In this document: piece by piece, positions 1 to 28,827 of the stretch
Layout of the letters: each line of letters opens with the position of its first letter
Position numbering within the stretch: the stretch's first letter is position 1
IMG/VR virus record: IMGVR_UViG_3300027659_000019
DNA length: 28,827 bases
Strand: one strand, 5' to 3'
DNA from: an uncultured virus (IMG/VR IMGVR_UViG_3300027659_000019)
Taxonomy: Duplodnaviria; Heunggongvirae; Uroviricota; Caudoviricetes
Position numbers and translations under genes: made by a program
Notes under the pieces: generated by a model
The model's database searches: none
What the model was told of the DNA's origin: nothing
What the model saw: only the letters and a program-made list of their open reading frames with translations

Positions 1-906
1 AAGATTCAAACTGATCCAGACGTAGCGCCGTATCTTCCAGACACCCTATACCGAGATCCAATAACTATTGCTTTAGATAAAAAAACCGCTTCTCTCTATA
101 ACTTTATTGCTGATGAATTAAGTAATGAATTAATTGAGGCGCAACAACTTCTTGGTGCATCGTTTTCATTGTTTGCTCACTACGGCCACGAAAATAAAAT
201 AGGAAGTCCTGCAGATATGATGCGTGGATCAATTATGTCTAAAATCACTGCCTTACGTATGCTCTGTGATCACCCACAACTACTGGAAAGTAGCGCTAAA
301 TTATTTGAGGAACAGCAAGGAAATGGAAGCGCTTATGCGTCAAGTTTAAAAGCACGAGGATTGTTAGAAGGGGTAGTTAAATCTCAGAAACTGCAAGAAT
401 TAAAAACATATGTAACTGATCACCTAGACACAGACCCAGACGCAAAAGTTGTTGTGTTTACATCGTGGGTAGGTATGTTGGAATTAATACACGCAGAGTT
501 AGGTGGGACCCTTTACACAGGCAGTATGAACGCCAAAGAAAAAGAAGCCAGCAAAGAGAAGTTCTTGACTGATCCAGATTGCCGTGTGTTTATATCTTCA
601 GACGCGGGTGGATACGGGGTTGATTTGCCCAACGCAAACTTGTTAGTAAATTACGATCTGCCCTGGTCAGCGGGATTAGCGGTACAACGCAATGGGCGCA
701 TCAAACGAGCCTCAAGCCGTTGGCCTAGTATTACTATTCAAGACATCATTGTTGGGAATTCAATAGAAGAACGTCAACATGATATGCTCCAGCAGAAGAA
801 CGCTGTAGCGGACGCAGTGATGGATGGGCAAGGAATTAACTCCAAAGGAGGAGTTGACCTGACTGTTGGAAGCCTGATAGGGTTCTTACAGAAGGAAAGA
901 CCGTAA
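1..906 (+). CDS. SNF2-family (SF2) helicase, C-terminal part (5' truncated)
   Basis: Frame is open from base 1. HELICc motifs: KVVVFTSW, FISSDAGGYGVDL, LVNYDLPWS, QRNGRIKR, SIEER. Confidence 0.9.
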   Translation, partial: KIQTDPDVAPYLPDTLYRDPITIALDKKTASLYNFIADELSNELIEAQQLLGASFSLFAHYGHENKIGSPADMMRGSIMSKITALRMLCDHPQLLESSAKLFEEQQGNGSAYASSLKARGLLEGVVKSQKLQELKTYVTDHLDTDPDAKVVVFTSWVGMLELIHAELGGTLYTGSMNAKEKEASKEKFLTDPDCRVFISSDAGGYGVDLPNANLLVNYDLPWSAGLAVQRNGRIKRASSRWPSITIQDIIVGNSIEERQHDMLQQKNAVADAVMDGQGINSKGGVDLTVGSLIGFLQKERP

Positions 907-915
907 GGGGGAAAT

Positions 916-1356
916 ATGGCAAGAGTAAAACCAACAGAACCACGAAGTGCTGATGCAGATGATTTTTCAGCACAAGCAAAAAACTATGCTTTTATTAAGC
1001 GACAACTTGAATATTGGGAAAAGCAACAAAAAGAAGCCAAAGAAAAGTTGTTTGAAAAACTTGATGTTGACGGAGAACCTGATTCATCTGGAAATATTGT
1101 AATTGAATTATCAGAAGACATTGACGGCATTGTTGCTGTTGTAAAACAACGCAGAGTAAGTCGTAAGATTGATGAAACACGTGCCTTTGCACTTATTGAA
1201 AAAAAGGGTTTGCGTGACACTCTCATTGTAACTAAGGAAATTGTTGATGAAGATGCGCTTATGGCCGCTTTGTATAGCGACGAACTTACTGAGGAAGAAA
1301 TTGAAGAGATGTACCCACAGAGCGTAGTGTGGGCATTAGTAATGAAGAAGAGATAA
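916..1356 (+). CDS. Hypothetical phage protein (coiled-coil N-terminus, weak Gam-like resemblance)
   Basis: AAGGGGG RBS; packed operon context; 146 aa. Confidence 0.7.
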   Translation: MARVKPTEPRSADADDFSAQAKNYAFIKRQLEYWEKQQKEAKEKLFEKLDVDGEPDSSGNIVIELSEDIDGIVAVVKQRRVSRKIDETRAFALIEKKGLRDTLIVTKEIVDEDALMAALYSDELTEEEIEEMYPQSVVWALVMKKR

Positions 1357-1359
1357 TCA

Positions 1360-1836
1360 ATGGCGGGGTTGCGTGGGCAGGATGAGATCGAGGCAGCATT
1401 CGCTGACCTTGAGTATGTTCCTGGGTCAAAACGCAAACGTCGTGATTTAGATCTAAAAGTTTCTCGCCGTAAAAGCGGTGAGAGTAATGGTTGGGATGCA
1501 AACCCAATTATTAAAACGTTAAATGGAGAAGAAACAGAAGTCTTTACTATCGGCGCACTTGCGTTGGCTTTAGAAAAGACAATTGTTACGATCCGTTTAT
1601 GGGAGCGCAAAGGGTATATCCCACGTGCACCGTATCGTCTTCGGTCTAAAACCTTAAAGGGTCAAAAGACTGGTGGCAATCGTGTGTACACCAGAGCGCT
1701 CATTGAATCTACGATTGAAGAGTTTAATCGTAGAGGCTTACTAGGCGCCGCTCGTGTAGAGTGGAGCCAACACGATGACCTTACAGAAACTTTAGTAAAA
1801 AACTGGAAAGTCATCACATCCACCGAGAGCCAATAG
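1360..1836 (+). CDS. MerR-like HTH DNA-binding protein
   Basis: FTIGALALALEKTIVTIRLWERKGYIP...GNRVYT matches the MerR winged-HTH pattern. Confidence 0.8.
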   Translation: MAGLRGQDEIEAAFADLEYVPGSKRKRRDLDLKVSRRKSGESNGWDANPIIKTLNGEETEVFTIGALALALEKTIVTIRLWERKGYIPRAPYRLRSKTLKGQKTGGNRVYTRALIESTIEEFNRRGLLGAARVEWSQHDDLTETLVKNWKVITSTESQ

Positions 1837-1858
1837 GTCTCATTACCAAAGGAAACAA

Positions 1859-2506
1859 ATGCCCATCACAAAACCAACGGTAGAGGCAGATGCGTATCTG
1901 TCTGAAGATACCGAAGATGCAATGCCCAAGGTCGGAACAACAGTCCAGCAAGGCTGGGATGCTTTCGACTCACTCGTACAAGAGAACTCTTCTGAGTTCC
2001 CAACTGACTTCAAGTTCAGCGATGAACCACAACTTGTAAAGTTTCTTGAAGATCAGCCATTTGCTTCATACGAACAACACTGGATTGAACGCCCAAAGGG
2101 TAAGAAGTCCTTTGTTTGCATTGGGGATACATGCCCAATGTGCGACATCATTGGAGACAAGCCACGTGGCAAGTTCTCATTCAACGTACTTGTACTTTCA
2201 GGGGATGTACAAGGAGTTCAAATCCTTACAGCACCACCATCACTTGCACGCCAGATTAAGAAGGCGCATGACGATGAGCGTAAAGGACCTCTTTCAAAGG
2301 AGTTCTGGGAAGTTTCTCGCCTAGGTTCAGGACCAACAACACAGTACACCCTCAACTTTGTTCGTGGGCGTGACCTGGCTGAGGAATGGAAGTTGAGTAG
2401 CGACGCTGTTCAAGAGTTAGTAGTAGCCGCTGTACCGTTCACAGCAGAAGTTATTCGAGAGACCCCTCGCTCCGAAATGCTTGAGGTTGCTCGCTCTGTA
2501 GCGTAA
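1859..2506 (+). CDS. Putative ssDNA-binding protein (T4 gp32-like)
   Basis: HW...C-x4-CPxC Zn site, FNVLVL, SRLGSGPTTQY; lies just upstream of the polymerase. Confidence 0.65.
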   Translation: MPITKPTVEADAYLSEDTEDAMPKVGTTVQQGWDAFDSLVQENSSEFPTDFKFSDEPQLVKFLEDQPFASYEQHWIERPKGKKSFVCIGDTCPMCDIIGDKPRGKFSFNVLVLSGDVQGVQILTAPPSLARQIKKAHDDERKGPLSKEFWEVSRLGSGPTTQYTLNFVRGRDLAEEWKLSSDAVQELVVAAVPFTAEVIRETPRSEMLEVARSVA

Positions 2507-2519
2507 GCACACTTCCACC

Positions 2520-2571
2520 GTGGGAGAGTCTGTTCACTACTAGGGACAGGCTCTCTCACATTACACTTTTT
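2520..2571 (+). promoter_or_regulatory. 16-bp RNA hairpin between SSB and polymerase (terminator, processing site or operator)
   Basis: GTGGGAGAGTCTGTTC (2520-2535) pairs with 2544-2559 using three G-U pairs. A T5 run and the polymerase RBS follow. Confidence 0.6.
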
Positions 2572-2583
2572 GAGGGGATTTAA

Positions 2584-4584
2584 ATGAATATTATTACGAC
2601 TAAAGAACAGTTAGAAGACCTTGTTGAGTTTTACTCCAAGGTTGATGCGTTTGCTTTTGACGTTGAAACAGTTGGTGAGAATCGAATCCAACCAGTTGTC
2701 AACGACGTTATGTGGATCTCGTTTGCAACAGAGGGCCGCACAGATGTTATACCTATGGGACATCCCAACGGTGATTTTTTGCATTGGGATAAAGAACTTC
2801 TTTTAAGTGGTCAACGTAAATCTGATGCAGGCAAAACATTAACGGACGCAGATTACTCAAAGAATCAAGCCAAGTGGACACCAGTGTTTGGTGAGCCACC
2901 TGTGCAACTTCTTCCTGGAGACGTGTTTAAAGCAGTAAAACCATTATTTTTTAGTAACAAGTTAAAAATTGGTCACAATGTAAAGTTTGATTTAAAGTCG
3001 ATTGCAAAGTATTACCGTGGTGTAGTCCCTACTAAACCATTTTTTGACACGTTGATGGCAATGTTTGTTATTGACAATAGAAACCGTAATGCTTTAGGTC
3101 TTGCAGCCTGTGCTGAAAAAGTTTTAGGAATTAAAGTTGAAAAAGGTATTGGTGCTATGGTCGAGGTTCACTCTTTTAGTGACGTTGCTCATTATTCTGG
3201 TTTTGACGCCGAGGTCACTTGGAAGTTATACAAGGCTTTAGAGCCTCGCCTTGAGGGATCTTTAAAGCGTGTATGGGCTTTAGAGATGGATGTGGTGGCT
3301 GCTCTTTGCGATATGGAGTTGACTGGGGCAACGATCGATGTTGAAGAGTTAAAGGCACTTAAAGCACGACTTGATATTGATATTGATGCGGCAAAAGCAA
3401 AGGCTTGGAAGTTAACTGGCAAACCATTTTTAATGAATTCAGTTAAAGAAAAACAAGAGTTGTTGTTTTCTCCCGCACCTGAAGGTCGTGGAATCAAACC
3501 TAATCTTCGTATTCGCGTTGCTCTAACGGTAAAAGGGCAAGAAGTTGCTGCAAATAATCCTGAAGCATTGGGTATAAAGCACTTTTCTGTATCGTCAGAT
3601 GCTTTAGAGTTTTACCGATCTAAAGATGAACTAGTAGATGCAATCTTGGAGTATCAAGACTTAAACAAGTTGATGACTACTTACGTTATGCCTTATCTTG
3701 GCGGTGAGATCACTCGGACAACAATGGGTAAAGAAAAAATTGTTGATAAAAAAAGCCTTATGATTAGTGGCAAAGTGCATACAAATTTTAAAGCGCACGG
3801 AGCAGAGACAGGTCGTTTCTCCAGTAGTGATCCAAACCTTCAAAACATCCCTAGTAGTGGACAGTATGGAAAGTTAATTCGTAATCTATTTGTTGCACCA
3901 CCAGGGCATAAGTTGATCATGGCAGACTACTCACAGATTGAACCTAGAATTATTGCTTCTTTTTCAAACGACCCAATTATGGTTGAGAATTACCGTAGCG
4001 GTGGAGATATCTACACAACTATTGGTGACACTATGGGAGTAGACCGTAAAGCAGGTAAAGTACTTGTGCTGTCTATTGCGTACGGAGTTGGTCCTGAAAA
4101 GATTGCTCAAAGCATTGGGTGTTCTGTAACGGCTGCTAAAGACCTTCTAAACCGTTTTGAGGCTCAGTTTAACGACATTGCTAAGTACAAGGCAAAGGTG
4201 ATACGCCAAGCCTCTGCAAAGGCTCCAATACCTTATGTTGAGACTATCTTTGGTCGACGCCGTTACATCCCTGAACTTAAGAGCCGTGAGCGTGGGTTAA
4301 AGGCTAGAGCAGATCGACAGGCGTTTAACACGGTAATTCAAGGATCTGCAGCAGATTTAATGAAATTAGCAATGGTAAGAGCCCATTCCTGTTTTGTTGA
4401 TGAGCCAGGGGCTAATGTTATTTTGACTGTGCACGACGAACTCGTTACAGTTGCTCGTGAAGATCTTGCAGAAGAGGTTGCGGAAGCAATTCGTGAGTCT
4501 ATGGAAGGCATCAAACTTCCAGAGATTACAGTTCCTCTTATTGCCGAGGTAAAAATAGTTAACAAATGGGGAGAAGCAAAATGA
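2584..4584 (+). CDS. polA: Family A DNA polymerase with 3'-5' exonuclease, no 5' nuclease domain
   Basis: Exo motifs FDVET, GHNVKFD, YSGFDA; TGRFSSSDPNLQNIP; motif A DYSQIEPR; motif B RKAGKVLVLSIAYG; motif C VHDEL. Confidence 0.97.
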   Translation: MNIITTKEQLEDLVEFYSKVDAFAFDVETVGENRIQPVVNDVMWISFATEGRTDVIPMGHPNGDFLHWDKELLLSGQRKSDAGKTLTDADYSKNQAKWTPVFGEPPVQLLPGDVFKAVKPLFFSNKLKIGHNVKFDLKSIAKYYRGVVPTKPFFDTLMAMFVIDNRNRNALGLAACAEKVLGIKVEKGIGAMVEVHSFSDVAHYSGFDAEVTWKLYKALEPRLEGSLKRVWALEMDVVAALCDMELTGATIDVEELKALKARLDIDIDAAKAKAWKLTGKPFLMNSVKEKQELLFSPAPEGRGIKPNLRIRVALTVKGQEVAANNPEALGIKHFSVSSDALEFYRSKDELVDAILEYQDLNKLMTTYVMPYLGGEITRTTMGKEKIVDKKSLMISGKVHTNFKAHGAETGRFSSSDPNLQNIPSSGQYGKLIRNLFVAPPGHKLIMADYSQIEPRIIASFSNDPIMVENYRSGGDIYTTIGDTMGVDRKAGKVLVLSIAYGVGPEKIAQSIGCSVTAAKDLLNRFEAQFNDIAKYKAKVIRQASAKAPIPYVETIFGRRRYIPELKSRERGLKARADRQAFNTVIQGSAADLMKLAMVRAHSCFVDEPGANVILTVHDELVTVAREDLAEEVAEAIRESMEGIKLPEITVPLIAEVKIVNKWGEAK

Positions 4585-4955
4585 GTAATGCAGATTGGTG
4601 GGCTAAACAACTAGGCACACAACCAGTGCAGCCACAGGCAAGGCCAACAGATGTTCCAATGCCTCCCTCACAGCAACCGATGACACCGTACCAAGCACCG
4701 CAACCACAAACACCTTCATTACGAATTGGCAGTGCAAGTCAAACCGCTTCATGCCCTGAGTGTGGTGGAACTAACTACATGGCAATACAAAACGCGGCTC
4801 CTCGTTGTTATGACTGCGGCTACCCCATTAACCAATCAGGAAGCCGATATGGAGCATTGACTGGTGCAAAAGTAGAAGGCGGAACTAAATCTGCTGCTGG
4901 TAATGATGTTGCAAGTAACTGGAACCCACAAGGAATCATTGGAAGGATTAACTAG
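4581..4955 (+). CDS. Zn-ribbon protein with Pro/Gln-rich N-terminus
   Basis: ATGA overlap with the polA stop (start at 4581 preferred over 4566); CPEC...CYDC. Confidence 0.75.
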   Translation: MSNADWWAKQLGTQPVQPQARPTDVPMPPSQQPMTPYQAPQPQTPSLRIGSASQTASCPECGGTNYMAIQNAAPRCYDCGYPINQSGSRYGALTGAKVEGGTKSAAGNDVASNWNPQGIIGRIN

Positions 4956-6001
4956 TGAATGATGAAGCCAAAAAGATCGTTGCTCAACTCAACAAAAAGT
5001 TTGGTGCGGGTGTTGTTGTGGTCGCTAGTGACATTCGTTCCGATATTATGCCTCGTTTTACCTCTGGTTCTACTACGTTGGATTACGTCCTTGGAGGAGG
5101 ATTTCCTGGAAACCAGTGGAACGAATTAATTGGAGAACCATCTCACGGCAAAACAGCGGTGGCATTAAAAACTATTGCTGCTAACCAAGCAAAAGACCCA
5201 GAGTTTACAACTGTGTGGGTTGCCGCCGAACAATGGGTACCAGAGTACGCAGCAATGTGCGGGGTTGATTCAAACCGAGTAATTGTTATTGAAACAACAG
5301 TTATGGAAGAGGCATACCAAGCAGTTATTCAATTTGCTGAGTCACAATCAGTAGATGCAATTGTTCTTGATTCATTACCAGCGTTATCTCCAGCCCCTGA
5401 AATGGCAAAAGATATGGATGAAATGACCGTTGGTCGTGGCGCCCTTCTTACTAATAAGTTTTTTCGTGTAGTGGGTGCAGCAATGAAACGAAGCCTAACT
5501 GAAAATGAACGACCTATTCTTGGCCTTATTATTAACCAGTACCGTATGAAGATCGGGGTAATGCACGGTGATCCACGTACCACTCCTGGTGGACAAGGTA
5601 AAGATTATGCGTTTTTTACTCGTTGTGAAGTAAAGCGTGATGAGTGGATTGAGATTGGCCCTAGCGGAAACAAAAACCGCATTGGTCAACGTATAAAAGT
5701 ACGGGTATTAAAAAATAAAACTGCTCCACCACAACGTATAGCCTACTTTGATTTTTATTTTGCTGAAGGTGGAGAATGTAATCCAGGTGAGTATGACTTT
5801 GCTAAAGAAATTGCGTCCCTTGCGGTTGTAAAAGGAATAATTGATCGTAAAGGTGGATGGTATTACTTTGGAGACCGCAAATGGCAAGGTATTGAACCTG
5901 TTATAGATAGCCTTCGTGCAGAAATTGATTTTAAAGAAGAAGTTCAAAAAGCAGTGTTTGAAACTAGCGATTTACCAATGGGAGTTTTAGATGACGAATA
6001 G
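4955..6001 (+). CDS. recA: RecA/UvsX-like recombinase
   Basis: SGSTTLDYVLGGGFP; Walker A GEPSHGKT; Walker B IVLDSL; INQYRMKIGVMHGDPRTTPGG; KNKTAPP. Confidence 0.95.
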   Translation: MNDEAKKIVAQLNKKFGAGVVVVASDIRSDIMPRFTSGSTTLDYVLGGGFPGNQWNELIGEPSHGKTAVALKTIAANQAKDPEFTTVWVAAEQWVPEYAAMCGVDSNRVIVIETTVMEEAYQAVIQFAESQSVDAIVLDSLPALSPAPEMAKDMDEMTVGRGALLTNKFFRVVGAAMKRSLTENERPILGLIINQYRMKIGVMHGDPRTTPGGQGKDYAFFTRCEVKRDEWIEIGPSGNKNRIGQRIKVRVLKNKTAPPQRIAYFDFYFAEGGECNPGEYDFAKEIASLAVVKGIIDRKGGWYYFGDRKWQGIEPVIDSLRAEIDFKEEVQKAVFETSDLPMGVLDDE

Positions 6002-6239
6002 AGAGTTTATTGTTAATGATGGTGATTGGGCGCATGAGTTAGAGACAGGTGTTGCTGACTATACAGACATGTTGTTTGAAGCCGTGTATGAAGGGTCAGA
6101 AGATGAAATTCCTGAAACTTTATCTAAAGAACTTTTTTGCGGTTGCGCAGAGTGTTTTTGGCGTGAAGCACTCTTTTACCTTGTACCTCGTTTGCTCAAA
6201 GGGTACAACGAAGGAAAGATAGAACTTCTTGAAGAGTGA
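5991..6239 (+). CDS. Small acidic hypothetical protein (FCGCxxC)
   Basis: GGGAG RBS; overlaps both neighbours. Confidence 0.7.
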   Translation: MTNREFIVNDGDWAHELETGVADYTDMLFEAVYEGSEDEIPETLSKELFCGCAECFWREALFYLVPRLLKGYNEGKIELLEE

Positions 6240-6549
6240 GGGGCAAAAACAGTCCCAAAAGCATGAAAAAAGATTGGCTAAATTAGTGGGAGGATCAACA
6301 ACAGCGGCTTCTGGGGCTTTTTGGTCTAGAAAAGGCGATGTTAGATCAGACGATTTACTTATAGAACATAAATGGACTGGTAAAAAAACTAAAACTATTA
6401 AAGCAGAAGAACTAGAAAAAATAACCACAGAAGCAATCATTGACGGTAGAACACCTGTGTTTGGGATTAGCCTAAACAACAAGAATTATGTAATATTAGT
6501 CGAAGATGATTTCATCGAGATGAGGGAGAAACTAAAGGATGACCACTAA
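6229..6549 (+). CDS. PD-(D/E)xK Holliday junction resolvase (Hjc type)
   Basis: HEKRLAK...SGA...KGDV...LIEHK; TTG start. Confidence 0.75.
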   Translation: MKSEGQKQSQKHEKRLAKLVGGSTTAASGAFWSRKGDVRSDDLLIEHKWTGKKTKTIKAEELEKITTEAIIDGRTPVFGISLNNKNYVILVEDDFIEMREKLKDDH

Positions 6550-6879
6550 ATGGAAGAAGAGCCCGATTACGTCTGGCGCTACAAAGCCCGTTGCAAAGGT
6601 AAAGATGAAACAACTCTTATCTTTTACCCTCCTCGCGACAAGGACCTCTATAAAAGTTTGGCGACTCAAGCGAAAGGTTTCTGTTTTGGAGAAACAGGTA
6701 AAAACCCTTGTCCAGTCAGAACCGAGTGCCTCTGGGATGCGGTGTCCCGTGATGAACCCCACGGAATTTGGGGAGGACTCTCGCACAGAGAAAGAAACGC
6801 TTTAGTTCGTAAGTGGCAAAAGAAGTTTAAGAAAAAAATGACTCTTAAAGAGTTTATATCTAACATAGATAAGGACTAA
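6550..6879 (+). CDS. whiB: WhiB-family Fe-S transcription regulator
   Basis: Four Cys, CPVRTEC, GIWGGLSHRER, basic tail. Confidence 0.9.
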   Translation: MEEEPDYVWRYKARCKGKDETTLIFYPPRDKDLYKSLATQAKGFCFGETGKNPCPVRTECLWDAVSRDEPHGIWGGLSHRERNALVRKWQKKFKKKMTLKEFISNIDKD

Positions 6880-6882
6880 AAC

Positions 6883-7728
6883 ATGGTAGTAAAAAACGAT
6901 CTTCAAAAGTTTTTAGATACCAAGAAAACAGAAACACGCCTTCTTGGTCCTATTGAGCGTCATCTAATGCGTAAGGCTCCAGGAGATCGTAATACAACCG
7001 TTTTACACCCATCAGAAATGATTAAGGCTGATTTTTGTTACCGTTATTCTGCTTACCTTTTAATGGGAGGTAAGAAAAAACAAGATAACCCAAATCTTAG
7101 ACTGCAAAACATTTTTGATGAAGGACATTTTATTCACGCTAAATGGCAAAACCGCATATATGAAATGGGTAATATGTGGGGAGATTTTAAATGCCAAAGT
7201 TGTAATAAGACTACTTCAGGACTTTCTCCTCAGACCTGTGAGCACTGCAACTCAACCACACTTGTTTATGATGAAGTAAAAGTTGTTGATCCAACACTTC
7301 GTATTGCAGGCCACACAGATGGTTGGGTTAAGGGTCTTGGTGAGGACTTCCTTATTGAGATTAAATCAATTGGAGAAGGAACACTTCGTTTTGAAGCACC
7401 AGAGTTACTTCGTGATGCTGATTATGATTTAAAAAAGGCTTGGCGCAACATACGTCGACCATTTCGTGGGCACTTGTTGCAGGGTCAAATGTACTTAGAA
7501 CTGGCTCGTCGTATGTTTGGCGAAGAAGCGCCAAAAGAAATTGTATTTTTATATGAGTTGAAGATGGATCAAGACTACAAGGAGTTCACAGTAAAGGCGG
7601 ATTACGATGTCGTTGATAGGATTTTCTACAAAGCAAAGCAGATTAATGACGCGGTTGACGCTGGTGTTCTACTTAAGTGTAATATTGATTCCAGTGGTTG
7701 TAAGCAGTGCGATTTAATTGAGGAGTAA
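6883..7728 (+). CDS. Cas4-like PD-(D/E)xK exonuclease with Zn-ribbon insertion
   Basis: HPSE, GHFIH, GHTDG, IEIKS, QGQMY, C-terminal C...CKQC. Confidence 0.8.
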   Translation: MVVKNDLQKFLDTKKTETRLLGPIERHLMRKAPGDRNTTVLHPSEMIKADFCYRYSAYLLMGGKKKQDNPNLRLQNIFDEGHFIHAKWQNRIYEMGNMWGDFKCQSCNKTTSGLSPQTCEHCNSTTLVYDEVKVVDPTLRIAGHTDGWVKGLGEDFLIEIKSIGEGTLRFEAPELLRDADYDLKKAWRNIRRPFRGHLLQGQMYLELARRMFGEEAPKEIVFLYELKMDQDYKEFTVKADYDVVDRIFYKAKQINDAVDAGVLLKCNIDSSGCKQCDLIEE

Positions 7729-7730
7729 GT

Positions 7731-8186
7731 ATGGAACTAAGCCCAATGATGCGGGGAGGGTTGGACCTTCCAAAACCAGCCTATGATCAAGCAGTACTTC
7801 CACCAGACATAACAGAACTAAATAGTGAGCAACTTGCAGAGATGTTTACTGTCCTTACAGGTTGGGCCGACTATATGTCTAGCCAATTGGTGCAGGCTCA
7901 GTTGGCCGAACGCGATGCCCTGCGTAAGTCTGAGTTTGTCGAAAGCAAAGCGCTTGTGAGGTTAACTACAGGGGCCCCTAAAGGGACTACAGTTTCGTTA
8001 ATAAAGGCTCAAATTGATATTGACCCAGATATCCAGGATTTGCGGGATAAGTACGAAGAGAAGTATGCTTATCGAAAGATCTTAGAAATGATGTTAAACA
8101 ACCAAGAACGGGACATCACGTTAGTTTCACGAGAAATTAGCCGTAGATCACAAACTATGGGTCGGAGGGATTCATTTATATTATGA
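7731..8186 (+). CDS. Helical hypothetical protein, possibly a UvsY-like recombination mediator
   Basis: All-helical pattern with IKAQIDIDPDI; sits in the recombination block. Function is inferred. Confidence 0.5.
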   Translation: MELSPMMRGGLDLPKPAYDQAVLPPDITELNSEQLAEMFTVLTGWADYMSSQLVQAQLAERDALRKSEFVESKALVRLTTGAPKGTTVSLIKAQIDIDPDIQDLRDKYEEKYAYRKILEMMLNNQERDITLVSREISRRSQTMGRRDSFIL

Positions 8187-9073
8187 AAAAATTATTACTT
8201 GTTTTAGGGCTGCTTTTAGCCTCAGTACACCCAGCACACGCCAATACGCCGCCAACTATTGTTGTTATCGATACAGGTACCAACACTTCCTTGTTTAAAG
8301 ACAATATTGCTTACGAGGTTTGTTTATTGACCTCATTTACGTGTCCTAATGGGAAGTTAACAATGGAAGGAAAAGGCGCAGCCAATATTCCAGTATCTAC
8401 AAACAAAGCCCTAAACCACGGCACTCAAATGATCTCTTTAGTTCTTCGTTTTAACCCATCAGCCAAGATTATTCCTATTCGTATTGTGGGAATATCTCCA
8501 GCAGGTACTCCAGGGTTTTACTCTATGGAAGATGTACAGAACGCTTTTAATTGGATTGTTGCCAATCAAGTAAAGCACAATATTGCAGTTGTAAGCCTTG
8601 CACAGGGTGCAGTGTTCCCAAACTGTCAAGTTCCAAAAGGAATGGCTGAAAGTATTGCAAAACTTAAAACAGCACATGTCCCAGTAATTACTGCAGTAGG
8701 TAACGATAGAAACCGAACTGGGGTGTTTTCACCAGCGTGTTTGCCTGATGCAGTGTCAGTTGGAGCAACAGACAATCCGTGGCCAGGTTCAGAACCTATT
8801 GAATACGATTCAAATGCTGCCCCATATATTGCTCGGTACAGCAACGGCGCACAGGGACAGACTGACTTCTTTTTAAATGGTCGTTGGAATGCTAAACAAT
8901 TAAATGGAACAACAAAGTTTACTACGGGCACCTCAAATGCTGCTGCAGCGTTTGCTGGATGGTGGTTACTAAATAAAAAAACAACTTTTGACGAAACCTT
9001 TAAAGCATTAATGGCTACAACTATTGATACTAAGAATGAGTTTCAGACAGGAAAATATGTCAGACTCCCTTAA
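8183..9073 (+). CDS. Secreted subtilisin-like (S8) serine protease
   Basis: Signal peptide ending AHA; triad VIDTG / NHGTQM / GTSNAA; oxyanion AVGND. Confidence 0.88.
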   Translation: MKKLLLVLGLLLASVHPAHANTPPTIVVIDTGTNTSLFKDNIAYEVCLLTSFTCPNGKLTMEGKGAANIPVSTNKALNHGTQMISLVLRFNPSAKIIPIRIVGISPAGTPGFYSMEDVQNAFNWIVANQVKHNIAVVSLAQGAVFPNCQVPKGMAESIAKLKTAHVPVITAVGNDRNRTGVFSPACLPDAVSVGATDNPWPGSEPIEYDSNAAPYIARYSNGAQGQTDFFLNGRWNAKQLNGTTKFTTGTSNAAAAFAGWWLLNKKTTFDETFKALMATTIDTKNEFQTGKYVRLP

Positions 9074-9350
9074 GTCTATTCTTCAAGAAGCAGAGGAACT
9101 TATCCATGGCGATCGTAACTACACCTACGATCATCCACTTGACAACTTCAACCGTATTAAAAAAGGTTGGGAAGTTATTTTTGGTATTGACATTACTGAA
9201 GAACAAGTGGGATTAGCAATGGCATGGGTAAAGATTGCAAGAGAGGCCTACATGCATAAGCGAGATAACTTGACGGACGGGGCAGGTTATCTTGGGACCA
9301 TTGAAATGGTCATAGATGAAAGAAACCTCCGTGCCAACAAAACTGTTTGA
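9057..9350 (+). CDS. DUF6378-like all-alpha protein
   Basis: SILQEAEELIHGDR..Y.HP.DNF.RI...W...KIAR...KRDNLTDGAGY; ATG at 9057 follows AGGA. Confidence 0.8.
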   Translation: MSDSLKSILQEAEELIHGDRNYTYDHPLDNFNRIKKGWEVIFGIDITEEQVGLAMAWVKIAREAYMHKRDNLTDGAGYLGTIEMVIDERNLRANKTV

Positions 9351-9918
9351 CGGTGGATTAACAAAAAAACAAACCCTTGTTGCGATTGGTATCGATCAAT
9401 CGCTAACGGGGTTTGCTTTGTCTGCAGTAAGTATTGACGAACCTGCAAAACATACTACGTGGGTATACAAATCACCTTACTTTGGTATTGAACGACTAGC
9501 CGATATTCGTCAATGGTTGATAGACACCTTTGACTATGTTTCAGAAGAACATGAGATTACAGATATAGCAATGGAGGGGTCTGTTCTTGCCAGTCATGCA
9601 GCCTTAGTTCTTGGTGAATTGGCTGCAGTAGTAAAGATGGCTATTTATGATTATTTTGGTGAAAATGATATCTGTCGATATCCTCTCAAAGTTCCACCAA
9701 TGACACTTAAAAAGTATGCAGCAGGTAAAGGAAACGCCAAAAAACAAGAGATGTTGATGCAAATCTACAAGCGTTGGGGCATTGAGTTTAACGATGATAA
9801 CGCCGCAGATTCCTACGCTTTAGGAAGGCTTGCTGGAAAAACTGCGATTGATAAAATTGAGGAAGCAGTAGCCAAACAAATTGAAGACCCTAAATACAGA
9901 GACCAAGCCAGACTTTAG
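9316..9918 (+). CDS. ruvC: RuvC-like Holliday junction resolvase
   Basis: GIDQSLT, AMEG, LKKYAAGKGNAKK, DDNAADS. The start could be the GTG at 9331. Confidence 0.85.
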   Translation: MKETSVPTKLFDGGLTKKQTLVAIGIDQSLTGFALSAVSIDEPAKHTTWVYKSPYFGIERLADIRQWLIDTFDYVSEEHEITDIAMEGSVLASHAALVLGELAAVVKMAIYDYFGENDICRYPLKVPPMTLKKYAAGKGNAKKQEMLMQIYKRWGIEFNDDNAADSYALGRLAGKTAIDKIEEAVAKQIEDPKYRDQARL

Positions 9919-9971
9919 CCGTACCATTTAGTCCAGGAGCGGCGCATCACACGAAACTAAAGGACTAAAAA

Positions 9972-10262
9972 TTGAATAACAACTCTGAAAAATCTTCTGA
10001 AGAGCAGTTTTTACGCGTTAGCGCTTCTTCAAACCCACAAAGTGTTGCCTCAGCAATTGCTCATGCGATCTATGACAAGCATGAAGTCAAAATGCGTGCT
10101 GTAGGAGCAGGGGCAGTAAACCAAGCGGTCAAGGCTATGGCAATTGCCAGAGGCTATGTGGCTCCTCGTGGTCTAGACCTTGTATGTAAGCCAGGATTTA
10201 CCACTATTGAGTCTCGTGATGGCGAAATCAGCGCCATTGTTTTTGCCATTACAGCAAGTTAA
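9972..10262 (+). CDS. spoVS: SpoVS-family protein
   Basis: LRVSASSNPQSVASAIA...AVGAGAVNQAVKAMAIARGYVAP.GLDL...PGF...ISAIVF is the SpoVS signature. Confidence 0.92.
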   Translation: MNNNSEKSSEEQFLRVSASSNPQSVASAIAHAIYDKHEVKMRAVGAGAVNQAVKAMAIARGYVAPRGLDLVCKPGFTTIESRDGEISAIVFAITAS

Positions 10263-10299
10263 TTCAGACGTATCCTTGTATCAAGATTAAGGAGTCACT

Positions 10300-10755
10300 A
10301 TGGCAAGATGGACAGACGTAGGACACGCCATGCGGCGTCGCATGGGCGCACCTTCTAACCACCACGAAGCGGCAGGTAACAATATGAACAAAGAACACAT
10401 GACACCAGAAGAAGTTATTGCTTCTGCAGAGCACGCTAATAGCGCACGTCGTTATGTTGGTCAGGTAACAGGCGTTGCAGATATGAGCGCAACACCTCTT
10501 CGCGGGACACTTATCCCAAAGAAGAGTGTACAAGCAGGGGACCCAACAATTATGAACAAGGGTAATAAAAAGAACATTCTTGTTAATAACGCTGCACAAT
10601 CAGAGCGTATGGGAGCCCGTTACGTAATTGGTGCGTCATTTCCAGCAGTACATCAATCAGAACTTGGTGCAAACATGTCAAACGCACGCATGATTCCGTC
10701 TGTAGCAGGACGTCAATCACCTGACTTTAATAATGGGATAAACGGCTCCTACTAA
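10300..10755 (+). CDS. Hypothetical low-complexity protein
   Basis: TAAGGAG RBS; first gene of the small-gene array. Confidence 0.75.
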   Translation: MARWTDVGHAMRRRMGAPSNHHEAAGNNMNKEHMTPEEVIASAEHANSARRYVGQVTGVADMSATPLRGTLIPKKSVQAGDPTIMNKGNKKNILVNNAAQSERMGARYVIGASFPAVHQSELGANMSNARMIPSVAGRQSPDFNNGINGSY

Positions 10756-10756
10756 A

Positions 10757-10993
10757 ATGGGATCACCAGTTTCTTCTCCGCAGTTTCAGGGTTATACCGA
10801 AAACTACGAGTCACCGATGTCTTACAGCAAGGGAACTTCAACCACCCTTTCTAAGTCAACAACTTGGAGAAGTCCAGCAGGTGCGCCTTACGGTTCGCGT
10901 AACGCAGGTAGCACATTAAACTTTGACGATTCAAATGAATCTGACTCTCCTATTCCTAAGTCTGATAAGGGCGTCGGAAGAAACGAGGAGTAA
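10757..10993 (+). CDS. Ser-rich hypothetical protein
   Basis: Abuts both neighbours; N-terminal SSPQF. Confidence 0.65.
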   Translation: MGSPVSSPQFQGYTENYESPMSYSKGTSTTLSKSTTWRSPAGAPYGSRNAGSTLNFDDSNESDSPIPKSDKGVGRNEE

Positions 10994-11724
10994 TGCCAAG
11001 AAGAGAAGAATTTAGCATTGGTATTACTTCGCCTGTTCCACAGGCTGCAGCAGGTGCTGCACGTTTTGCGGGAGAGATGGGCTTTGATCGTCCTACCCGT
11101 TTTGATAACGTAATGGTAAATTTATCTCAAGGTAAGCGTATTGCAAATGAGTACGAAGCCGCACCATCGTTTGATCCTGTTGCTGCGTTGCATTACAAAA
11201 CAATGGCAGAAGAAACAAAGAGGCAATATGATTTTCTAACGCGCCCTGTACACCGTGGCGGATTAGGTGTCGATGTCTCAGTAACTCAGAACGACCCATA
11301 CAAACGTGCCCGTGACATGATGGCGGATGCAAGTGCTGGTAAGTTTAAAGTACTATCAACAAAGACTACTGGTGGTCACCCATACTTTAGTGACGATGAG
11401 AATGATATGTTCCGTGCAGTCCATGACTATTTTGGTCATGCTGCAACAGGTCGTGGGTTTGACCCACACGGTGAAGAGGCTGCCTTCCGTAGTCACGTTA
11501 CAATGTTTACCCCAAGAGCACGTCCAGCGATGGCAACAGAGACTCGTGGACAGAACAGCGCAATCAATTATGGATCAAATCCTGGTGGTTTTGTTGAGCA
11601 AAAGGTAGCAACACTTCCTACTGCACAATTAATTACCCCTATTGGACGCAGGGCTGAGTTCCACACTGCTCTATTAGAGGCAGCAAAGGCTCATGCAAGA
11701 ATGCTAGGTAAACCAAATGCCTAG
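10993..11724 (+). CDS. Hypothetical protein with HDxxGH...GEE putative metal site
   Basis: GAGGAG RBS; TAATG overlap; FRAVHDYFGH...HGEEAA...ETRGQNS. Confidence 0.75.
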   Translation: MPRREEFSIGITSPVPQAAAGAARFAGEMGFDRPTRFDNVMVNLSQGKRIANEYEAAPSFDPVAALHYKTMAEETKRQYDFLTRPVHRGGLGVDVSVTQNDPYKRARDMMADASAGKFKVLSTKTTGGHPYFSDDENDMFRAVHDYFGHAATGRGFDPHGEEAAFRSHVTMFTPRARPAMATETRGQNSAINYGSNPGGFVEQKVATLPTAQLITPIGRRAEFHTALLEAAKAHARMLGKPNA

Positions 11725-12250
11725 TGGTGCTAATAATTTTTCTCCATCTCAAAACTGGCAATCACTTGGTGGTGGCGGGCTTGCAGGTTACAACAACCAA
11801 GGTGGTGCAGGAACTCCAGTAGCACGCGATACTTTAGATTCACTCCGTATTGGAGTGGGGCGGGTACCTTCAGCGGAATACCCTGATGGATACCTCGGTA
11901 CTATCCGTTCACGTCGAGATGACCGTTTACTGGATAGTATCAAAAATCGTGTCAATCAAAAAGCGTATCAACGCGGTGTGCACAAGGGTGAGCGTATTGA
12001 GCCATCTATGTATTACTGGCCTGAAGGGATCAACCCAATGATGGGCATTCAACGCCAAATGAAAGCACAGCGTGTAAACATTAATGGTGGGGTTGTTTAC
12101 CAAAGCGAAAGAAGTGCTCCACAAATAGACCTTACTCCAGCACCACACTTGGTAAACGATGGTAAGTCAAACATACAAGCAGATCAACCAGGGCAGATTG
12201 ATGCTCGTCGTCGTCAAATGATGGCTTATCTCAAGCCAGCCTGGTCATAA
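11717..12250 (+). CDS. Hypothetical protein
   Basis: AGGT RBS; overlapping operon arrangement. Confidence 0.75.
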   Translation: MPSGANNFSPSQNWQSLGGGGLAGYNNQGGAGTPVARDTLDSLRIGVGRVPSAEYPDGYLGTIRSRRDDRLLDSIKNRVNQKAYQRGVHKGERIEPSMYYWPEGINPMMGIQRQMKAQRVNINGGVVYQSERSAPQIDLTPAPHLVNDGKSNIQADQPGQIDARRRQMMAYLKPAWS

Positions 12251-12251
12251 C

Positions 12252-13601
12252 ATGGCTAAAAAAGAAATTGTAGAACCATCAACTCGTTCCAAAGAGTTTT
12301 TATCTGGACAACGCCCTTTGCTTTTAAGTGATTTGACACCTGAAGAACGCACTGGCGCATTTGATGCAATGAGTGTTCATACAAATAAAACTCGTGAAAA
12401 TTTATCAAAATTGGCTGCTAGGATAGATAATCCAAGTAAAGAAGTAGTAGGAAAAGCAAAACGTGCTCAACGAGCCTTAGATGAAGGCGCAGTAGATAGG
12501 CCTTACGATCATGAAGATGCTATTGCAAATACTATGAAACATTTTGAAAACTCTGCAAAAAATCCTCGTGCAGGAGAATCTATTCATGGACTTAACTTTT
12601 ATTCAGAGCACGCTGCGCCAATTCATGACTTAGTTGCAGGAAGAAACATTTCTCCACAACTAGCGTTTGAGGCAACAGCAAAATTAAGCAATAAAAATCG
12701 CCCAGGAAATGAAAAGTCTTCATTAATAGCGTTGTTAAATGCTCATGAAAAAGGCAGTGTTACCTATACACCTGAGTTTGTGGATAAAGTTCACTCTGTT
12801 ATTACTGGTTCACACCGCATTTCACCTGAAGAGGTAGGAAAGACTGTTCCATTTTCTCAGGTACATCCTCAAGTAGTTGCTGCAATGACTGTTCCTGCTG
12901 TTCGTGAAAGTGTAAAACAAGATTTGCACGATGTAGACCTTGATGGAATAGCAAAAGGAGGAATGCGACAAAATATTTCGGCTGCACATGCTACCCTGCA
13001 AACTGGTAAAGGAAACGATCCTTATACTAATCCAAAATTTGCTAGTTACTCAATGTCTCATGGAGAAGCACCGCTTCCTGGAACCCCAGAACATCAAGAG
13101 TACAACATGCGTGCTGCAAACATTCACGATGTTCTTACAGGTAAAGTTGGTGGTGATCAGTTAATGTTTGATTTTTATGGTCTTCGTGATACTAATGAGG
13201 GTCACCTTTCAAACGTTGCTCCAACACCAAACGACCTTCATCATCGTCGTTTAAGTTACAACCAACCTGCAGGAGCCCCTTACGCAGCCGCTGGTGATTT
13301 AGTAATGAACGCTAAGGGAAACGTTGCAAAAGGTGACAAAAAGATTGAAGGAGATGCAGTAGAACACGCTGTGTTGCAAGATGTTGTGCACGAAACAGCA
13401 AAAAGATTGCAAGAAAAACACAACCTGCAGTATTCAGTTCCATCTCGTATGGTAAACGAAGCAGCATGGGCTAGTACTCGTGTTATGACAGGTGATGATC
13501 CTGACCCAGCCACAAAAGAAATACATGTTGCTCACACTGCTGCACTTAAAGAGCAAGCACAGCGTAATTCTTATAGAGCCGACCAGATGGAGTTATTCTA
13601 A
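12252..13601 (+). CDS. Hypothetical protein with DUF7178-like (HhH glycosylase-related) features
   Basis: G.NFY...ATAKLS.KN, PKFASY, PTPNDLH, VNEAAW...R resemble the pattern recalled for that family. Confidence 0.5.
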   Translation: MAKKEIVEPSTRSKEFLSGQRPLLLSDLTPEERTGAFDAMSVHTNKTRENLSKLAARIDNPSKEVVGKAKRAQRALDEGAVDRPYDHEDAIANTMKHFENSAKNPRAGESIHGLNFYSEHAAPIHDLVAGRNISPQLAFEATAKLSNKNRPGNEKSSLIALLNAHEKGSVTYTPEFVDKVHSVITGSHRISPEEVGKTVPFSQVHPQVVAAMTVPAVRESVKQDLHDVDLDGIAKGGMRQNISAAHATLQTGKGNDPYTNPKFASYSMSHGEAPLPGTPEHQEYNMRAANIHDVLTGKVGGDQLMFDFYGLRDTNEGHLSNVAPTPNDLHHRRLSYNQPAGAPYAAAGDLVMNAKGNVAKGDKKIEGDAVEHAVLQDVVHETAKRLQEKHNLQYSVPSRMVNEAAWASTRVMTGDDPDPATKEIHVAHTAALKEQAQRNSYRADQMELF

Positions 13602-13972
13602 TGACACAGTACACAGACGGTCAATATGACCGCACTAAGCCTTGGAATGCTTTTCGTTCTCCAGTAAAGCCTGATTCAGTTGCTAAAAAGTATTCGTACA
13701 ACGGTCCTTGGGCAACAAATGCGGAACGCCTCACACAACAAGCCTTAATGGTTATGAGTATTCCTGGTGTTGACATCCAGCAGATGGTTCGTCCACCGCT
13801 TCCACAGATCCAATTGTTTCCAGAGCGTTACGGTTACGGAGATCGTTCACAGCCAGGAATTGATGATATTGTAACTATTGATAGAAATTACACCGAACCA
13901 CGAGTATCATGGTTCTCTGGTGGCGTTTCAGGTTACCAGGCAGCAGAACGTAACGCATTAGGGAGCACATAA
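13601..13972 (+). CDS. Hypothetical protein
   Basis: GGAG RBS; TAATG overlaps at both ends. Confidence 0.75.
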   Translation: MTQYTDGQYDRTKPWNAFRSPVKPDSVAKKYSYNGPWATNAERLTQQALMVMSIPGVDIQQMVRPPLPQIQLFPERYGYGDRSQPGIDDIVTIDRNYTEPRVSWFSGGVSGYQAAERNALGST

Positions 13973-14298
13973 TGACAAACCAAAACTTAAATCCAAAGCA
14001 ATTTGTGCCAAACCCAACTATAAGAAAAATAGCCCAAAGGTATATTCCTAATCGATCAGCCGAGTATCGTCCTCCAAAAATTGCAATGTTTGGTGTACAA
14101 AAATTGGCTAATCTCATGGGGCATATGGGTATGCACCCTTTGCTTCCAGAGAACGTAGAAAGACGACAGCAAGCAATACAACAGCAACAGGATACGTACA
14201 TTGAATTTTTAAAAAGATTGAAGGAAGCCAATGGGGATAGCACAAATTTTGGCGAAAAGTCCTTTAAGGAAATCAATGGGGAGAACAATAATGGATGA
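13972..14298 (+). CDS. Hypothetical protein (N-terminal LNPKQF)
   Basis: GGGAG RBS; TAATG overlap. Confidence 0.7.
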   Translation: MTNQNLNPKQFVPNPTIRKIAQRYIPNRSAEYRPPKIAMFGVQKLANLMGHMGMHPLLPENVERRQQAIQQQQDTYIEFLKRLKEANGDSTNFGEKSFKEINGENNNG

Positions 14299-14491
14299 CG
14301 GCGACGGCATGATGACAGTCGAATTACAGGCAAAGAAAATTGCCGATAATTTGATTAGATACAACGGGTCTTCACCTTGCCCTACTTGTGGCATGATTAT
14401 GAACCCAGTTGAGTTTATGGCTAATCGTGGTCACTGCACGCCTTGTACCGCCCAGCGCAATGCAAGCAGGGTCCGTAAAGGTATGGCATGA
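14291..14491 (+). CDS. Small Zn-finger protein
   Basis: ATG at 14291 follows GGGAGA; CPTC...CTPC. Confidence 0.75.
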   Translation: MDDGDGMMTVELQAKKIADNLIRYNGSSPCPTCGMIMNPVEFMANRGHCTPCTAQRNASRVRKGMA

Positions 14492-14664
14492 GCGATTATT
14501 ACCCTTTAAAAGAAGAAAATGTACAGGGGCTATTCTCAGACCGTCGAGGAACTAGACTAATCGCTGGTCAAGCCTTGAAAAAAGACGTCGTAGATTACGA
14601 CAGAGAACAAAAAGAAAAACCTGTACAAAAGACCAGCAAACCACCCAGACCCCCTGTAAACTAA
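14488..14664 (+). CDS. 58-aa hypothetical protein (not in ORF track)
   Basis: ATGA overlap; AAGGT RBS; MSDYYPLKEENVQGLFSDRRG...KPPRPPVN. Confidence 0.65.
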   Translation: MSDYYPLKEENVQGLFSDRRGTRLIAGQALKKDVVDYDREQKEKPVQKTSKPPRPPVN

Positions 14665-14688
14665 TAGAACACTCATCAAGGAGATACT

Positions 14689-15018
14689 ATGTTTTTTAAC
14701 GATCGTCGCAAAGCAAAGTTTAAGAACCCAGCAGTAGAGGCTGTTGCAAAAGCAGGCGGAATTAAATTTATGCCCGATACCGCTAAAAATGATCCTTGGA
14801 CAAAAGACGAAGGCCATTACGAACGTCAAGACGTGCATTATGCAGCACGCGAGGCTGGTTGGAAACAAACTTCACGCTATGATACTGAGAACCGTGGCGA
14901 TCGCTACAAAGAAGGTGCTCGAATGGTTGAAGAAAAACAACAAGCAGAAGAAAAAGCAAAATCAGAAGAAGCAAAGAAAAAAGGACTTCCAGGACGATTA
15001 CCAAGGGCAGGTAAATAA
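14689..15018 (+). CDS. Charged hypothetical protein
   Basis: AAGGAGA RBS; MFFNDRRK...AGK*. Confidence 0.75.
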   Translation: MFFNDRRKAKFKNPAVEAVAKAGGIKFMPDTAKNDPWTKDEGHYERQDVHYAAREAGWKQTSRYDTENRGDRYKEGARMVEEKQQAEEKAKSEEAKKKGLPGRLPRAGK

Positions 15019-15020
15019 TT

Positions 15021-15260
15021 ATGCCAAGAAAAGCGATAACAAAACTAGGCCAAAAGTTGACCCCTTCGATCACGAAGGCCGCTAAGGGCGTATCAAAACT
15101 TTCGCCTATCAAGCCAAAAGCCTCTTCTGGAACGGCTGCTAAATTAGAAAAAAGTCCATCAATACGGAAAGTGTACAAAACCATGCAAGAAAATGCTAAA
15201 TTTATTGAAGCGCACGGCGGCACCAATTACTATACTAAAAAACCAAAGAAAGGTAAATAA
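15021..15260 (+). CDS. Small Lys-rich basic protein
   Basis: Begins and ends within junction repeats. Confidence 0.7.
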   Translation: MPRKAITKLGQKLTPSITKAAKGVSKLSPIKPKASSGTAAKLEKSPSIRKVYKTMQENAKFIEAHGGTNYYTKKPKKGK

Positions 15261-15262
15261 TC

Positions 15263-15451
15263 ATGGCAATTAGAAACCCATTAAAGAAGCCAATGACACC
15301 AGCACAAAAGGCAGCAATGGCTGATGTGAAGGCTCGTGGTAAAGATGTAAAGGTTGCTCGTGCAGCAGGCAAAGAGGCAATGAAAAACGTTAAAAAAGCA
15401 GGAGCAAACACACCTGAGTTCAAAGCAATTATGAAGGGTAAAAAGAAGTGA
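15263..15451 (+). CDS. Small Lys/Ala-rich basic protein
   Basis: AAGGT RBS; 62 aa. Confidence 0.7.
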   Translation: MAIRNPLKKPMTPAQKAAMADVKARGKDVKVARAAGKEAMKNVKKAGANTPEFKAIMKGKKK

Positions 15452-15648
15452 CAGTTAACTCATCGCGTTCAATGAACGCATCCCTTGATGAGGGAGCAAC
15501 AGACGGTAAGTACCGTAAAGTTCGCCCAGATACTGAAGTTGGTATGGGTTCACACGATACACTTGCTAACCGTCAAACTTTGCACTCTTTTTACGGTTAT
15601 GGTTTTATCAATACTGATTACCCAAACAAGGTAAACCCAGGTAAATAA
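15448..15648 (+). CDS. Small hypothetical protein
   Basis: GTGA overlap; ends PGK*. Confidence 0.7.
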   Translation: MTVNSSRSMNASLDEGATDGKYRKVRPDTEVGMGSHDTLANRQTLHSFYGYGFINTDYPNKVNPGK

Positions 15649-15650
15649 TT

Positions 15651-15854
15651 ATGCCAACTATTTCAAACGGTCAATTTGGAAGCAAAATGTTGCCAGGGGC
15701 TACAAACATGCCTGCCAAAATTACACCAGGTGCTCCAAAGGTACCTTTTGGTCCAAAAACTCCAGGGTTTACAACCATGCCTAATAAAGTTTCACCAGGT
15801 GCCAAGAAAACACCTATTAATAAGATGCCAGGCTTTACAAACATGGGTCGTTAA
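15651..15854 (+). CDS. Small Pro/Gly/Lys repeat protein
   Basis: PG(A/F)T(N/T)M units start at 15693, 15762 and 15828. Confidence 0.7.
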   Translation: MPTISNGQFGSKMLPGATNMPAKITPGAPKVPFGPKTPGFTTMPNKVSPGAKKTPINKMPGFTNMGR

Positions 15855-15856
15855 TC

Positions 15857-16027
15857 ATGGCAGAGCAAGTTCCAGACCGTTCAGGTCGTTACGGCCGTAA
15901 AGAAGATCCAGGAGTTCTTAAAAAACTTAAAGAGCATTGGTCTAAACCTGCGCCTAGCGAAAAGTATCCAAAATGGGATCATCCTGATGATAACCCAGGC
16001 AACAGTGGCAGTTTGGTAAAAAAATAA
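15857..16027 (+). CDS. 56-aa hypothetical protein (not in ORF track)
   Basis: TAATCATGG junction; MAEQVPDRSGRYGRKEDPG...SLVKK*. Confidence 0.65.
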   Translation: MAEQVPDRSGRYGRKEDPGVLKKLKEHWSKPAPSEKYPKWDHPDDNPGNSGSLVKK

Positions 16028-16065
16028 TCTACTGTTAAAATAATTGGACTACCATAAGGAGCACT

Positions 16066-16617
16066 ATGAGTAACGTACCTATCCTTGGGCAAAAAAAAGT
16101 TGAAGCAAATGAACCTATGTTTCGTTTGCTGTATTGTCTTGTCTGCCAAACTTTAGACGAACTGCCACCGTATGATGGCGAGCCTGAATTAGATATGCTG
16201 TTGGCAGTTGCGTGCGAAAACCACGTGTTTCCATCAGGAGAGCCACACAAAGGTAAGTTATTCGTTCTACCTCTTCGTTCATGGGCTGATTTTAAGTCTA
16301 AGCAAGAAATTATTCGCCAAATTAAAGGTGGAGGATCTAAGGGTCTTGCTGAAATTGACGACACTTTCTATGAGTCACGCTCCATTTTTATGGAAGATGC
16401 CATGTCGTGTTACCGTCGTCATAACCAACCAAAAGACGGATGTCCTGAGTGGCACGACGAGAAAAAAATGCTTATACCTAATACAGAGAAAGAGCGCCGA
16501 GCAGAGGGTATGGAGAAGTACAAAGACTCTCCAGGTCAAAAGACCTACTTATGCGATTTTTGTCCAGTAGCAATCGGAGTAGCACAACGTAAACAGAAAT
16601 TAATGGGGATGAACTAA
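16066..16617 (+). CDS. Putative Zn-binding protein
   Basis: TAAGGAG RBS; CLVC...H...H and C...H...C...LCDFCP. Confidence 0.75.
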   Translation: MSNVPILGQKKVEANEPMFRLLYCLVCQTLDELPPYDGEPELDMLLAVACENHVFPSGEPHKGKLFVLPLRSWADFKSKQEIIRQIKGGGSKGLAEIDDTFYESRSIFMEDAMSCYRRHNQPKDGCPEWHDEKKMLIPNTEKERRAEGMEKYKDSPGQKTYLCDFCPVAIGVAQRKQKLMGMN

Positions 16618-16904
16618 TGGAAGAACACAAGATTGACGCAGCCTTTACCGTAACACTTAACTTAGATGGAACTATCACTACTACGCTGCACCCAGCGGAT
16701 GAGAACACCCGTCGTCAAGCAACTACTTACGACATTTATGGCTGCAGTAAAGAGTTAGTTAGCGATATAGAGGGCCAGTTACTTGCTGACCGTATTGCAA
16801 GGACGTTAGCCCCTCTTTTTCAACCAAAAGATGAGGCTGCTGACCTTCGAGAGAAGTTATTGTCGGCTCTAAGTGACCGTGGCATAGAAACACCAAAGTC
16901 TTAA
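16617..16904 (+). CDS. Hypothetical protein
   Basis: GGGG RBS; TAATG overlap. Confidence 0.7.
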   Translation: MEEHKIDAAFTVTLNLDGTITTTLHPADENTRRQATTYDIYGCSKELVSDIEGQLLADRIARTLAPLFQPKDEAADLREKLLSALSDRGIETPKS

Positions 16905-16911
16905 TTAGCAA

Positions 16912-16926
16912 TAGACTTAACCTATG
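16912..16926 (+). promoter_or_regulatory. Candidate -10 box for a leaderless transcript
   Basis: TAGACT at 16912-16917, 6 nt, then ATG at 16924; no SD. Confidence 0.5.
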
Positions 16927-17862
16927 AACCGTTTCGATGGATTAGGTAAGTATGTGGCTCCTGTAAATATGCAGGAATCCCCCACTTCTTACTTTTCTAC
17001 CCCAGAAGAAACTTTAGATCCAGAGTTATTTTCTAACACAACCTTAAAAGGTTGGGTACGCAACGGCATTTTACAGGTTTTGTTTGACTTCTTGGGAGAA
17101 AAATACCGTCACGCCGATTTGTGGACAAATGCTTGGATTGCTGGATCTGCGGTGTCCTACCAATGGTCTGCACAAAGACACCCTAAAGACCTTGATGTTT
17201 TAATTGGCGTAGATTACATGCAGTTTCGTAAAGCCCACCCTGATTACCACGGGTTATCCAATGTTGAAATTAGTAAACTGTTAAACGAAGATTTTCGTGA
17301 ACATTTACAACCAGAAACAGGAGATTGGAACGGGTTTGAAGTTACATTTTACGTAAACCCAAATGCTACAGATATTCGTTCTATTAACCCTTATGCAGCC
17401 TATAGTCTTACCCACAATGAGTGGACAGTGTTTCCTGACAAACAAGGCGCTCCCCACAGCCCTATAGGAGACGTTATGGCTGAAAAAGACCGTGAACGAA
17501 CAGCGGGAATTGTCTCTATTTATTCACAGTCACTTACTGACTTACAGGGGGCACAAAACGATGCTGCACGACGTAATGCGGAGTTTCGTCTTCAAAGTTC
17601 TTTAATGCAAGCAACGTTGTTGTTTAACGACATTCATCAATCACGACGTTATGCTTTTAGCCAAGGTGGTAAAGGGTACTCAGACTTTTACAACTACAGA
17701 TGGCAAGCGGGTAAGAAGTACGGAACAGTACCTACCCTAAAAAAGATGTCTGAGTATTGGTCGGCGTACAAAGCACAACAGGCACAAGCGACTTATGGCA
17801 TTGACCTGCCCGATACTCAGACTCTAATTCGCAGAGCAGCAACCTACAAGACACCAGGATAA
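16924..17862 (+). CDS. Pol-beta-superfamily nucleotidyltransferase
   Basis: IAGSAVSYQWS...DLDVLI (GS plus DxD); third acidic residue in FEVTFYV. Confidence 0.8.
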   Translation: MNRFDGLGKYVAPVNMQESPTSYFSTPEETLDPELFSNTTLKGWVRNGILQVLFDFLGEKYRHADLWTNAWIAGSAVSYQWSAQRHPKDLDVLIGVDYMQFRKAHPDYHGLSNVEISKLLNEDFREHLQPETGDWNGFEVTFYVNPNATDIRSINPYAAYSLTHNEWTVFPDKQGAPHSPIGDVMAEKDRERTAGIVSIYSQSLTDLQGAQNDAARRNAEFRLQSSLMQATLLFNDIHQSRRYAFSQGGKGYSDFYNYRWQAGKKYGTVPTLKKMSEYWSAYKAQQAQATYGIDLPDTQTLIRRAATYKTPG

Positions 17863-17865
17863 CAC

Positions 17866-18354
17866 TTGAATATACTCGTATCAATAGACGGCGTACTCAG
17901 TTCGGATTCAGGAGAACCAATCCGTGCAGGAGTAGCGCTTTACTACGCCCTAAACATAAACAACCGAGTGGCTCTTATGACTTCACGCAAAACTGCGGAT
18001 GCAGAGCATTGGTTAAACTCTCACGGAATCATTAACTACGATGATCTTATTGATCATTCCTTCCATCTTGAAGGGGAAGACCTAAAGAAACGCCAGTTTG
18101 TTATGAGCCGTTCCCGTGCTCCAATCGAGATGTATGTTGACTCTGATCCACTTATGTGTGCTTGGGTTTTTGAGGAACAAGGTATTCCTGCTGTTATGTT
18201 TATGAATCCAGGCTATTTAGCCGTTGAACGCCGCCCAGATGCTCCTAAGAAAGTACGTCAATGGGGCGAAATTGAAGAGGCTATTACAAGGGTTAACGTG
18301 GCTAAATCAAAAGATGCGGCTAACCCCAAAGACCTAGAGTTCTGGTCTGACTAA
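17866..18354 (+). CDS. HAD-fold protein (PNKP phosphatase-like), nucleophile Asp replaced by Ser
   Basis: ILVSIDGVL, LMTSR, LKK, YVDSDP; TTG start after AGGA. Confidence 0.7.
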   Translation: MNILVSIDGVLSSDSGEPIRAGVALYYALNINNRVALMTSRKTADAEHWLNSHGIINYDDLIDHSFHLEGEDLKKRQFVMSRSRAPIEMYVDSDPLMCAWVFEEQGIPAVMFMNPGYLAVERRPDAPKKVRQWGEIEEAITRVNVAKSKDAANPKDLEFWSD

Positions 18355-19859
18355 TGAAGATCATCTTCTCTGGGGTCGAGGTTGGTTCCAATCGAACTCT
18401 CCTGGAAGGCCAAAAAGTTACTTATATGGGTCTCAATTACTGGGGTCTTCGTAAGCGTGGGTTGCCCAAAACCAAAAATTGGCTTATTAGCGAGCACTTT
18501 GACGCAGACATTAAAGTTGTTATTGAGTCTGGAGCACCACAGGCTGAAAAGGCTGGGCTATCTAAGAAGGAACTTTTAGATCTTGCCGCAGATTATCAAG
18601 AGTTCCTTGTAAACAATGCAGACCGCGCTTATGCTTTTTTAGAGTTTGACTCAATAATTTTGGGCTATGACTGGGTAGAAGAGCAAAGATCTTTTTTCAG
18701 TAACGATCCTAAACTATGGGTAGTCTGGCATCAAGAATACGGACAGCCAATCCTCAAAGAGATGTCAGAAGATCACCAGAATGTGGCTATTCCTAATGAT
18801 GAGATTGAAGCAGTAACTAACTTAGCGGCTGTGACCAGAAGTTATTCTAGACAGTTTGGTACGCAGTACCACGCTCTTGGATGTGCTAAACCTGACAACC
18901 TTAGATCCATACCATTTGCCACTGCCAGCACATTGTCGTGGCTTTCGCCTATGCGAAGAGGTGAGACTATCATTTGGGATGGTACTAGGTTAAACCGATA
19001 TCCAAAGAAAATGAAAGACCAAGCACGACCTCGCTACAAGGCTGTAGTAGAGAAGGCTGGACTGAACTATTTGGACTTTGTGCAAGATAGTACCCTCGAA
19101 TCGACTAGAGTAGCAGTCTGGTCTTACCTACAGTTGGAGTCATCAATGGATAAGAAAACGCCTGATCTGCACATCATTGAAGGGGGTAAAACATCCCAAG
19201 TATCTGATAACAGTGATACCCCTCTTATGTCAGGTTTGATGGAAATGATGGGGGGTGCATCTGATAACAGTGGTTTAGAAATGCGGAAACAAGAGCGCCC
19301 AGAAGTCGTTCAAAGGGATCCAAATGAGGTTCAAAACCTACCAGTTTTTGGGTACAAGATGAAGACCATTGTTGAAACTGATGAGGACGGCAAAGACGTT
19401 CTTAAAGATGTTCCAGTTGTTAACAGCCAACAAACTTCTCTTCGTCAATGCGACTCTTGCTTTGTAGCAGCCAATTGCCCAGCGTTTAAACCGCAAAATA
19501 CTTGCGCTTTTAATCTTCCAGTAGAGGTAAAAACCAAGGATCAACTGAAGTCTTTACTTACTGCAATTATTGAAATGCAAGGCCAAAGAGTGGCTTTTAT
19601 GCGATTTGCAGAGGAAATGAACGGTGGGTACGCAGATCCAAACGTATCACAGGAGATCGACCGCCTCTTTAAATTAATTGGCAACTTAAACGAGATGGAC
19701 TCCAACAAAGAGTTTATTCAGATCACTGCAAGTCGTCAATCATCTGGTGGAGTTCTCTCTGCAATCTTTGGCGATCGTGCTCAAGCCCTTAGAGAGTTAC
19801 CTGAAACTCTAAGAGAAGATACTGTGACTAAGATTATTCAACAATCTATTGAAGATTAG
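18354..19859 (+). CDS. Degenerate TGT/DpdA-like barrel fused to a Cys-cluster and helical C-terminal domain
   Basis: IESGA, LEFD, VVWH, YHALG and PFATASTLSW follow the TGT-like motif order; CDSC-x5-C-x8-C. Confidence 0.55.
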   Translation: MKIIFSGVEVGSNRTLLEGQKVTYMGLNYWGLRKRGLPKTKNWLISEHFDADIKVVIESGAPQAEKAGLSKKELLDLAADYQEFLVNNADRAYAFLEFDSIILGYDWVEEQRSFFSNDPKLWVVWHQEYGQPILKEMSEDHQNVAIPNDEIEAVTNLAAVTRSYSRQFGTQYHALGCAKPDNLRSIPFATASTLSWLSPMRRGETIIWDGTRLNRYPKKMKDQARPRYKAVVEKAGLNYLDFVQDSTLESTRVAVWSYLQLESSMDKKTPDLHIIEGGKTSQVSDNSDTPLMSGLMEMMGGASDNSGLEMRKQERPEVVQRDPNEVQNLPVFGYKMKTIVETDEDGKDVLKDVPVVNSQQTSLRQCDSCFVAANCPAFKPQNTCAFNLPVEVKTKDQLKSLLTAIIEMQGQRVAFMRFAEEMNGGYADPNVSQEIDRLFKLIGNLNEMDSNKEFIQITASRQSSGGVLSAIFGDRAQALRELPETLREDTVTKIIQQSIED

Positions 19860-19875
19860 TTTGATCTGATAACAG
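19202..19875. repeat. Three copies of ATCTGATAACAG
   Basis: Copies at 19202-19213, 19259-19270 and 19864-19875; the first two extend to 14 bp. Confidence 0.8.
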
Positions 19876-20021
19876 CACCACAAGAGTTATGAAACAGGGT
19901 TCACGCTGTGCTAGGCTCCCAGAGCACTCAACCTTATTGACATATACACGATACGGTTTTAAGCGTAATACTAAGCAACCCATTGAGGGGTATTTAGACA
20001 TTTAGAGAAATGGTAGGGGTT

Positions 20022-22046
20022 ATGTCGTTATTTTCATTTAAGTTAGCCGAAGAGTTTGTGGCTCCGTATCGGGCAAAGAAGGCTCCGTTTGGTTATCAAG
20101 ATGCAGCAGGAAACTCAGTTGGTGAGATCACTTTCTTGCGTACCTATTCACGCCTTAAAGCAGATGGTACGAAAGAAACTTGGGTAGATGTATGTGAGCG
20201 TGTCATCAACGGGATGTACTCACTACAAAAAGATCACGCCAAGACTGCTCGACTTCCGTGGTCAGATGCTAAGGCTGCATCATCTGCTAAAGAAGCATTT
20301 GATCGCTTATGGAACTTAAAGTGGACACCACCAGGTCGTGGGCTGTGGGTTATGGGCACTCCCATTGTGAACGTTCAACGTAACTCCGCAGCACTTCAAA
20401 ACTGTGCTTTTGTATCAACAGGATCTATGACCAAGACTGACCCAGCCAAGTCCTTTGCTTTCCTTATGGAAGCATCAATGCTTGGAGTAGGCGTTGGCTT
20501 TGACGATAAAGGCGCCGATAAAGAATTCACAATCTACGCACCACAAGGAGAAACACCCTATGTCATCCCCGATACCAGAGAAGGTTGGGTTGAGTCCACA
20601 GCCACCCTCATCAATTCCTACCTCAAGCCAGATAGCAAGACTCCAGTATTTGATTACCAAGAGATCCGCTCAGCAGGTGAGCCAATCAAAACGTTTGGCG
20701 GAACAGCAGCAGGGGCAGACCCACTAGTCAAACTCCACGAGTATGTAACTAACCTGTTGCACGGCCGTGCAGGGGAGTTACTTACTCGACGAGATATCGC
20801 TGACATCGGCAATATGATCGGTGTTTGCGTAGTTTCAGGAAACGTCCGTCGTTCAGCCGAACTTCTTATTGGACGCATTGAGGACGAGGAGTTCCTTAAC
20901 CTTAAGAACTACGAAAAGTACCCAGAACGTATGACTCACGGTTGGATGTCTAACAACTCTGTGGCTGTAAACGTTGGTGATAATTTGAACGCCATAGTTG
21001 AAGGCATCAAACTTAACGGTGAGCCAGGGGTTATATGGATGGATATCTCTAAGCAGTATGGTCGCCTTGCTGATCCAATCAACAACAAGGACTGGCGTAT
21101 TGCTGGGTATAACCCTTGCGCAGAACAATCTCTTGAATCTTACGAGTGTTGTACGTTGGTTGAGACTTACTTAAACCGCCACGACAACTTGGAAGACTTT
21201 AAGCGCACACTTAAATTTGCGTACCTTTATGCCAAGACTGTAACTCTTTTACCTACCCACTGGGAAGAGACTAACGCAATTATGCAACGCAACCGTCGTA
21301 TTGGAACTTCAATCTCTGGTGTTGCAAATTTTGCAGACAACAAGGGTCTACCAGTTCTTCGTACATGGATGGATGAGGGGTACAAGACTATAAAGGCTTA
21401 CGACACCTCATACTCAGAGTGGCTTGGTATTCGTGAGTCAATCAAGATGACCACAGTCAAACCATCAGGAACAGTTTCAATTCTTGCTGGAGAATCTCCA
21501 GGAGTTCACTGGACTGTAGGCGGAAAGTACTTCAATCGTGCTATTCGCTTTGCAAATAACGATCCAATGCTTCCACTCTTTAAACTTGCTAACTACAGAG
21601 TAGAACCTGCTAGTGAGTCTCCTGATACGACTTCGGTTGTCTTCTTCCCAATTAAATCAGAGGCAAAGAGAAGTGAGAAGGATGTAAGTATTTACGAGAA
21701 GATGGCACTTGCTGCTACTGCTCAACGCTACTGGTCAGATAACTCAGTCTCAGTAACCATCTCATTTGATCCAGAAACAGAGTCCTCGGCTATTGGTACG
21801 GCTTTGCATATGTACGATGGTCAACTTAAGACTGTCTCATTCTTGCCTAGTGGTAACCATGTCTATCCTCAAATGCCTTACACACAGATCACAGCAGAAG
21901 AGTATGAAGAAAAGGGCGTGATGCAACTATTCCCAATCGACTTCTCTGGTGTCTATGCTGGTATGGCTGCTGATGCTATTGGTGAGGCTTACTGCACTAC
22001 TGATGCTTGCGAAGTAAAGTTAATAACTGATAATCAACCTAAATAA
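20022..22046 (+). CDS. nrdJ: Class II (adenosylcobalamin-dependent) ribonucleotide reductase, monomeric RTPR type
   Basis: TPPGRGLW, NCAF, GNVRRSA, NPCAEQ, TVKPSGTVS, C-terminal CTTDAC. No beta-subunit gene is adjacent. ATG 20022 follows AGGGG (20010 is an alternative start). Confidence 0.93.
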   Translation: MSLFSFKLAEEFVAPYRAKKAPFGYQDAAGNSVGEITFLRTYSRLKADGTKETWVDVCERVINGMYSLQKDHAKTARLPWSDAKAASSAKEAFDRLWNLKWTPPGRGLWVMGTPIVNVQRNSAALQNCAFVSTGSMTKTDPAKSFAFLMEASMLGVGVGFDDKGADKEFTIYAPQGETPYVIPDTREGWVESTATLINSYLKPDSKTPVFDYQEIRSAGEPIKTFGGTAAGADPLVKLHEYVTNLLHGRAGELLTRRDIADIGNMIGVCVVSGNVRRSAELLIGRIEDEEFLNLKNYEKYPERMTHGWMSNNSVAVNVGDNLNAIVEGIKLNGEPGVIWMDISKQYGRLADPINNKDWRIAGYNPCAEQSLESYECCTLVETYLNRHDNLEDFKRTLKFAYLYAKTVTLLPTHWEETNAIMQRNRRIGTSISGVANFADNKGLPVLRTWMDEGYKTIKAYDTSYSEWLGIRESIKMTTVKPSGTVSILAGESPGVHWTVGGKYFNRAIRFANNDPMLPLFKLANYRVEPASESPDTTSVVFFPIKSEAKRSEKDVSIYEKMALAATAQRYWSDNSVSVTISFDPETESSAIGTALHMYDGQLKTVSFLPSGNHVYPQMPYTQITAEEYEEKGVMQLFPIDFSGVYAGMAADAIGEAYCTTDACEVKLITDNQPK

Positions 22047-22049
22047 TCT

Positions 22050-22099
22050 AGCAATACAAAGCGAAAGCCCTGCCTTTTGGTGGGGCTTTTGCTATTGCT
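22050..22099. terminator. Probable bidirectional intrinsic terminator at the convergence point
   Basis: AGCGAAAGCCCTGCC-TTTT-GGTGGGGCTTTTGCT with outer arms AGCAATA/TATTGCT. Confidence 0.8.
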
Positions 22100-22584
22100 T
22101 ACTCTTTTGCTTGCTCTCGTGAATTAAACGCGCACATACGAGACTCGCTTAAGTGACTTTCAATTCTTTTTTTAACATCGTTAGAATCTGACATCTTTCT
22201 AACATTTGTTGAGTTGATGAACTCCCACACTACTGTCTCTAGTTTCTGATTGCAGTCAGGGCAAGGCAATACAAGGTTTTTTCTTGTAGTCTTTTTGTCT
22301 TCGTAAGTCTCAATTCTCCAGCCCAATACAACTAACTTTGTCCAAAAGATTTTTTCTATCTCAGTATTAGTAAGAGGTGTCTCTCTCCAAGGCTTACTAT
22401 CATCGAAGGGCAACTCTTCTTGCTGCCACATCTCACGCTTCTGGTGTGGCTTTGGGTATGACTTGCTAACTTGCTTGTGCTTCTCGTATGGCTTGTTAAA
22501 CTGCTCTTGCTTCTGGTATGGCTTTGCCTTCTGGTTATCCATTGAGTGATCTGACTGCCAGTCATGCATACTGCTTTTAATCAT
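22099..22584 (-). CDS. Hypothetical protein (KPYxK repeats; CPDC...H...C)
   Basis: GGGGAG RBS; ends at the terminator. Confidence 0.7.
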   Translation of the reverse strand: MIKSSMHDWQSDHSMDNQKAKPYQKQEQFNKPYEKHKQVSKSYPKPHQKREMWQQEELPFDDSKPWRETPLTNTEIEKIFWTKLVVLGWRIETYEDKKTTRKNLVLPCPDCNQKLETVVWEFINSTNVRKMSDSNDVKKRIESHLSESRMCAFNSREQAKE

Positions 22585-22593
22585 TTTGCTCCC

Positions 22594-22612
22594 CTAACTA
22601 ACTAACTAACTA
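22594..22612. repeat. (CTAA)4.75 microsatellite
   Basis: CTAACTAACTAACTAACTA. Confidence 0.9.
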
Positions 22613-22635
22613 CGTACCTGGCGGCCGCTAGTTAC

Positions 22636-22668
22636 TTCGAAGATAGCCCCGCCATTTCTGACGGGGCT
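22636..22668 (-). terminator. Terminator-like hairpin after the transglycosylase gene
   Basis: Minus strand AGCCCCGTCA-GAAA-TGGCGGGGCT (GNRA loop); the U tract is weak. Confidence 0.6.
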
Positions 22669-22679
22669 TCTCCTATTGC

Positions 22680-23276
22680 TTACTCTGTCTTTCCTAGTGC
22701 TTTTGCTTTCGCTTTTGCTAGTGCTTTTGCATGGGCTTCAGGGAACTGCTTCAGCCACTTTTTAACTACAGGGTTGCTGATGCCTTTCCATGCCTTCCAG
22801 TTCTTACCTTCATCGGTCATGTAGTACGCGATTTGGGCATTCACCACAGGGTTAAACAGTTGGGCGTTGTACTCCAAACTGAACTTTTCCCTTCGTGTTT
22901 CTCCCAAGGAATCAACCATGTTAATCTGAAACAACCCGAATGAGTTGTCTCCTGTATCTCGGTTGCCGTTGTGGGAGAGAGGGTTTCCTCTTGATTCCTT
23001 CATAGCGATAGCCCACGCATAGCGTAAGGCTTGTCCTTTGAAACCAATAGCGTGAAGCAGATCGACTAACTGCGTTTGAGTTAGTTTGTCTGCGTTCTCG
23101 TACTTGGATAAGGCTCGCTCTTGGTATTGCTTTTGGTCTTGCTTCTGCTTGATCTGTGCTTCGGCTTGCGTAGGGCTGAGGGCTGGTGGCAGTACCACTA
23201 TCCCACTTGCTACGAAGATCGCCGTAAATAGCGATCCGAATACGATCTTGCCTCTTCTTGTTAGTTTCATCATCAC
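22680..23276 (-). CDS. Membrane-anchored SLT-type lytic transglycosylase
   Basis: N-terminal LTRRG plus hydrophobic anchor; AIAMKES (catalytic Glu), GLFQIN, NAQIAY, WKAW. Confidence 0.88.
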   Translation of the reverse strand: MMMKLTRRGKIVFGSLFTAIFVASGIVVLPPALSPTQAEAQIKQKQDQKQYQERALSKYENADKLTQTQLVDLLHAIGFKGQALRYAWAIAMKESRGNPLSHNGNRDTGDNSFGLFQINMVDSLGETRREKFSLEYNAQLFNPVVNAQIAYYMTDEGKNWKAWKGISNPVVKKWLKQFPEAHAKALAKAKAKALGKTE

Positions 23277-24535
23277 TCCAAAAAGTCATTGACACTTTCT
23301 GATGCCTTTGACTGGTTGTGACGAAGGCGATGTAGGTATCGCTCTGTCGTCTTTATCGACTGATGCCCCAAGCGTTCCTTGACCTCATGCACATCTACCC
23401 CACTTTTTAGAAGTTGAGTAGCATTAGCGTGTCTGAGATCATGGGTTCTAGGACTCCAACCGATGCCTGACTTGGCTATTGCCTTGTTCCATGTAGTTCT
23501 CCATACATCTCGTGGTAGGTGACTCGTATGGTCGATGAATCGCTGTTGCTTTTGGTATGGCTTTGTCTTTTGCCTGTGCTTTCGCACCGACTCTCTACAA
23601 GCCTCACATCGGCAACGCCCATGTGTATAGGCGTACAGCGTTCCATGCTGGAACAGTTTTCCGTCTTGGGCGAATGGTCGCTTAGACATCTCTCCACGAG
23701 AACTACTAATTTTACTCGGCTCTGTCACGAGTAACCTTGAGAACAGCAAGTCATCTTTTGATAGGGCTTTTGCTATGACATAGCCCTTAATCTCCTGTAA
23801 TAGGGCTTTAGACAGCATTAAACTGCGCTTATGACCCGACTTTGTGGCTTCTACGACTAGAAACCTGCTGGTATGGCTTGACCCTAGATCGCTGACTCGC
23901 CTTTGAACATAGACTTCGCCTGTCTTTAGGTTGATGTCCTTGACCCTGATCTCGGTGGCTTCCCCGAATCGGCAACCTGATGCGACTAAGAATCGGGCGA
24001 ATAACTGAGCCCCTTCGGTCGGTAGATGCTGAATGATCGCCTTAAACTCTTCGGGCTCTACAACATTCGAGATGTCCGAATACTTCGCCTTAATACGAAT
24101 CCCATGAGTAGGGTTCTGAGTTAATTCTCCTGTATCGACTAACTGGGAGAAGGCAGACCCTAGTGATGCCTTGATCTGATTGAGGGTGGCTGAACCGACT
24201 CCCTCTGATCTCAGGGCTTGAAGTAACTTTTGAATTTTACGGGTATCGATCGAAGTTACTTTGCAATCTCCGAGAGTGGGCAGGACATACCGATCGATGA
24301 TCGACCGATAGCCCTTGCGAGTGATCGGCATGAGATCGGCGGTGGGAAGCCATGAATCGATGTAGGTTGATAGGGTAAATACAGCCCTAGAAGGCTCGCT
24401 GACACCCGATGCCTCTGCTTTTGAGGCGTGGTACATGGCATCGATCTCCGAGCCCCATGTACCTGCTGAGAGGCGTTTACCGCCCTTTCGGTAATAGCCT
24501 GTAAACCTATCTCCACGCTTTACGACATAAGCCAT
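23273..24535 (-). CDS. int: Tyrosine recombinase/integrase with Zn-finger insertion
   Basis: GCRFGE, TKSG, HDLRH, LGH, TTERY; core-binding N-terminal domain; inserted HGT...CRCEACR. Confidence 0.93.
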   Translation of the reverse strand: MAYVVKRGDRFTGYYRKGGKRLSAGTWGSEIDAMYHASKAEASGVSEPSRAVFTLSTYIDSWLPTADLMPITRKGYRSIIDRYVLPTLGDCKVTSIDTRKIQKLLQALRSEGVGSATLNQIKASLGSAFSQLVDTGELTQNPTHGIRIKAKYSDISNVVEPEEFKAIIQHLPTEGAQLFARFLVASGCRFGEATEIRVKDINLKTGEVYVQRRVSDLGSSHTSRFLVVEATKSGHKRSLMLSKALLQEIKGYVIAKALSKDDLLFSRLLVTEPSKISSSRGEMSKRPFAQDGKLFQHGTLYAYTHGRCRCEACRESVRKHRQKTKPYQKQQRFIDHTSHLPRDVWRTTWNKAIAKSGIGWSPRTHDLRHANATQLLKSGVDVHEVKERLGHQSIKTTERYLHRLRHNQSKASESVNDFLE

Positions 24536-24549
24536 GATCTTCCCCTCTC

Positions 24550-24594
24550 ATGTTACTGGTGAGTAATGTTACTGATGAGTAACTTTGATGTCAA
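24550..24594 (-). promoter_or_regulatory. SigA-type promoter of int overlapped by two palindromes
   Basis: TTGACA (24594-24589), 17-bp spacer, TAACAT (24571-24566); tandem ATGTTACTG(G/A)TGAGTA at 24550-24565 and 24566-24581. Confidence 0.8.
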
Positions 24595-24629
24595 AAAAAA
24601 GCCCCTAGCCCGATCAAGGGCTAGGGGTC
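24593..24629 (-). terminator. Intrinsic terminator upstream of int
   Basis: Minus strand GACCCCTAGCCC-TTGATC-GGGCTAGGGGC followed by T8. Confidence 0.92.
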
Positions 24630-24711
24630 AATAGTGACTAAGGGCTTAGGGAATCTGCTTATGTGCGCCTGTAGTAACTCCTAATCGCCCCAGATCAGGG
24701 CTGAGAGTTAG

Positions 24712-24939
24712 TTATGGAAAGAGAATCTCTTCCCAATCCGAATCATCGAGATTGTAGAGATCAGTTGGCAGAACCTTCCAGCGATCATCGATCGCAATAA
24801 AGTCCTCACCAATAAACCAATCAACATCAACGCCCCACTTACCAATAAATACTTTGGCGGTGTAAACATTTCCGTTCATTGGAAACTCAATAACATGATC
24901 TGTTGCTGAGGTTTGACTACTGATTACATTTGCAACCAT
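24712..24939 (-). CDS. Small acidic hypothetical protein
   Basis: GGAGA RBS; last gene before the terminator. Confidence 0.7.
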   Translation of the reverse strand: MVANVISSQTSATDHVIEFPMNGNVYTAKVFIGKWGVDVDWFIGEDFIAIDDRWKVLPTDLYNLDDSDWEEILFP

Positions 24940-24942
24940 AGG

Positions 24943-25134
24943 TTAGTTCTCCGTTTCTATTTGTGTTGTTCGATAAGAGTTCCACTCATCGATTGTTGTT
25001 TGCTTCCATAGCGGTCGATTGCCGATCATGTGATCGGGTTCGGGAAGGGTGTTGCGCTTTCGATAGGTGTAGATCGTATTGATCTTTAACCCTGTTTGTT
25101 GCGCGATGTCGGTAGTAGTAAGCCAGTCCTTCAA
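24943..25134 (-). CDS. Xis/AlpA-like HTH protein (candidate recombination directionality factor)
   Basis: LTTTDIAQQTGLKINTIYTYRKRNTLPEPD..IG.RPLW...IDEW; about 400 bp from int. Confidence 0.8.
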   Translation of the reverse strand: MKDWLTTTDIAQQTGLKINTIYTYRKRNTLPEPDHMIGNRPLWKQTTIDEWNSYRTTQIETEN

Positions 25135-25340
25135 TTCGAGTCACCAGTTTCTTGTTGATCTTGATCAGTAATCACCTCATTAATTGTGTTCTGAATACAT
25201 TCATCGATCACTTCCCACAGATTATCGTCAGAAGTAATCCACTCTCTGATCTTTAACCATTCATCATCAGTAAGCACTCTCCTAACTAATTGATCTGCCT
25301 CTTCACGATTGAATAGCACTATGTCATTTGGATTTATCAT
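25131..25340 (-). CDS. Small hypothetical protein
   Basis: Tightly packed with neighbours. Confidence 0.65.
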   Translation of the reverse strand: MINPNDIVLFNREEADQLVRRVLTDDEWLKIREWITSDDNLWEVIDECIQNTINEVITDQDQQETGDSN

Positions 25341-25526
25341 TTAATTACTCGTTTCTGAGATGTCGTTGAATTGCCAGTTGTTGTGTGTCAGTACAAGAGA
25401 ATGAAATCTCTCTTGCCCTAGTTTGATTCCTTCATCGGGTGTATCTGCTTCTACCTGAACAGTTAGAAGATCGCTTGCATAACCTTGATCCATAGTTTCG
25501 AAATGCACATTCCACCACTTAGTCAT
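25341..25526 (-). CDS. Small hypothetical protein
   Basis: Tightly packed; VQVEADTPDEG pattern is common in small phage proteins. Confidence 0.65.
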   Translation of the reverse strand: MTKWWNVHFETMDQGYASDLLTVQVEADTPDEGIKLGQERFHSLVLTHNNWQFNDISETSN

Positions 25527-25638
25527 TGTTCATCTCGTTATCGTGATCGATGATGATTACTTCGATGTCACTAGGGCATCGCACAACCTCTGCAACGCCA
25601 CCATTGACCTCTATTACTACCTGATTCTTTGCATACAT
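25519..25638 (-). CDS. 39-aa hypothetical protein (not in ORF track)
   Basis: MYAKNQVVIEVNGGVAEVVRCPSDIEVIIIDHDNEMNND; AAGGT RBS; fills the gap between neighbours. Confidence 0.65.
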   Translation of the reverse strand: MYAKNQVVIEVNGGVAEVVRCPSDIEVIIIDHDNEMNND

Positions 25639-25640
25639 AA

Positions 25641-26057
25641 CTACAACGACCTTTCTTGAATGTTGAGTGCATGATGATCGCACAAGATACTTCCCTGATC
25701 ATCACCTCTTGCATACCCCTCATACTTACAGATTTCGCAAGTGTGAACAGAACAACGATACTTTCCGTCAGTACCAATCTTTAATTCTTCGGGAGTATCC
25801 CAACCACAGAAATCGCACTCCAATCGTTTGCCGTCTAGTTTTTGATTTTCTAGCAAGCGTTCAAGTCGTGCAATCTTTCTTTCTAATTCAAGATTAGTAA
25901 GAGTAGTTCCATGTTCTTTGGGAGGTTTAATTCCTAACTTCTCACACTCTTCTACAAGTGTTTCTCGATACTCCTGTGCATAACGCAGAGATAGTCGTTG
26001 CTTTGCACGAGAGACTGCTTTGTTACGAAGTTTTTTATCTTGTTTGCTTAGTTCCAT
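25641..26057 (-). CDS. Hypothetical protein with Cys/His-rich C-terminus
   Basis: GGAGAG RBS; CDFC...CSVH.CEIC...CDHH. Confidence 0.7.
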   Translation of the reverse strand: MELSKQDKKLRNKAVSRAKQRLSLRYAQEYRETLVEECEKLGIKPPKEHGTTLTNLELERKIARLERLLENQKLDGKRLECDFCGWDTPEELKIGTDGKYRCSVHTCEICKYEGYARGDDQGSILCDHHALNIQERSL

Positions 26058-26330
26058 TTAGTACTCTCCAATCACAGATACATACTGACGATACTTTTTC
26101 TTTTCTCTACGGCGCAGTAATTGTCTTTCATGATCTGTTAGACCACCAAAGATTCCGTACTGCACTCCGTTTTCTGTTGCGAATGTCAGACACTTATTTT
26201 TTGTGACTGCATCACATTGACCACAAATTAATTTTGCTTCCCGAATCTTTTCATACTCTGTCGGGTCAGGAAAGAATAATTCAGGGTCTACACCTTGTTG
26301 ACATGGTGCATTCGTGATCTCAGTTTTCAT
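26058..26330 (-). CDS. whiB: Second WhiB-family regulator
   Basis: C...DPELFFP...AKLICGQC-x7-C...GIFGGLTDHER; ATG 26330 follows GGAG. Confidence 0.9.
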   Translation of the reverse strand: MKTEITNAPCQQGVDPELFFPDPTEYEKIREAKLICGQCDAVTKNKCLTFATENGVQYGIFGGLTDHERQLLRRREKKKYRQYVSVIGEY

Positions 26331-26661
26331 TGTTACTCCGATCGTTGAAATCATCAGGATTTTCTATTACATACTTAACGAATGAGTCCATGACATCAGT
26401 TAAATCTTCGGGTTCTAAGTCTGCATACTTCAAGAGAATCTCGATCATGTGCAGGAATCCCCAAATAAGCATTTCAGGTTCGATCTCTTTATCTTTCATG
26501 ATCGTATTGAGATGTGCATTGGCTAGATACTCCTTGATCTCTTGGGGCAGACTATCTTTGCGATCAGAATCAACCTTGAATCCACGAACGATCTTTAGAA
26601 ACTCGTTAGCGATCTTAATCGATTTGATGAGATCAGTTTGGTGTGATGATAGTTCAGTCAT
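26320..26661 (-). CDS. Helical hypothetical protein
   Basis: AAAGGAG RBS. Confidence 0.75.
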   Translation of the reverse strand: MTELSSHQTDLIKSIKIANEFLKIVRGFKVDSDRKDSLPQEIKEYLANAHLNTIMKDKEIEPEMLIWGFLHMIEILLKYADLEPEDLTDVMDSFVKYVIENPDDFNDRSNNEN

Positions 26662-26828
26662 TTATTTTCTCCTTTCATTATTTTGAGGTAGTTGCTTTCT
26701 AGTTGACGAATTAGTTTACGAGTTGTACCGAATTGATCAGCAACGCTCTGCAACGATTTGCCATGTACAAATCGCGCATTGAGTATCAGATTCTTTTCTT
26801 CTACTGTAAATAGTGATGCATTTTCCAT
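26658..26828 (-). CDS. Stand-alone sigma-70 region-4-like HTH protein, 56 aa (not in ORF track)
   Basis: FTVEEKNLILNARFVHGKSLQSVADQFGTTRKLIRQLESNYL; GAGGA RBS; ATGA overlap. Confidence 0.75.
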   Translation of the reverse strand: MENASLFTVEEKNLILNARFVHGKSLQSVADQFGTTRKLIRQLESNYLKIMKGENK

Positions 26829-26854
26829 GTTGTATTCCTCTCTAAGTTAGTGAA

Positions 26855-26975
26855 ATCAAGTAGGGGCAGGTACGACTACGCCGTAACTATCGAATGCGAT
26901 CATGATCGCCCTTCGCAGGTAAGGAGGGAGAGAATGAACAAACTCTCCATAACCCTGCGTTGACCCCTACTTGAT
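26855..26975 (-). ncRNA. Candidate multi-stem structured RNA
   Basis: Perfect 12-bp closing stem enclosing three hairpins; fills the intergenic gap. Confidence 0.6.
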
Positions 26976-26979
26976 AAAG

Positions 26980-27147
26980 TTACTTTGTAATTGTTTTTTG
27001 AACGCAGTTAAAGCAGAACCAAATAACAGGTTGCTTGCTTGAGTCGGTTATGTATTTGCCTGATGAAGTAAGTTCGTCATTACCACAATCATCGCAATTA
27101 GTTAGTTCGTGGGCTTCTACCCTACGAACGATCTGTGCGTATCCCAT
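26980..27147 (-). CDS. 55-aa Zn-finger protein (not in ORF track)
   Basis: MGYAQIVRR...CDDC...WFCFNC; AGGAG RBS; TAATG overlap. Confidence 0.7.
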   Translation of the reverse strand: MGYAQIVRRVEAHELTNCDDCGNDELTSSGKYITDSSKQPVIWFCFNCVQKTITK

Positions 27148-27410
27148 TAGTCATCTCCTAAGAATAGTGAGCCGTCTGATGCAGTTCGCACCACACGACT
27201 TTCAGGTAGTGCAGGTACAAGATCATCGATTGTGTCGTTGATTTGTCCGATACAGACATCGAGTGCATCTTCACAGGCGTTGAATGCCTTATCAAGATCA
27301 CGACCTTCAAAGTCTGTCGAATCCCACCAAGTAACTACCAGTTGTTCATCGAGTGCATTCCCATAGGTGCGTTGCAGAATCTCGATCGTCTCTTTAACTG
27401 TTGTGATCAT
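27147..27410 (-). CDS. Small acidic hypothetical protein
   Basis: GAAGGT RBS; tightly packed. Confidence 0.7.
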   Translation of the reverse strand: MITTVKETIEILQRTYGNALDEQLVVTWWDSTDFEGRDLDKAFNACEDALDVCIGQINDTIDDLVPALPESRVVRTASDGSLFLGDD

Positions 27411-27587
27411 TTAATTACCTTCCTCTACACACTCACAGGGTTGATCAGGATTAAAGTCGCAGTAGTAGCAACCACCTTTTTCACCACAAGTGGTGCAGTA
27501 ATACTCGAATTGAATCTCATCACAGCACCGCATTAATACTGTGTTGGAATCAATGTCTACTTTCCAATACTTACTTTCAGCAGTCAT
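27411..27587 (-). CDS. 58-aa Cys-rich protein (not in ORF track)
   Basis: MTAESKYW...CC...CTTC...CYYC...CEC; GGAG RBS; ATGA overlap. Confidence 0.7.
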   Translation of the reverse strand: MTAESKYWKVDIDSNTVLMRCCDEIQFEYYCTTCGEKGGCYYCDFNPDQPCECVEEGN

Positions 27588-27766
27588 TTATTTTCTCCAA
27601 TCACTTCATCGATCATCGTTGTACATGAGCCATAGCCCAACCAGTTGCCACCCTTGCCCACATAGCAGACATCACGAGTTGCATAAGTAAATAGCGATAC
27701 CAAGATCAATGCAGGAACAATGATCAGCACTATCCAACCTCTAGTAGTTAAGTTTGTTGTATTCAC
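27584..27766 (-). CDS. Small single-pass membrane protein
   Basis: GTG 27766 follows AAAGGAG; LTTRG plus hydrophobic helix; two Cys. Confidence 0.7.
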   Translation of the reverse strand: MNTTNLTTRGWIVLIIVPALILVSLFTYATRDVCYVGKGGNWLGYGSCTTMIDEVIGENK

Positions 27767-27768
27767 GA

Positions 27769-28359
27769 TCAAACACTCCTTTCCATAGCCATTTTGTATC
27801 TCCATGAGTTTATTTCTTTGTGCGTTTTAATTCTGTGGCAAGTTGAACACCTAATTACGCACTTTTTGATCTCTTTTTTAATTAGATCAAGAAGTATGTT
27901 GTTGTTAAGCGCATTCCCAATGTCAAACTTTTTACTGTGAGTATGGTCAAACTCCAAAGCCAACACATCGGTTTCACCACAATCAATGCAGGGGTGTTTA
28001 AGAAGGTAGTTAAATACAAACTCTCTTGCTTCTTTATTTCTATCCCTGTTTTGCATTCGTGAACGAATAGATACGCAAGGTTTACACGCGCTTTCGTATC
28101 CTTGATTACCGCTTTCAAACATTTTTTCTTGATAACTTTTTACTGACTTAATCTTTTTACAAGTTCCACATCTGCGTTTTCCTTGCGCCAAGAGATCAGA
28201 TTTCTCTTTCATTCTTTTAGCACTTCCTTTGCGATGTACTGAGAAGCACTTCTTACATCTAGCCCTCAATCCGTATAGACCGCTTTTATGTTTATTAAAG
28301 CGATCTAACGACAACGGAATGAAGCACCCAATACATACTTTAGTTTTCTTTTTAGCCAT
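27769..28359 (-). CDS. HNH-type endonuclease with N-terminal CxxC repeats
   Basis: CIDCGE...LEFDH...EIKKC...CSTCHRIKTH; AT-rich. Confidence 0.8.
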   Translation of the reverse strand: MAKKKTKVCIGCFIPLSLDRFNKHKSGLYGLRARCKKCFSVHRKGSAKRMKEKSDLLAQGKRRCGTCKKIKSVKSYQEKMFESGNQGYESACKPCVSIRSRMQNRDRNKEAREFVFNYLLKHPCIDCGETDVLALEFDHTHSKKFDIGNALNNNILLDLIKKEIKKCVIRCSTCHRIKTHKEINSWRYKMAMERSV

Positions 28360-28826
28360 TAAATCCCCTTCGGGCTGTACAAGCGACTAAGTGGAAGTGT
28401 TTTGTACTTTAGATCGTAGTGATTAGAAGGTGTCACGAAAGCAACAATAAATCGTGAACCAGTTGTTTCAACAATGATGCCTTTACGCAAGCGACCAAAC
28501 CCTTGAACAAACACTTGATCGTTGATTACCGCGTTGAAAGGATTGTATTGACTCATGTTTGTTGAATGCACCATACGCTCATCACAGATCGCTATTAACT
28601 GATCTGCAACCGCAACGATCTTTGCTTCAAGATCGATGCGCTTCTTTGCGAGTTTGATAGTTTTCTCAATCTTGTCTGATGAATGACTACCGCAGATCAC
28701 CGCATTCTCGCTATTCCACTTCAACGGCTGATCTGAATCTTTGCAACCTTCACGCCAAGCCCATGCCATAAAGATCGTGTCGAATTGCAGTTCACCACGA
28801 GATGCGATCTGTGATGCAGGTGCAGA
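28359..28826 (-). CDS. Hypothetical protein (5' truncated)
   Basis: Frame is open from the window edge through the ATG at 28769. Confidence 0.7.
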   Translation of the reverse strand, partial: SAPASQIASRGELQFDTIFMAWAWREGCKDSDQPLKWNSENAVICGSHSSDKIEKTIKLAKKRIDLEAKIVAVADQLIAICDERMVHSTNMSQYNPFNAVINDQVFVQGFGRLRKGIIVETTGSRFIVAFVTPSNHYDLKYKTLPLSRLYSPKGI

Positions 28827-28827
28827 A

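Follow-up and report, generated by a model that had tools for sequence, protein, structure and literature searches.

The 121 nt at positions 26855-26975 of the window, that is, of the whole 28,827-nt stretch of viral DNA analysed, constitute a structured RNA element on the minus (gene-sense) strand, and we put at about 0.9 the probability that this element and its relatives form a real family of RNAs folded into a three-way junction. Judging from the relatives collected, the family spans phages and prophages of Actinobacteria from 42% to 73% G+C and is uncatalogued, having no match in Rfam.

The element is closed by a helix, P1, for which an earlier inspection of the letters alone (the sequence-only reading) had described a perfect 12-bp inverted repeat. 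This repeat is present exactly, ATCAAGTAGGGG (26855-26866) facing CCCCTACTTGAT (26964-26975), and a U-G pair lengthens the helix from 12 to 13 bp (26855-26867 / 26963-26975). The 5' strand of P1 (AUCAAGUAGGGGU, nt 1-13 of the RNA) lies at 26963-26975 and its 3' strand (GCCCCUACUUGAU) at 26855-26867, both on the minus strand and both supported by the exact repeat and by covariation. In the final 6.8 kb just two inverted repeats reach 11 nt within 250 nt, P1 being one of them, and no second copy of the P1 word was found within the window. On the minus strand the minimum-energy fold of 26829-26985 reaches -52 kcal/mol compared to -37.1 +/- 3.5 for shuffled sequences (z -4.22, with 0 of 200 shuffles equally good), while the plus strand of the same region folds less well (z -3.17). 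ARAGORN reported 0 tRNA or tmRNA genes on the window.

The minimum-energy minus-strand fold of the window's own sequence is the four-way junction that had been proposed, but the fold of the family is a three-way junction. On the minus strand the junction strand J1/2 reads CAA (26960-26962), which is invariant in 17 close variants; the family consensus following the U-G pair is the A-rich YAAM, and the distant groups display UCAAC, UUAAC, UCAAA or UAAAA in this region. The P2 arm (26914-26959, minus strand), supported by the minimum-energy fold and by covariation, is folded into an outer helix CGCAGG/CCUGCG (26954-26959 with 26914-26919), an inner helix GGAGAG/CUCUCC (26943-26948 with 26927-26932), a loop UUUGUUCAUU (26933-26942) and an unpaired CU-rich tract CUCCUUA (26920-26926). 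The remaining arm is the long P3, also on the minus strand, whose 5' strand (AGG GCGAU C AUG, 26901-26912, containing CAYGAYC) pairs with 26868-26880, the covarying 3' strand (CGU A GUCGU A CCU), which has a conserved bulged A. The apical part of P3 (26881-26900) is variable, with 14 of 20 columns varying among close relatives, and in distant groups it is a 3-9 bp hairpin of different sequence. In the window, this apical part can alternatively form the local hairpins of the sequence-only reading. The word GUAYCUG, by which the 3' strand of P3 runs into P1, occurs in all 30 aligned sequences, and the element also contains a 12-bp palindrome, CGATCATGATCG.

The local hairpins, which had been drawn as two separate arms, P3 (GCGAU/AUCGC) and P4 (UACGGC/GUCGUA), did not withstand comparison: among 15 distinct close relatives, 9 have gaps in P4 and 8 break the outer pair of P3. 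Across the family the halves of the two hairpins pair with each other to give one long arm, to which P3 contributes its 5' half and P4 its 3' half. This helix is 100% paired, with one covarying pair, on the MAFFT alignment and 99.4% paired, with 3 covarying pairs, over the 30 sequences, and distant relatives have the long arm alone, without local P3/P4 hairpins. By comparison of these relatives, the conserved fold is a three-way junction and the two hairpins are restricted to the subgroup of the window.

A covariation check on collected homologues had been suggested, and it came out in favour of the structure. In a 30-sequence model-based alignment (42-73% G+C) 97.3% of the pair cells are standard and 23 of 34 pairs change on both sides (175 cells), as against 35-44% paired in slid controls, and 0 of 500 shuffles reach the score; these 30 sequences stand for about 8-10 independent lineages. 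A 20-sequence alignment of the same kind gives 98.2% paired, with 21 of 34 pairs changing on both sides and slid controls at 35-45%, model-based alignments being biased towards the structure used in their fitting. With MAFFT, P1, P2 and the long P3 together are 98.4% paired in the 17 close variants and 5 pairs change on both sides. Over the 30 sequences P1 is 98.7% paired, 10 of its 13 pairs change on both sides and its closing U-G pair is invariant (30/30). The length of P1 varies from 10 to 13 bp across the family, and its strands, taken from raw sequence, are fully complementary yet group-specific (AUCAAGUAGGGG, GUCGAAUGCGAG, GUUGGGUAGGGG, GUCCGGGGAG and AGGGGCGAGGCG). In P2, both-sided changes are found in all 5 outer and all 5 inner pairs; the length of the arm varies, a pyrimidine-rich tract is usually displayed on it, and high-G+C members have a plain hairpin in its place. 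Variable columns amount to 4/26 in P1 and 4/25 in P3, compared to 9/47 second and 22/47 third codon positions of the adjacent gene. Furthermore, the covariance model scores 135-149 bits on the forward strand and 12-16 bits on the reverse one, and three conserved G-U pairs are valid on the sense strand only, becoming C-A mismatches on the opposite strand. As read from these alignments, the covariation is strong and specific to the minus (gene-sense) strand, in agreement with the strand preference that had been claimed for the RNA.

The long arm carries a conserved internal loop, 5'-CAYGAYC / 5'-CG(N)AG, with CAYGAYC found in 30/30 sequences. According to the kink-turn definition given in PMC8191799, the sequence form of such a motif (a 3-nt bulge CAY, G-A opposite A-G, C.C and at least 2 standard pairs) occurs in 16 of 31 sequences, L067 being scored by eye. 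The window's own subgroup and 3 others depart from the pattern by an extra U in the P3 loop, and 2 high-G+C members by an extra G. Hence, in about half of the family the P3 loop looks, by its sequence form, like a kink-turn. P1 and P3 are joined without linker on the 3' side, so that they probably stack; with 8-11 pairs at the base of P3 next to the 13-bp P1, this would model as a coaxial stack of roughly 21-24 bp.

The sequence-only reading had matched the element to no known riboswitch or ribozyme, and the Rfam check agrees with this. Rfam 15 (4227 covariance models) gave 0 matches at gathering scores over the whole window; at E up to 10, 26700-27100 returned mir-122 alone (14.5 bits against a cut-off of 70), and six diverged family members gave 0 matches at E up to 1. 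When five variants were compared by BLAST with 50,697 phage records, the only matches were Microcystis phage MinS1 and a short one in Arthrobacter phage BaileyBlu. The MinS1 copy is diverged, falls under the covariance model threshold and was recognised by eye; the BaileyBlu match was rejected as not being the element. Record G001, the nearest virus record among those searched, shares 73% of the window's words, yet it has no match to 20000-28827. Among pattern matches in bacterial genomes, 22 of 24 were rejected as chance occurrences inside high-G+C coding sequence.

Full-text literature searches returned no description of this RNA, the supplements of PMC10690425 being covered in part. That work describes 10,006 phage structured-RNA candidates from comparative genomics, and the contig numbers of the window's family are unmatched in the supplementary tables examined. 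Two of these candidates have comparable neighbours in the part covered: DNAVirus_811, a 43-nt human-gut motif, is the only one with a downstream Sigma70_r4 gene, and DNAVirus_8169 (47 nt, freshwater) has one WhiB neighbour and, compared by description alone, could overlap part of the element. With the orphan phage RNA candidates of PMC10690425, as far as that source was covered, and the unknown-function motifs of Rfam, the element shares an intergenic position, covariation, carriage by phages, the lack of an assigned function and IMG/VR-type contigs.

If confirmed, the family would add a well-supported, widespread structured RNA to actinobacterial phage biology, its carriers ranging from low-G+C lake phages to high-G+C soil-type prophages, for instance in a Nocardioides genome. 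To our knowledge, there are almost no characterised non-coding RNAs in actinobacterial phages. A core kept over a 30-point G+C range, a single copy (one per record in the 5/5 phage records searched) and indifference to neighbours are the hallmarks by which new classes of riboswitches, ribozymes or machinery-binding RNAs have been discovered before. At 85-160 nt the element is moreover a compact object for biochemistry, and it is a conserved landmark where carrier phages exchange genes and gain homing-endonuclease genes.

In the window the element lies between two minus-strand genes. Upstream, a 55-aa CxxC...CxxC protein without Pfam match is encoded at 26980-27147, its stop codon being 4 nt before P1; this gene precedes the element in 16/16 close variants readable upstream (the 17th, L042, is too short) and is also found upstream of it in L065-L068, L076, L137 and L114. 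Downstream, a 56-aa sigma-70 region-4-like helix-turn-helix protein (26658-26828; PF04545, E 8.5e-6) starts 26 nt past P1, but this gene is not a constant neighbour among relatives. Indeed, the genes found 3' of the element encode a DnaB helicase, a DUF1281_C protein, WhiB, a 109- to 113-aa protein or a scaffold-like product, and in L106, which comes from the prophage of a Nocardioides speluncae strain, and in MinS1 the element stands just upstream of the DnaB-type helicase gene. Given this variation of the downstream genes, a regulator dedicated to sigma-4/whiB, as the sequence-only reading had considered, is disfavoured; moreover, complementarity between the P2 arm and the downstream leader did not rise above shuffles in any of the 12 loci tested.

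The position of the element relative to genes is regular on its 5' side. A same-strand ORF ends 4-13 nt upstream of it in 21/21 loci, and the gap to the next start is usually 17-43 nt (24-28 nt in 7 low-G+C loci), some members being 170-250 nt away. A terminator-like hairpin follows directly 3' of the element in two groups, and in 7 relatives a very stable element with a 15-17 bp stem is located 3' of the RNA. In the window phage, which encodes WhiB, the element is followed on one strand by regulators, an excisionase-like gene and the integrase gene, and at least 1.9 kb of same-strand genes precede it. A promoter/terminator scan of 26300-27500 found one weak promoter-like site, inside the sigma-4 gene, and no terminator, which is fewer than in shuffles; since neither a promoter nor a terminator flanks the element in the window, a free RNA would require processing. 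In one metatranscriptome all sampled words of 26400-27400 occur in contigs, a single contig covering 24552-28827, and three others hold pieces of 151-297 nt only; strand, ends and abundance cannot be read from such contigs, which may also stem from DNA carry-over.

The anti-Shine-Dalgarno-like word CCUCCUUA is present as had been noted (26920-26927, minus strand), but the 8-mer occurs in 1 of the 17 close variants. The corresponding tract is CUCCUUA in 11 of them, UUCCUUA in 2 and UGCCUUA in 4. More broadly, CU-rich tracts resembling the 16S tail match it over at least 6 nt in 12 of 20 representatives, at differing positions of the fold, and shuffles reach the observed match length in 1-97% of trials, which makes for weak statistics. 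A processed sRNA that pairs with ribosome-binding sites is possible on the basis of these tracts. Mimicry of the 16S rRNA 3' domain was considered and rejected: when 17 members were compared with 16S genes from relatives of the Nocardioides genome, sharing of 7-mers with the last 120 nt exceeded shuffles (fraction <=0.03) in only 6 of them. All 6 use GCCGUA(CC), the P3 strand that covaries with its partner in other members, and the sharing was therefore attributed to chance; in the rest of 16S, matches of 8 to 10 nt are about as numerous as expected. A distant antisense partner was also sought within the transcript. Complementarity of 11 nt or longer is absent from the window and a single 10-mer (24622-24631) is present, where about 3 would be expected; a duplex-energy scan displayed no outlier beyond the opposite-strand control, and 13 kb of record G002 contained nothing of at least 11 nt.

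On the plus strand, the mini-ORF reported earlier, MNKLSITLR* preceded by TAAGGAGG-N6-ATG, is there at 26934-26963 but is not conserved. Its counterparts in the 17 variants have 2 codons in 8, 5 in 2, 9 in 2 and 14 in 2, and run past the examined stretch in 3, that is, a range from 2 to more than 15 codons. A small protein gene and the suggested antisense/peptide pair were both rejected on this lack of conservation, and we judge the ORF to arise incidentally from the RNA's loop and CU tract.

The reading that we favour, tentatively and at somewhat less than even odds, is that of a stable, self-contained, partner-binding RNA. It is preferred because the core is kept whatever the flanking genes, the element is single-copy and the closing helix is long, long closing helices being typical of stable excised RNAs. 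Such a module would ride on the operon transcript rather than act as a single-gene switch. It would fold immediately upon transcription with P1 clamping both ends, and would persist as such or be excised by host nucleases as a stable species of roughly 85-160 nt. The invariant core, made of the junction and the P3 loop, would bind a partner that Actinobacteria have in common, be it a protein or the machinery of translation or transcription, and the exposed CU-rich loops might provide a second contact, to purine-rich (Shine-Dalgarno-like) RNA. The terminator-like hairpin seen right after the element in two groups is as expected for an RNA at a transcript 3' end.

Known RNAs offer partial parallels to such a stable, partner-binding RNA. 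RNAs of the RsaE/RoxS type and the actinobacterial 6C RNA are Gram-positive stable sRNAs, derived from operons or 3'UTRs, that pair with ribosome-binding sites via C/U-rich loops. The present element resembles them by its pyrimidine-rich single-stranded loops on a stable scaffold, its inclusion in a longer transcript and, in two groups, the terminator-like hairpin, but it is more elaborate, with a conserved three-way scaffold and a kink-turn-like loop, and the position of its CU tract is not fixed. With phi29 pRNA (RF00044) it shares the nature of a phage RNA of ~120 nt with a three-way junction and a closing helix that joins the ends. Unlike pRNA, it lies among early/regulatory or other operon genes and not among genome-end packaging genes, it has no Rfam match, and its carrier is of a different lineage, a WhiB-encoding actinophage with an integrase.

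A cis-acting punctuation of the mRNA is an unlikely reading. The P1-P3 helix (~21-24 bp) would here direct or block a host ribonuclease, for instance RNase III, E or J, whose cleavage would split the cistrons and leave a protective structure on an mRNA end. The precise location between two cistrons, beginning 4-13 nt past a stop codon and in most cases leaving 17-43 nt to the following start, agrees with this, as does the abutment of P1 and P3 without linker. The RNase III sites of the T7 early region are irregular long helices between cistrons, directly past stop codons, which the probable P1-P3 stack would resemble. However, T7 RNase III sites and similar signals recur several times per operon, so that the single copy per record (5/5) counts against punctuation; the present element is also branched, and a junction and internal-loop core invariant over distant hosts and from 42% to 73% G+C exceeds what end protection needs.

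Quite unlikely, by analogy with the put RNAs of phage HK022, is processive antitermination, whereby the nascent RNA would bind its own polymerase and allow read-through of terminators or Rho-dependent sites towards the regulators, the xis-like gene and int. Both are self-contained folded RNAs of early operons, present in one or two copies per genome and independent of their neighbours. Here the module is always co-oriented with the operon and stands upstream of the regulators, the excisionase-like gene and the integrase on one strand; strong hairpins lie directly 3' of it in two groups, as does the 15-17 bp-stemmed element downstream in 7 relatives, and a core conserved across hosts fits binding to a conserved polymerase. 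On the other hand, put RNAs consist of two hairpins, to which the element bears no likeness in sequence or architecture; it has no recognisable adjacent promoter, following instead at least 1.9 kb of same-strand genes, and 26300-27500 contains no terminator-like site.

Distinctly unlikely would be a new functional class: either a kink-turn three-way scaffold that shows anti-SD-like CU loops and acts in trans on conserved host machinery of Actinobacteria, or a new self-processing ribozyme. If the trans-acting variant were true, the RNA might titrate ribosome-binding sites or 30S subunits, or might decoy host nucleases or factors specific for the 16S rRNA tail, in takeover of the host or in counter-defence.

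We regard as improbable a ligand- or protein-responsive translational regulator of the next gene, in which the CU-rich tract would be the anti-Shine-Dalgarno arm. Its complex fold with a conserved core and kink-turn-like loop would suit a riboswitch, since such loops occur in several riboswitch aptamers, and the spacing to the start is short and fairly constant (24-28 nt) in the 7 low-G+C loci, with an anti-SD-like tract in many members. Against this, the downstream genes are functionally unrelated, some members are 170-250 nt from a start or are followed by a terminator-like hairpin, pairing of P2 with the leader is not above shuffles in 12/12 loci, and no terminator lies 3' in the window. 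Known ligand-dependent P1 helices are, moreover, much shorter than 10-13 bp.

The chances of a new self-cleaving ribozyme class, cutting the polycistronic RNA at one edge of the element, are slim. Several known self-cleaving classes typically occur, like this element, as small three-way junctions between phage genes whose junction and loop nucleotides do not vary, but no Rfam ribozyme model matched even at E up to 10 and no conserved candidate cleavage dinucleotide was found. The junction strands of the element (YAAM, NA and none) do not fit the hammerhead core, which consists of CUGANGA, GAA and one H where cleavage occurs.

Finally, an element acting as DNA (an origin with a cruciform or single-strand hairpin, an operator for a protein or a mobile element with inverted repeats) is very improbable. 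The perfect 12-bp inverted repeat, the 12-bp palindrome CGATCATGATCG and the DnaB-type helicase gene just downstream in L106 and MinS1 would suit one. However, the three conserved G-U pairs, one of them invariant in 30/30, would turn into C-A mismatches on the opposite strand, the covariance model scores depend strongly on the strand, the element is single-copy at a constant kind of site, and where the palindrome changes it does so asymmetrically, with compensation in the P3 partner far from it. A miniature inverted-repeat mobile element was rejected as well: GTGAA and AAAGT, which flank the element, show no duplication, each of the 5 records searched has one copy, and the P1 strands covary.

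Every gene between 28.8 and 23.3 kb shares the minus strand with the RNA at 26855-26975, and most of these genes abut or overlap: an HNH endonuclease-like gene (27769-28359), a 55-aa CxxC...CxxC gene (26980-27147), a 56-aa sigma-70 region-4-like gene (sigma-4, 26658-26828), a 113-aa gene, a WhiB gene (26058-26354), an excisionase-like HTH gene (24943-25134), a tyrosine integrase gene (23273-24535) and several further small genes. The G+C content of the window is ~ 42%, ARAGORN found no tRNA in it, and the presence of a WhiB gene points to a phage of Actinobacteria, as judged from gene content. The element fills a 151-nt gap (26829-26979), one of the few sizeable gaps of the block, and between 26300 and 27500 no terminator-like site and a single weak promoter-like site, inside the sigma-4 gene, were detected.

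The 12-nt arms of the closing helix P1 were confirmed as an exact inverted repeat. The four-way junction proposed by the sequence-only reading is indeed the minimum-energy fold of the minus-strand RNA 26829-26985, at -52 kcal/mol versus -37.1 +/- 3.5 kcal/mol for shuffles (z -4.22, 0 of 200 shuffles as good; the plus strand folds less well, z -3.17), but it is not the conserved fold of the relatives. The proposed novelty held in searches of Rfam 15, which gave no matches for the whole window at gathering scores, only a meaningless mir-122 hit for 26700-27100 at E up to 10, and no matches for six diverged members at E up to 1. Full-text literature searches found no published description of this RNA; PMC10690425 lists 10,006 candidates for structured RNA in viral contigs, and contig numbers of family members are absent from the searchable part of its supplements; a fragment of the element could be listed there.

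Related viral and metagenome contigs were gathered through two flanking proteins and DNA patterns, and yielded 17 distinct close versions of the element, window included. In all 16 versions with enough upstream DNA, the gene ahead of it is the small CxxC gene, whose stop lies 4 or 7 nt before its start. When these variants are aligned plainly with MAFFT, compensatory changes are seen in P1 (A-U, G-C and G-U; U-A and C-G) and in the P2 arm (G-C, A-U and G-U; C-G and U-A), the inner P2 helix changing from GGAGAG/CUCUCC to UCGGG/CCCGA, GGGG/CCCC, AGGG/CCCU and others, and the G-U pairs are compatible with the gene-sense strand only. The other two arms of the four-way fold fared worse: among 15 distinct rows, 9 have gaps in the hairpin drawn as P4 and 8 have a broken outer pair in the one drawn as P3. 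RNAalifold proposes instead that the 5' half of this P3 pairs with the 3' half of this P4, giving a long-range P3 helix that is paired in 100% of the cells of the close group, with one A-U to G-C double change and two one-sided improvements. Since the resulting three-way fold lies 0-1.5 kcal/mol from the optimum in 11 of the 17 versions (1.4 for the window) and 5.7-7.8 kcal/mol above it in the remaining 6, the 3' half is ambiguous from the close group alone. Both P1 (4 of 26 columns variable) and the long P3 (4 of 25) are more conserved than the second codon positions of the adjoining gene (9 of 47, with 22 of 47 at third positions).

A profile of the small CxxC protein led to homologues at 42-52% identity, and in four of their loci (L065-L068) the element is found directly past the stop codon. 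There, P1 is wholly different from that of the window yet perfectly paired (GUCGAAUGCGAG/CUCGCAUUCGAC), the junction word UCAAC is identical, P2 covaries, the words GAAGGAC..UCACGACC and GUACCUG are present and P3 is a single long hairpin. By this comparison, the distant relatives decide the fold: the family shares a three-way junction with a long P3, and the four-way junction is abandoned. With the close group and the three-way structure as input, a covariance model (R1) was built that finds these four loci at E 1e-15 to 1e-17, as well as L076 and one copy in the complete 97-kb virus record G002. Forward scores of 135-149 bits versus 12-16 bits on the reverse strand agree with the G-U pairs in supporting the minus strand, as first proposed, and each of the 5 phage records searched whole contains exactly one match.

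A general pattern made from the conserved P3 words was then scanned on viral contigs and on 185,579 species genomes. It matched 41 viral contigs, 18 known already and 23 further; among the latter 17 were confirmed by R1, 5 were recognised by reading their P1 (12-13 bp) and UAAAA junction directly, and L134 is doubtful. In the species genomes 24 places matched, two of them genuine: one falls in a prophage region within the assembly of a Nocardioides speluncae (L106), the second in a Jatrophihabitantaceae MAG (L094); the other 22, in high-G+C coding sequence and without P1, are not the element. The G+C content of members ranges from 42% to 73%. In a model-based alignment holding 30 different sequences, standard pairs make up 97.3% of 923 pair cells (35-44% after sliding the partners by 1-3 columns), two-sided changes are seen in 23 of 34 pairs and 0 of 500 shuffles equal the covariation score. 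These figures overstate independence, because an alignment of this kind is fitted to the model and its members are relatives of one another. Members represent roughly 8-10 independent lineages, and P1 strands readable from raw sequence are complementary in every group and different between groups. Comparative evidence thus indicates that the element is a real, new RNA family.

In the consensus, P1 is 10-13 bp long and its terminal U-G pair is the same in all 30 sequences. The J1/2 strand is YAAM, P2 can be a plain hairpin (loop of 9-16 nt) or extend to a two-tier arm, and J2/3 has one or two nucleotides, the last being A. At the base of P3, A-G-R pairs with Y-C-U; above these pairs the arm has, in order, a bulged A that is conserved, a 5-bp helix that covaries, an internal loop (5'-C-A-Y-G-A-Y-C opposite 5'-C-G-(N)-A-G) and a variable apical hairpin at its tip, and its 3' strand continues straight into P1 as GUAYCUG. 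The loop is without an extra nucleotide in 16 of 31 sequences (L067 by eye), where it takes the form, in this order, of a 3-nt bulge CAY, G-A opposite A-G, C.C and at least 2 standard pairs, resembling a kink-turn as defined in PMC8191799. An extra U is present in the window's subgroup, L137, L119 and L094, for which a near-continuous helix is possible instead, and an extra G in two high-G+C members; given these members, the kink-turn reading of the loop is a lead and not a finding.

The genomic position is strict upstream, a same-strand ORF ending 4-13 nt ahead of P1 in 21 of 21 loci. This ORF encodes the small CxxC protein in low-G+C groups, a Peptidase_M15_4 protein in L127, and an HNH endonuclease-like protein in L119 and the G002-like group, where its gene is apparently inserted between the CxxC gene and the element. 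The HNH gene (L082:1655-2206, minus strand; also L126, L112, L128, L116, L132, L140 and L119) ends 4-8 nt before the element and occurs there in the G002-like group and, separately, in L119, the window's homologue lying elsewhere (27769-28359); it looks like a homing-type insertion beside very conserved sequence. Downstream, the genes differ: they encode a sigma-4-like protein, a 104-109 aa protein homologous to the 113-aa one of the window, WhiB (L119), a DUF1281_C protein (L128, L132), a DnaB-type helicase (L106) or a scaffold-like protein (L141), and in the L129 and L134 groups the element is followed directly by a strong terminator-like hairpin. This variation speaks against the dedicated sigma-4/whiB regulator that had been suggested.

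A diverged copy scoring under the R1 threshold was recognised in Microcystis phage MinS1 (MZ923504.1, L150:2442-2571), between a block containing an Lsr2 gene and an AAA ATPase gene, by its P1, UCAAC, GAAGGAC and GUACCUG, while its P3 loop differs. The recorded host of MinS1 is cyanobacterial, and its Lsr2-family gene (L150 339-1550) and the element ahead of the AAA ATPase gene are actinophage-like traits.

Neither the peptide nor the anti-Shine-Dalgarno word noticed at first is a family trait. The plus-strand mini-ORF (MNKLSITLR*, 26934-26963) has a length of 2 codons in 8 of the 17 versions, and its ATG is conserved only because the P2 loop contains UUCAU. The word CCUCCUUA is present in the window but in no other version, a shorter CUCCUUA being found in 11 of 17. 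Matches of at least 6 nt to the 16S tail word occur in 12 of 20 representatives; depending on the group they fall in P2 or in the apical loop of P3 (e.g. ACUCCUUUC in the G002-like group), and single-sequence shuffles equal their length in 1-97% of trials. The 16S-tail-like tract is a soft, recurrent feature and not a conserved site. Complementarity of P2 to the downstream leader was not above shuffles in 12 of 12 loci, and no complementarity of at least 11 nt was found between the element and the surrounding 13 kb of G002 (~ 12.6 kb downstream on the transcript). In the window, a 10-nt word at 24622-24631 is complementary to P1/J1-2, within chance expectation. The window version also shares 8- to 10-nt words with actinobacterial 16S rRNA (GGAGAGUUUG, CCUUACCUG, GGGGUCAAC, GUACCUGC), at 26939-26948 (minus strand GGAGAGUUUG) and 26911-26919; their count is near what chance gives in a target of 1.5 kb, and other groups lack conservation of most of them.

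Regarding function, one copy in each of the records searched, indifference to neighbours, strict co-orientation with the operon, a very stable end-joining helix, a core kept from 42% to 73% G+C and, in two groups, a position at the operon 3' end before a terminator-like hairpin all argue against a gene-specific switch and against simple punctuation, and fit a self-contained RNA. We favour, with a probability of about 40%, a self-contained RNA that would fold on the operon transcript and would work by way of a partner that Actinobacteria have conserved. Next comes a signal for processing or stability, which is rather unlikely. An antiterminator like the put RNA of phage HK022 is somewhat less probable again, and a ligand- or protein-responsive translational regulator is improbable. 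A new self-cleaving ribozyme seems more doubtful still, and an element acting at the DNA level is very unlikely.

The only expression data are contigs in RNA libraries, which record presence, without ends, strand or level. Contigs of metatranscriptome X1 break, rejoin and continue into unlike sequence at 24477-24581, just upstream of the integrase start (24535), which may be an attachment site or a variant junction. One 247-nt X1 contig joins 27407 back to 27145, a step back of 263 nt, close to the length of the 87-aa gene at 27147-27410; its 5-8 differences indicate that it derives from a relative, and it may be a rearranged or duplicated copy. The virus record G001, the nearest compared, has 73% of the window's sampled 31-mers in common and no match to the last 8.8 kb (20000-28827), hence the early/lysogeny block is a swapped module. 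At the window's right edge, a 13-nt perfect inverted repeat (CATCACAGATCGC/GCGATCTGTGATG) has its arms at 28580-28592 and 28804-28816, 211 nt apart.

A second structured element of 127-129 nt is found between the RNA element and the sigma-4 gene in 7 distinct relatives (L015:1797-1924, L005:1344-1472, L007:1346-1472, L018:1794-1921, L020:1802-1930, L023:1800-1927 and L042:311-438) and is missing from the window, where its expected place is ~ 26845. A covarying inverted repeat of 15-17 bp (TTGATAGAGATCGTCAA type) closes this element, which has TTYCACTA on both flanks and so resembles an insertion with target duplication. In 7 of 7 variants the strand opposite the genes gives the better fold, by 0.7-9.4 kcal/mol, and one G-U pair fits that strand only.
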